This document shows positions 1-64,000 of a DNA stretch of 64,000 bases, piece by piece. Where the stretch lies: positions 64,001 through 128,000 of the IMG/VR virus record IMGVR_UViG_3300005613_002762; one strand, written 5' to 3'. Every line of letters begins with the position of its first letter. Positions within the stretch are counted from its first letter, which is position 1. Made by a program: the position numbers and the translations under genes. The notes under the pieces are model-generated. The model made no database searches, had not been told where the DNA came from, and saw only the letters and a program-made list of their open reading frames with translations. The DNA is from a virus.

Positions 1-416
1 GCGGCTAAATCGTTAGTTAAAGATAACTCAGCAGCAAGTGCACGAGTTTCTTCAGCATCTACGTCAGCGATGCGATTTGCAACCTCAGTTGAAAGGTTAG
101 TTGACAAAGTGTTGTCACCGGCGATACGAGCAGCCACTTCAGTAGAAACTGCCGCAGCACGATTAACAACTTCGCTTGACAAATTAAGAGCAACTGAATC
201 ATCACCAACAACTCTTAATGAAGCTTCGGTAGAAACAGCAGTTGATCTATCAGCAACTTCTTGAGCGACGTTTGTAGACAACGTTCCTAACTCAGAGTCA
301 ACGTTAGTTGAACCATAAGCGATGTCACCAGCAACGATACCCAATGGGGTTGTGATTGATGGACTGGTTAACACCAAGTCCGATTGTAAGTCTAAAACTA
401 TTTTAGTAGTAGCCAT
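1..416 (-). CDS. Putative virion fibre/structural protein, runs off the window start (partial)
   Basis: ATG at 416 (minus) opens MATTKIVLDLQSDLVLTSPSITTPLG..., open to the window edge. Ala/Ser/Thr-rich quasi-repeats (STEVAARIAGD / STEVANRIADVD). Not in the ORF track. Confidence 0.75.
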   Translation of the reverse strand, partial: MATTKIVLDLQSDLVLTSPSITTPLGIVAGDIAYGSTNVDSELGTLSTNVAQEVADRSTAVSTEASLRVVGDDSVALNLSSEVVNRAAAVSTEVAARIAGDNTLSTNLSTEVANRIADVDAEETRALAAELSLTNDLA

Positions 417-645
417 AAAAAAAATTATTTTTTATTTGTTAAAAAGTGTTCTTCACACCTCGACCCCAACTCTTGAGGCGAGTTGGCTGATACATACAAA
501 TATTAACCTGAGTAACCCAATAGATTACTCACTAAATATTTTTATAAATTTAAATAGGAAGATTAATAAGAAATATTAATAATCGCCGAAAATTCGACTT
601 TGATTTACATATAAATATCTCGTAAATTTGAAAAAGACAAACTTT

Positions 646-879
646 TTACAAATTATATAATAAATTTTTCAAATTCTTAATTGAATTTGTATATAAGAGA
701 GGTTCACAAGAACCGGTCTCGTTTAAATAATTATTTACTTCTTGTTGTAATTCTTCCGTTTTGTCAAAAATAAAAACTGCTTTATTTCTTTGCTTTTCAA
801 CTGACATTTTAAATCCTTTCAATTTCAAGTAAGCTCCTAAATAAAGATCACTTGTTGTATATTTTTCTACTTGTTCCAT
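646..879 (-). CDS. Small DUF5659-like protein
   Basis: 77 aa with TSDLYLGAYLKLKGF...AVFIF motif; RTATTTAT motif upstream. Confidence 0.6.
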   Translation of the reverse strand: MEQVEKYTTSDLYLGAYLKLKGFKMSVEKQRNKAVFIFDKTEELQQEVNNYLNETGSCEPLLYTNSIKNLKNLLYNL

Positions 880-946
880 TTTCTTTTTTTTCTTTATATA
901 AATATGTTTAGTTTTTAAGTTATTTAGGTATTATGTTAAATTATTT

Positions 947-1732
947 TTAATAAAATCTATACGAACACGTTATTTTACTTGAGGATGGTGGTGAAATACT
1001 AAATGTTATTGTTTTTCCGTTAATAACATAATCATTATTTTCACCCTGATCTTGTAAAAGACCGTTTAGATATATATGTTCACTACCATTTTTTGGTAAT
1101 TCAGTTAATTCAAATACTTTATTTATCCCATTAATTTCACCAACAGGATATTCGTGATCAATAAAATTAATTTCACTATAAGTTCTATAAGAACAAAGTA
1201 ATTTACTTCCAATTTTTGGTGGATTGTTAAACGTAATTGTTTTTCCACTTATTATATAATCAAGATTAGACCCTCTATCTTGTAAGAGTCCATTATAATA
1301 AATGTGTTCTGAATTTAATTCTGGTGTAAAACGAAGTTGGAATTCTTTATTTACACTATCGATAGAACCCGAAATTAATTCACGATCAATAAATGTTGAT
1401 GAATTAACACCAGGAACTACTAAATTATTCGGTAAATTTTCAAGAACTTCTAATTGTGTGGAACTTAAAAAAAAGATCTCTTCCCAATCACTTAATTCGA
1501 AAGACCAAAAGATATTTTTAAGTTTGAAAAATCGAGAACCTCCGTCGACTCCGACAATCATACCAGGTCTTCGTCTGTCGTAGGGTATTAAATTTAAATC
1601 CGATTCTTCGTCTACATTACGTAATCCATCGATCCCATATAAAGGATCAATAACTGCATAAGTATCTAATGTGTCCATCGGGGAGATGAAGCCCATAATC
1701 CCCACCCCACCGATTTTACTAAAATCGGCCAT
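947..1732 (-). CDS. Putative virion structural protein with two tandem beta-rich repeats
   Basis: Duplicated unit (N)GLLQD.G...DY.I.GKTITF...P...SK..CSYR. Confidence 0.6.
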   Translation of the reverse strand: MADFSKIGGVGIMGFISPMDTLDTYAVIDPLYGIDGLRNVDEESDLNLIPYDRRRPGMIVGVDGGSRFFKLKNIFWSFELSDWEEIFFLSSTQLEVLENLPNNLVVPGVNSSTFIDRELISGSIDSVNKEFQLRFTPELNSEHIYYNGLLQDRGSNLDYIISGKTITFNNPPKIGSKLLCSYRTYSEINFIDHEYPVGEINGINKVFELTELPKNGSEHIYLNGLLQDQGENNDYVINGKTITFSISPPSSSKITCSYRFY

Positions 1733-1758
1733 TTAAATTTCGATATACATATATAATA

Positions 1759-3315
1759 TTATTCACATAACCACACGTCAACTTTCGCAGAAGTCGATAC
1801 ATATGATCTATATATTGAATAAATAGTCGAATTACCTAAATTGTCAATTATATTTATGTCAGGTTTTGTTGTTATTGGAATAACATTACCATTACAACCC
1901 CAATTACTGTTTCTAAATATAGATGGTTGATTACTTGTGGATGGAATTAAAATATAAAAATAACCCGGCCCTGAAGGAATTTCCAAATATAAATTAGTTG
2001 TTTGTGAGGTATCAATTGTCGACAACAACAACTCATCTCCTGAATTAAAGTTTGAATTTACTGATTTTCCAAAATAAATTTTTGGAATAGTCGTTGGTGT
2101 TGATGTAGGTGTTGGTGTTGGGGTCGGTGTTTGAGTAATTGTGGTAGTTGGTGTTGGGGTCGGTGTTTCACTGATTGTTGGTGTCGGAGTTGGGGTTTCA
2201 GTTGATGTTGGTGTTGGGGTATTAGTCGGAGTTGATGTTAGTGTATTAGTTGGTGTTGGTGTAGGTGTTGCCGTTAAAGTATTAGTAGGTGTAACCGTAG
2301 GTGTTGTTGTTGGGGTATTTGTGGGTGTATTTGTAGGTGTTGTTGTCGGAGTATTTGTTGGTGTAACCGTAGGTGTTGGTGTATTTGTTGACGTTGGTGT
2401 TGGTGAAGCCCCTAAACTTGGTGTGACAGTAGGTGTTGGTGTATTTGTTGGTGTTGAAGTTGGCGTGTTTGTTGGAGTATTTGTTGGTGTATTTGTTGGT
2501 GTTGAAGTTGGCGTGTTTGTTGGAGTATTAGTCGGTGTATTTGTTGGGTCTGTAGTTTTAGTTGGTGTCGGAGTTGGTGTGGTTTGTTTTTGTGTCGAAA
2601 TTTTAAAATCAGGAATAATGTTTGAACCTAAAATTTTACTATTTTCTAGTATAACAACATCCTTTAATGAGTCAAAATCCATGTCAAGTCTTGTCTCAAA
2701 TATACCGTTCATGGTTCCTGCGTCAATTAAAATTTCTTTTGGGACAACAATTCTTTCATTTGTTTTCGTTGTTAATATCGCATCAAAGGAAATATATGTG
2801 TTAGTTGTTAGTGGTCTATTATAGGATATTGTTGATTTTAAAATTACAGATCCAGGCATTATCTCCAACATAATTATAACCTCAAATGGTGGTAACGGGG
2901 TAACACAAATATCCCAAGTTGGTGTCGGAGTTGGTGTGACACTAATTGTTGGTGTAGGTGTTGGTGTCTGAGTTGAAGTCGGTGTTGGACTCGGAACTTT
3001 ACAAGGATCAAATGTTGGAGTCGGTGTAACAGTTGAAGTAGGTGTAGGTGTAGGTGTTCTTGTCGGAGTAACTGTTGGTGTAGGTGTCGGTGTTGGTCTA
3101 ACAACATTTAAAAAATAAGGACAATTTGATGAAACAGGTTTAATCGTATATGTTCCGTATATTTCTCTTGGTGGATATAATAAATTAGGTTCAAATAAAA
3201 ATGGTAATGTTATTTCGTCAAAATTTAAAACAACATCATCGTTATCTGGTTTGAATAAGACTTCTGCCAATTCACCATCATAAAAAACACTATTAATTAA
3301 TATATTCTGACTCAT
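1759..3315 (-). CDS. Pro/Thr-rich (mucin-like) putative virion protein
   Basis: 518 aa with two PT/PTN repeat tracts separating globular segments. Confidence 0.75.
2090..2585 (-). repeat. Degenerate codon-level tandem repeat encoding (PTNT/PT)n
   Basis: Repeated gttggtgtattt-type 12-mers on the + strand. Confidence 0.85.
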
Positions 3316-5682
3316 CTATTCATTAATTATTGTATATGTAAAATCATTAGGAAGACAAGACGCCAAATCACAATTTGGACAATCGGGATCGAACATGTAG
3401 TAAGTATCTCTTAATAATTTGAAATTATGTTTCACTTCAGGTGAAGATAGTGGTTCTGTATAAAATCTAAGTTGTTGAATAGCTCCGTCAAAAGTTCCTG
3501 CAAAGTTTTCTTCTATTAGAATATGTGTTTTAAGTTTGTTTAATGTGGTTGCACTTAAAATGTTTTCAGGGAAACATTCCGGATCTTGAAGGTAATCGTC
3601 ACTCTTAAGATGATATTTTCCTGAAAAACTTAAAACATTATTTGGGTTTGAAACCGTAAATGCTGGTGTCGAATTTTTATCTACGATTATACTTCCTGTC
3701 GTATTTGTAAGACCAGTTAAAACGGCAGGATCATTATTACAATCGTTATATACTATATCAGTGACTGATGTCCCTGCAGTATAGTTCCAAATTTTACAGA
3801 AATTTAAAGTTAAATTTTCGTGAAGACCTTGAGTTCCACCACCCCAAGATATATTAAAAGGAACACCAAGTTGTCTTTCCTTATCGGTGTCTAATGCTCT
3901 TGGTATAACTTCTTCAAAATTTTCTATTGTATAAAATATTCGACCATTTATATAAATTTTTAATCGACCCATTCTAAACTTGGTATCGTCTAACCATCTT
4001 TGATTTAATTGGACGATCTCTATTTCGCCAGGAACTTCATAACCATTCGTGTATGGTGGAGCAATTAACGCTTGAGCATTGTTCGCTAAACTTTGTAATA
4101 ACTCAACTCTTGTTATATCATCTAAACCACCAAACCATTTTAGATCGCAATAGTCTAAATACGTATATCGTTCCCAAACAACATTAAGTAAAAACCAACG
4201 CTCAACTCCTAACCATGCAGGATTAACTTCTAAACAGTAAGGATATATTGGTGGAGTGCAAATATCAACAATCGTATAACCAGTGACATATGTCTGACCC
4301 GTTACACAAGAACCTGTTGTTTCACAATCACCTGTGATTTTAATTGCTCGTATACCGATTCCAGGATTTTGTGGATCACCACATAATCTAAATGAAATGT
4401 TGTTTGATAACGCATCAAATTTTGGATCTTTTTCACAAGTGTCTTCCACAGATGAAAAAGTTAATGACGGTGTTGTTGGAGGACATCCACATACATTACA
4501 ACCACAATTAGGACAAGACGAACAACATCCTGCCGTTGGGCTACATTCGATTATTCTTGGATATGTATCACAAGGTGGTGTTGATGTTGGGGTTGGAGTT
4601 GGTGTCGGTGTTGGGATATTAATATCAGAACAATCATGATTAAAACACATCCACCCACAAACTTCACATGGTGGTTTATCACAACCACAACCACAAGTTA
4701 ATTTTTTTTGATCGTCACCATGACATAAATCACAACCATAATTTACGTGAGGATCGTAAACACCACCTTTTGGTCTTGGTGGGTAAACGTATATACATCG
4801 ACTATTCTTAATTGAGTAATCACAACAAGCACAAGTTTCTTCTTTTGTTAATCCTGATGTAACTCTTGTATATCCTGTATCACATTTAGGTGATCCATCA
4901 GCATGGTGATAAAATTTATTTTCAGCTCTTGCCCCCATATAAAAAAATGTATTTTTATTGTTGGGGTATATTTGATTTAAAGTCGTATAACCTGGTGGTG
5001 GAGAAAATTCATCAACAAATCTTGGTTTTAATAACATTTCAACAGACCAACCTTTATTCATTCTTTCAGGTAAAATATCATAATCATATCCAAACAACTT
5101 ATAAAACCCTTGATAAAACCCACCATACAACTCAACGTATCTACCAAAAATAGGACTAACCTTTGATACCATTTGATATGTTGTATATTGAGATATTCCT
5201 GAAAATTTGTTATTGTCGGGAACATTTGTTGTGGGTTGAATAAATTTCATTCTTCTATCGTAATAGAACCTTTTGAATTTTTCACTATCGTCGAATAGTC
5301 CATTTGTGAATACTAAACTATCACCTTTAATTTTTGTCGTTAAACCATTATCAATACCTGTTAAACCAATATCACATGTTGTATTACTAGAAAAACAAAG
5401 TAAATTAAGATCTTTTGGTTGATAAAAATTTTCAGAGATAATAACATTGTTTGGATTATAGGATCCATATGTTAAAGTTAAATTTTGTGTTGTAAGAGGA
5501 CTATTTAAGTTGAGTGATAATGGTAGTCTTTCACCATTATCAATTCCTATTAGAAATGGTGAAAACACAACTTCTTGATTAAAATCAACCTCATCAGAAG
5601 CCAACGACATATCTTGCCCGTCATAAATGACTTGCATTTTTAATTTCTGATAATTATATTGATTTATATTTTGGTAAGCCAT
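3316..5682 (-). CDS. Large Cys-rich putative virion protein with LamG/ConA-like elements
   Basis: 788 aa; WSVEMLLKP, LKIYING and FDGAIQQLRFYTEPLS motifs of LamG-like folds; central Cys-rich/PT insert. Confidence 0.6.
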   Translation of the reverse strand: MAYQNINQYNYQKLKMQVIYDGQDMSLASDEVDFNQEVVFSPFLIGIDNGERLPLSLNLNSPLTTQNLTLTYGSYNPNNVIISENFYQPKDLNLLCFSSNTTCDIGLTGIDNGLTTKIKGDSLVFTNGLFDDSEKFKRFYYDRRMKFIQPTTNVPDNNKFSGISQYTTYQMVSKVSPIFGRYVELYGGFYQGFYKLFGYDYDILPERMNKGWSVEMLLKPRFVDEFSPPPGYTTLNQIYPNNKNTFFYMGARAENKFYHHADGSPKCDTGYTRVTSGLTKEETCACCDYSIKNSRCIYVYPPRPKGGVYDPHVNYGCDLCHGDDQKKLTCGCGCDKPPCEVCGWMCFNHDCSDINIPTPTPTPTPTSTPPCDTYPRIIECSPTAGCCSSCPNCGCNVCGCPPTTPSLTFSSVEDTCEKDPKFDALSNNISFRLCGDPQNPGIGIRAIKITGDCETTGSCVTGQTYVTGYTIVDICTPPIYPYCLEVNPAWLGVERWFLLNVVWERYTYLDYCDLKWFGGLDDITRVELLQSLANNAQALIAPPYTNGYEVPGEIEIVQLNQRWLDDTKFRMGRLKIYINGRIFYTIENFEEVIPRALDTDKERQLGVPFNISWGGGTQGLHENLTLNFCKIWNYTAGTSVTDIVYNDCNNDPAVLTGLTNTTGSIIVDKNSTPAFTVSNPNNVLSFSGKYHLKSDDYLQDPECFPENILSATTLNKLKTHILIEENFAGTFDGAIQQLRFYTEPLSSPEVKHNFKLLRDTYYMFDPDCPNCDLASCLPNDFTYTIINE

Positions 5683-5735
5683 CTGTTTTTATAATAAATA
5701 CCACAGATGAAAGTATTTATTAAGAAAGTTAAATC

Positions 5736-6623
5736 ATGATTAAACTTAACCAAGAATATTTTAACTCACCTTATTATTTTTATTTAAAAGATAAGGGTAG
5801 TAAAATTAATGTATATTACTCTGTATCGGAAACTATTGTCGAATCAAGAAAAAATGATGACGTTGTTGTTATTGATAAAAAAGATTTTGAAGATATCCAA
5901 AAAATGATTTCTAAAATTATGAAATCAGGAAAAAAATTAACAAAAAACCAAGTTCATAAACTTTTAGATTCCAAATCACAATCAACACAAAAACCTGATG
6001 GTGAATTAGGTGAGTTAGTTAATCCTGACGGGTCATTGATGGGGTCAAGTATTCCGATTTTAAATCAAAGAAATTTGGCAAAGAAAACTACAGACCAAAC
6101 GGTTCGTATGACAAAGGCAAATCAATTTCCATTTATTCGTGTTTATTATGGTGAAGGTGAAGAGGTTGATGGTAAATTATTAGATGAGGTTGACCAATCT
6201 GAATCATTTGGTTTTGAAGAAACTGAAGACGCTCCCACATATGATGTTGCGAACAAAATATTAAAAAAGATGGGTGTTGAAGATCCGTTTGAAAGAAATG
6301 AACGGTTAGAAAGATTAGGTTTTGATAGAAAATTAGACAAAGAATTAAAATACGAAAAGAAAAGAGGTGAATGTAAAAATTGTTTTACAAAAAGACGTTT
6401 ATCGGAACTTGAAAAACAAAAAATGGAAAAAATGATTGACGAGATATTATTATCAAAAAAATCAAAAGACAAAGAAGTTGTTAAAAAAACAAAAGAATCT
6501 AATGACGATGATAGTGTTATGTCAAAATTGTTAATTCGAAATATTGAGGCAATTAAAAAATTGGCCGATAGAGAAAACATAAGTATAGATAAGTTAGTTA
6601 AACATTTGAAACAAGGTGAATAG
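5736..6623 (+). CDS. Hypothetical phage protein
   Basis: 295-aa ORF after a GTATTTAT motif. Confidence 0.75.
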   Translation: MIKLNQEYFNSPYYFYLKDKGSKINVYYSVSETIVESRKNDDVVVIDKKDFEDIQKMISKIMKSGKKLTKNQVHKLLDSKSQSTQKPDGELGELVNPDGSLMGSSIPILNQRNLAKKTTDQTVRMTKANQFPFIRVYYGEGEEVDGKLLDEVDQSESFGFEETEDAPTYDVANKILKKMGVEDPFERNERLERLGFDRKLDKELKYEKKRGECKNCFTKRRLSELEKQKMEKMIDEILLSKKSKDKEVVKKTKESNDDDSVMSKLLIRNIEAIKKLADRENISIDKLVKHLKQGE

Positions 6624-7086
6624 TAGTTTATATAATAAAACAATAACATTACCAAAAGAGGTTATGGAATATCTTGAGACTTGTTTCGAGTATATACCAA
6701 ACTCAGATTCAACAATTGAAGGTCATAAACGAAATCAAGAACTGAGAGATTCTGGATACGTCACTTACCAACAATTAGGAAGAATTAAAAATTGGTTTGA
6801 TGAATATGAAGGTGATAAAACTGACGCTCCGTTTATTTTAAATGGTGCTGATTATATGAAAAATTGGGTTGAGTCGACAATACAACAACTAAGAAAAAAT
6901 GACTCATTTTCCAAAGATATGAAAGATGAATTTATGCCAGATCCGATTGATTCAAATTTAGTTAGTGATCTTGGACCATACGCTGATATGATTAGACCTT
7001 CTAAAGACCATAGCACCTTTACACAAGATGTTAGAATCAAAGAAGATTTAGACAGAATAAACCAAATAATTAAACAAATACTTTAA
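6616..7086 (+). CDS. Hypothetical phage protein
   Basis: 156 aa, overlaps the upstream stop; C-terminal IKEDLDRINQII motif. Confidence 0.7.
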   Translation: MNSSLYNKTITLPKEVMEYLETCFEYIPNSDSTIEGHKRNQELRDSGYVTYQQLGRIKNWFDEYEGDKTDAPFILNGADYMKNWVESTIQQLRKNDSFSKDMKDEFMPDPIDSNLVSDLGPYADMIRPSKDHSTFTQDVRIKEDLDRINQIIKQIL

Positions 7087-7088
7087 TT

Positions 7089-7373
7089 ATGCAAACAGAA
7101 AGATTAGATTTTAGTCAACCAGCAAACGACCTTACGGCAATTGCTGACTTACAAAGAAAAAGTTTGATTGTAAAAAATGATTACAAAAACGAAAACCCTT
7201 ATTCATCTACAAATCCTGATGCCATTTCTGATGGTGATGAATTCGGAAAAGGGACAGGTGTATTTTTAGATACAATCAATGGTGGATCTTCTTTAGATGT
7301 TATCGAAAGAAAGAACGAAATAAAAATCAATGAGTATCAACCAGACAAACCTTACACAACACCTTCTGCGTAA
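7089..7373 (+). CDS. Hypothetical phage protein
   Basis: 94 aa, tightly packed in the operon. Confidence 0.7.
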   Translation: MQTERLDFSQPANDLTAIADLQRKSLIVKNDYKNENPYSSTNPDAISDGDEFGKGTGVFLDTINGGSSLDVIERKNEIKINEYQPDKPYTTPSA

Positions 7374-7753
7374 TGAAACTTTACAACACTTTAAACACTC
7401 TTATATTAGAAGTAGCATCAAGAGACCAAGTTTTTGATGCTATTAAAAATAAACGTGTTTGTGTTATTAACTACAATGGTGATGAACCAGGTGGAAAGGG
7501 GTTAAGGGTTATTGAACCGGTTGCGTTTGGTTTAAGTAAAAAAGGAAATGCCGTTTTGAGAGCATGGGATAGAGAAGGAGCTTCACATACCGCATATAAA
7601 GGTGAAAAACCATTACCGGGGTGGAGACTTTTTAGATTGGATAAAATGGATTTCATTAGACCGACTCAAGAAACTTTTGACACACCAAAACCAGACTATA
7701 ACCCAAATGGGGATAAAAGTATGGAAAGAGTTTTTATAAACGCAGTGTTTTAA
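7373..7753 (+). CDS. Stand-alone WYL-domain protein
   Basis: INY...RVIEPVAFG...LRAWD...WRLFRLDKM signature. Confidence 0.8.
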   Translation: MKLYNTLNTLILEVASRDQVFDAIKNKRVCVINYNGDEPGGKGLRVIEPVAFGLSKKGNAVLRAWDREGASHTAYKGEKPLPGWRLFRLDKMDFIRPTQETFDTPKPDYNPNGDKSMERVFINAVF

Positions 7754-7768
7754 ATATTAAAATTAAAT

Positions 7769-8389
7769 ATGAATTCAGAAGCAGAATTATTACAAAAATT
7801 GATGATTTCAAAAAAAATCATGGAAAAACATAACGACATTGGTCGTGGTCAAGCAAGAAATATGACATCACAAGAAAGTTATTCATCACCGATGGTAGAA
7901 TCTTATGAAGCGATTCCAGCAACATATAATTTACCACAAGAGTTTTTAGAGGAACAAAGACCCGTTCAACAAGTTAATAACCAAGTTCCATTAGAAGATA
8001 GAATTTCAAATTCTAAATTACCTGACGATATAAAAAGGTTAATGATGGAACACCCAATTCAACAACCAACTATGGGTATGGGAACAAATGCGGTATTAAG
8101 TAATGAATTGGTTGAAAAAGCGTCTCGATTGATGAATGCTAACGCCAAAGGTGATGTTGTGAACGAATCAAAAACAAGAAGACAAGTTCAATCACAACCA
8201 TCACAACAAACATCTTCATTATCAGCACAACAAATCAAAGATATTGTTAGAGAAACTATGGAAGAAGTATTATCTGAAAATGGTTTATTAGTTGAATCTG
8301 AATCTAAAAGCGGTGAAATGTTTAAGTTTAGAGTAGGACAACATCTATTTGAAGGTAAGGTTCTAAAGGTTAAAAAAATGGCTAAATAA
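7769..8389 (+). CDS. Hypothetical phage protein
   Basis: 206-aa ORF followed by a terminator. Confidence 0.75.
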   Translation: MNSEAELLQKLMISKKIMEKHNDIGRGQARNMTSQESYSSPMVESYEAIPATYNLPQEFLEEQRPVQQVNNQVPLEDRISNSKLPDDIKRLMMEHPIQQPTMGMGTNAVLSNELVEKASRLMNANAKGDVVNESKTRRQVQSQPSQQTSSLSAQQIKDIVRETMEEVLSENGLLVESESKSGEMFKFRVGQHLFEGKVLKVKKMAK

Positions 8390-8414
8390 TACTTTTCAGG
8401 CGAACTCCTAATAT

Positions 8415-8446
8415 TAAACCCACTTCATAAAAGGTGGGTTTTTTTA
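8415..8446 (+). terminator. Intrinsic terminator
   Basis: AAACCCAC-TT...GG-GTGGGTTT hairpin followed by a T-run. Confidence 0.7.
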
Positions 8447-8517
8447 TTGATTATTCTTTTGTTTTTATATTTTTACCTTTTGACACAACCTTTAATATTT
8501 ATAATATAAAGTGTTAT

Positions 8518-9282
8518 ATGCCACCAAAACTAAATCTTAATGAAAATCTTATTATTAATGAATATAATAAAGGGAAAAGTTCTGTAGAAATTGGGGTTAT
8601 GTTGAATGTTTCAAAACCAACAATACTCGCCATTTTAAACAAACATAATCTTGTGAGAAAACGAAATCGATGTAAGTCTTTAAAGATTATTAAAAATAAT
8701 GATAAATACGTCATTATAAGAAAATGTCCAAAATGTGGACTTGATGTTGTTGTATCATCAAATAACTCATCAATTACTTGTAGAAATTATTACAAGTTAA
8801 AAGATTCGGTATGTAAAAAATGTAGTAATGACCAACAAAAAGGGGAATTAAATCCTTTTTTTGGTAAAAAACACACTGACGAAACATTAAAAAAAATATC
8901 TGAAAAAATATCAAAGAATTTTCCAAAACAAGGACCTGTTTCCAATAAAGAAAAAAAACTTTTGACAGAACTGAAAAAATTAAACCAATCCCCAAAGGGA
9001 TCATTTCCTGTTGATAAATATGTATGTGACATTTATATTGAAAAATATAATTTGATTATAGAGTTTAATGGTGATTATTGGCACTGTAACCCATTAATAT
9101 ATCATGGTGATTATTTTCATCCTCATAAAAAAAAGACAGCGAAAAATATTTGGGATGATGATAAGATAAGAGTTGATAAAATAAAAGAATATGGTTATAA
9201 TTTGGAAATAATATGGGAAAGTGATTTTAATGATCTTACCTATTTAAAAAAAATTATAAAAAAATATGAAAGAAAAAATTAA
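8518..9282 (+). CDS. Free-standing homing-endonuclease-like protein (HTH + NUMOD3 + Vsr/DUF559-type nuclease)
   Basis: GELNPFFGKKHTDETLKKIS (NUMOD3), CPKC...CKKC, DIYIEKYNLIIEFNGDYWH; ATG at 8518 after ATATTTAT. Confidence 0.8.
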   Translation: MPPKLNLNENLIINEYNKGKSSVEIGVMLNVSKPTILAILNKHNLVRKRNRCKSLKIIKNNDKYVIIRKCPKCGLDVVVSSNNSSITCRNYYKLKDSVCKKCSNDQQKGELNPFFGKKHTDETLKKISEKISKNFPKQGPVSNKEKKLLTELKKLNQSPKGSFPVDKYVCDIYIEKYNLIIEFNGDYWHCNPLIYHGDYFHPHKKKTAKNIWDDDKIRVDKIKEYGYNLEIIWESDFNDLTYLKKIIKKYERKN

Positions 9283-10480
9283 AGTTTTAGTGACCCCCAG
9301 CGATACGTCGGGAGTTGGACGGTTTCGGTCGGTCGACCCCCACATCAAACTCCAAAATTTATACCCAAACGATTTTCATGTAGATATTGATTATCAACCA
9401 AGATTAAACGACCTAAACTATTGGAAAAAATACCAAATAGTTCATTTTCATCGAAGTATTGGTCCGATCGAAAGTTGCCCTTCTTTAATTAAAAGTCTTC
9501 AGAGTTTAGGTATTATTGTAATTGCTGATATCGACGATTATTGGTTACCAACAAAAGAACACCCAATACATCAGTTAATTGTTGAAAACAAAATTCATAC
9601 AAAAATTGTTGAGAATTTAAAAGTTGCTGATTATGTAACAACCACAACTGAGTTGTTTGCAAATGAGATTAGAAAATTCAACAAAAATGTTTTGGTATTA
9701 CCAAACGCAATAGATCCAAAAGAACCACAATTTAATGAACCAACATTAGATTCGGAAAAAATTCGAGTAGGTTGGTTAGGAGGATCATCACATTTACACG
9801 ATTTAAAACTTTTAGATGGGATGGTGTCAAAATTATCATCAATTCAGGATAAATTACAATATTATGTTTGTGGTTTTGATGTTAGAGGGACTGTAACAGA
9901 AATTAATAAAGAAACAGGACAACAAACACAAAGACCAATTAAACCACAAGAAACTGTGTGGGTTAGATATGAAGAAATTTTTACAAATAATTACAAAATT
10001 ATTTCTCCTGAATATAAAACTTACTTAGATAAATTTGAAGAGGGTGATTATCCTGCAATTCAAAAAGAAAATTACGTTAGAGTTTGGACTAGACCTGTTG
10101 ATTCATACGCAAGAAACTATGCAAAATTTGATATCTCTTTGGCACCAATTAAAAACCACATGTTTAATCGAATGAAATCTCAATTAAAAGTTATTGAGGC
10201 AGGATTTTATAAAAAAGCATTAATCGCATCAAATGTTGGTCCATACACAATCGATTTAAAACACGCATTACATCAAGGTAAATTTACCGACGGAAATGCG
10301 TTATTGGTGAATGAATCAAACAACCATAGTGATTGGGCAAAACATGTTAAAAAGTTAGTTGATAATCCTAATTTAATTACCGATCTTGGTGAAAGATTGT
10401 ATGAGACCGTAAAAGAAAGATATGATCTTAATTTGGTCACAAAAACAAGAGCAGATTTTTATAAATCTTTAATTAAATAA
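9266..10480 (+). CDS. Glycosyltransferase (GT-B fold)
   Basis: DIDDYW, VGWLGGSSH, DISLAP...FNRMKSQLKVIEAG...IASNVGPY. Confidence 0.85.
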   Translation: MKEKIKVLVTPSDTSGVGRFRSVDPHIKLQNLYPNDFHVDIDYQPRLNDLNYWKKYQIVHFHRSIGPIESCPSLIKSLQSLGIIVIADIDDYWLPTKEHPIHQLIVENKIHTKIVENLKVADYVTTTTELFANEIRKFNKNVLVLPNAIDPKEPQFNEPTLDSEKIRVGWLGGSSHLHDLKLLDGMVSKLSSIQDKLQYYVCGFDVRGTVTEINKETGQQTQRPIKPQETVWVRYEEIFTNNYKIISPEYKTYLDKFEEGDYPAIQKENYVRVWTRPVDSYARNYAKFDISLAPIKNHMFNRMKSQLKVIEAGFYKKALIASNVGPYTIDLKHALHQGKFTDGNALLVNESNNHSDWAKHVKKLVDNPNLITDLGERLYETVKERYDLNLVTKTRADFYKSLIK

Positions 10481-10482
10481 TA

Positions 10483-11184
10483 ATGATTAACATACCTTTA
10501 ACAAAAATTTTATTTTTGGATATTGAAACCGTTGGTGGATGTCCTGATTACACAACATGTAAAGATACAAGTCCAAAAGTTGCTGAACAATTTGAAAAAT
10601 ATTTTGATTGGTTCCAAAAAAGATTCCCTGAAGATTCAAATCTTGATTATGATGGAATGTTTAAAAACAGAGCGGCTTTGGTTCCTGAGTTTGCAAAAAT
10701 TGTTTGTGTTACCATGGCCTTTGTGTTAGACAACGGTGAGGTTAAAAAACAAACATTTTCAGGTGATGATGAAAATAAACTTCTTTTGGAAGTAAGAGAT
10801 TTATTAAACCGATGTCATAAATTAGATTTTTATTTATGTGGTCATAATTTAAAGAATTTTGATATTCCAATGTTAGCAAAACGAATGATAATTAATGGAA
10901 TTATGCCATCAAAATTATTACCTTCTTATGACACGAAGCCATGGGAAGTTAAAGCTATTGATACAAAAGAAATATGGCAATATGGATCATATACCGCAAT
11001 AGGATCGTTAGATTTATTATGTTCTTGTTTAGACATACCAACACCAAAAGATGGTGAAGTAACGGGTAGTCAAGTTCATAACGCATATTGGAATAAAAAT
11101 ATGTTAAAAGAAATTGCAGAATACTGCGAAAAAGATGTCTTAGTATTAGTTGATGCGATTATGAAGTTAAAAAGTTTAAAGTAA
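10483..11184 (+). CDS. 3'-5' exonuclease, PolB-proofreading-like (DEDD)
   Basis: FLDIET, GHNLKNFDIP, YCEKDV. Confidence 0.85.
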   Translation: MINIPLTKILFLDIETVGGCPDYTTCKDTSPKVAEQFEKYFDWFQKRFPEDSNLDYDGMFKNRAALVPEFAKIVCVTMAFVLDNGEVKKQTFSGDDENKLLLEVRDLLNRCHKLDFYLCGHNLKNFDIPMLAKRMIINGIMPSKLLPSYDTKPWEVKAIDTKEIWQYGSYTAIGSLDLLCSCLDIPTPKDGEVTGSQVHNAYWNKNMLKEIAEYCEKDVLVLVDAIMKLKSLK

Positions 11185-11792
11185 TGGAAGAATTTGACGA
11201 TATAAATGATAAGGATATAAAAGATCTTATGGATATTTTAGAATCCATGAGTGATGAAGAAACAGATGATGTTGACTATGATCTAATCATGAAAACATTT
11301 GGTTTAGATGTCCCTGAGTTAGAAAAAGAAATGGAGGAATACATTCCAACAATAGATTTGGGTTATACCAAATCGAATGAAAATGCTGTTGATCCAAAAT
11401 ACGCATATTATACCGACTCAGGATTTGACTTATATTCAACAGAAGATAAATGGATTCATCCGTTTGATAGAGCATTAATCCCAACAGGACTTCATTTTGA
11501 TATACCTAGCGGATATGAAATTCAAGTTAGATCTAAAAGTGGTTTGGCTTTAAATCAAGGTCTTATGGTTTTAAACTCACCAGGAACTGTTGATCAAGGA
11601 TATACAGGAGAAATTAAAATAATACTTTTTAACACAACAAATCAAAAAGTAAAAATTGAAAAAGGTCAAAAAATTGCTCAAGCAGTTTTATGTCCCGTGG
11701 TTTCAGGAAAATGGATAAAGATGGTTGAAAAAGATAAACTTGAAAATAAGGATAGAAACCAAAATGGTTTTGGTTCAACGGGAATAATATGA
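11184..11792 (+). CDS. dut: dUTPase with an acidic N-terminal extension
   Basis: SGFDL, RSKSGLA, GTVDQGYTGEI, IAQAV, RNQNGFGSTG. Confidence 0.95.
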   Translation: MEEFDDINDKDIKDLMDILESMSDEETDDVDYDLIMKTFGLDVPELEKEMEEYIPTIDLGYTKSNENAVDPKYAYYTDSGFDLYSTEDKWIHPFDRALIPTGLHFDIPSGYEIQVRSKSGLALNQGLMVLNSPGTVDQGYTGEIKIILFNTTNQKVKIEKGQKIAQAVLCPVVSGKWIKMVEKDKLENKDRNQNGFGSTGII

Positions 11793-13285
11793 TAACGATA
11801 ATTTACTCAACACATAAAGATCAAGAATACAATAAAAAATTCCAACAACATTTATTAAATACCGTTGGGGTTAAAGACATTCAAATATTAGAATATGTAA
11901 ACCATAATCAATATTCATTAGCCCAAGTTTATAATAGTGGGTTAACTGAGTCGGTTTATGATATAGTGGTTTGTTGTCATAACGACATTAAGTTAGAAAA
12001 AAATTGGGGGAAAAAACTTTTAGAAGATTTCTCTAATAACCCCGAATTCGGTGTAATTGGAAAAGCAGGTTCTTGTTATTTCCCAAAGTCAGGAGTATAC
12101 TGGGAACGAATGCAACAAACGATGGTAGGTCAAGTTTATCATCACCCTGAAGGTCAAAAAAAATGGATTAATAGGTATTCCATAAAAATGGATAAACTTA
12201 TACCTGTAGTAACGATTGATGGTTTATTTATTTCATTTGATAAGACAAAAATAAAACACCATTTTGATGAAACAGTTGGGAAGTTCCATTTTTACGATCA
12301 TGGTTTTTGTGTTCCAAATTATATAGATGGTGTTAAACTTGGAATTACATCTTCATTTGAAATTACTCATGAATCTATTGGTAAACCAAATGATGAATTT
12401 TGGGTGAGTAAAGAAAAGTTTGTTGAGAAATGGGGTCATGTGTTACCATTAGATTTGAAACCCTCTGAAATCTTCGTTCCACTTATTAAAGAAAAACCAA
12501 TAAAAAATATTGGTAAAGTCGCAATAATAATACCAACGAAGGGTAATGTTGATATGTTATATGAGTGTGTTAAGTCTTTTTATGACCACTGTAATCAAGA
12601 CTATTTTGAAATTTTCATTGCCGACACAGGATCAACAGATTCCGAAAAAGAGTGGATTCAAAATAACATACTTAATTTAGGATTTATTAATTTTATCGAA
12701 TACGACTATTACAATTTTGCCAAAATAAATAACGATGTTGTTAAAAATCATTTAAACGATGATTATGAATTTATTTTGTTTTCAAATAACGATATTAAAA
12801 TATTAAATAATGTTGTTTATGGGATGTTAAAAATTATGAAGGAAAAACCTAAGGTAGGGACTGTAGGTTGCAGACTTCATTTCGAAGATAATACCGTTCA
12901 ACATGATGGGGTTATTTTTCAACAAATACCAAATTCCAAAAAAATTAACTTGACTCATGCGAATTTAGGTTCATATTATCAATATACGACATCAATTAAA
13001 GATGTTATGGGAAATACGGCAGCACTAATGATGATAAGAAAAAAAATATTTGAAAAAGTTGGAGGATTCAACGAAAAGTATAATACTTGTTTTGAAGATG
13101 TTGAGTTAAATTTAAGTGTGGGATTACAAGGTTTAAAGAATTACTATGATGGATCTTTAGTTTCTTATCATTTTGAAAGTAAAACAAGAACAAAATCCCA
13201 ACAAAATCAAAAGGGAGAATATGATGATTACATGCAAACTTTAATTCCTTTTATTGAAAAAAACTATAATAAACTATTTAAATAA
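11789..13285 (+). CDS. Two-domain GT-A (GT2-like) glycosyltransferase
   Basis: N-domain CCHNDI/TIDGLF/FHFYD; C-domain IIIPT, ADTGSTD, NNDI, GGFNE...EDVE. Confidence 0.88.
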   Translation: MITIIYSTHKDQEYNKKFQQHLLNTVGVKDIQILEYVNHNQYSLAQVYNSGLTESVYDIVVCCHNDIKLEKNWGKKLLEDFSNNPEFGVIGKAGSCYFPKSGVYWERMQQTMVGQVYHHPEGQKKWINRYSIKMDKLIPVVTIDGLFISFDKTKIKHHFDETVGKFHFYDHGFCVPNYIDGVKLGITSSFEITHESIGKPNDEFWVSKEKFVEKWGHVLPLDLKPSEIFVPLIKEKPIKNIGKVAIIIPTKGNVDMLYECVKSFYDHCNQDYFEIFIADTGSTDSEKEWIQNNILNLGFINFIEYDYYNFAKINNDVVKNHLNDDYEFILFSNNDIKILNNVVYGMLKIMKEKPKVGTVGCRLHFEDNTVQHDGVIFQQIPNSKKINLTHANLGSYYQYTTSIKDVMGNTAALMMIRKKIFEKVGGFNEKYNTCFEDVELNLSVGLQGLKNYYDGSLVSYHFESKTRTKSQQNQKGEYDDYMQTLIPFIEKNYNKLFK

Positions 13286-13289
13286 AATA

Positions 13290-13841
13290 ATGATAACATT
13301 TATTATTCCATCTTTGAATAGACCGACATTGGAAAGGTCCATAAATTCTTTGGTAAGTCAAACAAATCCAAATTGGGAGTGTATTGTTGTTTATGATGGT
13401 GTTGATGGTATTTCTTTTAATGACGATAGAATTAAAACAATAAAAATTGATAAACTTGGTGGTTTTAGTGATCATCATGGAAAATCAGGTTTAGTGAGGA
13501 ATGAAGGGATAAGATTGGTTAACACAGAATGGATTGGTTTTTTAGACGACGACGATTCAATTCATCATAAATATGTTGAGGATCTTTTTACAAAGTATTC
13601 GAATTTTGACTTTGTTCTTTGGAGAATGGTTTATGAAAATGGAATTGTATTACCACCACTAACAAGTAACCAAATAAAATTTGGTCAAGTAGGTATATCA
13701 TTTTGTTTTAAAAACAAATTTGAAAATTTATTATTCGACAATAATAGAGATGGTGAAGATTATGATTTTATAATTAAATTAAAATCTTTAACAAATAATT
13801 GGGTTGTAACACCTGAAATATATTATAACATAAATCACTAA
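13290..13841 (+). CDS. GT2-family glycosyltransferase
   Basis: FIIPSLNRP, VVYDG, RNEGI, FLDDDD, EDYDF. Confidence 0.85.
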   Translation: MITFIIPSLNRPTLERSINSLVSQTNPNWECIVVYDGVDGISFNDDRIKTIKIDKLGGFSDHHGKSGLVRNEGIRLVNTEWIGFLDDDDSIHHKYVEDLFTKYSNFDFVLWRMVYENGIVLPPLTSNQIKFGQVGISFCFKNKFENLLFDNNRDGEDYDFIIKLKSLTNNWVVTPEIYYNINH

Positions 13842-14467
13842 TGAAAATAACAGAATTTTTTGATAAAACATATTGCGTAAATTTAGATCGTAGACCAGAT
13901 AGGTGGAGTGAATGTGTTGTTGAATTTGAAAATAAAGAATTAAAAAACATCGAAAGGGTTTCTGCAGTTGACGGAAAAGATTTAATGTTTTTTTCACAAA
14001 AAGTTAATTCTTCGGCTTTGGCTTTAATTTTAACCAACGAAAAAATATTTGAGTCCGCAATTAAAAATGATTACGAAACAATTCTAATTTTAGAAGATGA
14101 CGTAGAATTTACAGATCAAGTAAAAGATATCTCTTCTTTTGTTGAGAAATTACCTGAAAATTGGGACATGATATATTTTGGTGGTAATCACAATACACAT
14201 GTCGGATATAAATCTCCCGAAGTAATAAATGATAAAGTTGTTAAATTACATCACACTTTTAGCACGCATTGTATAGGTATAAATAAAAAAGCATACCAAC
14301 CCATATTAGATAGAATTAGGAAAATGGATCAACCATTAGATGTGATTTATAGTGATTTACAAAAAAAATTAAACGTATATTCTTTTTCACCTGCAATGGC
14401 AACACAAAGAGTGAGTTTTAGTGATATTGAAAATAAGGTTACGGATTATAAATGGTTAATTAAATAA
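13841..14467 (+). CDS. GT25-family glycosyltransferase
   Basis: CVNLDRRPDRW, RVSAVDG, ILILEDDV. Confidence 0.85.
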   Translation: MKITEFFDKTYCVNLDRRPDRWSECVVEFENKELKNIERVSAVDGKDLMFFSQKVNSSALALILTNEKIFESAIKNDYETILILEDDVEFTDQVKDISSFVEKLPENWDMIYFGGNHNTHVGYKSPEVINDKVVKLHHTFSTHCIGINKKAYQPILDRIRKMDQPLDVIYSDLQKKLNVYSFSPAMATQRVSFSDIENKVTDYKWLIK

Positions 14468-14581
14468 ATCTTACAAATAAGGACATTCAATTTTTACCGA
14501 TATACACTATTAAATAAAAAAAAAATTAGATGAATAAATTATTTATTGACTAAATATAAAGTATCATTAAGTTATATTAAT

Positions 14582-15661
14582 ATGGACAAAAATATATCAA
14601 TAATCGGTGTTGGAAAATTAGGATTGTGTCTGGCACTAAATTTAGAACGAAAAGGATTTAATATTACCGGAATAGACGTTTCAGAAGAATATATATCATC
14701 TTTAAGAGAAAAAAATTTTATTTCGTCTGAACCCTACGTTTCATCTTATTTAAAAGACTCGAAAAATATTAATTTTTCTACAAATTTGGAGGACTCCTTA
14801 AAAAACAATATTATTTTTGTAGTCGTCAAAACCCCATCAACATCAGATTGGAAGTATGATCATACTCAAATAGACGAAATTGTTGATAATTTAATTAAAT
14901 TAGGTAAACAAGATCGTAGAAAAGAACTCATAATAAATTCGACTACGTTTCCTGGTTATTGTGATACCATCCAAAAAAAATTGGAGGATTTTAATTATAA
15001 AGTATCATACAATCCTGAATTTATTGCTCAAGGATCGATAATAAAAGATCAGTTGAATTGCGACTCAGTCTTGATTGGTCAAGCTGATAACGAGTCAGGT
15101 CAAATTATTGAGGAAATTTATCGAATAATGTGTGATTCAAACCCAATTATTAACAAAATGAGTAGAACAGAGGCTGAGTTAACGAAACTTTCTGTCAATT
15201 GTTATTTAACTACTAAAATAAGTTTTGCTAATATGGTTGGTGACATTTCGCAAAGATATAATTGTAATCCAGATGTGGTCCTTAATGCCATTGGTAGTGA
15301 CTCAAGAATTGGTAATAAATATTTGAAACACGGGTTTGGTTTTGGTGGTCCTTGTTTCCCAAGGGACAATAGGGCGCTGTCCAAATGTGCCGAAGAAGTT
15401 GGCATTGAAGCAATAATATCAAAAGCGACCGATGTGATGAATGACTATCACTTGACATATCAAGTAGAGGACTTTGTCAAAAAAAATCCTGAAAAACATA
15501 ATGAAGTAGTTTTTGATTACCTAACATATAAAAAAGAAAGTACCTTGTTGGAAGAATCTCAACAACTAAAGTTCGCATTGAAGCTTAAAGAAAAAGGATA
15601 TAAAATAAAAGTTTTAGACAACAGAGAAGAAGTTACTAAACAATTAAAAAATATTTTATGA
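14582..15661 (+). CDS. ugd: UDP-glucose/GDP-mannose 6-dehydrogenase family protein
   Basis: IIGVGKLG, YNPEF, KISFAN, GFGGPCFPRD. Confidence 0.85.
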   Translation: MDKNISIIGVGKLGLCLALNLERKGFNITGIDVSEEYISSLREKNFISSEPYVSSYLKDSKNINFSTNLEDSLKNNIIFVVVKTPSTSDWKYDHTQIDEIVDNLIKLGKQDRRKELIINSTTFPGYCDTIQKKLEDFNYKVSYNPEFIAQGSIIKDQLNCDSVLIGQADNESGQIIEEIYRIMCDSNPIINKMSRTEAELTKLSVNCYLTTKISFANMVGDISQRYNCNPDVVLNAIGSDSRIGNKYLKHGFGFGGPCFPRDNRALSKCAEEVGIEAIISKATDVMNDYHLTYQVEDFVKKNPEKHNEVVFDYLTYKKESTLLEESQQLKFALKLKEKGYKIKVLDNREEVTKQLKNIL

Positions 15662-16425
15662 TTTTATCTGAAAAAATAATCAATTGGTTGGCAAGTTATT
15701 TGGATGAAAACAACTTGTCTTGTTTTGTGGTAGGTATAAGTGGAGGAATTGATTCCGCAGTTGTATCTACATTATGTTCTTTGACAGGTAAAAAAACGAT
15801 TGTTGTCACATTACCAATACATCAGAACGAAAACCAATACAAATTAGCAAAAAAACATATTGATTGGTTGAGATTGAATTTTTCGAATGTGAGTTCTTTA
15901 GATATTGATTTAACCAATCTTTTTGAAAATTACAAGAAAATTTTTCCAGGGTCAGATGATTTGTCTCTAGCAAATACTAGATCGAGATTACGAATGACGA
16001 CTCTTTATCAAATAGCATCTATGAACAATAACAGAGGAATTGTTGTCGGCACTGGAAATAAAATTGAAGATTTTGGTATTGGGTTTTTTACAAAATATGG
16101 TGACGGTGGGGTTGATATTTCTCCAATTGGAGATCTAAATAAAAGTGAAGTAAGATCATTAGGAAAACAATTAGGTGTTATCGAAGAAATAATTTTGGCT
16201 AAACCAACTGATGGGTTGTGGGACGACAATAGAAATGATGAGGATCAAATAGGCGCAACTTATGAAGAATTAGAAAAAATTATGGATATGTTATCCTTAC
16301 ATTCAGAAAGTTATTTATATCAAAACTTAAAAGGAAGGGATCGAGAAGTTTTAATAACTTATTTAGATTTTCATAAAAAAAATAAACACAAAATGATAAA
16401 TATACCTGTATTCAAAAACAACTAA
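15658..16425 (+). CDS. nadE: NH3-dependent NAD+ synthetase
   Basis: GISGGIDSAV, NTRSRLRM, GTGNKIE, FFTKYGDGGVD, PTDGLW...DEDQIG. Confidence 0.93.
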   Translation: MILSEKIINWLASYLDENNLSCFVVGISGGIDSAVVSTLCSLTGKKTIVVTLPIHQNENQYKLAKKHIDWLRLNFSNVSSLDIDLTNLFENYKKIFPGSDDLSLANTRSRLRMTTLYQIASMNNNRGIVVGTGNKIEDFGIGFFTKYGDGGVDISPIGDLNKSEVRSLGKQLGVIEEIILAKPTDGLWDDNRNDEDQIGATYEELEKIMDMLSLHSESYLYQNLKGRDREVLITYLDFHKKNKHKMINIPVFKNN

Positions 16426-16426
16426 T

Positions 16427-17266
16427 ATGAAAGGGATTACAAATTTACAAATATTAAACCACAGAGAAGGAAGATTCGGTAACCAACTATTTAGGATAGC
16501 AACCTTGATTGGTCAATCTTTGGACAAAAATATAGATTATTTCATTCCTAAAGAATGGGAACATTGTGAATTATTCACAAACCTAAAAAATACTTTTTTA
16601 TCTGAAGATATAAAAAAAAATATAAATAAAAAACATCAGGAATCTAAGTTCGGATACCACGATATTGAAACTTCAGACAAGGTTACTGAAATTGTCGGTT
16701 ATTTTCAATCACATAGATTCTTTTCAAACCACGAATCGACCATAAAACACGATTTAGAACTCAATCAAGAATTGGTTGACAAAGTTAAAAAAAAGTTAAA
16801 TCCAAAAACTATTAAAGTTTGTATCCACATTAGATGGGGAGATCCATATGATAGAAACGTTGGGGGAGGACATAAAGGTGTTGAAAATCGACATCCCGTA
16901 ATGACTCTTAATTATTATGAAAAATCTTTGGAGTATATTTTGAACAACAGAAAAATTGATGAACTTTTGATCTTTACTGATAACGTTGATTCGAAGGACT
17001 TCATAAATAAAAAATTTGACAAATTCGAAGTTCCGATAGTTTATTTTGATTATAGCGATGATTATGTTTCCGATTTTATTGCACAATCCTTATGTGATCA
17101 TTTTATTATTGCAAATAGCACTTTTTCTTGGTGGTCGTCCTATCTGTCAAATAAAACAGACAAAATTGTTTGTTGCCCACAACCAAACGAGTGGTTTGGT
17201 CCTGAATATCGCCATTTCGACACATCAACCCTACTACCAAAAGATTGGATAAACATCAATCAGTAA
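16427..17266 (+). CDS. GT11 alpha-1,2-fucosyltransferase-like enzyme
   Basis: GRFGNQLF, GYFQS, IHIRWGD, IIANSTFSWW. Confidence 0.9.
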   Translation: MKGITNLQILNHREGRFGNQLFRIATLIGQSLDKNIDYFIPKEWEHCELFTNLKNTFLSEDIKKNINKKHQESKFGYHDIETSDKVTEIVGYFQSHRFFSNHESTIKHDLELNQELVDKVKKKLNPKTIKVCIHIRWGDPYDRNVGGGHKGVENRHPVMTLNYYEKSLEYILNNRKIDELLIFTDNVDSKDFINKKFDKFEVPIVYFDYSDDYVSDFIAQSLCDHFIIANSTFSWWSSYLSNKTDKIVCCPQPNEWFGPEYRHFDTSTLLPKDWININQ

Positions 17267-17272
17267 AAAAAT

Positions 17273-18205
17273 ATGTATGATTTAAATTTCATCGAGTTTA
17301 TAGAAAAAAACAATTTAGATTTTTTAAGTGGATCCGCAATTAAACACATTTTAGACTCAAAAAAAAATGATGAGGCTGATGAAATCAGAAGCGCAATTTC
17401 AATTTTAGAAAAAAAATTAGTTTATTTAGATAAAAATAGAATAAATTCTTCTGTTAATAACAAATACACTGAAAATCCGAAAATTTTATTAAAAAATATT
17501 GAATTTTATTTTATAAATTTAGATAAAAGGACTGATAGATTATCTCATGTCAAAAAAGAATTGTCAAAAATAAATTTGAGCGCCCAAAAATATAAAGCAA
17601 TTGATACTTTAGATGGATGCACAATCAATTTTGGAAAGGATTTTACCGAGGGTCAAAAAAAATGTTATTTATCTCATTATTCCTTAATCAAAAATTATAA
17701 CGTTAATAGTGATAAAATTTTAGGTATTTTTGAGGATGATGTCATTTTCTGTCAAGATTTTTTAGAAAGATTTAACTATGTTGAAAAATACTTTGACTTA
17801 GATTGGGATGTGTTTTATCTTTCATCTTTTTATCACTTAAATGATGACGAGAAAAGATGGAACAAAACTGGAGATTATGAAAAAACAAATGTAAAATACA
17901 TTCACAGAGTATATGGTTCTTTTTGTTGTCATTCTTATTTAATTAACCCAAGATCAATTCCAAAAATATTAAAATTATTAGACGAGGTTATTGACCAATC
18001 TAGAGCTATTGACCACTCATTTATTTTAATTCAACCTAAATTGAACTGTTTTTCATTCACACCTGGTATGACTAATCAGATAACAAACACAAGTGATACT
18101 GACGGAGGACTCCGTGATCAAACTCATTTTTTAAACATCCTTGGTCAACATTATTACATAAACAATCTTTCAGAGTTTGATTACGATGAATATTTTAAAA
18201 ATTAA
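17273..18205 (+). CDS. GT25-family glycosyltransferase with an N-terminal extension
   Basis: INLDKRTDRL, CYLSH, IFEDDV. Confidence 0.85.
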   Translation: MYDLNFIEFIEKNNLDFLSGSAIKHILDSKKNDEADEIRSAISILEKKLVYLDKNRINSSVNNKYTENPKILLKNIEFYFINLDKRTDRLSHVKKELSKINLSAQKYKAIDTLDGCTINFGKDFTEGQKKCYLSHYSLIKNYNVNSDKILGIFEDDVIFCQDFLERFNYVEKYFDLDWDVFYLSSFYHLNDDEKRWNKTGDYEKTNVKYIHRVYGSFCCHSYLINPRSIPKILKLLDEVIDQSRAIDHSFILIQPKLNCFSFTPGMTNQITNTSDTDGGLRDQTHFLNILGQHYYINNLSEFDYDEYFKN

Positions 18206-18215
18206 AAATTACACT

Positions 18216-18947
18216 ATGAACATTTCCAATAAAGTTAACAATTATATTTTTAGAAATAACGAACAAAAATACATAATAAAAAATTTTGATTACTTTAGCA
18301 CTGAATATAGAATTGACTCAAATGTTGTCCTAAATGAGTTACCCGATTATTCAATAATGATTGATCTCGTAAAAAAAATAGATAAAAGTAAAATAATTAT
18401 CGACATTGGTGCCAATTGCGGACTATTTTGTGTCCCAATTTCTTTGTCAGGTTATAAAACATATGCTTTTGAACCTATATCTTTGAATCTCGACTTACTA
18501 AAGTTGAATAAATCGGAAAATGATTGTGAAAAATTAGAAATAATAGATGTTGCATTGATGGATTTTAATGGTGTTAAAGACATTTATATACCCTATTGTC
18601 CTGACAATACCTCATTTAATAAATCAGTAGCAATATCTAACATGACAAAAAAAGATTTTGTTGTTGAAAACGTAAAATGTAAAACCTTCGACAGTTGGGT
18701 TTTAGAAAATGAAATTACAGATGTTGGTTTTATTAAAATTGACGTTCAGGGATTCGAATACAACGTTATCAAGGGTATGGGTGACTTCTTGGAGAACTCA
18801 AAAGATATATCTGTTTTATTAGAATGGGATGAAAAACACACTAGTAGTGCGGGTTACTCACTTGAAGAAATTTACAATTTTTTGACGGAAAAAGGGTTCA
18901 AAAATACATACTCTTTTTCGAACGATAAACTTTTTTATAAAGAATAA
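18216..18947 (+). CDS. FkbM-family methyltransferase
   Basis: IDIGANCG, AFEP, FIKIDVQGFE. Confidence 0.9.
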   Translation: MNISNKVNNYIFRNNEQKYIIKNFDYFSTEYRIDSNVVLNELPDYSIMIDLVKKIDKSKIIIDIGANCGLFCVPISLSGYKTYAFEPISLNLDLLKLNKSENDCEKLEIIDVALMDFNGVKDIYIPYCPDNTSFNKSVAISNMTKKDFVVENVKCKTFDSWVLENEITDVGFIKIDVQGFEYNVIKGMGDFLENSKDISVLLEWDEKHTSSAGYSLEEIYNFLTEKGFKNTYSFSNDKLFYKE

Positions 18948-19984
18948 TGAATAAAAAAATTTTAGTATTAGGTGGTGGTGGTTTTATTGGAGGTCACTTG
19001 TCTAAACGATTATTTAAGGAAGGTAATTACGTTAGAGTTGTCGATATTAAACCAAAACATGAATATTTTGAAACTGAAGAGTTTTGTAGTGAATATATTT
19101 GTGGAGATTTGAGAGACGCTCAAATTGTGTCAAAAATTATGTTTGCCCCAAATCAAATATCAATTGACGATAAACAAACATCTTTTGATGAGGTTTATCA
19201 ACTAGCGGCAGACATGGGAGGTGCTGGATATATATTTACAGGTGAAAATGATGCGAATGTGATGCATAATTCAGCTTTAGTTAATTTGAATGTTGCGTAT
19301 TACGCATCAAAATTCAGTGTCAAAAAAATATTTTATTCGTCTTCTGCTTGTATGTATCCCGAACATAATCAACTAGACCCTGAAAACCCTAACTGTGAAG
19401 AATCATCAGCATATCCTGCAAATCCAGATTCGGAATACGGATGGGAAAAATTATTTAGTGAAAGATTATTCTTTGCGTTTGGTAGAAATTATAGATTAAA
19501 TATTAGAGTTGCAAGATTCCATAACATTTTTGGTCCTTATGGGACTTGGGATGGTGGGAAAGAAAAGGCACCTGCGGCGATGTGTCGTAAAGCGGCAGAA
19601 ACTCCCGATGGTGGTGAAATTGAAGTTTGGGGTGATGGTAAACAAACAAGATCATTTTTATATGTTGATGAATGTATTGAGGCGGTTTTAAAATTAATGG
19701 ATAGTGACTTTATTGGTCCTGTTAATATTGGATCTGAAGAAATGGTAACAATAAACGAACTGGCTCAAATGGCAATCGATATTTCACAGAAAAATATCAA
19801 TATCAATAATATTGACGGAAAGAATTTTTATGATAAATATGGGTTCAAATGTCCAGTTGGTGTTAGAGGTAGAACTTCTGATAATAAATTATATAATGAA
19901 AAAGTTGGTTGGGTCGTTTCCGAACCACTCAGAATAGGAATGGAAAAAACCTTCCAATGGATAAGTAAACAAGTAAATGGATAA
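18947..19984 (+). CDS. NAD-dependent epimerase, GDP-mannose 3,5-epimerase-like
   Basis: GGGGFIG, LAADMGGAGYI, YSSSACMYP, YGWEK, RFHNIFGPYGTWDGGKEKAPAAMCRK. Confidence 0.85.
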   Translation: MNKKILVLGGGGFIGGHLSKRLFKEGNYVRVVDIKPKHEYFETEEFCSEYICGDLRDAQIVSKIMFAPNQISIDDKQTSFDEVYQLAADMGGAGYIFTGENDANVMHNSALVNLNVAYYASKFSVKKIFYSSSACMYPEHNQLDPENPNCEESSAYPANPDSEYGWEKLFSERLFFAFGRNYRLNIRVARFHNIFGPYGTWDGGKEKAPAAMCRKAAETPDGGEIEVWGDGKQTRSFLYVDECIEAVLKLMDSDFIGPVNIGSEEMVTINELAQMAIDISQKNININNIDGKNFYDKYGFKCPVGVRGRTSDNKLYNEKVGWVVSEPLRIGMEKTFQWISKQVNG

Positions 19985-20423
19985 ACAAAATAGAGTTATC
20001 GGAATAACTTGTTCTACATTTGATCTTCTTCATGCGGGGCATATAATAATGTTAGAAGAATGTAAAAAGTATTGTGACTACCTAATATGTGCACTTCAAG
20101 TTGACCCGTCAATCGATCGACCTGAAAAAAACAAACCCATACAATCTTTAGTTGAAAGATACATTCAATTAAATGCCGTTCAATACGTAGATAAGATTAT
20201 TCCATACACTACCGAAGAAGAGTTGATAACTATATTTTCTTCATTAGATTTAGATGTAAGAATCATTGGTGAAGAATATAAAGACACTGAATTTACGGCT
20301 AAAAATATTTGTCAAAAACGAGGTATAAAATTAGTATACAATAAACGAGATCATGACTTTTCAACCACAAATTTAAGAGAAAGAATTTACAACCAAGAAT
20401 CAAATAAACGTTTTTTAAAATAA
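19977..20423 (+). CDS. tagD: Glycerol-3-phosphate cytidylyltransferase-like enzyme
   Basis: TFDLLHAGH (HxGH), R.HDFSTT. Confidence 0.8.
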   Translation: MDKQNRVIGITCSTFDLLHAGHIIMLEECKKYCDYLICALQVDPSIDRPEKNKPIQSLVERYIQLNAVQYVDKIIPYTTEEELITIFSSLDLDVRIIGEEYKDTEFTAKNICQKRGIKLVYNKRDHDFSTTNLRERIYNQESNKRFLK

Positions 20424-20426
20424 TAC

Positions 20427-21158
20427 ATGGTAAGAAGAAAAACAAACACACCAACCGAGGAAATTAAAACCCCACAATCAAAAAAAGATTTTATAAACTC
20501 GGTAATAAAGAAAAAACAGAGGAGTAAATTTCTTACTGAAAATCAAAGAGAATATTATAATAAATTAATTTCAAACCAAATTACAATATGTTCAGGACCC
20601 GCAGGTGTTGGTAAGAGTTATATTGCAATGAAAGCGGCTGTTGATTTACTAATGGAACCTGATAATGGTTATGAGAAAATTATTATCGTAAGACCAGCAG
20701 TCGAAGCCGAAGAAAAATTAGGATCATTACCAGGAAATTTAGAAGAAAAGTTAGACCCTTACATTTTTCCATCTTATTATCTTTTAAATAAAATTATTGG
20801 AAAAGACGCAAGGGAAAAACTAAAAGAAGCTGAAATTATTGAGGTGTTTGCTTTGGCATATATGAGAGGAATGAATATTGATAATTCAATACTAATTTTT
20901 GAGGAAGCTCAAAACTCGACTCCAAACCAAATGAAACTTCTTTTAACCAGAATTGGATTTTCAAGTAAATTCTTTATATCAGGAGACTTGGAACAAACTG
21001 ATAGATATAAGGATAAAAAACAATCAGGTCTTTACGATGCGATAACAAGGTTTAATTTTATTAGTGATATTGGGACTTTTGAATTCAACGATAAAGATGT
21101 TGTAAGAAATCCATTAATTTCAAAAATACTTCAAAAATATGACGAGAATCGCGATTGA
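20427..21158 (+). CDS. phoH: PhoH-family ATPase
   Basis: GPAGVGKS, RPAVEA, LGSLPG, YMRG, EEAQN, LTRIG, GDLEQTD. Confidence 0.93.
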   Translation: MVRRKTNTPTEEIKTPQSKKDFINSVIKKKQRSKFLTENQREYYNKLISNQITICSGPAGVGKSYIAMKAAVDLLMEPDNGYEKIIIVRPAVEAEEKLGSLPGNLEEKLDPYIFPSYYLLNKIIGKDAREKLKEAEIIEVFALAYMRGMNIDNSILIFEEAQNSTPNQMKLLLTRIGFSSKFFISGDLEQTDRYKDKKQSGLYDAITRFNFISDIGTFEFNDKDVVRNPLISKILQKYDENRD

Positions 21159-21804
21159 TATTAACGGTGTTCTAAGAGATACTATTGGTAAGTTTGATCA
21201 ATTATATGAGAAACATTTAATTGAAAAAAATGAAGATCAATTTTTAGGTCAAACTTATGAACTTGATATGTCAGGTAATACCGAAATTATTGAAACCTCA
21301 GAAGATAACTTTAAGTATGAAAAATTATCTGATGTTACCACTCTTAATTTAAACGATCATTATACATTTAAGAGTTCAGAAGAACTTTTTAATTTTATGT
21401 TTGAAGAATATGCTATGGAATTATTTGGTCACGCTCCGTCCACCGAAATGACAACATTTAATATGTTAAATGACTTGTATTTTGATTTAAGAGATGATAA
21501 CGAACTTTTAGTAGTGTCTCGAGAGATTGGTAAATCAAAACCATCATCACTATTTTTTCTATCTAAATTCGGATGTCTTTTAGAAAAAGTTGTATTTTTT
21601 AGTGATATCACAACTAATGATATGTGGAATCAAGTAGATATTTTACTTACCGCAGATCCTATGTTATTATTAGATAAACCAACAAACAAAATTGTTGTAA
21701 AATTTAACACATCCTACAATAAACAAATTTCGTCTGAATATGAGGTATCATCTTTATCTGAGTTTGGCGAAATACTAAAAAAATTAAAAGAAAATGTTAT
21801 TTAA
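21139..21804 (+). CDS. HAD/5'(3')-deoxyribonucleotidase-like protein, possibly degenerate
   Basis: IAIDINGVLRD resembles HAD motif I (DxDGV with D to N). Confidence 0.55.
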   Translation: MTRIAIDINGVLRDTIGKFDQLYEKHLIEKNEDQFLGQTYELDMSGNTEIIETSEDNFKYEKLSDVTTLNLNDHYTFKSSEELFNFMFEEYAMELFGHAPSTEMTTFNMLNDLYFDLRDDNELLVVSREIGKSKPSSLFFLSKFGCLLEKVVFFSDITTNDMWNQVDILLTADPMLLLDKPTNKIVVKFNTSYNKQISSEYEVSSLSEFGEILKKLKENVI

Positions 21805-22051
21805 TATATTTGGTGAAAATTATTACATAGATATCGACAAAGTAGAAAAAGAAGTCGAGATGGCAAATTTAAGTGGAGAATCACAAATTCATTTAGTCAA
21901 ATACGAATTAATTAAAACTATGATTGAGGTTTTGATAACAGAATCAGAACCAGTTGATGAAAAAATGGGACCAACTAATAGTGAATTAACTATTCCCTTT
22001 AAAATATCATTTAATAGTTTAGTAATGAAAAACATAATAAATAAAATATAA
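21794..22051 (+). CDS. Hypothetical phage protein
   Basis: 85-aa coupled ORF. Confidence 0.7.
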   Translation: MLFNIFGENYYIDIDKVEKEVEMANLSGESQIHLVKYELIKTMIEVLITESEPVDEKMGPTNSELTIPFKISFNSLVMKNIINKI

Positions 22052-22057
22052 TACAAT

Positions 22058-23116
22058 ATGAGCAACGACAATTTTGAAAAGTTAGAAAACTCCATAAATA
22101 GAATGAAAGAAAAACTTTCACGAATCTATTTTATGGTTCAAGACACTAAAGGGAATGCGAAAGCATCGGTTCGTTATATCTACCAAATGGCTTTGACATT
22201 AAAAAGAAATGGATATAACTCAATAATTCTACACGAAAAACCTGAATACTTTGGTGTATCATCTTGGTTAGGTGAAGAGTATATGACAGAACTTGATCAC
22301 AGAGCAATCGAAGGAACGAGTTTGGAAATTTCTCCTGATGATTTAATTATCATTCCTGAAATCTACGGATTTATCATGGATCAAATTACAAAACTTCCTT
22401 GTGGAAAAATTGTTTTAAGTCAGGCATTTGATCACATATTTGAAACTTTACAACCAGGACAATCTTGGTCACAATTAGGTTTTTATAAGTGTATTACAAC
22501 ATCTGAAAAACAAAAAGAATTAATTGAATCTGTTATGAGAAATATTAGTGTTGATGTTGTTGAACCTTACATTTCTGAAAACTTTCAAAAAAATGAGTTC
22601 CCACCAAAAACAATCATTAATATTCACACAAGAGATCAAAGAGACACAGCAAACTTAATTAAAAGTTTCTATGTTAAATTTCCACAATATAGATGGATTA
22701 CTTTTAGAGATTTAAGAGGTCTTAGTGAATCTGAGTTTTCTGAAGCAATGAAAGACAGTTTTATTTCTGTTTGGATTGATCAAACAAGTTCATATGGAAC
22801 TTTTCCTTTAGAATCAATGAAGATGGGTATTCCAGTGTTAGGTTTAGTTCCTGACATTGTTCCTTCTTGGATGAATGAAAATAACGGTTTATGGGTTAAT
22901 AATAAAACGATTATTGTAGATGTATTAGCAGACTTCATTCAAAATTGGTTGGAGGATAATTTAAATCCTGAACTTTTTGATCAAATGGAAAATACACTTG
23001 GTAATATTAGCACAAAAGAAAGTTTCGAGAATAACACATTATCACTATTCTCAAACATTTTTGAAAAACGAATCACTTCTTTTGAAGATCAACTTTCTAA
23101 ATTTGAAACAATATAA
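22058..23116 (+). CDS. Putative GT-B glycosyltransferase
   Basis: DLIIIPE, SYGTFPLESMKMGIPV (E-x7-E-like region). Confidence 0.7.
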   Translation: MSNDNFEKLENSINRMKEKLSRIYFMVQDTKGNAKASVRYIYQMALTLKRNGYNSIILHEKPEYFGVSSWLGEEYMTELDHRAIEGTSLEISPDDLIIIPEIYGFIMDQITKLPCGKIVLSQAFDHIFETLQPGQSWSQLGFYKCITTSEKQKELIESVMRNISVDVVEPYISENFQKNEFPPKTIINIHTRDQRDTANLIKSFYVKFPQYRWITFRDLRGLSESEFSEAMKDSFISVWIDQTSSYGTFPLESMKMGIPVLGLVPDIVPSWMNENNGLWVNNKTIIVDVLADFIQNWLEDNLNPELFDQMENTLGNISTKESFENNTLSLFSNIFEKRITSFEDQLSKFETI

Positions 23117-23118
23117 TT

Positions 23119-23925
23119 ATGAATACAGAACAAAAAATTTCAGTAATTTTACCGATTAAATCGGCAAAAGCAATCGGATTTGAAGACTTTTTTGATAAGT
23201 CAATTCAGTCCGTAAAAAATCAAAAAGATCACTTGAACGAATTAATAATTGTTCACGGCAATGAAGAACTATTAATCAATCACTTAACATCATATGATTT
23301 TGGTGATTTAAATGTGGTTTTAGAAAATTGGACTCAGGAACCTAACTTCGCAAAACAAGTCAATCACGGAGTATCAATTTCAAATTCTAATTGGTGTTCA
23401 ATTTTAGAGTTTGATGATGAGTATTCAAATATTTGGTTCAAAAACGCAACAAAATATATGGGAATCTATAAAAATGTTGAGGTATTTTTACCGATCGTTG
23501 TTGATATTGATGATAAAATGGTATTTGCTGGTTTCACAAATGAAGCAACATTTGCACAAAATATTTCTTCTGAAATGGGTATTTTAACAAATGAAACCTT
23601 ACAAAATTTTCAAAACTTTCAAATTTCAGGAATGGTTTTCCAAAAAGAAAAATTCTTAGAAGTTGGTGGTATTAAATCAAATCTTAAATTAACTTTTGGT
23701 TATGAATTATTTTTAAGATTGACACATAACTCGGCAAGAATTATGACAATTCCAAGAATCGGATACAAACATATGAATCTTAGAGAAGGATCTATTTTTT
23801 GGAATTACAAAAATGGTGAAAATAGATTAACTCAAGACGAAGCGAGATTTTGGATCGAAACTGCAAAAAAAGAATATTTTTTCAACTCTGAAAGAGATAT
23901 ACAGTATGAATCACAAGAAGTTTAA
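23119..23925 (+). CDS. GT2-like glycosyltransferase
   Basis: ISVILP, QVNHGV, ILEFDD, FLEVGG. Confidence 0.75.
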   Translation: MNTEQKISVILPIKSAKAIGFEDFFDKSIQSVKNQKDHLNELIIVHGNEELLINHLTSYDFGDLNVVLENWTQEPNFAKQVNHGVSISNSNWCSILEFDDEYSNIWFKNATKYMGIYKNVEVFLPIVVDIDDKMVFAGFTNEATFAQNISSEMGILTNETLQNFQNFQISGMVFQKEKFLEVGGIKSNLKLTFGYELFLRLTHNSARIMTIPRIGYKHMNLREGSIFWNYKNGENRLTQDEARFWIETAKKEYFFNSERDIQYESQEV

Positions 23926-24668
23926 TGTCAGAAATCCAAACGGAAATATCGAACGAAAAGAAAAAGAAAGGAAGAAAACCGAGCACATTAAATTACTTCG
24001 CAGAAAGAGAAGAAAAAGCTGTTAGAGATTTTTTAACAGCGGAGACTTTTGAAGAACGAAATAAGATTTATAATGAATTCTTAAAAGATCCTTTAGATAA
24101 AATGATATCATCTATAATTAGAAGATATAAATTATATAGAAAAGACATGAACTACGAAGAAATTCATGTTGATACACATTCATTTCTTATGACCAAAATA
24201 GAAAAGTTTAAGCCTTCAAAAGAGAAGAAGGCTTATTCTTATCTTGGGACAATTTGTAAAAATTATCTGATGGGACAAATTATGAAGGACCAAAAAGAAA
24301 TGAATAGAAAAATTCCTTACGAAGATATATCTTCAGATTTAACCAACAGACCTGAAATGTCATATGTTATTGATAATGATGATCTTAGTTCGGAATATGT
24401 TATTAAAAAATTTCTTGATAAATTAAAAAATGAACTAAATAATGATGATTGTAGCGATCAAGAATTTAAATTAGGATCGGCAATCTACGACTTATTTGAA
24501 AATTATGGAACTATATTTCCAGACACAAATAACAATAAATTTAACAAAAATATTATTTTATTTGAGTTAAGAGAAATGACAAATTTGTCCACCAAAGAAA
24601 TCAGAAATTCTATAAAAAAGTATAAAAAACTATATTTTGATTTAGTTCAAGATTTACTCAAAAGTTAA
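23925..24668 (+). CDS. Putative phage late sigma factor (gp55-like)
   Basis: Sigma region-2-like KFKPSKEKKAYSYLGTICKNYL. Confidence 0.6.
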   Translation: MSEIQTEISNEKKKKGRKPSTLNYFAEREEKAVRDFLTAETFEERNKIYNEFLKDPLDKMISSIIRRYKLYRKDMNYEEIHVDTHSFLMTKIEKFKPSKEKKAYSYLGTICKNYLMGQIMKDQKEMNRKIPYEDISSDLTNRPEMSYVIDNDDLSSEYVIKKFLDKLKNELNNDDCSDQEFKLGSAIYDLFENYGTIFPDTNNNKFNKNIILFELREMTNLSTKEIRNSIKKYKKLYFDLVQDLLKS

Positions 24669-24680
24669 TATTTATTTATT

Positions 24681-25052
24681 ATGCCAAGACCACCAAAAAA
24701 AGAGATTAATTTAAGCAAAGAGTCAATGTTATCATTGATGCAAGAAATATACAATGAACTTGTAGAACAAAGAAATACCGCAATTAGAATTCAAAATAAA
24801 ATGTTAACTATGATGAAAGAACCTGAAGATATGACTCTGATTGGTCCTGTAATCGAAAAACAACAAAAAATAATTAATGACTGTGTGGATAAGAAATTAA
24901 CTCTTTCTAAACTTCAAGCACAAATGTGGCAAAAAAATACGGAAAAAGAAGAAGATTTCACACTTTCTGATTTAGATATTGATGATGAAACTTTTCAAAA
25001 TTTACTAAAAAAAGATATGAACAAAGATGAGTCATATAAAATGAAAAAATAA
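24681..25052 (+). CDS. Hypothetical coiled-coil protein
   Basis: 123 aa after ATATTTAT. Confidence 0.7.
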   Translation: MPRPPKKEINLSKESMLSLMQEIYNELVEQRNTAIRIQNKMLTMMKEPEDMTLIGPVIEKQQKIINDCVDKKLTLSKLQAQMWQKNTEKEEDFTLSDLDIDDETFQNLLKKDMNKDESYKMKK

Positions 25053-25058
25053 TAAATT

Positions 25059-26987
25059 ATGGCAGTCGATATTAATAGTGAATTAAAAAAAGCAGCCAAT
25101 AAGACTAATGTTTATAAAACCTATAAGGAATATAAACAAGGATATGACGATTTAAAAAAGAAGGCCGGAGACTCGCAAGAACCGGCAAATAAGTTTTTGT
25201 CAAATCAGTTAGGTAAATTTGTTGAAAATAGAAAAAAACATACCTCAAACGCAAAGACTTTCATTGATGAACTAATAACTCAACTTAAAGAATTAAAAGG
25301 GTCGGGATTAGAAACCGATACATTAATAAAAAGAATTTTTGTTAATTCATTAAAAAAAATTAAACCAGAACTTAAGGATTTAATTATTAGTGAGGCTCAG
25401 AAGGCTTTAGCGTGTAGTAATTTACAAGAATATCAGTTCAACACCACTTATTATATACCAGTTAAATCTGTTGATTTATTTGGTATTTTGGAGTCATCAC
25501 CTCAAGAACGAGTTGGTAAGTTATTTTACGAAAAAGACCCAATTTCATTTAATTCTTTTCCTTTTTCCATGAATAAAGAATTATATGACAGAATACAAAA
25601 TTTAAATCAACCATATACCGCAGTTGCAGGAACCGATTATTTAGGAACATCACAACAAAATTTATTTGACATCAGTTATGTTGAAAGTTACTTTGACATT
25701 CCAACTCAACAAACCATACAAGGTAGCTTTTTTAAAGTGGATTTAAAACCAAGACAAACAGCACCTGTTATTGATGAATTTTTAAATGACTACTATAGCA
25801 CAATAGACATATTAGATTATAAAACATTTTTTACAAATTTAACTGATTACGTTACAGGGGCAATATCTTTTAGTAGAGGTGATGGTAAATTAAAATTAGC
25901 ATCAATTCAAAAGTCACTTATGATAATGCAAAGAATTTTGGGATTATGTTCAGATTCAAATAAAGAAATAAATGTTGGTGGGACATCTAAAGTATCAGAA
26001 GTTGACAACATTGACGAATCTTTCTATGAATTTACTGATATCGATTTAAGAATAATAGATCAAATCACATCTGATATTAAGTTAGGTGTCGTTGAATTTG
26101 AGGATTGTGATAATATAAAAGTTCCCATGAATGTTGATGCGGTTTTAACAGCATTAGATGATTTAGTATTTAATGAAGATACTTCGGATGTTAATGAAAT
26201 TAATAACGCTTTAGGTGTTATCTATCCTGTAGTTGATGAGGACCCTACTTTCAAACTGGCAATCGATGCTGGGTTCTTTCAACAATTTATAAAAGCACTA
26301 ACTAATACTGTTTTATCACCAAAGGCAGTATTACCGATTATGATTGCAGCTGGTATGGTAAATCAACCAATTTTCAATCAAATAGGTAATTTGGAAGATT
26401 TTTTAAAAAGATTTAAAAATTTCTTTAATGAATTTTTAACAAAAATCGCATCAGTTTTTACAAAGGCCGTATTTGACGAACTTAAAAAAGAAATTAAAGT
26501 TTTGGTAAGTCTTCTTTTGAAGGATATTGCAGATGAAAAAACTAAAAAGAAATATCGTATGATTTTGTCTATTGTTGCAATTTTACCAGCATTAACTCAA
26601 GTGGTTAAAGATTTTAGAGAATGTAAAAGTGTCTTAGATGAATTATTACAATTGTTAAATATTGGTGTTAGAAAACGACTTGACGTTTTATCTGCTGCGG
26701 GTGGTGATTTACCATTACCACTTTTACTATCCGCAAGACTCTTAGATGGTTATTCGCCGACAAGATCTTTTTTGAATACGGTTCAAAATTTACAAGAGTT
26801 AGGAATACCAACAGGGCCAATGCCAGATGGAAGTCCAAATAAGTTTTTAGCATCAATAAAAGCAATGATTGACGGTAATTCACAAGAAATTGCGGAAAAT
26901 GGAAAAGTCGCGATCGGAATAGGTCCATTAACAATTACTCCTGCGGGAGTTACAATACCAAAAGATGCATATGGAAAGTTCATTTAA
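25059..26987 (+). CDS. Hypothetical, probably virion, protein
   Basis: 642-aa ORF upstream of a baseplate-like gene. Confidence 0.7.
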   Translation: MAVDINSELKKAANKTNVYKTYKEYKQGYDDLKKKAGDSQEPANKFLSNQLGKFVENRKKHTSNAKTFIDELITQLKELKGSGLETDTLIKRIFVNSLKKIKPELKDLIISEAQKALACSNLQEYQFNTTYYIPVKSVDLFGILESSPQERVGKLFYEKDPISFNSFPFSMNKELYDRIQNLNQPYTAVAGTDYLGTSQQNLFDISYVESYFDIPTQQTIQGSFFKVDLKPRQTAPVIDEFLNDYYSTIDILDYKTFFTNLTDYVTGAISFSRGDGKLKLASIQKSLMIMQRILGLCSDSNKEINVGGTSKVSEVDNIDESFYEFTDIDLRIIDQITSDIKLGVVEFEDCDNIKVPMNVDAVLTALDDLVFNEDTSDVNEINNALGVIYPVVDEDPTFKLAIDAGFFQQFIKALTNTVLSPKAVLPIMIAAGMVNQPIFNQIGNLEDFLKRFKNFFNEFLTKIASVFTKAVFDELKKEIKVLVSLLLKDIADEKTKKKYRMILSIVAILPALTQVVKDFRECKSVLDELLQLLNIGVRKRLDVLSAAGGDLPLPLLLSARLLDGYSPTRSFLNTVQNLQELGIPTGPMPDGSPNKFLASIKAMIDGNSQEIAENGKVAIGIGPLTITPAGVTIPKDAYGKFI

Positions 26988-27207
26988 TATTAACGAAAAG
27001 AAAATAAGGGCTGGTGAAGTTTTAGAAATTATTAAAGACTACAAAGAAAAGTCTAATAAAGATTTAAAAATTGCCATGGACTTTATTCAAGAAGATTTCA
27101 CTTTAACAAAAGAGTCAATATTAAAATTGACACATCATTTAGATAAGTTAGAAAATACATATAATTTACTATATAAAGAATATACTGAGAGGACTAAAAT
27201 AAAATGA
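26965..27207 (+). CDS. Hypothetical phage protein
   Basis: 80-aa coupled ORF. Confidence 0.65.
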   Translation: MHMESSFNINEKKIRAGEVLEIIKDYKEKSNKDLKIAMDFIQEDFTLTKESILKLTHHLDKLENTYNLLYKEYTERTKIK

Positions 27208-28754
27208 ATGACGATAAATTAATATCACAAGGATTTGTAATTAACAATCAAGACCCTTTAATGTTAGGAAGAATTAGAGCGGTTCCTGTTGAGGAGCTAG
27301 AATCTGCTTTATTACCTGAAGATTGGAATGAGGAGACTGATATATGGACAGAAAAAGATCCTCTAATTTATTTACCCCTTTTACCGTATTACATTAGTCA
27401 AGTCCCAAAAGTTGATGAATATATACACATATTCTATTACAACAAAAGACAAGTAATTGACAATTCAAAGTTTTATATTCAAGGTCCAATCACAAGACCG
27501 CAAAATAATAGTTTTGAATACTATAAAAATTCAGAATCAATGCTTGCAAGTGGGACATTTTTAAAACAAGCGAATAACATAAAAGATCCTTTAACTTTTG
27601 AATTAAAAGGTCAATCACAAGGGATTTACCCTGAACCTGGTGACAATTCTATTTTAGGAAGGGGAACGTCTGATGTAATTGTTAAAGAAAATGACGTTTT
27701 AATTAGAGCAGGAAAAAATATAAAAAGTCAAACCGCAGGGTTTAATCTACCGACACCAAGACAAAATAGAAGTTTTTTACAAATATCACTATACGATCAA
27801 GAAAAAAAAGAATTAGAACCAATAAATCGAAGAGTCTTTTCAAACAAACCCCAATTAGTTAAAAAATTAATAGAATGGGATATTACCGATGAGTTTATTT
27901 TGACAGGTTTTACAAGTGGAGGTGGGGTTACAGGAACAACAACATATAATGGTAATATTAAGTTATATTCTTTATTACCAAAAGATCAAACAAAAACTAC
28001 CGAAATTGATATGACCACACCTTTAGATTCTTTTAAAAGTGGTCCTGAATATACTTTAGACTTTACAGGTAAGACTTTAGATGAGGGTGTTAAAATAATT
28101 AATCAATTTATAAATGGTGTTAATCAAGGTAAAATAAATGTTGATGGATATACCCAATTTCCATTAGAGAATGATACCAAATTAGAAAAACAATTTCCAT
28201 TCTATTTTAGACCTTCAAAAGATAGTATTGACAAGTTGTCATCAACAGGGTCAACCGATTTTAACATGATTAACAATTTCTTTAGACGAATTAAATTATT
28301 ACCATCAGATCGTCAATTTGGAAGTGTTTTAGTTTGGTCAAAAAACGTTGTAGGGGAACAACTTACATTACAAAAGGAAACTTTAAGACAAAGTGTTTAT
28401 ACACCAAATCCGGTGTCGTATGGAACAATCGCCTCTGATTTTGTTTATTTATTATCACATAAATCAGATATACCATCAAAACAAAAAATTAATCTCGAAC
28501 CGAAAGAAACTCTATATGGGATTTCACAAGAATATTTTACGGAGCAAATTTTACCAAATACCGACCCAATGGTTAGAGGAAACGAACTTATGAAACTTCT
28601 AACATTGATTGTCAATTTTTTAGCATCACATGTTCACAATATTAATGAGGCTCCGATTCCAATTGGAACTGATGGGACTCAATTAGAAGATATAAGAAAA
28701 ATCTTACAAGACGCAGATAATTCAATTTTAAATCAAAATATTCGAATCAATTGA
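27204..28754 (+). CDS. Baseplate hub/spike protein (gp5/VgrG OB-fold-like N-terminus)
   Basis: VINNQDPLMLGRIRA...PKVDE; C-terminal VRGNEL...SHVH. Confidence 0.65.
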   Translation: MNDDKLISQGFVINNQDPLMLGRIRAVPVEELESALLPEDWNEETDIWTEKDPLIYLPLLPYYISQVPKVDEYIHIFYYNKRQVIDNSKFYIQGPITRPQNNSFEYYKNSESMLASGTFLKQANNIKDPLTFELKGQSQGIYPEPGDNSILGRGTSDVIVKENDVLIRAGKNIKSQTAGFNLPTPRQNRSFLQISLYDQEKKELEPINRRVFSNKPQLVKKLIEWDITDEFILTGFTSGGGVTGTTTYNGNIKLYSLLPKDQTKTTEIDMTTPLDSFKSGPEYTLDFTGKTLDEGVKIINQFINGVNQGKINVDGYTQFPLENDTKLEKQFPFYFRPSKDSIDKLSSTGSTDFNMINNFFRRIKLLPSDRQFGSVLVWSKNVVGEQLTLQKETLRQSVYTPNPVSYGTIASDFVYLLSHKSDIPSKQKINLEPKETLYGISQEYFTEQILPNTDPMVRGNELMKLLTLIVNFLASHVHNINEAPIPIGTDGTQLEDIRKILQDADNSILNQNIRIN

Positions 28755-28774
28755 TATTTATAAAGAAAAAGTAA

Positions 28775-30244
28775 ATGTCGATTCACAATTCCTACTTTAG
28801 TAGAAATAATACAATAGTATACAACAGTTATGTAAATACGGGAAGAAACCCTGTAATGCAACTGTATTACGGTGAAGGTGGTTTAGTTAGTCCTATTGGA
28901 TATTCTAGATTCATTTTTGATTTAGATCTAACATCTTTACGTGAAAAAATTGCTGACGGAACAATTTCTACAAATTGCCAAAATTCAAGTTTGACTCACA
29001 TATTGAAAATGACGAATACATCGTCGTTTAATAACGAATTATTAAACACATCGATGCCCGATGGTAGTTTAAGATCAACGTCATTCGATTTAATTTTATT
29101 TAGAATACCACCAATTAATTTTGATCCTGCATTTCCACAAATATGGGATGAGGGAGTTGGGTATGACTTTTATGATGTTCCTGATCAATTAGGACCAAAT
29201 AGAGATTATTCAGTAAGACCTTCAAATTGGTTTCAAAGAACAACAATTAATAATTGGCAACAAGCAGGAATTTATGACAATACAAACGGAGGTTTAGTTC
29301 CTTTTTCATCAATAACAATCGTTGACATCCAACATTTTGAATTTGGGAATGAAAACATCGAATTTGATATGTCCACAGAAATAAATGATGTTTTAAGTGG
29401 AGCAATACAAAACCCAACAGGGTGGGGAATTGCATATCTACCACAGGTTGAAAATTTATCAGGAACTACAGGGACATATTCAGTTGGGTTTTTCACACGA
29501 CACACACAAACATTTTATGAACCATATCTTCAAACAACATATAACGATTTAATTGATGATAGTAGAAATAATTTTTCTATGGGTAGATCTAATAAGTTAT
29601 ATTTATACGCATATGAAGATGGTGATTTTGTTAATTTAGATCAAAATCCTTTGGTATCACTTTCAGATTCTTCAGGAACCCCAATTGTTGGTCTTCAAAA
29701 TCTAACAACATGCAGAAGAACAAAAGGAGTTTATGAGGTGACGATTCCACCATTAATTGGTTATCAAACACCTTGCACATTCACAGATACTTGGTCTAAC
29801 ATTGAATTGAATGGATTTAATTTACCAAATCAAGTTAATGAATTTGTTTTATATCCATTTAAAAAAACAATACAAATCGGAACAAATACAAATGATCCAG
29901 CTCAATACGGATTTTCATATTATGGAATCAAACAAGATGAAAGAATATTAAATACCGATATTAGAAAAGTTGGGGTTGTTATTAAACAAGCATATACAAC
30001 AAACAAACAACTTCCAAACATAGATGGTCAATATAGGGTTTATGTAAAGGAGGGAACAACTGAAGTTATTGTTCAAGATTGGACAACTTTAAATAAAACA
30101 CCAAATGAATATTATTTCATATTTGACACAAGAGACAAAATTGCAAATGAATATTTCATTGACATTAAGGTTACAACTTCAGGACAAGTTAATGTTTATA
30201 AACAACAAATTAATTTCTTTATTGTTAATGTTAAACCAGAATAA
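28775..30244 (+). CDS. Putative virion structural protein
   Basis: 489 aa, beta-rich, WDEGVG and FFTRHT...EPYL motifs; late-type motif upstream. Confidence 0.6.
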   Translation: MSIHNSYFSRNNTIVYNSYVNTGRNPVMQLYYGEGGLVSPIGYSRFIFDLDLTSLREKIADGTISTNCQNSSLTHILKMTNTSSFNNELLNTSMPDGSLRSTSFDLILFRIPPINFDPAFPQIWDEGVGYDFYDVPDQLGPNRDYSVRPSNWFQRTTINNWQQAGIYDNTNGGLVPFSSITIVDIQHFEFGNENIEFDMSTEINDVLSGAIQNPTGWGIAYLPQVENLSGTTGTYSVGFFTRHTQTFYEPYLQTTYNDLIDDSRNNFSMGRSNKLYLYAYEDGDFVNLDQNPLVSLSDSSGTPIVGLQNLTTCRRTKGVYEVTIPPLIGYQTPCTFTDTWSNIELNGFNLPNQVNEFVLYPFKKTIQIGTNTNDPAQYGFSYYGIKQDERILNTDIRKVGVVIKQAYTTNKQLPNIDGQYRVYVKEGTTEVIVQDWTTLNKTPNEYYFIFDTRDKIANEYFIDIKVTTSGQVNVYKQQINFFIVNVKPE

Positions 30245-30269
30245 AGAGATATTTATAAAATAAAATATT

Positions 30270-30875
30270 ATGGCAGATTATTATTATTCAGGTCAAAGTT
30301 GCGTTGACAATTCGGTTATTGCGGTATTGAGCGCTATGACACCATACAATATTGGTGATGTTGTTGGTGCAATTGGTCCATTTGATTGTTTTACTATTAC
30401 ATCTTTAGCAAATTCTGGAGACACAGGAACTTTAAGTATTGTTGATAGTTATGACGATTGTATTTCTTGTATTAAAGATGGAGGTGGTGTTTTTATTTTC
30501 TCAGAATGTTCAGATCCTACGTCATTATTTAGCATTGATGTTAATGAATTTAACACGGTTCCATCATTTCTTCAATCATATTATTTAGAATTAACAGGAT
30601 CGACAGGTTGTTTTGTATTTCAAGAATGGAACCCGTCAGATATTCCAGATGAATCTATATCGTTAATATTAGGACCATACGAAGAATGTAATGTATGTGA
30701 AGGATATAACATCCCAACTTCAGCAAATACCGAATACACACTGTGCACAACCGACTGTGATGGAAATCCTGTAGAGTTAGAATTTCCTCATCCTGTGTAT
30801 ACAAATAATTATGGAAATGCAGTTACTCAATTAAACGCAGTTCAATTAGGAGGACCAAACGGATTAAATAATTAA
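30270..30875 (+). CDS. Cys-rich acidic hypothetical protein
   Basis: 201 aa with repeated YDDCISC / YEECNVC units. Confidence 0.7.
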   Translation: MADYYYSGQSCVDNSVIAVLSAMTPYNIGDVVGAIGPFDCFTITSLANSGDTGTLSIVDSYDDCISCIKDGGGVFIFSECSDPTSLFSIDVNEFNTVPSFLQSYYLELTGSTGCFVFQEWNPSDIPDESISLILGPYEECNVCEGYNIPTSANTEYTLCTTDCDGNPVELEFPHPVYTNNYGNAVTQLNAVQLGGPNGLNN

Positions 30876-30879
30876 TAAT

Positions 30880-31332
30880 ATGAGAAATTTAGATTCAATT
30901 ATTAGAAGAGTTATTAAAGAAACTCACGAAGAAAAATCTTCACGATATATGTTCTTTTCAAATTTAGAACAAATGAGAAGACAATGTGACTTACTTTTAG
31001 ATTTAGATAGAGATATGGTTGAGGAAATACTAGAACATGGACACGATTGGGCTCAAGACCATATTAGTGAAGCAAAAAATAATATGGATCAAGTTTTTGA
31101 TTTTTTAATGAATGAAACCAATTCCGATTCTGATATGGAAATGGAAGACAATATCATGATGGAAGGTAGAAAAAAAACAGGAACAAAACTTTGTGCGAGA
31201 GGAAAAGCCGCCGCTAAAGCCAAATATGACGTATACCCCTCGGCATATGCTAATGGTTACGCTGTTCAAGTCTGTAAAGGAAAAAAACCTGGTTTAGACG
31301 GAAAAAGAAGGTGTTCAGGGGTTTATTGCTAA
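30880..31332 (+). CDS. Hypothetical protein with a C-terminal YPSAYANG (DUF5872-like) module
   Basis: KLCARGKAAAKAKYDVYPSAYANGYAVQVCKG. Confidence 0.65.
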   Translation: MRNLDSIIRRVIKETHEEKSSRYMFFSNLEQMRRQCDLLLDLDRDMVEEILEHGHDWAQDHISEAKNNMDQVFDFLMNETNSDSDMEMEDNIMMEGRKKTGTKLCARGKAAAKAKYDVYPSAYANGYAVQVCKGKKPGLDGKRRCSGVYC

Positions 31333-31405
31333 ATTTTTTTTTAAAAAATTTTTTTTATTCACTTTATATCATATATTTGTAGAACAAAATAAAAACTACA
31401 AATAC

Positions 31406-31834
31406 ATGAAAAAATTTTTCAAACGAATTTATAAGAGATTTAAAGTTAAAATGGCTCGAAGAATGCGAAATAACATGGTCACACATGAAGAAGTTGAGTT
31501 ACATGAAAAAACCGCATTTAAAATTTGTGTTAAAGTTATATCACACCCTTCTTCAGATTTTATGATTGCGCCACTATCGGATAAAAGATATGTGATTAAC
31601 GAAGATCTTAATCTTTTTATTATTATAAATTGGAATAAAGTTGAGATTACAAATCACATATTTCATTATGATGTTGTTTTATCAAAAAGGGATCACGAAA
31701 GAGTTATATATTTATACGATACGGAAACAGAAAAAAGAAGAACAAATACTGAGGCCAATGTAAAAGCAAATATTAAAAATTCTTTAGATACTCTATTATC
31801 CAAGATAAATCAGAATATGGAAAATAATAAATAA
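31406..31834 (+). CDS. Hypothetical phage protein
   Basis: 142 aa; TATATTTG promoter at 31372-31379. Confidence 0.7.
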   Translation: MKKFFKRIYKRFKVKMARRMRNNMVTHEEVELHEKTAFKICVKVISHPSSDFMIAPLSDKRYVINEDLNLFIIINWNKVEITNHIFHYDVVLSKRDHERVIYLYDTETEKRRTNTEANVKANIKNSLDTLLSKINQNMENNK

Positions 31835-32512
31835 TTATTTTTTTCTTGGTTTATAACTTGTCATTACAGGTTTTTGACCTTTACCCCTTTGTGGATCTTT
31901 CTTTTCGGCAGTCCTTTTTTGTTGACAAGCCGATCTTTTTTGAGAATCCGACATTTTACTAGCAACGCCAGCAGCCCTACATTTTGGATAAGCACCTTTA
32001 GAAGTGTCGGATCTTCCACATGGGGGGTGTTTTCCGTCGACTTTTCTACAAATGTTAACCCAAGGACCTTTTGGTTGAGAAGATCCCTTAGGTTTCTTCT
32101 TTTTACCAAACCAAACTGCCAAGTCTTCATTTAGAATACCTTTATCACTTACCTCAACCCACTCATTAAATGGAACTTTTTGTAAAAATGGCGGAGTTTT
32201 TTTATACTTTATAGATCGATTAATATTTTTACCATCATTTTGGTGATGTTTGATGTAATCTTGTGCTTTGGCTGCTGTTCTTTCTAATTTAACAATTTGA
32301 TTGTGTCTTAAACTTAAGTCATTATCGTAACTGTCATATTGAACTAAGGGACTTTTATAATCTGATACAGGTTGGTTAAAAGGTTCTAAAGAAGATTTTT
32401 CAAAGGGACGAAGACCAGGTTGTATTGGTGGTATATAACCCCCCCTACTACCACTAGCATCACTAGTTGCTTCTTTAATAACTCTTTTAATTATCTTATT
32501 AAGTCTATCCAT
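31835..32512 (-). CDS. Basic Cys-containing hypothetical protein (DUF5872-like C-terminal module)
   Basis: LAVWF...WVNICRK...CGRS...YPKCR. Confidence 0.65.
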   Translation of the reverse strand: MDRLNKIIKRVIKEATSDASGSRGGYIPPIQPGLRPFEKSSLEPFNQPVSDYKSPLVQYDSYDNDLSLRHNQIVKLERTAAKAQDYIKHHQNDGKNINRSIKYKKTPPFLQKVPFNEWVEVSDKGILNEDLAVWFGKKKKPKGSSQPKGPWVNICRKVDGKHPPCGRSDTSKGAYPKCRAAGVASKMSDSQKRSACQQKRTAEKKDPQRGKGQKPVMTSYKPRKK

Positions 32513-32547
32513 TTGATTATATATAATAAATATCTTATATTTTAAAT

Positions 32548-32757
32548 ATGGAACAAGAAAATGAAAAATATGGTAATCTATTTGGATCTATAGATTTATT
32601 AAGTGAGGATCACCTTGAGATTATACTATCGACAATGGATTCTGAAACTGCATTATATTACATAATTGAATCGGTAAAATCTGCACATAGAAAAGGTGCT
32701 TATTCGATTGGTGAAACTGAAGTCATATCAAAGGCGATTAGGGTTTTAATTAAATAA
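32548..32757 (+). CDS. Hypothetical phage protein
   Basis: 69-aa ORF. Confidence 0.6.
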   Translation: MEQENEKYGNLFGSIDLLSEDHLEIILSTMDSETALYYIIESVKSAHRKGAYSIGETEVISKAIRVLIK

Positions 32758-32784
32758 AAAAAGGGACAATTTCTTGTCCCTTTA
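32755..32784 (-). terminator. Intrinsic terminator after the capsid gene, likely bidirectional
   Basis: AAAGGGACAA-TTTC-TTGTCCCTTT with an A8 flank. Confidence 0.8.
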
Positions 32785-32806
32785 ATGTTATTCTTTAAGA
32801 TTTTGA

Positions 32807-34723
32807 TTATCTCAATTCTCTTAAATCGAATGTTCTAACACCATCCACGGTAATTCTACCATAGAAGCGATTATTTACCATCTTTTTCGCGTATCTGGTC
32901 ATAATACCTTTGATTGGCGTAAAGTTGAATGGGTTATACATTGTAGGTGTTAATTGTAGAGGAACATACGGTGCGTAAATGTAACCTGTGTCTAACAATG
33001 AAGTTCCTTTGTGTCCGATCAAAACTTGGTTTGGTGGGAAGTAAGGATCACGATAAACTTGGTAACGACCTGATAATGTTCCAACTCTTTCAATACCCAT
33101 GTTGTATTGGTCTTGATCTGGAGCTGCGTTAGATACGTGGAAGTATTCTAAATCATCAAAGATAGCAGAAACCTCAGAAGATACAACGATCCAGTTAGCA
33201 CCACCTCTCAAAGTAGATTTGTGGATTTGTGCTGACAATTGGTTGATAGCTGTAATCAAAGTTTGGTTCCAGTCTTTTTGAGTGTAAGATGTAGTAGCGT
33301 TAATTCTTCTCCATCCGTTGTAGTCCCAACGTAAGTTCCAAGCCGCACCTTTACGTAAGTCACGTAAAATTTCACGGTCGATCTCAGCTGCAACTTGCTC
33401 TGACAACAATGCTGTCAATTCAGCTTCAGCGTCGATGTTATGGAATGCAGCAACGTCTTGAGCTAATTCAGGAGACCATTGTGCTCTTAGTTTTCTTTCT
33501 GTAACAGATACAGTAACTGACTCAAGGTCAAAAGAAACTTCACCGATCTCATCTTCGAACTCAAGGTTAGCATATCTTCTATAATAAGCCGTAAAAGAAG
33601 TTCCTGATGCACCTGAAACAATAGTTGTTCCTGTGTAACCATCTAATGATGTTGAGTTACAATCTGCACATACTGGACAAGATAAATCAACTTCTAAATA
33701 GATACAACCTTGTTGATCACAAATATCATTGTAACTTCCACCGTTACCCGTAGTAGTTCCATTGGCACTACCTGAGTTACCGAATACAGTTGCTGTATTT
33801 GTAGAGGTTGGTTGAACAATTCCTTTTCCGTAGATTTGAGTTACAACTCTAAATAACAATGGTAAGTATTGTCCTGCGGCATTTTGAATAACGTCACATG
33901 GTGTTGTAGATACATCTAATCCAGCTCCACCATATATTCTAAGATCCGAAAGGAAAGATTCTGTATCCATTTCATTACCATCAGGTCCGATTAGTTTTCC
34001 AACACCTGCGTTTGCAAAACCACAAAGTTTAACAATTACTTTTCTTGTATTTCCTGAAGGAATTAATGCCCCGCCAGCCGGTGTTCCAGCTGCAATACTT
34101 GCATCAACAAGAGCTGAACCTGCCCATGCTTGTATAAGTGTGTTTGCTGTAACTGCGGTAAACTTACCTTTAGAATAGTCAAACAATCCTGGAGGATCTA
34201 GACTAGCCTCATTTCCTTCATAAAATAAATCATAAAGATTTTTTTGGTAAGGGTATCCGGTGTTATAACCTTGGTTAGGATCATCTTGACCTGAATTTAC
34301 AGCTTCAGGAGAACCAATTGGTGGATAATGTTCACCACCTGTTGGGTTGTTAGGGAAGTTAGCAACTGACCCTGCGTTTTGATAACCTTGAATTTTAGGT
34401 ACGAAGTAGAACAATTTACCGATTGGTAAGTTCATAGCTTGTACTGATACGATATCGTTAGCCAACAATTTAGAGAATACACGTCTTACGATTGGGAAAA
34501 CAACAGTTTCGAATGCTCCGTTAGAAGATCCGTCAGAAGTTGCTTCGTTAATTAAGTAAGATGCTTGGTTTTCGTACAATTGTGCTACGTTTTCTTTTAA
34601 GTGACCTCTTAGACCATCTAAAAAGCCTAATTTGTCCCATTTGTTGATTGTGTCTTCTTTGATAACTTTAAGGTGCTTAAGACCGATGTTACCAACTAGA
34701 CCTGATTCTAATAATGCTCCCAT
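32807..34723 (-). CDS. gp23: Major capsid protein (T4 gp23-like)
   Basis: VQAMNLPIG, RKLRAQWSPELAQDVAAFHNIDAEAEL, EIDREI, YAPYVPL, FTPIKGIMTRY. Confidence 0.97.
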   Translation of the reverse strand: MGALLESGLVGNIGLKHLKVIKEDTINKWDKLGFLDGLRGHLKENVAQLYENQASYLINEATSDGSSNGAFETVVFPIVRRVFSKLLANDIVSVQAMNLPIGKLFYFVPKIQGYQNAGSVANFPNNPTGGEHYPPIGSPEAVNSGQDDPNQGYNTGYPYQKNLYDLFYEGNEASLDPPGLFDYSKGKFTAVTANTLIQAWAGSALVDASIAAGTPAGGALIPSGNTRKVIVKLCGFANAGVGKLIGPDGNEMDTESFLSDLRIYGGAGLDVSTTPCDVIQNAAGQYLPLLFRVVTQIYGKGIVQPTSTNTATVFGNSGSANGTTTGNGGSYNDICDQQGCIYLEVDLSCPVCADCNSTSLDGYTGTTIVSGASGTSFTAYYRRYANLEFEDEIGEVSFDLESVTVSVTERKLRAQWSPELAQDVAAFHNIDAEAELTALLSEQVAAEIDREILRDLRKGAAWNLRWDYNGWRRINATTSYTQKDWNQTLITAINQLSAQIHKSTLRGGANWIVVSSEVSAIFDDLEYFHVSNAAPDQDQYNMGIERVGTLSGRYQVYRDPYFPPNQVLIGHKGTSLLDTGYIYAPYVPLQLTPTMYNPFNFTPIKGIMTRYAKKMVNNRFYGRITVDGVRTFDLRELR

Positions 34724-34756
34724 TTTTTTTGAGTTTTTATTAATTTATGTTTATGT

Positions 34757-36262
34757 TTATTTTAACTTTGTCATCAAATCCTTCATTCTCATGAATTGAG
34801 GATTCTCATAAGTTTTTGATTCAATCAAATTCACTGCCGATCCTGTTGATACGGTTTTAACTGTTCTTTCAATTGATTCGTTAATTTTGTTTTCCACATT
34901 TGAACCTGAATTCAATTCATTTTTGATGGCTCTATATAGATTTTTTGATTCTTTCAAAGATTCAACATTATCAAATCTTTTAAGAATATTTATTTTTTCT
35001 TGTTTTGTTGTTGAGTGTTCTGTAAAAAGTCTAGTAGCGTAAGCTAAGTTTGAATTAAACACGGCAACCTCATTCAACTTAGTTCTAAAAACGTCGAGTG
35101 CTTGTTTGTATTCTTCGTTTTTCTCTCTTAACAAATTAACTTCGTTAATTGATGATTCAGAAAGTTTGAATGGATTGAATTCCATATTTCTGTTATTCAA
35201 TCTTGCTTTTCTTAAACCTCTACTACCATTTTTTGATCCATTACCGTAAGTTCTTGAAGCTTCTTTCGTCTCAACTTTTTTCATAGATTCTTTTTTCATA
35301 TTCACACCCTCTTTATATTCAAATTTGGCTTTACCTGTACCCATCGCTTTGATACCTTTTTTGAACGCTGGTGGTTGTTTTTTTACAGGTAAGTTTTGGT
35401 TAGGTTTTTTGTCGTAATTGAATTTTGGACCTCTTCTTGACTCAAGACCTTTAGATTTCATAGATTTTTTTGACTCGTAAAGATCTTCTTCTAGTTCATC
35501 GGCGTATGGATCACTTTCTTCGTCAAATTCAGAATACATACCTTCTTCTAAATCTTCCTCATAAACTTCCATACCATGAATTGACATGTCGTCTTCTTCT
35601 TCCATTTCAATTTCGTAAACAACTTTATCTTCCATGTCATCCTCTTCACTAAGACCAAGACCTCCTTCGACAGCACCCATTGCGGCACCACCCCAAGACC
35701 ATTCTTCATCTATTTCACCCATGTCTTCCATGTCGTCGCCTTCTTCTTCTTCCATTTCAATTTCATACATTGTTTCGGTCACATCTTCTTGAGATTCTCC
35801 CAACTGAATCATGTATTCGTTATCATCGTCAGTTAAGTGAATATATTCACCTTCTTTTTTAACGATAATACCGTCTTCATCACCCATTGCTTTGAATACT
35901 CGAAGAACTTCTTCGTCTGATGCTCCTGTCATGTCGATAGTTTCCTCATCGTCCATTGACATTTCATCGTCATCCATAGCCATTTCCTCATCGTCCATTT
36001 CCATGTCTTCATCATCCATTGTCATGTCTTCATCATCCATTGTCATGTCTTCATCATCCATTGTCATGTCCTCGTCGTCCATTGCCATGTCTTCATCACT
36101 AACCTCTTCGTCTTCTTGTTCTTTAAGAGATTCTTTTACTAATTGTCTGATTTCTTCACTCATTGTAGACTGAAGTATTCCTTTTGCATTCTCTTGTAGA
36201 GTCTCTTCCAAATTTCTGATTTGGAATAGAGCTTCTTCTACTACGTTTTTGTTATTTGTCAT
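34757..36262 (-). CDS. Prohead core/scaffold protein (gp22-like)
   Basis: Highly acidic, many L/I-x-E sites, located between protease and capsid genes; start set at MTNNK. Confidence 0.75.
   Translation of the reverse strand: MTNNKNVVEEALFQIRNLEETLQENAKGILQSTMSEEIRQLVKESLKEQEDEEVSDEDMAMDDEDMTMDDEDMTMDDEDMTMDDEDMEMDDEEMAMDDDEMSMDDEETIDMTGASDEEVLRVFKAMGDEDGIIVKKEGEYIHLTDDDNEYMIQLGESQEDVTETMYEIEMEEEEGDDMEDMGEIDEEWSWGGAAMGAVEGGLGLSEEDDMEDKVVYEIEMEEEDDMSIHGMEVYEEDLEEGMYSEFDEESDPYADELEEDLYESKKSMKSKGLESRRGPKFNYDKKPNQNLPVKKQPPAFKKGIKAMGTGKAKFEYKEGVNMKKESMKKVETKEASRTYGNGSKNGSRGLRKARLNNRNMEFNPFKLSESSINEVNLLREKNEEYKQALDVFRTKLNEVAVFNSNLAYATRLFTEHSTTKQEKINILKRFDNVESLKESKNLYRAIKNELNSGSNVENKINESIERTVKTVSTGSAVNLIESKTYENPQFMRMKDLMTKLK
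35940..36100 (-). repeat. 21-nt tandem repeat encoding (DDEDMTM)n
   Basis: About 7 copies of tcatccattgtcatgtcttca-like units. Confidence 0.85.
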
Positions 36263-36391
36263 ACTTTTTATAAAATATTTTCTAATAAATATCATAGAAA
36301 ACGAAAAAAGTTCTATTTTTGAATATAAAAGCACAAAAAAAAGGGAAAAGACCTAAATCATTTCCCTTTTATTAGAGTTATTGTGTTTGGT

Positions 36392-36604
36392 TTACCCTTC
36401 GATTACCTCATCAATTTTCGATTCAACAATTGCAGTGATTCTCCAATCCATAGAATAGTTCTCATAAACCTTTGTTACTTTTGCTTCAACATCGGTAGGT
36501 GAATACCCTCTAACCAATTTTTCTTCTCTCATTTTTTTTATCTTTCCTGTGTTCTCATCAACCATATCAGTTGTGATTCTTGCTATAAAATACTTTTCGT
36601 CCAT
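36392..36604 (-). CDS. Small DUF4494-like protein
   Basis: GKIKKMREEKLVRGYSPTDVEAKV...ITAIVESKIDEV. Confidence 0.55.
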   Translation of the reverse strand: MDEKYFIARITTDMVDENTGKIKKMREEKLVRGYSPTDVEAKVTKVYENYSMDWRITAIVESKIDEVIEG

Positions 36605-36614
36605 AATTATTTTT

Positions 36615-37343
36615 TTATTTATTCAAATAATCGGATAATCTATTCATTAAGTCAAGCGATTTTGAACCAGTTTCGCCAACATGTCTTTCGGCATTCATTT
36701 TTTTCTCTTCATCTAAGTTTTCTTCAAATTGTGATCTATCTTCTTTATTTGAAAATAAATAAGCCCCTGGCGTAGATGGCGATGATACTAAGTCAAAACA
36801 AATTAATTCAAAATCATCCTGAACTTCATTTTGTTCACCAACCTTTTTAAGTGACCCAACACCACGAGAAGAAATACCCAATGTAACTCCTTGACGAAGG
36901 TAGTTTGCAGCTAAATCACCTTTTGTTGAAACGATCCCTCTTTCATGAAAACCAGGTGATGTAAGTAATTTTAATTTACCTAACAATACAGGACCCTCCC
37001 ACCATATATCAGTGATTGCGTGTGATACTCTATCTAAATCAATTAAAGAAGACTCAGGGTGGTTTAACTCAGATAGAGCGGTTCCTTTTTGAATCATTTT
37101 TTTATAGTTTTCTGATTCGCGCTTTAATATCTTTTCGGGATATATTCTACCATTTCTATTTGGTGTGTTATATTTTTGAAGAACCGCATAAAACTCAAAT
37201 GGTTTAGAATGGTCTAACATATCACGATTTTCTCTAATCATTGATAAGTTTCTTCTTTCATTTGGGTCAATATATCCAGCATCATACTCAACAAGTATTC
37301 CCTTACCAATCTCTCTTGGTCCTAATATTTTTAAATTTTCCAT
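36615..37343 (-). CDS. gp21: Prohead protease (T4 gp21-like)
   Basis: NRNGRIYP, ELNHP, VSHAI, GISSRGVGS, DLVSSPSTPGA. Confidence 0.95.
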   Translation of the reverse strand: MENLKILGPREIGKGILVEYDAGYIDPNERRNLSMIRENRDMLDHSKPFEFYAVLQKYNTPNRNGRIYPEKILKRESENYKKMIQKGTALSELNHPESSLIDLDRVSHAITDIWWEGPVLLGKLKLLTSPGFHERGIVSTKGDLAANYLRQGVTLGISSRGVGSLKKVGEQNEVQDDFELICFDLVSSPSTPGAYLFSNKEDRSQFEENLDEEKKMNAERHVGETGSKSLDLMNRLSDYLNK

Positions 37344-37364
37344 TTAGTATTTTCTATATAAATA

Positions 37365-37832
37365 TTAAATAGTTTCGGTTTCTTTTTTTATTGGTTTTTG
37401 ATTTCCGTTTTTTGTTAGATAAAATTTGAAATATTTGTTCTTATTCATTACATCACCATAAACTGACTTGATTAAATTTTTTACATATTTTTTTAATTTT
37501 GGTGATTTAAAATCCATAGGTTCTAAAACGAACAAATTTATTTCTAAATTCATAAAGGATTTTTTATTGAGTTGAAGTCCGCTTGTTCTAAGGTCTAAAT
37601 CAACAATAAACTTTGTATCGAAGACTTCTTTATTTATGTTTTCTAAAACTGTGTGTTTAACTGATCGTGTCATGTTTAAAACAACTCGATTCCAATTTTC
37701 TATATCATCTTTGGGTTCAACCCAACTTTGAATATTTATAAAAATTGATTTTAAATTTGTGGAATCGATTGTTCCATAATGAGATTTGAATGTTCTATAA
37801 CCACTCAATTTAATTGTTTTTCCTTTTTTCAT
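37365..37832 (-). CDS. Hypothetical phage protein
   Basis: 155-aa ORF. Confidence 0.7.
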   Translation of the reverse strand: MKKGKTIKLSGYRTFKSHYGTIDSTNLKSIFINIQSWVEPKDDIENWNRVVLNMTRSVKHTVLENINKEVFDTKFIVDLDLRTSGLQLNKKSFMNLEINLFVLEPMDFKSPKLKKYVKNLIKSVYGDVMNKNKYFKFYLTKNGNQKPIKKETETI

Positions 37833-37912
37833 AGATTTTTTTCATACCTGAACTGTTTATTTTGGTATAATTGTAGACAAATATTATATTTATATCAACA
37901 AACGAAAAAAAT

Positions 37913-38101
37913 ATGTTAAAAGTAGAAGTTAAAAAAGGTAATATCGAAAAAGCTTTAAAAGAACTTAAGGGTAAGGTTATTAAAACAAAACAAAATGCGA
38001 TTCTTTTTGATCGAAAAGAATTCACTAAACCGTCAATCACTAAACGTGAGGAAAATAAAAAGGCGGTCTATATTCAAAAAGTTAGATCTAAAAAAGATTA
38101 A
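37913..38101 (+). CDS. rpsU: Phage-encoded ribosomal protein bS21
   Basis: 62 aa, basic; NIEKALK.LK.K...RKEFTKPS..KR...KAVYIQ. Confidence 0.88.
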   Translation: MLKVEVKKGNIEKALKELKGKVIKTKQNAILFDRKEFTKPSITKREENKKAVYIQKVRSKKD

Positions 38102-38811
38102 AGACCCTCGTTAAGTTGTTTTAATTTGTAGTAATTCAGTTCTGAAAATGATTCCGTCTGCAATTTATTTAAAACTTGGTCTATTGTTGATATTGTGTCA
38201 GAATCAGACTCGTTATTTTTTTGTTTTGTCAATTTAGAAATAACATTTTCTTTTTCTATGTTATAACTTTCAATCAAGGTTTCCTTTGGTTTTGACAAAA
38301 TAGTTTTCAATTCTTTTCGTTCTGATTCCGTTAAAGAGGCTATGTATTTATCTATTGTTTTGTTTGCAACATTAACCATAGATTTTAAAGGAACTTTGAT
38401 AATTTCTTTTTGATCTTCTTTTTTGGTTTTTAGATTTTCTAAAATAACTTTTTTACTTTTAATCTTATTTTCTAACGTTAAAACATTTGTGGAGAATAAG
38501 TTGTCAATTTCTTGATATTTGTTTTCACAAACAACATGACCAACCCAAGCGTTAAGTTCTTGAATGTGAACAGGTTTTACCTTATTAATTAAATTTTCGT
38601 AAGCTGTAATTGATTCATGAATGAATTCATTTGCAACAGATTCATTTAATCCTTTTTGATCTTTAAGTTCATCATATAAGAAAAATATTTTTGATATATT
38701 CTTATTTTTCAATACCAATTCTTCAAAAACAAATAAACTTGATTTGAATCTATTTTCTTTATACGACTCAGATAAATAAGTCTCTATTTTTGATTTTATT
38801 TCTCCAAACAT
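38098..38811 (-). CDS. Hypothetical head-module protein
   Basis: 237-aa helical ORF downstream of the portal. Confidence 0.7.
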   Translation of the reverse strand: MFGEIKSKIETYLSESYKENRFKSSLFVFEELVLKNKNISKIFFLYDELKDQKGLNESVANEFIHESITAYENLINKVKPVHIQELNAWVGHVVCENKYQEIDNLFSTNVLTLENKIKSKKVILENLKTKKEDQKEIIKVPLKSMVNVANKTIDKYIASLTESERKELKTILSKPKETLIESYNIEKENVISKLTKQKNNESDSDTISTIDQVLNKLQTESFSELNYYKLKQLNEGL

Positions 38812-38861
38812 TTTTTTCTAATTTAATAATAAATATCAACTAATTTTGTTTAAGAAAATAA

Positions 38862-40655
38862 TTAATCATTTATCAATTTATTTAATCGATCTTCAAGATC
38901 ACCCAGAGAACCATTTATCTTTTGAAAATCTAAAAATTCATCTTCATCAAAATCATCATTCATTGATTCCAATATTAATTTACTTTTATCTTTTTTATAT
39001 GATTCAGGAATTGGTGGTTCTCCTCCTGCCGGTGGCGGTGGTGCTCCTCCTTCTGCAGGTGCTCCTCCTTCTGCAGGTGCTCCTGCACTTAATGTTCCAC
39101 CTGTTACAGGTTTGTATAACTTATCAACAGTATCAAAAATACCTGTTTTAGTGATTATAGTTGCAGTATTATCAAGTTCGGCTGAAACTGCTCGTTCCAT
39201 TCTAATTTGTTGAAGTTCAAGTTTAATTTCATCATCAGAAAACCCAAATATATGTTTTTTCGCCCATGTGGCTGATGTTGGTTGAATTGATTTTGCAATC
39301 TCTGTAACCATATCTTTATATAACGTAACTTTTTCTTTCCATACATCGATCATCAATAAATCAGCTTGTTTCGATGGGTTTGTAAGTTGTAAAGTAAAGT
39401 TAGACAACTCATCCTCGAATCCCATTAAAAATAAGTGAATGATTGCAATTTTATTCATTTCAGATAATGCCGATTTTTGAATTCTATTGATAGTTCTTGC
39501 AAATCTAATATCTAACAACGACAAGTTTTTACCATCACCAACAGGTTCCTCAAATCCTAAATAAGCTTTAGGTATTCTAAGTGCTGTAACCAATTTCTTT
39601 TGGATATATTCAATATCGGCAATTTCAGATAAATTAGTTCCACCTGGTAAAGTATCAATTGGACTTCCTTGAGCGGCATCACGAACAGGAATAAAGTAAT
39701 CTTGATCTACCGCCATTTGATTAAATCTCAAATCCACATTTCCTGTGTTTTTATCAACAACTTGATCTCTTTTGAATTTGTTGGCGACCCTTTGAACGTA
39801 AGCTTCAACATCTTTATCATCCATATTACCAACAAACACTTTAAACACCCTTCTTTCAGGAGCTCTTGATGTTCGATAAATTAACATCGCATCTTCTGCC
39901 AAAACTAATTGTTTCCAAATACGACGAGCTTTTTCTAACATTGACGTTCCATAAGGAAGTTTTCTATCATCACCCAATAATCTAAAGTGGGCAACTTCCC
40001 ATGTGTTAAATTCTGCGTCTCTTGCTTTCCATACAAATTTTAACGCCTTTCTATTTAGATTTATCGTTGACTGAAATGTTCTTGAGTCAATACCTCTTTC
40101 TAATCGTTCGATTTCTATATTCGGTAATTGTAAACAACCAGTAACACCTTTTTCAGGATCCAATTTTAAATAAACAAAATTATCACCATACTTACACATG
40201 TTTCTAATCCACATTGGTAAATTGGTGTTAATATCTAATATGTTCACAAATAAATCTACAAGAATACTTTTAATTCTTTTTGATTCTGAATATACTTGTA
40301 ATACATATCCGTCTTGATTTGGTGTTGTTGATTCTTCTGCATATATGTCTAATGCCGTTGAGATCTCAGGGGTATATTCCATAGATTCGTAGTCATAAAA
40401 TGCCGCCAACCTTGTTGGTTCATAATATATTGCCTGAGTATAAAGATTATTTTCAACTTTAGCCCAATTTGTGCTTAAATAAAGGGATTGTTGATTTTGT
40501 AATTTAGCCCTTTCATATTCGGCCTTATCTTGTGTTTTTAAAAGTTCTGATTTATCTAACTTATAATCTGGTTGACCTTGACCTAATGTTGAATTAGGAC
40601 CAAAGGTCTTTGATAACTTCTGCCAAACTGTTAGATTTTGATTATTATTTTCCAT
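38862..40655 (-). CDS. gp20: Portal protein (T4 gp20-like)
   Basis: EDAMLIYRTSRAPERRVF, DYFIPVR, IDTLPGG, DIEYIQKKL, DIRFAR. Confidence 0.95.
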   Translation of the reverse strand: MENNNQNLTVWQKLSKTFGPNSTLGQGQPDYKLDKSELLKTQDKAEYERAKLQNQQSLYLSTNWAKVENNLYTQAIYYEPTRLAAFYDYESMEYTPEISTALDIYAEESTTPNQDGYVLQVYSESKRIKSILVDLFVNILDINTNLPMWIRNMCKYGDNFVYLKLDPEKGVTGCLQLPNIEIERLERGIDSRTFQSTINLNRKALKFVWKARDAEFNTWEVAHFRLLGDDRKLPYGTSMLEKARRIWKQLVLAEDAMLIYRTSRAPERRVFKVFVGNMDDKDVEAYVQRVANKFKRDQVVDKNTGNVDLRFNQMAVDQDYFIPVRDAAQGSPIDTLPGGTNLSEIADIEYIQKKLVTALRIPKAYLGFEEPVGDGKNLSLLDIRFARTINRIQKSALSEMNKIAIIHLFLMGFEDELSNFTLQLTNPSKQADLLMIDVWKEKVTLYKDMVTEIAKSIQPTSATWAKKHIFGFSDDEIKLELQQIRMERAVSAELDNTATIITKTGIFDTVDKLYKPVTGGTLSAGAPAEGGAPAEGGAPPPPAGGEPPIPESYKKDKSKLILESMNDDFDEDEFLDFQKINGSLGDLEDRLNKLIND

Positions 40656-40703
40656 ATTAATAATTTAACTATAGATATAAATATTTCAATAGTTATTTAA
40701 TGA

Positions 40704-41483
40704 TTATGGTGCAGGTGCGGTATTTAATGGACTATTAACTCTCATTTTTAAACTAAATGTTATAGGACCACCACCATAACCATATGCTGTTGTAAAATAT
40801 GGGGTGGCTGGTGGAGACACACAAGGATCTACCCCATTGGCCAATGATGATGTTTCAAAAACTAATGTGTCATCACCACTTCTAACTTGAATATACACCG
40901 ATTGACCAGTTAGTAAACCAATTTGACCAAATGATGTATATGAATTACATTGAGCAGGTATTTGAGAACTACCTAATTTAGTCCACGTTAATCCTGGTGG
41001 ATATGGTTGAGTTGGGTTAAATGGACCCACAATATAAGAATACCACACCGAACAATTTGTATTTGTCAATGGAGACTGAAGAGCTAACTCAATAGGTAAA
41101 TAAGCATCATAATTTGGACTTGGTGTTGGGGTTGGTGTGCTCGTAGGTGTGTTGGTTGGAGTGTTCGTAGGTGTTACTGTAGGTGTGTTGGTCGGTGTGT
41201 TAGTTGGTGTGTTGGTTGGTGTATTAGTTGGTGTTTGTGATGGTTGAAATGTTGGTGTAGGGGTTGGTGTATTCGTTGGTGTAGGGGTTGGTGTTGAAGT
41301 TGGAGTTGGGGTCGGAGTTAAAAACGGTAAAATTTGTTCCAATATATCATTATCTCTTGGTGCAGACACCTTGAATCTAAAAGTGGGTGAAAACACTTTT
41401 TGACCTGTTGTTGGTTGTCCATCAACAATAAGTCTTGATCCATTTGCAATTCTTCCCGTTCTTTTTCTAAAATCTAATCCCAT
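40704..41483 (-). CDS. Pro/Thr-repeat protein
   Basis: ~65-aa PT/PTN tract followed by a beta-rich domain. Confidence 0.75.
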
Positions 41484-41488
41484 ATTAT

Positions 41489-43264
41489 TTATCTTTTTGA
41501 ATTACCAAATAACCAACCATAAGTCATATAATCATTTCTTGTTGGTCCTGTTTGTAAACCAGCTCTTTCTCTTAAAACATTTTCATTAGGTATAACTGGA
41601 TTAAAATGTGCTTCTTTTGTGACCGCCTCATTATTAACAACCGCCCATGAATCAATCATTGATTTTGCTTGTTCGGTCGCCTTCTCCAATTTTGAAAATG
41701 ATGATTCTGCAACATAAATCGCCATCGATATACCCATGATTAAATCATCATGTTGACCTTTTTGGTGATCTGGTCTTCCGTTTATATATACAAAAGTATT
41801 CATCTCGTTATATAAACGAACACTCTTAATTTTAAATTTGTGTCTAACTCCTTCTTCAAATGCTGCAATGATCTGAACTCGTTTATTGTTAAAATTTAAA
41901 CCAGGAATTTTTTCAACAGAACTTTTATTTGAAGCCCAAATATTCATAGAATCAACTCCGTCAACATATAAATTTTTGTAACCAAGTTCTTGCATTTTTC
42001 TAACTGTTGTTATACCCATTCCTCCTGTAATATCCACAACAACAAACGCACTATACATCATTCCCCACTTATACGCAATTTCCGCTAAAGTATCAGGTGG
42101 TATTTTTCCAACATATTCTAATACTTGTTCTCTTTCATCAAAATCGATAATTTGAATTGATGAAAAGTCTTCACTATCCCCACGAGATACGTCAACACCC
42201 ATGATATATTTATGACCCTCAACAGGTTCTTTCCATATCCATAAAGAATTACCCATTAATTTAGAAGGAGGATCTTGTAATGAATTATTTTTAATATCTT
42301 CAAGTTGTTTGTTATCAAATACGTTATCACCCGATCCTAAGAATTCACAATTTAACTCTTGGTTGATTTTTCTCTTATCATATTTGAGTTTTTTAACCAT
42401 CTTCTCATACCAAGTAGAACATGGTCTATATCCTTGATTAAAGAAAAGTTGTAATTCTTCGTAATCTCTATCATATGGATCGATATGAGCAAAAGAAATA
42501 TTTTTTGATTCGTCATATTCTTCTTTATTTAAAAGATAGTGAATCAAATCATCGGTTTTAACTAAATAAAGATCTTTAGCGTATCTTGGATCTCGATACC
42601 AATACATCTCAGAGATCTTAAAGTTATTCATCCCTTTTAATGACTGATCGTATATTTCATAATAAATTGGGTCATATCCGTTAGGAGTTGAGACCACGAT
42701 TACCTTACCACCCGTAGATAAGGATGCCATACAAGCCGCCCAAAAATCACTATCGGCTTCGATAAACGCAGCCTCATCAAATACAAGTATTGTAGGTGTA
42801 AATCCACGAAGGGCATCTTTTGATGTTGCAACTGCTTTAACTTCAGAACCATTATTTAATTTATAATGTCGTTGTGAGTTTTTTTCAGCTGCAAATCCAG
42901 CACCAACCCAAGAAGGCCATTGATCGACAAATGCTCTAATTTTATTTGCCATTTCCATCGATGTATCAAGTTTGTTGGCAATAATCAATATTTTTTCAGG
43001 TTGAGTTTTTTTAGCAAATACCAATCTTTTTGATACCCAAGCTGCAGTTACGGTAGATACACCAGCCTGACGATATTTTAACGCAATATTTTCTTCATAA
43101 TCTTCATAATCTTGAAGTAATGAAATTTGATCGGGAAATAATTCTAATGGAACGTATTTTGATACTGTGTTGTCGTAAGTTTGTAAATAGGTTCTTAATG
43201 CGTATGTTGTATCAGACATACACTTAGCATATTCAATTAAAACTTGTTCTCTAGTTAAACCCAT
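41489..43264 (-). CDS. gp17: Terminase large subunit (T4 gp17-like)
   Basis: [13 protein letters not shown]...FDEAAF, STPNG, QELNCEF, GVDVSRG, HDDLIM. Confidence 0.95.
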
Positions 43265-43302
43265 ATTAAATAAATATCAATTCGGGTTTTTTATTCTTAG
43301 AC

Positions 43303-44133
43303 TTATTTTTTTCCAATCGAAAACATTTGACCAATTGGTAAATTCATTGGTGCTTCGTCAGAAAACATTGTTAGTTTTTTTGGATTTCTTAAAATCATTG
43401 AGTCATTATTTTTGACTTTTTTTTTGATTGTTTTAACTAAATCCTTTTTTTTCATTTTTGGCTCAATTTTTTCATCGACCATTTTAGCAATTTTTTCTTC
43501 TAAAAATTTTTGAAAATTTTCGTTAGCCTTTTCTTTTTTGGTTTTTACGGTTTTTTCAGGGTGTTTTTTTTCTGGCATTTTTTTGTATTGTTTTTTTGAC
43601 GTAGAATCAGAAAATTCTTTTGCCATTTTACACCATTTACAATTTTTAGAAGAACATTTATTACAACGAGCCCAAAATAAACCTTGTTGTGCTTTAGATT
43701 CGAATTTTTCACTAATTTCTGATTCTGCCATACCCATCATAGATCGATCTTCACCTGAGTCATCACCCATACCATCATCCGCCATGTCATTTGCATCATG
43801 TGGAGCTTCTTGTCCCGTATATGCCTGTTCAGCGTCTTTACCGAGAGCATTTGATGTTGTTAGATCATCGGTTTCATCTTCAGTCATTTCAGTTTCTTTG
43901 ACTTGAATGTTTTGACCTTGTAATTTTGATGGTTCTTTTAACGCCTGATTTAAGTTTTTCACATCTTCAGGATTTTTTGTGTCATAAACCTGAGTTACAA
44001 CTTGAGTTTGTTCTTTATTTTCTCTTTTAAACTTCTCAACCAAAATTTTAACTTGACGATCCGAAAAAGATGAAATGGTTGACAAAGACAACCCATTTTC
44101 AGTTAAAAATAAAATATCCTTTTTAGTTTTCAT
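43303..44133 (-). CDS. Hypothetical protein with an SKAQQ motif and a Cys cluster
   Basis: FESKAQQGLFWARCNKCSSKNCKWC. Confidence 0.7.
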   Translation of the reverse strand: MKTKKDILFLTENGLSLSTISSFSDRQVKILVEKFKRENKEQTQVVTQVYDTKNPEDVKNLNQALKEPSKLQGQNIQVKETEMTEDETDDLTTSNALGKDAEQAYTGQEAPHDANDMADDGMGDDSGEDRSMMGMAESEISEKFESKAQQGLFWARCNKCSSKNCKWCKMAKEFSDSTSKKQYKKMPEKKHPEKTVKTKKEKANENFQKFLEEKIAKMVDEKIEPKMKKKDLVKTIKKKVKNNDSMILRNPKKLTMFSDEAPMNLPIGQMFSIGKK

Positions 44134-44530
44134 AAACCACTTTTTTTTCAAATTGTAATACTATATCTCTTTCATATAGTTTGTTTTTAACTTCTTCTTC
44201 AGTTTCACCAAAATGAAATACCAATCTTTTAACTAAAGAAAAATCAACATTGTCAGTTTCTTTTTCCCAACCTAATGATATTACACCATCCATAGAATCA
44301 ATTAAAGAAAATACGTCCGAATCTTGAACGAGTTCGAACGCAACTTCCTCATTAATCATTGTCCCAACTTTTTTTATATATTCCAAGTCAGGAGGTGATG
44401 GATAACCATTTGCTGGTTTAGATTCCCAATTTTCACCAAAAACATCTATGGTGTCCGAAAAAATAAATTCATAAATATTATCACCTTTATAGTTCGGACC
44501 TAAACCATTGACATAAATCAATCGATTCAT
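44123..44530 (-). CDS. Hypothetical phage protein
   Basis: 135-aa coupled ORF. Confidence 0.75.
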   Translation of the reverse strand: MNRLIYVNGLGPNYKGDNIYEFIFSDTIDVFGENWESKPANGYPSPPDLEYIKKVGTMINEEVAFELVQDSDVFSLIDSMDGVISLGWEKETDNVDFSLVKRLVFHFGETEEEVKNKLYERDIVLQFEKKVVYEN

Positions 44531-45999
44531 AAAATTCTTCCACTTTTTGTGATTTTAGTTTCAGTTAAACCTTCTTTAAAAACAAGATTTCCTTTTGTAG
44601 ATAACCCGATCAATTTTGTTCTTGGGTTTTCTCTAATAAAATCTAACGCCACATCAAGTTGTTCTGTTGATTCAGATAACCGAACAATATTTTCTTTATT
44701 TTGTTTGAATAGATCGCTTGTTCTTCTTTCTTTTCTTTTTTGGTTTTCTAAATCTTCTGTTTCATTAGAAACAAAATATCTTGACAATACTCTATCCACG
44801 GCAGATTCACTAAAAGTTCCATGTTCGAATCGATCTACATTTGGGTAGTGTTTTCTACCTTTTCTTCTTTCTCTATGGTATTCATCATCCTCTTCTTCAC
44901 TAGTTAACTTATTTGCTGACCCAGCGGTATAAGATCCCATAAATTTATTTACAAAAGCATCACCCAAACTATCATAACCTTCGGCCATTTCAGGTTCTTG
45001 TGGTGGTTCAGGAGCAACTTCAGTTTCTTCAACGTCTATTTCCTCTTCACTTCCACCTTCTTCATCTTCAACACCTTCTAGTTTATTAATAATTTGTTCA
45101 ATATCGTCTTCATCTAAAACATCAACATCAATTGCTGATAAAATAGAATTAATAATATATTTGATATCTTTTGGATCCAAATCTTTTTCTTCTTCGTATG
45201 ATCTAATTTTTTGTGCCAGTTTACCTGTTAAAATTTGAATTCTTTTAAGATCCGATACCTTCTTTTCTTTTGGTTTTTTCTCAACATCAATTTCTTCCTC
45301 TTCTTCAAATCCCATATCAGGCATTTCACCACCCATATTAGGATCGGGAGCACCTGCATCTGCCGGTGGCATACCCATATCACCACCCATATTAGGATCT
45401 GGTGCAACTGCATCTGCCGGTGGCATACCCATATCACCACCCATATTCGGATCAGGAGCGCCGGCGTCTGCCGGTGGCATACCCATATCAGGCATCGGTG
45501 GTTCCATACCAGGTTCAGCACCCATATCAGGCATCGGTGGAGTTGGTGGGGTTTCAGGAGCAGGTGCTACTTCAGGAGCAGGTGCTTCAGCAGCCGGAGA
45601 TTCAACTTCTTTAGGTTTTTTAGTCTTTAGTATGAACTTTTTTTTTTGCTCCCCTAAAAGCGGAGTTCCTTCTTCGTTCTCAAATAACGTATTGATTTCT
45701 TTAGTCATAAGATTCAAACGCTTCAAAGCTTGTGAATATGAAGAATAGTATTTTCTACTTTTCATAGGTTCAATATAATCTGAAACAGATTCATTGATTG
45801 ACATTTTTACAATATAACCTTGTCTTTCTTTAACAATCTCATAAGTGTTACCATCGGCCAAAGTGATTTTGTATTCACTTGAGTCGGTTTCATTTATATT
45901 TTGTGGAATATTCTCATTATAACGAGAAATTTCTATCATTCGTCTAATTTTGTCCATCCCTTGAAGTTTTTCGCTTCCAATAGGTTTTAATCCTGCCAT
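44527..45999 (-). CDS. Acidic Pro/Met-rich putative prohead core protein
   Basis: 490 aa, many xxE sites, internal 18-aa repeats. Confidence 0.7.
   Translation of the reverse strand: MAGLKPIGSEKLQGMDKIRRMIEISRYNENIPQNINETDSSEYKITLADGNTYEIVKERQGYIVKMSINESVSDYIEPMKSRKYYSSYSQALKRLNLMTKEINTLFENEEGTPLLGEQKKKFILKTKKPKEVESPAAEAPAPEVAPAPETPPTPPMPDMGAEPGMEPPMPDMGMPPADAGAPDPNMGGDMGMPPADAVAPDPNMGGDMGMPPADAGAPDPNMGGEMPDMGFEEEEEIDVEKKPKEKKVSDLKRIQILTGKLAQKIRSYEEEKDLDPKDIKYIINSILSAIDVDVLDEDDIEQIINKLEGVEDEEGGSEEEIDVEETEVAPEPPQEPEMAEGYDSLGDAFVNKFMGSYTAGSANKLTSEEEDDEYHRERRKGRKHYPNVDRFEHGTFSESAVDRVLSRYFVSNETEDLENQKRKERRTSDLFKQNKENIVRLSESTEQLDVALDFIRENPRTKLIGLSTKGNLVFKEGLTETKITKSGRIL
45310..45500 (-). repeat. 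54-nt tandem repeat, 3 copies (DMGMPPADAGAPDPNMGG)
   Basis: tctgccggtggcatacccatatca recurs at 54-nt spacing. Confidence 0.85.
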
Positions 46000-46076
46000 A
46001 ATATTATTGTTTTGTAATAAATTATTTTTTCTTAATAAATATATCGATTTATAAGAATATTTTATTTTTTAAGGTA

Positions 46077-46811
46077 TTATTGTTTCATTGATAAACCTTT
46101 TTCTAAAACTTTGGTTCCTGCACTCATCAATTTTTCTAAATAACCGTTTCTTCTTAGTATTTTAAAGACCAAATTCTCTGATGAATATTCACCATTTTTT
46201 TCAAGACCACAAGTTCTAAACTTTTTAAGTTTATCTTTATATTTGGATAATAATTCTTTAGCATCTTCAATAGATTCATCTTCAATATTTTCTAATACAC
46301 CATCGATAATTTCCATCCATTGTTTTGCCTTTCTTTCAATAGTGTTTTTATCAATCTTGACTTGTTCTTTTTCAGGTTCATGTTGCCATTCATCATATAA
46401 CAAAGAATAAACTCCACTTGAAAAATGAGCTTCGTCTTCTGATTCAACATATAACTCAGTTTCATAACCAAAAAGTTTTATATCATGGTTTTTGTTAAAT
46501 AAGGCTTTTTTTAACATAAAAAACTCTTTATATAGATCAACATGTGATTGAGGAAATTGATTGAAATTGGTAATGATATGAATATCAAAATCTGAATACT
46601 TTGACCAGTTGTAATTTGCCAAAGATCCTGTTAAAACTACATCGGTGATGATAATTTCAATTTTTAAATAATCAATAAATTCGTTTGCAATTTCTAAAAG
46701 TCTTTCTCTAACTTCAGGTTTCATCACATATGATTTACCTTTCTTTTCCCAAATTTTAGGATTTAATTCATTTTGAGGTTCGAAACTTTTTAGAATTTCT
46801 TTAGTATTCAT
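46077..46811 (-). CDS. Pol-beta-superfamily nucleotidyltransferase
   Basis: LTGSLANYNWSKYSDFDIH (GS-x-DxD) and a third acid in ELYVE. Confidence 0.75.
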   Translation of the reverse strand: MNTKEILKSFEPQNELNPKIWEKKGKSYVMKPEVRERLLEIANEFIDYLKIEIIITDVVLTGSLANYNWSKYSDFDIHIITNFNQFPQSHVDLYKEFFMLKKALFNKNHDIKLFGYETELYVESEDEAHFSSGVYSLLYDEWQHEPEKEQVKIDKNTIERKAKQWMEIIDGVLENIEDESIEDAKELLSKYKDKLKKFRTCGLEKNGEYSSENLVFKILRRNGYLEKLMSAGTKVLEKGLSMKQ

Positions 46812-46830
46812 ATTAATAAATACTTAGAAA

Positions 46831-47073
46831 TTAGAGTTTTCTATAAGTGTGATTTTTAGAAATGTTTTTGTTAAAGAAATTTCCTTGAGATTCTGCAGAT
46901 CTAAATGAGGTATATAGTTGATGAGGAACATCATCATATTCGTATCTTATTCCATTTTTAAATTCTGCTATCATTTTTTTTGTGATGGTATCGTATTCCG
47001 TTTTAACCAAATTTGAGGACTCAATTTCATTTATAATTTTAGTCCCAACGTATTCTTCTTTTGTAATTGCCAT
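46831..47073 (-). CDS. KTSC-domain protein
   Basis: SSNL...YD...EFKNG.RYEYDDVP...AESQGNFFN. Confidence 0.88.
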   Translation of the reverse strand: MAITKEEYVGTKIINEIESSNLVKTEYDTITKKMIAEFKNGIRYEYDDVPHQLYTSFRSAESQGNFFNKNISKNHTYRKL

Positions 47074-47075
47074 TA

Positions 47076-47369
47076 TTATTGTTTTAATGGGGTTATGTCA
47101 TCTATATGACGAAGTTTATCTATAATGTAATAACTAACTTCATCTTCGTCAACATCAAAACCATAATCTCTTATTGTTTGGTCTGTTTCTTGAATCAATT
47201 TTTGGACCTTTGAATGTAAAGACATTAAATCCGTTGGATAATATGGAGGTCTTTCAATATCTTTTTGTGTCCAACCTTCTCTTTGAAAGATTTCTCTAAT
47301 TTTGAAATATGTATTTTCTAACTCTCTTGTTAATTCTAAAGTCTCCGCGAATTTTATCCAAGCTTTCAT
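47076..47369 (-). CDS. Hypothetical phage protein
   Basis: 97-aa ORF. Confidence 0.7.
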   Translation of the reverse strand: MKAWIKFAETLELTRELENTYFKIREIFQREGWTQKDIERPPYYPTDLMSLHSKVQKLIQETDQTIRDYGFDVDEDEVSYYIIDKLRHIDDITPLKQ

Positions 47370-47384
47370 AACTATAAATATACG

Positions 47385-47415
47385 AAAAAAAAATCCACCG
47401 ATGAGGTGGATTTAA
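47385..47415 (-). terminator. Intrinsic terminator, copy 1
   Basis: A-run then ATCCACC-GATGA-GGTGGAT. Confidence 0.8.
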
Positions 47416-47434
47416 TAATTTATAATTTTGTTTT

Positions 47435-47944
47435 TTATTTTTGTGTTGGTTGTATCTCTTTATAATATACCTTGGGTGAACCTATAACTGTGTTAGCTTC
47501 AGGACCTTGTGTGGATATCTTCATCCCCAAACTACCAGAACTATCTGTTTGACCTACCCAAGTTTTTAAAACATTTAACAATTTTTGGTCTGCATAAATA
47601 CTCCCAACTATATTTCCTTGATCATCTTTTTTACTTGTCTTCAAACAACCAGATGGTTTAGAGCATTCAATATCCCCAAATTTTAAAGACAAAAAGTTAG
47701 TTTCGTTCATTAAACTAGACATTCCATTTTTTCCTGGTTCATTTTTTGCAAAATAAGATAAGTATGCGGTATCTCTTTTTGGTTCCAGTTTACCTGTTTT
47801 TTGATTTTTAACGGCAGGAATTGCAATTTCTATAGGAATTACTTTTCTGACATCATCTTCCATTAAATATTGTCTTGATGTTGCATTTTGGTGCATTTCC
47901 AAAATACGTTGTTTTTCTGATTCTGAGATTATAAACTTGTTCAT
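47435..47944 (-). CDS. Hypothetical protein with a conserved leader (putative internal head protein)
   Basis: MNKFIISESEKQRILEMH...YLME. Confidence 0.7.
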   Translation of the reverse strand: MNKFIISESEKQRILEMHQNATSRQYLMEDDVRKVIPIEIAIPAVKNQKTGKLEPKRDTAYLSYFAKNEPGKNGMSSLMNETNFLSLKFGDIECSKPSGCLKTSKKDDQGNIVGSIYADQKLLNVLKTWVGQTDSSGSLGMKISTQGPEANTVIGSPKVYYKEIQPTQK

Positions 47945-47978
47945 AATTTTTTTATTTAATAATAAATACACACATATA

Positions 47979-48009
47979 AAAAAAAATCCACCGATGAGGT
48001 GGATTTAAT
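47979..48009 (-). terminator. Intrinsic terminator, copy 2 (identical hairpin)
   Basis: aaaaaaatccaccgatgaggtggatttaat. Confidence 0.8.
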
Positions 48010-48013
48010 CGTT

Positions 48014-48376
48014 TTATTTAAGAGACCTAATTTTATCACGATATTCAATCGCACTTTCAAAGTCTTGGTTTTTTACACAATCATTTAGTTTAGATTGCAA
48101 CTTTGATATTTCTTCTCTGTTTTTCTCTAACTTTTTTATTTGGTCTCTTAACGTAACAGCATCCTCAAATTTTTCTTCTTTAATTGATAGATTTAATTTT
48201 TCTTTTAACACATCAACCTCATCGACTTGGTTAGATTTATTAAAATTTTTTGTCATATAAGACATACTAAAAGATCCGTCAGGTGATGTATATGATCTTT
48301 TATTCCAATTTTTATCATCAAATGATGATGAAAGTAATTCATTAAATAATTTGTCAAATTCGTTCCAATTAAACAT
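48014..48376 (-). CDS. Protein with two UvrB/UvrC motifs (McsA-like Clp adaptor candidate)
   Basis: EEKFEDAVTLRDQIKKL and NQDFESAIEYRDKIRSL. Confidence 0.8.
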   Translation of the reverse strand: MFNWNEFDKLFNELLSSSFDDKNWNKRSYTSPDGSFSMSYMTKNFNKSNQVDEVDVLKEKLNLSIKEEKFEDAVTLRDQIKKLEKNREEISKLQSKLNDCVKNQDFESAIEYRDKIRSLK

Positions 48377-48548
48377 TTTTTATTTTTTTATCGTTTATTT
48401 TAACTCAAAAAACAACCAATAAAATACCAATACATAAAATATGACAATATGTCAGTATATTTACAAAAATTTTAATATCAAACTGACAAAAAGACAATGT
48501 TGGACTTTTTAAATCATTAATCTTATTATTTATAAAAAACGAAAAAAT

Positions 48549-50588
48549 ATGTTAGAATTTATGGACGATAGCAACGAAAAATCCAAGAAAAAAACAGATA
48601 GTGGAACACCTGTTTTAGATAACTTTAGTAAAGATTTAAATAAATTAGCTCAAGACGGAAAATTAGATCCCGTTATTGGTAGACAAAGTGAGATATTTAG
48701 AATTGCTCAAATTTTATCAAGAAGAAAAAAGAATAACCCAATTATTATTGGTGAACCAGGAGCCGGAAAAACCGCAATAGTGGAAGGTTTAGCAATGATG
48801 ATCCATAACGGAGAATGTCCCAAAAATTTAATGGATAAAAGGATTGTTTCTTTAGATATGAATTCATTGGTTGCAGGAACCAAATATCGAGGTCAGTTCG
48901 AAGAAAGAATGAAAGCGATAATCGAAGAACTACAAGTTGCCCCAAATATAATTTTATTCATAGATGAAATTCATACTATGGTTGGTGCTGGAAACAGTTC
49001 AGGATCGTTAGATGCTTCAAACATTTTAAAACCAGCGCTTTCTCGAGGAGATATACAATGTGTTGGAGCAACAACTTTAGATGAATATAGAAAACATTTT
49101 GAAAAGGATGGAGCTTTAGATAGACGATTCCAAAAAGTCATTGTCGACCCTTCTTCAAAGGAAGAGACATTTGAAATTCTAAAACAAAGTAAATCAAAAT
49201 ATGAAGACCATCACAAAGTTTCTTATGATGATAAAACTTTATGGATATTTGTTGAGTTAGCTGATCGATATATTACAGATCGTGAGTTTCCCGATAAAGC
49301 GTTTGATATTTTAGATGAGGTTGGGTCGAGAATGCAAGTTGATATAAAACTACCTGAAGAAATTGAAAAATTAAAGGATGAGGCGGCAGCAATTAAACAA
49401 GAAAAATATACTGTAATTAAACAACAAAAATACGAACTTGCCGCAGAACTAAGAGATCGAGAAAGAAATGTTATTTCGAAACTTGAGGAAGAAAAAAAGA
49501 AATTTGAACTTAGTCTATTAACTAGTAAAAGAAGTATTCCTGAAGAATTGATATATGAAGTTGTTTCAAACATGACAAAAATTCCAATTTCAAATATTAA
49601 TTTAGACGAAAGAAACTCTCTAATTAATTTGAATGATAATTTGAATTCAAAGGTGATTGGTCAAGAGGAAGCCGTTAATAAAATTGTCAAATCGATTAGA
49701 AGAAATAGAATCGGAATTAAAGATCCAAATAAACCAATTGGTTCATTTATTTTCTTAGGTTCTACTGGTGTTGGTAAAACATATTTGGCAAAACAATTGG
49801 CAAAAGAAATTTTTGGAAGTGAAGAGAACATGATCCGTGTGGATATGAGTGAATACCAAGAAAAACACACCATCTCTCGTTTAATTGGTTCACCTCCAGG
49901 ATATGTTGGTCACGATGAAGGTGGTCAGTTAACCGAACAAGTTAAAAACAAACCTTATTCTGTTGTATTGTTTGATGAGATTGAAAAGGCACATAAAGAC
50001 ATCTTTTCAACATTACTTCAGTTGTTAGACGATGGTCATATCACAGATTCTTTAGGTCGTAAGATCAACTTCAAAAACTGCTTAATCATTATGACATCTA
50101 ACATTGGTGTTAAGAAATTACAAGATTTTGGAACTGGAATGGGATTTCAGACCAGCAAAAGTGAAGTGGTTAAAGAAGAAGAAAAACAAGAAGTCTTAAA
50201 AAAAGAAATGAAAAAGTTTTTCGCTCCTGAATTTTTAAATAGAATTGATGATGTTGTTATCTTTAATTCTTTGGACAAAGAACATATTGATGTTATTACA
50301 AAATTAGAAATTGACAAACTCTTAAAAAGAGTGTCTGAAAAAAACTACCACTTCACATATGATCAAGACTTAGTCGACTATATTTCAAAAGTTGGATTTG
50401 ACGAAACATTTGGAGCAAGACCAATCAAAAGAGCTATTCAAAATAATATTGAAGATCTAATTTCAGAAAAAATCCTAATGATGGAGATTGAAGAACATAA
50501 AGACTATGTTTTAAAAATTGAAAATGATGTGGTGGTGGTATCAAATAAAGAAGAAAAAGTAAAAAGAGGTAGAAAAAAGAAAGAATAA
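48549..50588 (+). CDS. clpC: ClpC-type AAA+ unfoldase lacking the Clp-N domain
   Basis: LDPVIGR, GEPGAGKT, FIDEIH, UVR-type M-domain YELAAELRD, GSTGVGKT, GYVG, LFDEIEKAH, MGF loop, GARP. Confidence 0.9.
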   Translation: MLEFMDDSNEKSKKKTDSGTPVLDNFSKDLNKLAQDGKLDPVIGRQSEIFRIAQILSRRKKNNPIIIGEPGAGKTAIVEGLAMMIHNGECPKNLMDKRIVSLDMNSLVAGTKYRGQFEERMKAIIEELQVAPNIILFIDEIHTMVGAGNSSGSLDASNILKPALSRGDIQCVGATTLDEYRKHFEKDGALDRRFQKVIVDPSSKEETFEILKQSKSKYEDHHKVSYDDKTLWIFVELADRYITDREFPDKAFDILDEVGSRMQVDIKLPEEIEKLKDEAAAIKQEKYTVIKQQKYELAAELRDRERNVISKLEEEKKKFELSLLTSKRSIPEELIYEVVSNMTKIPISNINLDERNSLINLNDNLNSKVIGQEEAVNKIVKSIRRNRIGIKDPNKPIGSFIFLGSTGVGKTYLAKQLAKEIFGSEENMIRVDMSEYQEKHTISRLIGSPPGYVGHDEGGQLTEQVKNKPYSVVLFDEIEKAHKDIFSTLLQLLDDGHITDSLGRKINFKNCLIIMTSNIGVKKLQDFGTGMGFQTSKSEVVKEEEKQEVLKKEMKKFFAPEFLNRIDDVVIFNSLDKEHIDVITKLEIDKLLKRVSEKNYHFTYDQDLVDYISKVGFDETFGARPIKRAIQNNIEDLISEKILMMEIEEHKDYVLKIENDVVVVSNKEEKVKRGRKKKE

Positions 50589-50644
50589 ATTTGGTAAATT
50601 AAATTTTGTCGTGTATATTTGTAGAAATAATAAAACAATATACG

Positions 50645-51067
50645 ATGAAAACAATTTTGGCAACCTTAACTTTTTTACTCAGTTTTTTAACCTTTAGTCA
50701 AAAACTAATTATTCACGTCTTTGAAAGACAAGAAATGGTGTCTTTTTCAAAAACGACAATCGATTCGGTATTATTGAGTCCTGATATTGTGATGGATAAA
50801 AACACCGATTACACCAAATATGTGATTGATCTTAATCAAGAGACTTCAACGTATTTTCTAAATAATGAAGAACTTAGCACTTTACCAATCAAATGTCAAA
50901 ATCTTGGTAATGGAATTTTAAAAATTAACATTATGGAAGAAGGTTTTGATTATGGACTATTAGTTCAGACGGATTACCAAAATGAATCAGTCACTTGGTT
51001 TTGGTTTACTGAATATTCAACAACAGTGAAAAACATCACTAAGTTTAAATTTGAGAAACCTTCATGA
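50645..51067 (+). CDS. Secreted hypothetical protein
   Basis: Signal peptide MKTILATLTFLLSFLTFSQ; TATATTTG promoter at 50614-50621. Confidence 0.7.
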   Translation: MKTILATLTFLLSFLTFSQKLIIHVFERQEMVSFSKTTIDSVLLSPDIVMDKNTDYTKYVIDLNQETSTYFLNNEELSTLPIKCQNLGNGILKINIMEEGFDYGLLVQTDYQNESVTWFWFTEYSTTVKNITKFKFEKPS

Positions 51068-51069
51068 AA

Positions 51070-51103
51070 CAAAAAACCCCATCTTTTCAGGTGGGGTTTT
51101 TTA
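51070..51103. terminator. Bidirectional intrinsic terminator
   Basis: AAAAACCCCA...TGGGGTTTTTT between convergent genes. Confidence 0.8.
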
Positions 51104-51116
51104 TTAGTTATTTTTT

Positions 51117-51611
51117 TTATTTTTGTGTTGGGGATAATTGTTTTTTAACCGCATCAACTCCACTTCTTACTGCAGTAGCTAGTTGGTTTTTTACAGTTGC
51201 ATCGGCAGTATTTAAAACATTTATTAAACTATTTTTGAATTGTATAAGTTTACCATCAACTAATTGTGTGGTATAATTATCTAACGGATCTTTTTCTTGT
51301 TGGACACCTGGTGATAAATTTGCTGTAACTGCAATACCAAAATCTTGTGGTGATTTAACTAATTCTTTACCATCTTTGTAAATAACAATATTTCCGTGAT
51401 AATCATCAGCTCCTTTTACAAATTTTGCGGTGTATGCGGGTAATTTATATGCCGTCATAACTCTATTAAATTCATTAACAAATGCAGGTGCTTGAGTGGT
51501 AGCAATAGATTGCTCCATCAACAAATGTTTTGATTTTTCTTCCAATCTTCTATTTTCTAACACCAAGTTTGCTTCTTGAATGTGTCTAATTTTACTAAAA
51601 CTTTTATTCAT
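51117..51611 (-). CDS. Hypothetical protein with a conserved leader (putative internal head protein)
   Basis: MNKSFSKIRHIQEANLVLE...LLME; ends PTQK like the 47435 gene. Confidence 0.7.
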   Translation of the reverse strand: MNKSFSKIRHIQEANLVLENRRLEEKSKHLLMEQSIATTQAPAFVNEFNRVMTAYKLPAYTAKFVKGADDYHGNIVIYKDGKELVKSPQDFGIAVTANLSPGVQQEKDPLDNYTTQLVDGKLIQFKNSLINVLNTADATVKNQLATAVRSGVDAVKKQLSPTQK

Positions 51612-51687
51612 GTCTTTATATTTTACTTAATAAATACTTTGTATATTGAAAAAATAAAGTTATCTTTGTAGAAATTAAACAAACACT

Positions 51688-52200
51688 ATGAAATCATTAG
51701 TAATTTTATTTTTATTCTTTTTCTCTTTTGGTTTAACCCAAACTCTTAATGAGTTGGTTATTAAAAAAATAAACAACTATAGAAAAGAATATGGATTACC
51801 TTCATTATTATATGCACCTGAAGCTAAATTGGCGAATGATCAAATGTTGAATTATATGACTCAAACTTGCACCGTTCCGTTAGATCATTCTCAAAGAATA
51901 CCAACCAGTTTTCCTGTCACATTTGAAACATTCCAAGAAAGATATGAATACCTTTATAAAAACACATCATGTATTGCTCTTGGTGAAAATTTATGTTCAT
52001 TCGTTGATTTAAAGACAGATGAGGAAAGAGCAAATATGATACTTAATTTATGGAAAAATTCTCAATCCCATAATGCACTATTATTAAGTTTAAGATTTAC
52101 CGGTATTTGTGTTGGTAATAAAACTACTAATAAGATTATTATAGATGGTATAACATTTAATGATAAGATTCGTTATTGTGTCTTAACAGTGTATAAATAA
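51688..52200 (+). CDS. Secreted CAP/SCP-domain protein
   Basis: Signal peptide; INNYRKEYGL, GENL, WKNSQSHNALLL. Confidence 0.85.
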   Translation: MKSLVILFLFFFSFGLTQTLNELVIKKINNYRKEYGLPSLLYAPEAKLANDQMLNYMTQTCTVPLDHSQRIPTSFPVTFETFQERYEYLYKNTSCIALGENLCSFVDLKTDEERANMILNLWKNSQSHNALLLSLRFTGICVGNKTTNKIIIDGITFNDKIRYCVLTVYK

Positions 52201-52271
52201 AAAACACGATTTAACAACAAATACTTTGTATGTTGGAAAAATAAACCTATCTTTACAATAAAATACATATA

Positions 52272-53303
52272 ATGGATCTAAATAAATTTAAAGAACTTCT
52301 TTCAGTCCCGTCTAAAACTTATCAAGAAGATAGAATGGTTAATTATCTTATTGATGAACTTTCACAAATTAACGGGATTGAGGTGGTCTGTGATGAACAT
52401 AACAATATCTATGTCACCAAAGGAACATTAGATGAAGGTGAATTTTACCCAATGTTTATCTCACACACCGACACGGTTCATAATATCGTTGATGAAATTA
52501 TAGTTAAAGAAGAACACCTTCTTCGTCCTTATACATTCGGAAAAGACTTTGGGTCTGAACAAGTATTATGTTTAAAGGCTTACGATAAAGATGACAAACC
52601 AACTGGTATTGGTGGTGACGACAAATGTGGAATCTTTATTTGTTTAGAATTACTTAAACAATTAGACAAAGTTAAGATCGCATTTTTTGTTTCAGAAGAA
52701 ACAGGATGTCATGGGTCAAAAATGGTTGATTTAAACTTTTTAAAAGATGTTGGTTATTGCTCCCAATACGATGCACCTGGTGATCACTTGATTTCATATA
52801 GTTGTATGGGAACCGTGTTATTTGATGAAAACTCTGAGTTTTTTGATGTCGCATATAGATCCATTTCAGAAGGTTTTAAAAACGAAATGATGGTTCAAGC
52901 TCACCCATATACAGATATTATGATGATTAAACAAAAATCAAATCTATCTTGTATTAATATGTCTTGTGGTTATTACAACATGCACACATCAAATGAGTTT
53001 GTTTGTATTTCTGATGTTGAGAGAGCAATTGTTGCAGGAAAAAACATGGTTGATAATTTGGGTTTAAAAAAATATGAATTTAGATCTGAACCAAAATCAA
53101 CAACAACCACAACAACTTTATTTGATTTTGAGGATCAGGATCCATTTTACGATGAGGTTCATCAACTTACATCTATTGATGTTATTGAGGATAAGGATGG
53201 TATTGTAATTGTTGATTTCTACGACGACAATAAATTCTATATTGACGATGAAGATGGTTATAAATTATACGAGATTTTAAAGAACCGTTATTCTTTAGAT
53301 TAA
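52272..53303 (+). CDS. M28/M20-type zinc peptidase
   Basis: SHTDTV, GGDDKCG, EETGC.GS, GYYNMHT. Confidence 0.85.
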   Translation: MDLNKFKELLSVPSKTYQEDRMVNYLIDELSQINGIEVVCDEHNNIYVTKGTLDEGEFYPMFISHTDTVHNIVDEIIVKEEHLLRPYTFGKDFGSEQVLCLKAYDKDDKPTGIGGDDKCGIFICLELLKQLDKVKIAFFVSEETGCHGSKMVDLNFLKDVGYCSQYDAPGDHLISYSCMGTVLFDENSEFFDVAYRSISEGFKNEMMVQAHPYTDIMMIKQKSNLSCINMSCGYYNMHTSNEFVCISDVERAIVAGKNMVDNLGLKKYEFRSEPKSTTTTTTLFDFEDQDPFYDEVHQLTSIDVIEDKDGIVIVDFYDDNKFYIDDEDGYKLYEILKNRYSLD

Positions 53304-53305
53304 TG

Positions 53306-54439
53306 TTAATTAATTCTATACTCAGTCGGGTCAAATAAACCTGGCTGAGTTGCCATTGCAATCACACTATCAACATCAGAAACACCTATTTTAGAGTTCC
53401 AATTTTGTCGTGAGGTTCCAACTCTAAATGTTACTTTGAGTGTTTCAGGATCCACCTTTTCAACTTTAAGGTAATGTTTTTTATCGGGTAATTGTTTAAA
53501 TTGAAATAAATCCAACTTTCCAAGTTTTTGCATTACTTCAATATAATCTGAATCAATTTCTTCATGAGCTTTTTCAATATACTCATCCATCAGATCTTCA
53601 AGTTTTTCACAAGTTTCAGATTCAAAAATTTCATTATCCCAAACATTATATTCAATTTCGTAATACTCAGGTGGGTGATTATTAAAACCTCTTTCTATCG
53701 CACTGAATAATAGATCTAAAACATTCTCATCAAAGTCCCCTTTATCTATATATAACTGAACAAGATTTCCCCAAGTTATAAAGTAGGTTCTAAAACAATT
53801 TGTAAAATTACTCTTTCCCCAATTTTCAATACCAAATTGTTTTAGACCATCACAATAGGTTTTCTCCATTAGTTCTTGAGCTCCACTTGAAACCGCACGA
53901 TCTTTTCCCATACAAACGATTTCATCAATTGCATCACCAAGTCTAGGAAAAAACTTATCTAATATTGTTGGTAGATCACCTCCGCCATCATATCTTATAC
54001 GACCGTTATTTGTTCGTATAAAATCTTTACTTGTAGATGGGTCTAAAAACTCGGCAAGTTGTTTTAGTTTTAACATCGCAGAATCACAAAAATAACCTAA
54101 GGTATATCCCTCACTCCAATCATCGTATGCTCTATCTTGACACTCACTATAAAAGTCCCACTGACCGTAATACATTCTATCGTAATTTACGGCCTCCCAC
54201 TCACCATCACTACCTTCTTCATATGTCTCTTGAAAGAAAAACTTTAAAAACTGTTCTAAATCATCAAAATGAAACAATAGACCATGTTTGGTTACTTCAA
54301 TAGTATCTCTGAAGTTATTTCCATCTTTATCATAGAAATCAACGTCATTATAATCCAACTTATTTTTATTTAAAAGTAGAATTTTTCTAAAATCTTCTAG
54401 TTCATCTATGTCGTTTTCTATAAGAAGTCTTTTTTTCAT
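53306..54439 (-). CDS. Acidic hypothetical protein
   Basis: 377 aa with an MKKRLLIE leader. Confidence 0.75.
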   Translation of the reverse strand: MKKRLLIENDIDELEDFRKILLLNKNKLDYNDVDFYDKDGNNFRDTIEVTKHGLLFHFDDLEQFLKFFFQETYEEGSDGEWEAVNYDRMYYGQWDFYSECQDRAYDDWSEGYTLGYFCDSAMLKLKQLAEFLDPSTSKDFIRTNNGRIRYDGGGDLPTILDKFFPRLGDAIDEIVCMGKDRAVSSGAQELMEKTYCDGLKQFGIENWGKSNFTNCFRTYFITWGNLVQLYIDKGDFDENVLDLLFSAIERGFNNHPPEYYEIEYNVWDNEIFESETCEKLEDLMDEYIEKAHEEIDSDYIEVMQKLGKLDLFQFKQLPDKKHYLKVEKVDPETLKVTFRVGTSRQNWNSKIGVSDVDSVIAMATQPGLFDPTEYRIN

Positions 54440-54477
54440 ATATTTATAAATATATTGAATAATACAAATCTTTGTAT

Positions 54478-54501
54478 TATATTTGTATTATAGTTCTTTG
54501 A
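54478..54501 (+). promoter_or_regulatory. Bacteroidetes-type -7 promoter plus boxA-like element for tmRNA
   Basis: TATATTTG 54478-54485; GTTCTTTGA 54493-54501. Confidence 0.65.
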
Positions 54502-54522
54502 AAATAGTCATTTAAGATATAT

Positions 54523-54941
54523 GGGCCTATATCGGATTTGACGGGCGTTGGTTGGATAAAAGAAGCATGTAGGGACTAAGTTAATCTCTTTAAAAACTGA
54601 CTTAGAAAACAACTGGCAATGTGCTAAACAAAATGGAAACTCTTGGTTTACTAAGAGGTTCTGAAGTTACTGTAGCTTAATAAGATACGGAAACGGGGGG
54701 TCGGTCAGACAGATAACCTAGCAACAGAAGTCGTAGATGAGTTGGTTTTCACTCTAAAAGAAAACAACGGTCTCGTTCAGAGGGCTACCGTAACAAAAGT
54801 GAACTCGACACAGTTTTTGGTAACAATGTCAAAATAGGAACCAAATATTTTGGAAGGTATGAAAAACCTTAACCTAAACATGTAGTTGTCTTTTTGACAA
54901 AACGAGCCGGACGAGGGAGTCGGAGCCCTCTAGGTCCACCA
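54523..54941 (+). ncRNA. ssrA: tmRNA
   Basis: 5' GGGCCTA-TATCGGATTTGAC pairs with 3' TAGGTCC-ACCA, including the G3:U alanine determinant; GCATGTAG/CATGT helix; tag ORF 54615-54680 GNVLNKMETLGLLRGSEVTVA followed by TAA TAA. Confidence 0.9.
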
Positions 54942-54944
54942 ATT

Positions 54945-54978
54945 GATCCCATCATTTAATTATGATGGGATTTTTTTA
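54945..54978 (+). terminator. Terminator after tmRNA
   Basis: ATCCCATCAT...ATGATGGGAT plus a T7 run. Confidence 0.85.
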
Positions 54979-55021
54979 TGCATTAAAATTATTGTGTATT
55001 TGATTGTGATTTTTTTGAGCA

Positions 55022-55047
55022 CAAAAAAAGGGACAACTAAGTCCCTA
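55022..55047 (-). terminator. Terminator after the large ncRNA
   Basis: AGGGAC-TTAGTT-GTCCCT plus a T-run on the minus strand. Confidence 0.8.
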
Positions 55048-55049
55048 AA

Positions 55050-55975
55050 TGTTTTTGCCGGTCGCTCCATCTTTTTAAAAAAGAAACGCTGAGATTACAC
55101 GTTTGTTGCGAGAACCTTTAGAGTCATTATTGTTTCTACTCTTATCCACTTTCTTTTGGAAAGTATTTCTCAGTGTTGGTTATTTAGGTGAACCACTCCT
55201 TGAGATCTTATCTACACTCTTACTACTTGACTCTCTTCGAGGATGCCTCCCCAACTCGTCCTTGCGGGATTAGAGATCTTTGGTAAAAATACACTTGGTC
55301 TTGGGAACCTCATGTGCCACGGACAGCCCGTGACTAAGTAAACACCTTTCGACAAGATCTGACAGACACTTTTCCTTATTTTATTAATTAATTTGACTTA
55401 ATACAATAGTCATAAGTTTGTGTCGTGGATTATCGAAGTAGTGGTCTGCCAACCGAGCCAACCCATTTTTTGAACGAGTCGATACTCAACTACTCCGTGA
55501 AATGTCCCCATTTCCATATTTCAAGACTACTTCGAAACTAACCCCTTGGTAGAAGTTGGTTAAGGTTAGTAACGACACCACTCGTACACTAACATACCTT
55601 TCGGCTTTAAGTATCCTTTTATATTGGGAAACGCAATAATGAAATCGGATAATCTCATGTTTTGCAATATCCCTACGAGTTATTCCTATTGTTGTTCCCA
55701 ACTCAACTGAACGACCCACATCGCCCAATCATCTAACCACTTTCCCTACAGCGTTGCCCTCGGTACTAAAGGTTAAACGGTATCCCGCTTGTGTACTCAA
55801 GCTCCTAAAAGAAGCCGCAAATCATCTAACACAAATGACTCACTTTATCCTACTTTCGTAGTTTATTTTATGGACCATACACAGCCCAATATCTTTATCA
55901 TTCAAAGATGGAAATTTTATTCCAATTACTTGTCAAAGAATCTGACAAAACTTTTCCTGAACGGATAATCTATTT
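55050..55975 (-). ncRNA. Large ornate structured RNA, GOLLD-like (~900 nt)
   Basis: No credible ORF, GC raised relative to flanks, own promoters and terminator; long-range helices CUGAGA/UCUCAG and CGAAGUAGU/ACUACUUCG; GNRA-type loops; 3' end GUGUAAUCUCAGCG recalls GOLLD (from memory); near tRNAs. Confidence 0.7.
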
Positions 55976-55977
55976 CT

Positions 55978-56130
55978 TCAAAGAACGTTTCGGACTTTTC
56001 CGATTTGTTTTACAAAGTTAAGACATTTATTTTGATCTGTCAAGTACTTTGTGAACTTTTTTTTTAATTTTTTTTCGGTTGTTTCCGATTGTTTTACAAA
56101 TGTAAAAAACTTTTTTTAATTATTCAAGTC
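55978..56130 (-). promoter_or_regulatory. Tandem host-type promoters, leader hairpins and boxA-like site for the large ncRNA
   Basis: TACATTTG 56097-56104 and TAACTTTG 56013-56020, each followed by TAAAACAA(A)TCGGA..CCGA; GTTCTTTGA at 55978-55986. Confidence 0.7.
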
Positions 56131-56292
56131 CTTTACAATATTTTTTTCTACATACACATCATATGTTCCGTAGAATCGTGCTCTTAATTGTGCAAACTCC
56201 AAATTTGATGTCCACAATGTTTTTCCGTTTGAAATATATGAATACATCTCAACGTCTTTAACTTCTTTTTCTTGTTTTATTTCTTCACTCAT
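56116..56292 (-). CDS. Small hypothetical protein (58 aa)
   Basis: MSEEIKQEKEVKDVEMYSY...; below the ORF track cutoff; late-type motif upstream. Confidence 0.65.
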   Translation of the reverse strand: MSEEIKQEKEVKDVEMYSYISNGKTLWTSNLEFAQLRARFYGTYDVYVEKNIVKDLNN

Positions 56293-56348
56293 GTTATTAT
56301 TGTATTACAAGTGAAATGATAGTATAAATATAAAAATGAGTCAAATAT

Positions 56349-57017
56349 TTAAAGAACTTTTTTCATGATTTCTTTAATTCTTACCACATCTTCATTTACA
56401 GATTCTTTTTTCAAACTCGCAATCCCTTTGAAAAAATCGGTCATTGGTCCTAAATCGAACAATTGAAAATCATCGTCACCCCCAAAATCTATCTTTTTAT
56501 CGGTGTCATCTTTTTTTTCATCGTCAGAAAAATCGTCCGTTTCAATTTCATTACTTTTACCACTGAAAATTGACTTAGAATTTTTTAATAAATCTCTTAA
56601 GTGTTTACCAAAAGGAAGACCAATATGGACATGAGTCATTTTATCGTGACCAACCCATTCAGAAACTACACCTATTCTATCACCAACTTTGACTTTATCA
56701 CCAGCACTTAATTTAACATCTTTAAGGTGTGTATAAAAAATTTCAGGAAATCCATCCGTTCCTGAAACTGTGACTTGAGTTCCATATATTTTACCTGAAT
56801 TTTTTCCTGTATCTCTAACTTTTTTGACCGTTCCATTTGTGTATGAATTAACAACCGAACCTGCAGGCGCAAATACGTCCCAAGCATTATCTGATTGCCA
56901 ATTCCCTAAAGCTCTTGATCCGTGATTTTTTGGACCATTTTCTAAATCGGTACGAAATGGACCACCTATATTGGTTGAACCTTCAGATATTATTTTTTTT
57001 GAAGTATTTCTATTCAT
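56349..57017 (-). CDS. M23 family peptidase (peptidoglycan hydrolase)
   Basis: FYTHLK, V.VGDRIG, HVHIG. Confidence 0.85.
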   Translation of the reverse strand: MNRNTSKKIISEGSTNIGGPFRTDLENGPKNHGSRALGNWQSDNAWDVFAPAGSVVNSYTNGTVKKVRDTGKNSGKIYGTQVTVSGTDGFPEIFYTHLKDVKLSAGDKVKVGDRIGVVSEWVGHDKMTHVHIGLPFGKHLRDLLKNSKSIFSGKSNEIETDDFSDDEKKDDTDKKIDFGGDDDFQLFDLGPMTDFFKGIASLKKESVNEDVVRIKEIMKKVL

Positions 57018-57061
57018 AAGTTTGGATCTTATAGACTTATTTTAATATAAATACTTCTATA

Positions 57062-57532
57062 TTATAAAAACCATTCAGGGATATCTCTATTTTTCCATTT
57101 ACAAAAATCTTTTTTTGCTCCTACGTAATAATTTCTGTATGATTGTATTACATCACCAACTTTATATTCGTCAGGCATTGCCTTTGGTGGTGTGGTGAAG
57201 TCTTTATCAACAATATCAGGTTTATTCATTAAACACCATTCAATCACATCTTGAGATTTATGACGTTTTCCATAACGATATGTATATTCCTTACACAACT
57301 CTAATCCAAGATCACAAAGGTATAAGTAATTAGATAAACTCTCACGAGTCCATATAGCACATGGGTGATTTTTGTGAGATAACTTGTAGGGTACTTGGGG
57401 AGTAACTTGGGGGGTCATATGATGAACACCACACAGAAGTTGTGCTGTTTCCAATATCATTTTAACCACATGTTTATCACAATGGTATTTAGCACATTTT
57501 TTGGTGTCAAAATCTAAAAAGAAAATATTCAT
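57062..57532 (-). CDS. Pyrimidine-dimer DNA glycosylase/endonuclease V-like protein
   Basis: MNIFFLD...HCDKHVVKMILETAQLL...HKNHPCAIW...EYTYRYGKRH. Confidence 0.7.
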   Translation of the reverse strand: MNIFFLDFDTKKCAKYHCDKHVVKMILETAQLLCGVHHMTPQVTPQVPYKLSHKNHPCAIWTRESLSNYLYLCDLGLELCKEYTYRYGKRHKSQDVIEWCLMNKPDIVDKDFTTPPKAMPDEYKVGDVIQSYRNYYVGAKKDFCKWKNRDIPEWFL

Positions 57533-57555
57533 ATCACAAAGATATGAAAAAATCT

Positions 57556-58176
57556 TTACTGATTCAAATAACTCATTAAAACACCGCCGATTGATGATGC
57601 GTGAACTTGAAGATGGGTAATTTCTTCAACGTTTAGATCTTTTTTGTCTTTAACGTAATCAACAGATAAAACCCCAATAAATTTATCTTCAATTGTTTTA
57701 ATTGCAAATAAATAAGACGACTTACATCCTGTTTCTTCTGCAACATACTTTAATCCAAAAGTTGGTATTTCTTCATTAGTATAATCAGAGATTTCGATTG
57801 CATCGTTATTTAATAATTCATTAATAGACTTAGAAAATAAATTAACAGGAATGTTTTTAAAATTAGTTTGAACAGATTGTGCGTGTTGACCAACGGTTTC
57901 ATACATTATTGAAAATTTCGCCATTGATTTTCCTGTTGGGTAAAAATTTCCTCCATTATGAAATTGAGAAACCCAAACTCTGTCAGCATCAAATTCTTCT
58001 TTAATGTGTTCGATTTTTGAGTTTATTAACTCACTAACCCTTAATGTGTCCATAACCATGTCTGGTTTTGGTTTCTTTTTAGATTCTAAATAGTGTTTTA
58101 TAAACATTATTAAAATAGGCCCCAAAACACCTGTTAAAAAGGCCACCATTACTGTTGAGAAATTATCCATATTCAA
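57556..58176 (-). CDS. Membrane-anchored GAF-like protein (holin-T-like architecture)
   Basis: One N-terminal TM helix, then ADRVWVSQFHNGG...GVLSVDY. Confidence 0.6.
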   Translation of the reverse strand: MNMDNFSTVMVAFLTGVLGPILIMFIKHYLESKKKPKPDMVMDTLRVSELINSKIEHIKEEFDADRVWVSQFHNGGNFYPTGKSMAKFSIMYETVGQHAQSVQTNFKNIPVNLFSKSINELLNNDAIEISDYTNEEIPTFGLKYVAEETGCKSSYLFAIKTIEDKFIGVLSVDYVKDKKDLNVEEITHLQVHASSIGGVLMSYLNQ

Positions 58177-58235
58177 TTAATAAATATTATAAATTAAAAA
58201 AGCCCACATAAAATGTGAGCTTTTAGTGAAAATAA

Positions 58236-58409
58236 TTAAGCGTTGTTTTTAACGATTATCGACCAGATTGCACCTGCCAATGTAGTAACACCACCGATGA
58301 TTTCGGTAAGGATCGTCTCGTCAATTAATCCTTTTGTTATTAGAATACCACCAACAAAAGTTAATGTGTGTCTAAGAATACCTAATAATTGTTCTTTAGA
58401 TAATTTCAT
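58236..58409 (-). CDS. Small two-TM putative holin (57 aa)
   Basis: MKLSKEQLLGILRHTLTFVGGILITKG...GAIWSII; not in the ORF track. Confidence 0.7.
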   Translation of the reverse strand: MKLSKEQLLGILRHTLTFVGGILITKGLIDETILTEIIGGVTTLAGAIWSIIVKNNA

Positions 58410-58460
58410 GTCAAAATATTTATTGTTTATTTAAACATAAATATCTTAAAGTTTGTAAAA

Positions 58461-58553
58461 CTACTTCTCTTTTTTAAATTGTAAAGACTTAAGTAAAACA
58501 AATCCAAGTAGTATAATTGGAAATAAAATAGCGATTAAGACAGATGTATTCAT
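58461..58553 (-). CDS. 30-aa single-TM peptide
   Basis: MNTSVLIAILFPIILLGFVLLKSLQFKKEK. Confidence 0.45.
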   Translation of the reverse strand: MNTSVLIAILFPIILLGFVLLKSLQFKKEK

Positions 58554-58599
58554 GTTTTTTTGATTTTTATATTGACGAAAAAAAAGTTAAAATTTTATA

Positions 58600-58797
58600 T
58601 TATTTTTTAATAAACCCCTTGAAATAGTTTTCCCATTTATCAGTTGCAGGTGAAATAATAAAGTATCCAATTAAACCAAGAATAATACTTGTGAATGAGA
58701 CTTGATTAGTCACGTAGAATGATAGAAAATAAATCCCAATCATTACAAATATGATTGACATAAAGGACATTAAAAAATTTAAAATAGTGTTTTTCAT
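58600..58797 (-). CDS. Small membrane protein
   Basis: 65 aa with two hydrophobic segments. Confidence 0.65.
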   Translation of the reverse strand: MKNTILNFLMSFMSIIFVMIGIYFLSFYVTNQVSFTSIILGLIGYFIISPATDKWENYFKGFIKK

Positions 58798-58831
58798 AAA
58801 AAAGTTAGTTTATAAGTTATTTGTTTGTTTG

Positions 58832-58905
58832 TGGTCCCTGTTGGGATCGAACCAACCACCTACTGATTATGAGTCAGTTGCTCTAACCGAATGAGCTAAG
58901 AGACC
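58832..58905 (-). tRNA. tRNA with CAU anticodon (Ile2 or elongator Met)
   Basis: Full cloverleaf, loop CTCATAA, no encoded CCA. Confidence 0.92.
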
Positions 58906-58914
58906 AAAAGGAAA

Positions 58915-59145
58915 TTAGGCCTTTGCCAAATGTTTTTCCATCATTTCATTTGCTTTAGTTATTGCCAAATCTTTCGTTTTAAATCCTTTCTCCTTTAAAG
59001 ATTTTGCATGATAGATATCATAATCGGTTGATGCAACCTGAGGTTTTGAACCTCGTCCTTTACTTGTTCTCATGGTGTCTTTAGCGTAGATATCATAAAA
59101 ACCTACTTTACAAATGTAACGTCCTCTTGTTTGTCCTTTACTCAT
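58915..59145 (-). CDS. Basic hypothetical protein
   Basis: 76 aa; TATATTTG promoter at 59179-59186. Confidence 0.7.
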   Translation of the reverse strand: MSKGQTRGRYICKVGFYDIYAKDTMRTSKGRGSKPQVASTDYDIYHAKSLKEKGFKTKDLAITKANEMMEKHLAKA

Positions 59146-59216
59146 TTTTCTTTTTTTTTATTTAGTGATACAATTATACAAATATACGATTAAAAAATCA
59201 AATAACCAATTTTTTT

Positions 59217-59498
59217 TTAAAAAGTTTCATCCCATTCTGAGATCACAAATGATAAAGAAATGAAATCATCTTTTTTATTATAATGAACTCTAAAACCCCC
59301 TGTTCCAATACTAACTTTTTGATTAATAGAATCTTCCATTAATCTTCTTGCCATTTCCCTTATTTCAGGTTCAGTTGGGATTCCATCTTCTGCAGATGCC
59401 CATTTCCATTCTAACGCAACCATGGTTCGGTGAACTTTGGAAAAGTCAAACCAATCCATAATTTTATCAATAGCTTTTTTGTGTTTATTTTTCATCAT
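59217..59498 (-). CDS. Hypothetical phage protein
   Basis: 93-aa ORF. Confidence 0.7.
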   Translation of the reverse strand: MMKNKHKKAIDKIMDWFDFSKVHRTMVALEWKWASAEDGIPTEPEIREMARRLMEDSINQKVSIGTGGFRVHYNKKDDFISLSFVISEWDETF

Positions 59499-59767
59499 TT
59501 TAATTCTTGAACTTGTTTCATAATATTAGTTACATCTTCTTCAGTTAAGTATCCGATCACATCGTTAGTCACAGGAGTCTCGTAAGTAAGATTACCATCA
59601 GAGTCCAATACTGCAACTTCATAAAGACCATTACGACCTCCGTATGAATGAGTGTGTGAAATAACAGATACACCATATCCATTGTCAAATTGCATACGAG
59701 ACTTTTTACCAACCATATATGGAGGATCATTTAATTGTTCAAATTCTAGATCTTCAAAAGTTTTCAT
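59495..59767 (-). CDS. Hypothetical phage protein
   Basis: FDNGYGVSV...SYGG..GLYEVAV...DVIGYL motif. Confidence 0.75.
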   Translation of the reverse strand: MKTFEDLEFEQLNDPPYMVGKKSRMQFDNGYGVSVISHTHSYGGRNGLYEVAVLDSDGNLTYETPVTNDVIGYLTEEDVTNIMKQVQELK

Positions 59768-59798
59768 AGTTTTTAATTTAATATATCATTTTTTTTTG

Positions 59799-59881
59799 AA
59801 GTCAGGGTAGGATTCGAACCTACAATGAGCAACCATCTATAACAGATGGATTCAACACCATGTCTCTTTACACTCCTGACC
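59799..59881 (-). ncRNA. tRNA-like RNA with intact acceptor and T arms but a non-canonical anticodon arm
   Basis: GGTCAGG/CCTGACT acceptor, GTAGG-TTCGAAT-CCTAC T arm, internal CCATCT-GTTAT-AGATGG hairpin. Confidence 0.6.
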
Positions 59882-59906
59882 TTCCTGTGTTACCTTAACA
59901 GGTTTG

Positions 59907-59978
59907 TAGCCCCACCGGGAGTCGAACCCGACTTTCCAGGATGAAAACCTGGCGTCCTAACCGATAGACGATGGGGCC
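59907..59978 (-). tRNA. tRNA-Glu(UUC)
   Basis: Cloverleaf, loop TTTTCAT. Confidence 0.95.
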
Positions 59979-60008
59979 ATTTAACAAATCTTTCTTTAAC
60001 TTTTTTTG

Positions 60009-60082
60009 CGGTCTGGACGGGACTCGAACCCGCGACCCCCTGCGTGACAGGCAGGTATTCTAACCAACTGAACTACCAGACC
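60009..60082 (-). tRNA. tRNA-Asp(GUC)
   Basis: Cloverleaf, loop CTGTCAC. Confidence 0.95.
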
Positions 60083-60088
60083 GAGTTG

Positions 60089-60163
60089 TGGTATGGGAAT
60101 GGAATCGAACCATCGGCACAAGGGGTTTCCGTCCCTTTGCTCTACCTTCTGAGCTACCACACC
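60089..60163 (-). tRNA. Aberrant tRNA-Phe-like gene with an 8-nt anticodon loop
   Basis: Phe-like body; AAGGG-ACGGAAAC-CCCTT arm lacks U33; extra C after the T stem. Confidence 0.65.
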
Positions 60164-60271
60164 ATTTATTTGTAGTTAAGTAGTTGACACACACTCTCGT
60201 TTCACCATCTTATGTCAACAGGTTAATGCACTTAACGAGTTTCCCTTTTCTTACCACCACAATATTTTAAA

Positions 60272-60348
60272 TCAAAGAACTTTTTCCCTCTCGTGTGGGG
60301 GTGAGTCCACCATCACATTTTCTCACCCCCGTTTGTTTTACAAATATA
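60272..60348 (-). promoter_or_regulatory. Promoter, leader hairpin and boxA-like site of the tRNA cluster
   Basis: TATATTTG 60341-60348; GGGGGTGAG/CTCACCCCC stem; GTTCTTTGA 60272-60280. Confidence 0.65.
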
Positions 60349-60359
60349 AGAACTTTATT

Positions 60360-60698
60360 TTAATTTACCAAACACTTTATAAAATATTTTTTACCAATTT
60401 TTTCTAACTTTCCAACATAGTCGTTTTTGTGATCAATTCCTGTCCAAAAACCGCTACCATCACTCCAAAGACCACGTTTATTATTTTTATAAACTTCTTC
60501 ACCAAATGTAATGTAATCAGGCTGATCGTGCTCAAGTAAAAATGTTGCTCTTGTCATTTCACGTTTTTCTTGTGGTGTGTAATTTCCTGACCAATCTTGT
60601 TTACATAAAAAAGTAGCTTCACCAACCTTAACTTCTTGTCCATTAAGAATTGCTTTTTTATCTAATTTTTTCTTGTAAGTGTAAATGTAAGTTCCCAT
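60360..60698 (-). CDS. Hypothetical phage protein
   Basis: 112 aa; TATATTTG at 60716-60723. Confidence 0.7.
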   Translation of the reverse strand: MGTYIYTYKKKLDKKAILNGQEVKVGEATFLCKQDWSGNYTPQEKREMTRATFLLEHDQPDYITFGEEVYKNNKRGLWSDGSGFWTGIDHKNDYVGKLEKIGKKYFIKCLVN

Positions 60699-60769
60699 AT
60701 GTTTTATTGTTTCTACAAATATATGGACTTCATTTCAATTGGCCAAATATTTTGTAAAATATTTTAAAA

Positions 60770-60802
60770 CAAAAAACCCCTCTTTTTTGAAGAAGGGGTT
60801 AT
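60770..60802 (-). terminator. Intrinsic terminator
   Basis: AACCCCT...AGGGGTT with an A-run. Confidence 0.7.
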
Positions 60803-60843
60803 TTGACAATACGGGATGATAATGATTGTGTAAGTCTTTTTTT

Positions 60844-61362
60844 TTAATCTTGGGATTTCTTTGGATACATTATATGTTCTAAATAACTTGTGTATTCAAA
60901 ATTTAAAACACTAAGAACGTCCTTAATCCCTGATTCTATTTCTGAATTTTCACCAACTAAGTCATATTTTCTTTCATAATGATCAATTAATTCTTCGAAA
61001 AGTTTCCCAATTTTTTTAATGTTTGTATTTTTCAAATCAATCAACTCTTCTTGTTCGTTTTTTGAAAGTTCGTCATATTCGATTTCATCATCAAATCTTT
61101 TTGATGGTCTTCGTGTATATTTAGACATGTTCTTTTTTCTCCAAAGATTATAACTGTGTTGGATATCGTTATAACGTAAATAATTTTCTGGATTCATTTT
61201 TCCTAAAATATGTCCATTGAGTAATTTTAACAAATCCATTTTAAAATTTTCAATTTCTTCATCTGTAATTACTTTGTAAATTTCAGAGATGGATCCTTCC
61301 ATAATCACACGTCTAATAATACGAGCAAGATCTGATTCTGTAAGTCTTATAATTTTTTTCAT
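60844..61362 (-). CDS. Hypothetical protein with a conserved leader (putative internal head protein)
   Basis: MKKIIRLTESDLARIIRRVIME. Confidence 0.7.
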   Translation of the reverse strand: MKKIIRLTESDLARIIRRVIMEGSISEIYKVITDEEIENFKMDLLKLLNGHILGKMNPENYLRYNDIQHSYNLWRKKNMSKYTRRPSKRFDDEIEYDELSKNEQEELIDLKNTNIKKIGKLFEELIDHYERKYDLVGENSEIESGIKDVLSVLNFEYTSYLEHIMYPKKSQD

Positions 61363-61388
61363 GAATTATTTTTATTATAAATATATTG

Positions 61389-61535
61389 TTAATTTATTAA
61401 AATTATACTATAAGGACATTTTACGTTTCTTGGTAAACGCAAGAGAGGCATCCAATCGTTCGGTTCAATTTTAATGTACGCATCAATTTTCGCTTGAAAA
61501 TTCACCTCTAATTTTTCTAGTGTTTTAGTTTCCAT
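61389..61535 (-). pseudogene. 48-aa ORF whose first ~30 aa resemble the PaaA N-terminus (gene fragment)
   Basis: METKTLEKLEVNFQAKIDAYIKIEPNDWMP followed by an unrelated tail. Confidence 0.5.
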
Positions 61536-61579
61536 ATTAATAAATACCAACTTAAAATATTAGAAATTACACCTACATA

Positions 61580-62035
61580 TTAACGACAATGAAAATCAGC
61601 CGCCTTTGTTGCAATTTGGTTATCAGGTTTAATATTCGCCTTATAACCCAAAGAATTGACCCACCCAACTGCAGGTCCAACCAATTTTGAACTAAAGTAT
61701 TGTTCTTGAGCGTTATAATCAAGATCAATCTCAAGTTTAACATTTACCTTACTTGTTAAAAAGTTTGCAACCTCAATTGAATAATCCACTTCATTCCATA
61801 ACCTCGTCCACTTATCACGAATTTTTTTAACCTTATGTTTGTGATATATGTAGTGGACTCCTCGGTTTCCATACCGATATGCAATTGCGGTCACATATAC
61901 GGTTGATCTTCTGTGGTTTTGAGAATCAGTTCCGACATGAATTTCAACATAAGGACATTCATTTAAAATATCCAAAGTATGTTTTGATATGTCAGAAACC
62001 GGATCCCCATCAACCTTTCTAAATACTCGGTTCAT
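61580..62035 (-). CDS. RNase H-like YkuK/DUF458 family protein
   Basis: IHVGTDSQ, EIDLDYN, IKPD...ATKAAD. Confidence 0.85.
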   Translation of the reverse strand: MNRVFRKVDGDPVSDISKHTLDILNECPYVEIHVGTDSQNHRRSTVYVTAIAYRYGNRGVHYIYHKHKVKKIRDKWTRLWNEVDYSIEVANFLTSKVNVKLEIDLDYNAQEQYFSSKLVGPAVGWVNSLGYKANIKPDNQIATKAADFHCR

Positions 62036-62312
62036 TAAATTCCCCCTTTTATTATAATTAGATCACCCGAAAGGTTTTATTCTATTAAAGTCTAAAAGTG
62101 TTAAAAAATAGTTCTGGTCAACCACTCGCATCCCACCGATCTGTTGTATCAAATTTTCTGTAGTGCAAACGATTATATCTCCTACTACTCATTATCAACT
62201 CACTCGCCCAAGCCTTGTCCGTTGTGAACTATTTATTACTCACCACATGAGTGGTTGTTTTAGTTTTTCAGAGCAAAAGTAATCATTTTTTGGTAATAAT
62301 TGCTCAGTTTTT

Positions 62313-62693
62313 CTAAAATTTTATTATAACCCCTGTCGTATGAAAAATCTGACTATTACTTAATCCTGTGATAAATGCTCGTTGAAATACTTTCACATTA
62401 GGTGATATGTAAAATCTGGCTCTTATATCATAGGATCCTGCAAATATAATGTCATCTACGGTAAGATCAGAAAATCTGTCTTGAAATGGAACCCTTCTAA
62501 TTTTGGAGCTAATAGATAATTGAAAATTATCATACCCAAGTCTATAAACATAATCACTTTTTGGTTTAAATGTTATTTTACTAAAATTTGTTCTTGCAAT
62601 TGATTGGTAGTCAATTGTTGAATATTGGTTCATCAAAGGTTGAGAAAAACCAATAGACGATAAAAGTAAAAAAATTATAAGTATTTGTTTCAT
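62313..62693 (-). CDS. Secreted/outer-membrane hypothetical protein
   Basis: Signal peptide ending FSQ; beta-strand-like C-terminus ending in F. Confidence 0.65.
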   Translation of the reverse strand: MKQILIIFLLLSSIGFSQPLMNQYSTIDYQSIARTNFSKITFKPKSDYVYRLGYDNFQLSISSKIRRVPFQDRFSDLTVDDIIFAGSYDIRARFYISPNVKVFQRAFITGLSNSQIFHTTGVIIKF

Positions 62694-62697
62694 AGTA

Positions 62698-63195
62698 TTA
62701 TTTTATTTCAAATGCACATCTCATAGGTCGTTTTGTTTTAGTTGCATCTTCAGGGTTTCCAATTACAACACCATCTTTAATTGTAAAAGCGTGACCTTTA
62801 ACTAATACAAAAAAAGTTCCCTTTGGGTTTTGTTTAACAAATGTCCCAACGGTCATGTTTCTTTTTTTAATCTCACCTTTTACTTTAACATCATACATTA
62901 ATGATCTTAACATGTAATCATTGTGTCTTACTCCAAGAGGACAGATTTTTTTACCGTTCACTTTGAGTGAGTTATCTGACATTTTAACAAGTTTAGATAC
63001 GGTTCCGTAAGTTCCTTTTCTTGGTTTTCTTCCAAACTCCTCAGCAACATATTTGTGAGCAAAATCATAAGACACGTCGAATGAAGAAGCAAATGCTCTT
63101 ACAACACAATCATTTGTTTCACCTTTGGCAATTGCGGATTCAGTATATCCTTTAATAGCCTTTCCTGTTTTTTCGTATGGTAGTTCGTTTTTCAT
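62698..63195 (-). CDS. Hypothetical phage protein (NDCVVRA...H motif)
   Basis: NDCVVRAFA and GHAFTIKDG; TATCTTTG promoter at 63200-63207 places the start at MKNEL. Confidence 0.7.
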   Translation of the reverse strand: MKNELPYEKTGKAIKGYTESAIAKGETNDCVVRAFASSFDVSYDFAHKYVAEEFGRKPRKGTYGTVSKLVKMSDNSLKVNGKKICPLGVRHNDYMLRSLMYDVKVKGEIKKRNMTVGTFVKQNPKGTFFVLVKGHAFTIKDGVVIGNPEDATKTKRPMRCAFEIK

Positions 63196-63326
63196 ACTAC
63201 AAAGATACAAAAATTTTTTAAATCAAACCATATTGATTTAATTCGTATAAAAATTTTTCATACTCTTCTGAGGTAATAAACTCGTCGTGGATTTGTTGGT
63301 GTATATCTTCCATAATTTTAAAGTAG

Positions 63327-63400
63327 TGATCCCGTTTGGATTCGAACCAAAGACCTACTGCTTAGAAGGCAGTTGCTCTATCCAGCTGAGCTACGGGACC
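63327..63400 (-). tRNA. tRNA-Arg(UCU)
   Basis: Cloverleaf, loop CTTCTAA. Confidence 0.95.
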
Positions 63401-63415
63401 ATATTTCACATTTTG

Positions 63416-63500
63416 CAGAGGAGGAGGGATTCGAACCCCCGGATCCGTAAAGATCAACGGTTTTCAAGACCGCCTCATTCGACCGCTCTGACACTCCTCT
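63416..63500 (-). tRNA. tRNA-Ser(UGA)
   Basis: Long variable arm, loop CTTGAAA, G73, A1-U72 pair. Confidence 0.93.
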
Positions 63501-63527
63501 AACATTCAAAGAACTAGTATAAATATA

Positions 63528-63998
63528 CTAACTATTATATAATTTGTCAATCAACTCAACATCTATTGGTGAAAATTCTGTAGTTGTTGTCCAACCTTGA
63601 TAAAAGATACTTTCAGGATATCTGTATGAATCATTACATAACCCCAAAGATTGAGTTAATTCTTCACGAAGTAAGTGTTTTTGGGCATCGATTTTAGTTG
63701 TTCTGAAAATATCAACATAAATTAATGAGTAATCTCTATAAATTTCAAAATAACCCCAATTATGAACCAATAACTCCTCACTAACCTGTGGGTATAACTT
63801 ATCAAATGTTTTGTAATCACCCAAATAAATAAAAGTGTTGGCTTCCGATTTATTTGAAACTATCTCAATATTAATTGTTTCGATAATATCGTTAAGTTCC
63901 CCAACAATACGATCCAATTCAGTCATTAGGTAATCTTTTTTGTGACCGTGAACGTAAATCTTAACATCTTCAGTTCGTTTAAAAACATTATGAGATTT
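63528..63998 (-). CDS. DUF2927-like metalloprotease-fold protein, 5' end beyond the window
   Basis: HLLREELTQSLGLCND...SIFYQ; frame open to the window end. Confidence 0.75.
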   Translation of the reverse strand, partial: KSHNVFKRTEDVKIYVHGHKKDYLMTELDRIVGELNDIIETINIEIVSNKSEANTFIYLGDYKTFDKLYPQVSEELLVHNWGYFEIYRDYSLIYVDIFRTTKIDAQKHLLREELTQSLGLCNDSYRYPESIFYQGWTTTTEFSPIDVELIDKLYNS

Positions 63999-64000
63999 AC

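Follow-up and report, generated by a model that had tools for sequence, protein, structure and literature searches.

A one-piece tmRNA of giant phages with its own conserved tag and an eight-nucleotide T-loop of a type also found in bacteria

Introduction

In a stretch of 64,000 nucleotides of viral DNA (the window), a preliminary description had placed a tmRNA with two unusual features, a tag of 21 residues that does not end in the usual (Y)ALAA and a T-loop of 8 nt. The locus raises the question of whether such an RNA could be a working tmRNA and, if it is, which factor reads its tag. Phage tmRNAs are known from the mycobacteriophage Bxz1 group, Bacillus phage G and DS6A (PMC4131195), and tmRNAs have also been found in huge phages with ARAGORN (PMC7162821). 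The window corresponds to bases 64001-128000 of a 149,190-bp IMG/VR record, estimated by CheckV to be 51% complete. Related contigs measure 250-304 kb at 93-100% completeness, which makes the window part of a phage genome of ~300 kb. A blastn search against 50,697 GenBank phage records gave no match, so no cultured relative was on hand, and a partial literature search found no published description of the phage family, of its tag or of the G/G type of T-loop analyzed here.

Results

A complete tmRNA gene with its own flanking signals

Both ARAGORN and Rfam model RF00023 had been named as checks on the proposed gene. The full Rfam model matched exactly 54523-54941 on the plus strand (model positions 1-374; 73.1 bits, E 1.7e-26), above the gathering score of 47, and thereby confirmed the coordinates of the preliminary description. 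ARAGORN reported six tRNAs in the window and no tmRNA.

The gene codes for a one-piece tmRNA of 419 nt including an encoded CCA, with all of its parts on the plus strand. The 5' strand of the acceptor stem, GGGCCUA (54523-54529), pairs with UAGGUCC (54931-54937), G3·U70 included, and is completed by the discriminator A and the encoded CCA (54938-54941), which were read directly from the sequence, as was the GAC...GGAC junction. The GG of the D-loop analogue (54534-54535), expected partners of U55 and C56, was invariant in 65 of 65 unique sequences listed from the family. Pseudoknot 1 occupies 54571-54605, with stems 54571-54575/54585-54589 and 54576-54581/54600-54605, the second of which was taken from the alignment. 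The tag frame GNVLNKMETLGLLRGSEVTVA (54615-54677) ends at tandem stops UAA UAA (54678-54683) in the loop of helix 5 (stems 54666-54674/54686-54694). Finally, the T-arm (54913-54930) pairs GAGGG (54913-54917) with CCCUC (54926-54930) around the loop AGUCGGAG (54918-54925).

A promoter-like TAnnTTTG element, TATATTTG, was found at 54478-54485 (+), ~38 nt before the mature 5' end, and TAnnTTTG also lies 29-50 nt 5' of the gene in at least 54 of the 58 upstream regions tallied from related phages. Between this element and the tmRNA there is a conserved leader box, GTTCTTTGAAAA (54493-54504, +), which recurs, slightly varied, in nearly all of the upstream regions examined from relatives. On the 3' side, an intrinsic terminator (54945-54979, +) starts four bases past the CCA and consists of an 11-bp hairpin followed by a T run; terminator-like sites numbered three against 0.3 expected, and equivalent hairpins also occur 3' of the gene in relatives. 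Single-sequence folding gave a z-score of -0.97, a measure that is uninformative for a pseudoknotted RNA. An ssrA fragment of the attP type was also considered and was ruled out, as the gene is complete at both ends.

Conservation of the RNA in a large phage family

A scan of IMG/VR with the T-arm returned 39 loci, 34 of them with the identical 8-nt loop AGTCGGAG, so that 34 other viral contigs, from many samples, share the loop of the window. A second scan of IMG/VR, with the first 17 nt of the tag, returned at least 119 loci. At least 93 full-length genes were extracted from these scans, 90 of which were usable, and 65 unique sequences entered the alignment.

RNAalifold predicted 58 pairs from the 65 unique sequences listed, 25 of them with compensatory double changes, which fell in helix 2, pseudoknot 1, helix 5, a stem of pseudoknot 2, the hairpin of pseudoknot 4 and the T-stem. 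One pair of pseudoknot 1 was CG in 30, AU in 24 and GC in 11 of these sequences and another was AU in 58 and UA in 7, while a pair of helix 5 was UA in 56 and AU in 7. The five T-stem pairs were kept in 65 of the 65, four of them with compensatory changes. At least nine acceptor variants occur in the family, each keeping seven pairs and G3·U70; these pairs were checked directly, and because extraction had demanded seven pairs the check is not independent evidence. The acceptor pairing drawn by RNAalifold was rejected as wrong, having been caused by alignment gaps.

The tag frame

The tag frame has 21 codons and resumes at GGC, which Rfam aligns to the consensus resume codon. In the window tmRNA, A89 stands at -4 from the resume codon G93, the position at which E. 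coli tmRNA requires an A (the A86 ruler, PMC2481249). A frame one base later (GCA AUG UGC UAA) likewise has an A at -4; this short frame was ruled out only by the coding signature further downstream, not by the ruler.

That signature was clear in the family. The frame was exactly 21 codons long in all 109 loci listed, which contained 31 unique coding sequences, and 9, 4 and 14 of 15 sites varied at the first, second and third codon positions, respectively, when the search-pattern part was left out (the first 17 nt of the tag were the search pattern, and invariance there carries no information). Several residues were kept through different codons: E8 as GAA or GAG, G11 as GGT, GGA or GGG, L12 as TTA, CTT or CTA and R14 as AGA, CGT or CGC, with three codons each for V18 and A21 and several for V20. 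As third positions are the most variable and invariant residues appear in several codons, the comparison indicates that the tag peptide is translated and under purifying selection, and so that some factor reads it.

The consensus tag is G-N-V-L-[ND]-[KN]-[ML]-E-[TAV]-[LIV]-G-L-[LIV]-[RS]-[GTE]-[SQ]-[ED]-V-[TAS]-V-A, followed in the family loci listed by TAA or TGA. Nearly all members listed end in EVTVA, with EVAVA, EVSVA and DVTVA as variants, and (Y)ALAA or LAA-COOH, the C-terminal ClpXP degron of ssrA type, is not present on the phage tag. The long tag without (Y)ALAA thus held up in the family, its frame being kept, its coding signature evident and its end VTVA. Since the loop recurs in 34 other contigs and the 21-codon frame is kept, neither feature is due to chance or to a sequencing error. 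The window gene is a genuine tmRNA under selection, and very probably one active in ribosome rescue.

Two kinds of T-loop in the same phages

The T-arm has the usual 5-bp stem, but the canonical 7-nt loop (U54 U55 C56 R57 A58 N N) is replaced by AGUCGGAG. The 8-nt loop within a GAGGG/CCCUC stem, as it had originally been read, is a real feature of the window, and the loop recurs in its 34 counterparts. Among the 90 usable genes listed, 41 had the 8-nt loop (AGTCGGAG in 39 and AGTCAGAG in 2) and the remaining 49 a UUCGANN loop. The sole variable position of the 8-nt loop is 57 (G or A), which is the purine position of normal T-loops. This loop occurs with five acceptors (GGGCCTA, GGGTCTA, GGGCCAA, GGGGATG and GGGGAAG) and with three T-stems that are compensatory variants of each other (GAGGG/CCCTC, CGGGG/CCCCG and GAGGA/TCCTC); in the genes listed, the 7-nt loop goes with four other acceptors. 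The same tags and the same neighbours were found with both loop types among the phage loci listed. In a tree of the whole RNA the 7-nt and 8-nt forms are intermingled, a sign that the molecule is a mosaic, and the tree says nothing on a single origin of the 8-nt loop. The six tRNAs of the window all keep canonical UUCGA T-loops, GGUUCGANNCC.

ARAGORN found none of the 8-nt loop genes of the family. It does call a phage tmRNA at L008:2952-3316(+), which has the acceptor and T-stems of the family, a UUCGAUU loop and an otherwise diverged body, and gives its tag as EETEELELCCA. CCA is encoded (as ACCA) in all 8-nt loop genes listed, and about a quarter of the 7-nt loop genes listed have ACAC, ACAA or ACTT in its place. 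The distance from the leader box to the 5' end is ~15 nt longer in the GGGCCTA acceptor group and in most other 8-nt loop genes.

Three family tmRNAs contain a group I intron of ~224 nt (L053:3940-4164(-), L096:2963-3186(+) and L121:1490-1712(-); RF00028, 86-96 bits). The intron follows the second base of the T-loop, UU|CGAGU, and the spliced loop would read UUCGAGU or UUCGACU. A partial literature search found no report of T-loop introns in phage tmRNAs. The TAnnTTTG element upstream of the gene fits Bacteroidota promoters. Introns are known in T-loops of bacterial tmRNA, and those at subsite 3 have been reported only from the class Bacteroidia (PMC11915505); if the numbering of that study runs as we assume, the phage intron site is subsite 3. 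The promoter-like motif and the intron subsite suggest a host among the Bacteroidota.

The same loop type in bacterial tmRNAs

A strict T-arm scan of one genome per species, covering 185,579 species, found nothing, a result that taken alone would wrongly suggest a loop restricted to phages. A scan of the same kind with a looser T-arm pattern found two cellular contigs, L133 and L134. The tmRNA of L133 (contig JBLNEM010000097.1) is the only one of a 4.2-Mb genome (G006), scores 151.7 bits, encodes the tag ANNDFALAA and has the T-arm GCGGG-AGUCAGAG-CCCGC. Nearby genes encode the S1-domain tail of an RNase R, SmpB, an AmiC-like amidase, MurI (glutamate racemase) and RNase PH. The second contig comes from a Desulfobacteraceae MAG, in which the gene (L134:2178-2525(+)) is a second and weaker tmRNA (79.9 bits) with the T-arm CGGGG-AGUCGGAG-CCCCG. 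Its tag is apparently long and non-ALAA. The gene is surrounded by small unknown genes and by two tRNAs, tRNA-Trp and one with anticodon CUA, and probably sits on a phage or mobile element.

G006 and 40 relatives were then compared. A tmRNA was found in 38 of these 41 genomes, and loops were compared in 30 sequences including that of G006, in a register that allows one extra base besides positions 54-60. The loops were AGGCAGAG in 12 sequences, G-GGCAGNN-C in 4, and AGUCAGAG, UGGCAGUG and GGGCAGAA in 1 each, together with UGCAANU in 6, G-UGCGANU-C in 3, and UUGCGAAG and UGCGAA in 1 each. Positions 54 and 58 were G/G in 19 sequences, U/A in 11 and mixed in none, and the phage family obeys the same rule, with U/A or G/G and no mixed case. 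The clade around G006 thus has chromosomal tmRNAs with 8- or 9-nt T-loops and G at 54 and 58. When eight G/G-type bacterial tmRNA genes were submitted to ARAGORN none was found, and annotation based on this program probably lacks ssrA for G006-related genomes. Across G006 and 400 further genomes drawn evenly from the phylum, a G/G loop with a GCGGG/CCCGC stem occurred in 1 of 401, G006 itself.

The phage loop is best read as an extra A followed by G54 U55 C56 G57 G58 A59 G60, in which the U55-C56-R57 core is kept. As positions 54 and 58 are never mixed, G54·G58, a pair proposed because these positions covary within two groups of related sequences, looks like a stand-in for the U54·A58 reverse-Hoogsteen pair, that is, a structural alternative and not a means of nuclease evasion. 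An alternative register, with U3·A7 inside AGUCGGAG, may also apply. A tRNA selection study by Zagryadskaya et al. in 2003 reportedly recovered G54-G58 in functional tRNAs. With G instead of U at position 54, the usual m5U54 would be missing. The 8-nt loop is compatible with ordinary trans-translation, because its type is the sole tmRNA loop of free-living bacteria in which it stands beside smpB and goes with ALAA-type tags. As these are bona fide ssrA genes, the canonical 7-nt loop is a usual feature of tmRNA but not a required one.

Neighbouring genes and possible partners

Upstream of the tmRNA, a gene at 48549-50588 (+) codes for a ClpC-like double AAA+ unfoldase of 679 aa (Pfam AAA, AAA_lid_9, UVR, AAA_2 and ClpB_D2-small). 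The protein has the features of the ClpC class, namely two AAA+ modules, a short middle domain of UVR type and a ClpP-docking loop, and aligns with Staphylococcus aureus ClpC from residue 148 of the latter (PDB 6em8, E 3e-217), its MGF lying opposite the AGF of 6em8 in accordance with the [LIVAM]-G-F signature of the docking loop. Pfam gave no Clp_N hit, and the residues of S. aureus ClpC before 148 are unaligned; in bacterial ClpC the N-domain binds adaptors and phospho-arginine. The ClpC gene lies 2.7-5.6 kb 5' of the tag in 25 of 25 listed loci whose upstream flank measures at least 7.5 kb and on the strand of the tmRNA in 63 of 63 loci listed, with a median identity of 80% among the related phages listed. 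As these phages are close kin, the linkage represents an inherited gene order and not independent evidence of co-occurrence.

Divergent from the ClpC gene, a gene at 48014-48376 (-) encodes a protein of 120 aa with two UVR motifs (Pfam UVR, E 1.5e-17). This protein was found in 26 related loci listed, always at the same offset, and may interact with the middle domain of ClpC. An M20/M42-like peptidase (52272-53303, +; Pfam Peptidase_M20 3e-6, M42 9e-6) was present in 91 of 127 loci listed. Directly upstream of the tmRNA gene and divergent from it is a gene for a 377-aa protein without Pfam hits (53306-54439, -), always on the opposite strand in the 65 loci listed; with a median identity of only 35% where that of ClpC is 80%, this gene appears to be evolving fast. 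Convergent with the tmRNA, a GOLLD RNA (55086-55497, -; RF02032, 308 bits) covers the 3' half of this RNA as modelled by Rfam, and GOLLD-like sequence follows the tmRNA on its 3' side in 51 of 65 related loci listed. The terminators of the two RNAs stand back to back. The conserved order is UVR protein, ClpC, M20-like peptidase, 377-aa protein, tmRNA and GOLLD.

Neither smpB nor clpP was found in the 149-kb record, which is 51% complete. Among eight relatives at least 93% complete, smpB was found in one, which has a 7-nt loop (G004), and the same phage was the only one of five relatives searched to contain clpP. In G004 (296 kb; L131 and L132), SmpB scored 143 bits and ClpP 160 bits. The four other relatives searched for both genes gave neither, and three further near-complete relatives searched for smpB gave none. 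A gene for bS21, which had been grouped with the tmRNA and the tRNAs into a translation-quality-control module, lies 16.5 kb upstream of the tmRNA; bS21 is not part of a tight module, and the case for this grouping is weak.

Discussion

The best explanation overall, and in our judgment a likely one, is that the window encodes a functional phage one-piece tmRNA with its own tag and a T-loop that is a structural alternative to the canonical one. The RNA would have a promoter and a terminator of its own and be processed after transcription, and its G3·U70 pair would direct charging with alanine. It would act with EF-Tu, ribosomes and SmpB, the latter most likely that of the host, because most related phages lack smpB. 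In its tRNA-like part, U55, C56 and R57 would meet the invariant GG of the D-loop, with a G54·G58 pair and one extra 5' A in the loop. Stalled ribosomes would thus be rescued during infection, and (A)GNVLNKMETLGLLRGSEVTVA would be added to the unfinished protein.

Most parts of this RNA are those of standard SsrA (RF00023): G3·U70, the GAC/GGAC junction, the GG of the D-loop, a T-stem of 5 bp, the CCA, pseudoknot 1, a tag frame with A at -4, stops in the loop of helix 5 and further pseudoknots. It differs from the standard in a tag of 21 residues ending in VTVA instead of about 10 ending in ALAA, in a T-loop of 8 nt with G at 54 and 58, and in belonging to phages that mostly lack smpB. With the tmRNAs of the Bxz1 group, phage G and huge phages it shares being a complete tmRNA among tRNA genes in a large phage, but it belongs to a separate family of very large size (more than 119 IMG/VR contigs), which has a conserved tag of its own and ClpC as a constant neighbour. 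The likeness to the tmRNAs of the G006 clade is confined to the loop, which in both consists of one extra nucleotide plus G54-N55-C56-R57-G58-A-G (AGUCAGAG in G006 and AGGCAGAG in 12 relatives). The ssrA genes of that clade are GC-rich, cellular and located beside smpB, and their tags are ordinary (ANNDFALAA in G006; ANNEYALAA and ANTNYALAA in relatives with 7-nt loops). The loop is probably no phage trick, being a rare natural type that some bacteria also have in their own tmRNA. By analogy with E. coli ssrA, which is served by SspB and ClpXP, the phage tag could be regarded as having two parts, a conserved internal part and a non-polar C-terminus. It differs from the E. coli tag in having neither sequence similarity to it nor an SspB, and its candidate unfoldase is a ClpC without N-domain, not ClpX.

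As the factor that reads the tag, the neighbouring ClpC without N-domain, docking on the ClpP of the host, is our favoured candidate, which we put forward tentatively. The earlier idea that tagged proteins are routed to the phage ClpC is plausible, and the upstream position of ClpC in 25 of 25 loci is consistent with its reading the tag without amounting to proof. The main alternative is that host ClpXP, ClpAP, Lon or a tail-specific protease reads the tag and that the phage ClpC merely lies nearby and serves a different purpose, for instance in general proteostasis or remodelling. We consider this possible but somewhat unlikely. The small non-polar residues VA at the end of the tag resemble known degrons, ClpP was not found in the record of the window or in four of the five relatives searched, and the phage ClpC has no N-domain, all of which would suit host proteases. 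However, conservation extends along all 21 residues and is not confined to the end, which speaks for a dedicated reader whose recognition goes beyond the C-terminal dipeptide; ClpX recognises LAA-COOH, which is missing from the phage tag, and the constant linkage of ClpC and tmRNA in the loci listed also counts against reading by host proteases. A further reading holds that the tag is not a degron at all, in which case ribosomes would only be freed and the peptide kept to avoid degradation or for a non-proteolytic fate. The tag is wholly unlike those of ALAA type, and other phage tmRNAs also have long non-ALAA tags (for example that of L008 as called by ARAGORN), but strong purifying selection at many tag positions is hard to square with a passive tail and the non-polar C-terminus resembles known degrons, so we regard this reading as improbable.

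The T-loop had initially been thought to evade host nucleases or toxins, and an escape from a nuclease, a toxin or a T-loop-modifying enzyme of the host would agree with the change of both U54 and A58, which should make m5U54 of the TrmA type impossible, with the rarity of the loop in the evenly sampled phylum, where only the query genome had it with that stem, and with its maintenance across a large phage lineage. This explanation is not supported by the comparison and is very unlikely, since a bacterial clade has the same loop type as its sole chromosomal tmRNA loop, sister phages with identical tags and neighbours have canonical loops, and six of six tRNAs in the window keep UUCGA. We know of no T-loop-directed defence, although a factor specific to tmRNA may exist. 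The RNA could also be conceived as a decoy, a role proposed for the TLD-only tmRNA of mycobacteriophage DS6A, and would then sequester the SmpB of the host and thereby block trans-translation in the host; phage decoys consisting of a tRNA-like domain have been described (PMC4131195), and smpB is missing from most relatives searched. A decoy would not need the mRNA-like domain, the pseudoknots and the coding tag frame, all of which are conserved here, and we give this idea hardly any credence.

A bolder proposal is that the extra A and G54·G58 form a distinct, undescribed architecture specific to the tmRNA T-loop and that, jointly, the phages possess a private pathway of tmRNA, degron and ClpC. 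We hold this combination to be doubtful. If it were true, the loop would change the modification and handling of the tRNA-like domain, the ClpC without N-domain and host ClpP, perhaps with the UVR protein as adaptor, would read a phage degron of 21 residues, and the fate of stalled translation products would be decided by the phage and not by the host.

The blindness of ARAGORN to a large family of giant-phage tmRNAs and to at least one bacterial clade means that surveys and annotation pipelines relying on this program undercount these genes. Moreover, the change at positions 54 and 58 from U·A to G·G, seen independently in phages and bacteria, constitutes a natural experiment on the tRNA elbow. 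Finally, with the tag conserved over its full length and an unfoldase gene always alongside, the redirection of stalled proteins by the phage is now a testable question.

Follow-up and report, generated by a model that had tools for sequence, protein, structure and literature searches.

The gene-free stretch that lies tail-to-tail with the tmRNA gene of this virus is a full-length GOLLD RNA, and belongs to a family already catalogued rather than to a new one. What appears to be new here is the mode of expression: as read from the sequence, the GOLLD, tmRNA, and tRNA genes stand behind promoters and an anti-termination signal that seem to have been copied from the rRNA operons of Bacteroidota. 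The best explanation overall, to which we assign a probability of about 0.72, is that of a GOLLD gene in a Bacteroidota phage, transcribed from rrn-type promoters through a boxA anti-termination leader. No paper linking GOLLD RNA with boxA was found in the literature searched. GOLLD is among the largest bacterial and phage non-coding RNAs, and its function is unknown after 15 years; the approximately 25 divergent copies considered here indicate how one lineage expresses it, namely with tandem host-type promoters and an rRNA-style boxA leader.

Identity and domain structure of the GOLLD RNA

Positions refer to the window, which is the entire 64,000-nucleotide stretch of DNA that was analyzed. 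A whole-window Rfam search gives one dominant match for the flagged stretch, GOLLD (RF02032), which scores 308.3 bits against a gathering cut-off of 150 (E = 2.5e-87) and spans model positions 1-416 of 416 without truncation. For ROOL (RF03087), the other family for which a model search had been proposed, Rfam gives no match in the window, whether the threshold is set by gathering score or by E-value, and none at E ≤ 1 in the 2-kb region. The preliminary description had offered a GOLLD-class or a new RNA as alternatives; the former is borne out more strongly than it was first proposed, and the latter falls with the full-length strong match, which removes family novelty. The rank of top candidate in the window, also given to the stretch at that time, was overstated for a catalogued family.

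A phage context is established by genes in the window for the major head protein, the portal, and the large terminase, and the source is a large uncultured tailed phage represented by a virus record of 149,190 bases with a CheckV completeness of about half. Six tRNAs are located at 58.8-63.5 kb on the minus strand, within 8 kb of GOLLD. The phage also encodes an FtsH-like ATP-dependent protease (48549-50588, plus strand; phrog_4871, E = 6.5e-241). The earlier characterization of the stretch as ORF-free holds, the longest ORF in 55022-56115 having only 80 aa (55486-55728, minus strand, TTG start); among 26 homologs the frame stays open in 12, and stops or frameshifts interrupt it in the other 14.

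The Rfam model represents the conserved 3' half of GOLLD only. Homologs were collected by means of a 24-nt core motif, which retrieved 43 viral contigs; 37 of these proved to be GOLLD loci, and the remaining six are chance matches in unrelated marine contigs, where the motif follows the stop of a CDS. Across the whole unit (~56074 to ~55061) 25 non-identical homologs can be aligned, with identities of 69-90%. The 5' domain of ~480 nt begins with a variable leader-proximal hairpin region (~55974-55900) and continues as a conserved multi-helix domain, and part of it matches, at ~70% identity, the 5' region of the GOLLD carried by an uncultured phage of 642 kb. From 24 sequences a consensus fold with 98 pairs was obtained for the 5' half, with standard pairs in 97.6% of the cells. 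Compensatory changes are present at 56 of these 98 pairs, compared with 10-15 after displacement of the partners by 1-3 columns and 31.7 ± 2.9 after shuffling, and 19 of the 20 helices have compensatory support among 24 homologs. The covariation that had been suggested as a check is thus strong for the 5' half in 24 related uncultured-phage loci. The stretch also merits its earlier description as helix-rich, with -271.2 kcal/mol for the fold of the predicted transcript of 987 nt compared with -238.6 ± 8.2 for shuffles (z = -3.98). Because of the covariation in the 5' half, the z-score of the fold, the broken ORF, and the 5' homology to the 642-kb phage, the region ~55974-55086 as a whole is regarded as a two-domain GOLLD. 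The features of the locus are collected in Table 1.

Table 1. Features of the GOLLD locus, the convergent tmRNA unit, and the tRNA leaders, in window positions. Promoters and starts are predictions.
Feature	Positions	Strand	Basis
tmRNA unit: putative promoter 54455-54485, boxA-like element 54493-54504, tmRNA 54523-54941, terminator 54945-54972 and T-run	54455-54979	+	
3' trailer and intrinsic terminator: stem-loop 55046-55029, U-tract 55028-55022	55022-55085	-	terminator scan
GOLLD conserved 3' domain, including A/U-rich linker	55086-55497	-	Rfam RF02032
GOLLD 5' domain, outside the Rfam model	55498-55974	-	alignment A2, RNAalifold, pair counts
boxA-like element GTTCTTTGAAGA, ~+23 to +34 of the predicted P2 transcript	55975-55986	-	conservation, enrichment, leader context
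Leader hairpin TCGGAAAAGTCCGA, boxB-like by position	55990-56003	-	stem-loop scan; upstream of boxA
Putative promoter P2, proximal: TTG 56043-56041, 20-nt spacer, TAACTTTG 56020-56013; predicted start ~56008	56013-56043	-	motif, alignment A1
Small hairpin of the P1 module, TCGGAAACAACCGA	56075-56088	-	read from sequence; counterpart of P2 hairpin in repeat D1
Putative promoter P1, upstream: TTG 56127-56125, 20-nt spacer, TACATTTG 56104-56097; predicted start ~56092	56097-56127	-	motif, tandem repeat
Conserved 58-aa ORF directly upstream of the GOLLD promoters	56116-56292	-	tblastn; alignment A1
Leader of tRNA Phe-Asp-Glu cluster: putative promoter 60371-60341, TAAAACAA, 9-bp hairpin, GTTCTTTGAT 60280-60271	60271-60371	-	
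Leader of tRNA Ser-Arg cluster: TTG-N20-TATATTTA 63550-63520, then GTTCTTTGAA 63514-63505	63505-63550	-	

Tandem promoters, boxA leader, and flanking units

The tandem near-duplicate modules seen in the preliminary description are present at 56005-56066 and 56089-56150, 84 nt apart and 73% identical. Each consists of TTG-N20-TAnnTTTG followed by TAAAACAA and a small hairpin; the A-rich tract after the P1 hairpin doubles as the upstream A-tract of P2, and P1 overlaps the last codons of the 58-aa ORF. A sigma-70 reading of the modules was rejected, as the sigma-70 scan has no hit there and sigma-70-like sites are not enriched in the 149-kb record (99 compared with 108 ± 9). Since the scan was blank at the modules, the promoter reading was changed to the Bacteroidota type. 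The pattern TTG-N20-TAnnTTTG occurs 32 times in the 149-kb record compared with 17.5 ± 4.4 times in dinucleotide shuffles, and in the alignment of P2 (A1) the TTG and TA..TT(TG) columns alone are invariant while the spacer drifts, which is the footprint of a promoter. TAnnTTTG is the -7 box of the Bacteroidota housekeeping sigma factor, positioned at -12 to -5 (PMC9723704), and the starts given in Table 1 are predicted from this placement. Judged by their motifs, P1 and P2 would be -33/-7 promoters of the Bacteroidota type and not sigma-70 -35/-10 promoters, and the promoters of the phage appear to resemble host sigma-A promoters. Upstream of the head, portal, and terminase genes, no late promoter motif of the T4 type is evident.

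At least two promoters of this type are found within 400 nt in 18 of 24 non-identical related leaders; in some cases the more distant promoters are probably those of the small ORF upstream. By tblastn, the 58-aa ORF flanks GOLLD on its upstream side in 22 related loci at 40-72% identity; it has no Pfam match.

The stem of the leader hairpin covaries among homologs (CGG/CCG, CAGG/CCTG, TTGG/CCAA). The boxA-like site that follows it, as had been noticed at the outset, is GTTCTTTGAA at 55986-55977 on the minus strand. All 26 aligned leaders have the element, with core positions that are invariant or more than 90% conserved, and the alignment of homologs reveals that the core is kept even in leaders where a different sequence has come to lie between promoter and motif. 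This invariance leaves covariation blind to whether boxA is single-stranded. The boxA-like motif has four matches in the window, compared with 0.42 expected. The element GTTCTTTGAAGA is one mismatch from GYTCTTTAANA, the consensus in gamma-proteobacteria; boxA is known to act outside rRNA as well (PMC5725501, also the source of the consensus). A further sequence one mismatch from the boxA core, GTTCTTTAAA, is located at 56348-56357 on the minus strand, at the 3' end of an M23 peptidase gene ahead of the 58-aa ORF, and may be due to chance.

At its other end the GOLLD unit is bounded by the terminator AGGGAC-ttagtt-GTCCCT plus T7, which lies just outside the interval originally flagged, 55050-56130. 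The terminator recognized in the preliminary description is real, whereas its supposed match to the capsid-gene terminator is partial: only the 3' arm TTGTCCCTTTTTTT is common with the terminator of the major head gene (32782-32752, minus strand), and the full pattern AGGGAC-N6-GTCCCT has a single occurrence in the window. In eight homologs a tRNA takes the place of the terminator directly after GOLLD, as is usual for the GOLLD family.

The tail-to-tail arrangement with tmRNA, also claimed before, agrees with the Rfam assignment of tmRNA on the plus strand (73 bits; not called by ARAGORN) and with the terminator that follows it. An Rfam scan reveals the convergent layout in 15 of 24 related loci, and a boxA before tmRNA is also seen in related loci; the recurring pair could have a shared role in takeover of host translation. 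The reading frame of the tmRNA ahead of the double stop yields a long and atypical putative tag, GNVLNKMETLGLLRGSEVTVA. At the DNA level, none of five Bacteroidota genomes has a match to the phage tmRNA. In one related phage contig (L043), a group I intron match (96 bits) at 8253-8474 on the plus strand adjoins the tmRNA (7880-8277) at its 3' end or overlaps it there.

Leaders of other stable RNAs and of host rRNA operons

The motif GTTCTTTGA occurs at seven sites in the 149-kb record. Four of them stand behind a promoter, as leaders of tmRNA (54493), GOLLD (55986), the tRNA Phe-Asp-Glu cluster (60280), and the tRNA Ser-Arg cluster (63514); the remaining three are within coding sequence and have no promoter. 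The 43 related loci contain 48 sites of the motif, 40 of them behind a promoter (30 before GOLLD and 10 before tmRNA). Such an rRNA-like leader would appear to be the general mode by which the phage transcribes untranslated stable RNAs. Approximately 105 nt between boxA and tRNA-Phe (60164-60270, minus strand) are without an Rfam match and may be a small leader RNA or mere spacer. After tRNA-Glu there is a degenerate tRNA-like element (~59798-59872, minus strand) with a good T-arm and acceptor end, which ARAGORN calls tRNA-Tyr(ata) at a relaxed threshold only and which Rfam does not call.

Host leaders were represented by 120 16S loci identified with a Bacteroidota-specific 16S signature, yielding 86 usable leaders, mostly of Bacteroidota. 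Of the 86 leaders, 21 contain exact GTTCTTTGAA at 50-300 nt upstream of the 16S 5' end, and GTTC[AT]TTGA precedes 16S in 40; the 10-mer ranks among the most frequent ones in the leader set. The host leaders are built from an A-rich tract, TTG-N19/20-TAnnTTTG, a short spacer or hairpin, and then GTTCTTTGAA, often in tandem, with at least two promoters in 58 of 80 host 16S leaders. In one locus (L121, MAG Bacteroidia bacterium) the 620 nt before 16S hold a tandem series of five promoter modules spaced by 93 nt, of which four include boxA, in parallel to the tandem modules of the phage. The exact boxA motif is absent from many Flavobacteriaceae 16S leaders.

The control like that of an rRNA operon proposed in the preliminary description stands up to this comparison: Bacteroidota 16S leaders have the same promoter type, tandem promoters, order of hairpin then boxA, and boxA core, and all of these are conserved in related phages. 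The comparison is at phylum level, and with promoter and boxA type as the sole guide to the host, a member of Bacteroidota is most likely; Bacteroidota are thereby indicated as hosts of 'lake' GOLLDs. The GOLLD core motif has no match in 185,579 species genomes, which thus reveal neither a prophage relative nor a host.

Proposed mechanism, alternatives, and known systems

In the proposed mechanism, host RNA polymerase with its housekeeping sigma factor would initiate at P1 (~56092) and P2 (~56008), after which the small hairpin and then boxA GTTCTTTGAA would emerge in the nascent leader. As in host rRNA operons, boxA would recruit NusB-S10 and other Nus factors, and the resulting complex would make the polymerase Rho-resistant over the untranslated transcript of ~1 kb and may also aid co-transcriptional folding. 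Long untranslated transcripts are targets of Rho, and Nus complexes nucleated by boxA protect rRNA and other transcripts (PMC5725501, PMC4807359); it is for this reason that boxA-driven resistance to termination is proposed for the GOLLD unit. Transcription would stop at 55046-55022, where the intrinsic terminator lies opposite that of the convergent phage tmRNA, and the RNA would fold into its 5' and 3' domains and probably oligomerise like other GOLLDs, of which GOLLD env-38 forms a 14-subunit RNA-only cage in vitro according to cryo-EM (Kretsch et al., 2025; PMC12286853). Nus binding and anti-termination at the GOLLD leader, and likewise cage assembly by this particular RNA, are considered somewhat more likely than not. 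A broader proposal, advanced tentatively and with less than even confidence, is that all stable RNAs of the lineage are wired into the host rRNA anti-termination and chaperone machinery by means of copied rrn leaders, such that folding or cage assembly of GOLLD would be Nus-dependent. The leader offers a testable handle on GOLLD biogenesis, in the form of Nus-factor dependence and Rho sensitivity.

As the main alternative, the conservation of GTTCTTTGAA might instead reflect a structural or processing element, for example an RNase site or one strand of a long-range helix closing the GOLLD 5' domain. RNAalifold does pair CUUUG of the motif with CGAAG at 55534-55530, ~450 nt downstream, and both strands are nearly invariant. 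However, this helix is the only one of 20 without a compensatory change and was rejected as having no covariation support, and the same 9-10-mer is found behind the promoters of tmRNA and two tRNA clusters, which share no structure with GOLLD, and also in host 16S leaders. A purely structural or processing origin is thus unlikely, and a processing role could exist alongside Nus binding. Doubt might also be directed at the tandem modules themselves, as AT-rich repeats acting for instance as plus-strand terminators or as a signal for replication or packaging; the A/T content of the region is very high, and the small hairpins and T-rich runs can also be read as weak terminators of the plus strand. 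Nevertheless, conservation is confined to TTG and TAnnTTTG at a fixed spacing of 20 nt, the same build precedes tmRNA, tRNA, and host 16S genes, and the plus strand has nothing needing termination at the modules, so that modules other than promoters are very unlikely.

From the rrn-like control the preliminary description went on to a ribosome-scale role such as decoy or scaffold, understood here as one directed at ribosomes or their assembly. The tmRNA and tRNAs near GOLLD are indeed translation-related neighbors, and ribosome binding in pull-downs has been mentioned, together with a cage larger than the ribosome (PMC12286853). On the other hand, the leader is not specific to GOLLD and is common to all promoter-led stable-RNA units of the phage, boxA serves other transcripts too (PMC5725501), and the sequence is silent on ribosome binding. 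Because the tmRNA and two tRNA clusters have the same leader, it marks stable-RNA units generally and gives no hint of a ribosome-like task for GOLLD; the rRNA-like control would reflect the needs of any long untranslated transcript, and the ribosome-scale role is unsupported and quite unlikely. The company of tRNAs and tmRNA does weakly suggest some translation-related role, which we consider doubtful. As to whether the region might be a new RNA family other than GOLLD, or a set of small-protein genes, the confinement of the Rfam match to the 3' half and the homologs in which the 80-aa ORF is open could be cited in favor, but the full-length match has twice the gathering score, the 5' half is homologous to that of another GOLLD-bearing phage, and the base pairs beneath the ORF, which is broken in the majority of the 26 homologs, covary. 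At the present level of evidence this reading is refuted by the GOLLD match, the 5' homology, and the broken ORF, and is left with almost no probability.

The preferred reading, a GOLLD gene behind an rrn-type boxA leader, may be compared with GOLLD RNAs as reportedly described by Weinberg et al. in 2009. In common with these, the RNA has a conserved 3' domain, an A/U-rich linker, and a large, structured, more variable 5' domain in a total of ~900-990 nt, and it is phage-borne with tRNA genes nearby. GOLLD has been described as associated with phages and tRNAs and as having an unknown function (PMC12286853). Whereas the GOLLD of Acinetobacter phage vB_AciJM_313 is located inside a tRNA array, the present one stands alone as a transcription unit that has tandem promoters, a boxA leader, and a terminator of its own; the convergent tmRNA and the likely Bacteroidota host are particular to this clade. 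In the 642-kb phage the order is promoter-tRNA-GOLLD-tRNA. A boxA upstream of GOLLD was not found in the Acinetobacter phage or in the 642-kb phage, the latter having Bacteroidota-type promoters, and with two GOLLDs lacking it, boxA is not a general GOLLD requirement and the leader is clade-specific. The RNA is like ROOL in being a large, ornate phage RNA near tRNA islands, cage formation being a feature of ROOL, and is unrelated to it in sequence and fold.

Leaders of rrn operons have boxB, boxA, and boxC in this order and function with a Nus-factor anti-termination complex (PMC10250234). The GOLLD leader resembles them in its tandem promoters, its hairpin followed by boxA, and the long untranslated transcript, and resembles many Bacteroidota 16S leaders in an identical boxA core; it differs in that the RNA it drives belongs to a phage, that neither a boxC nor a leader-trailer helix was identified in it, and that Nus binding is presumed. 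By analogy with the nut sites of lambda, a boxA in the nascent RNA would allow the phage to evade termination by means of the Nus machinery of its host. In contrast to lambda, where boxA precedes boxB, the hairpin here precedes boxA in the rrn order, no N-like protein is known, and the target is a stable RNA and not a downstream operon. Stringer et al. in 2020 are said to have described boxA-dependent protection of untranslated transcripts such as CRISPR arrays.
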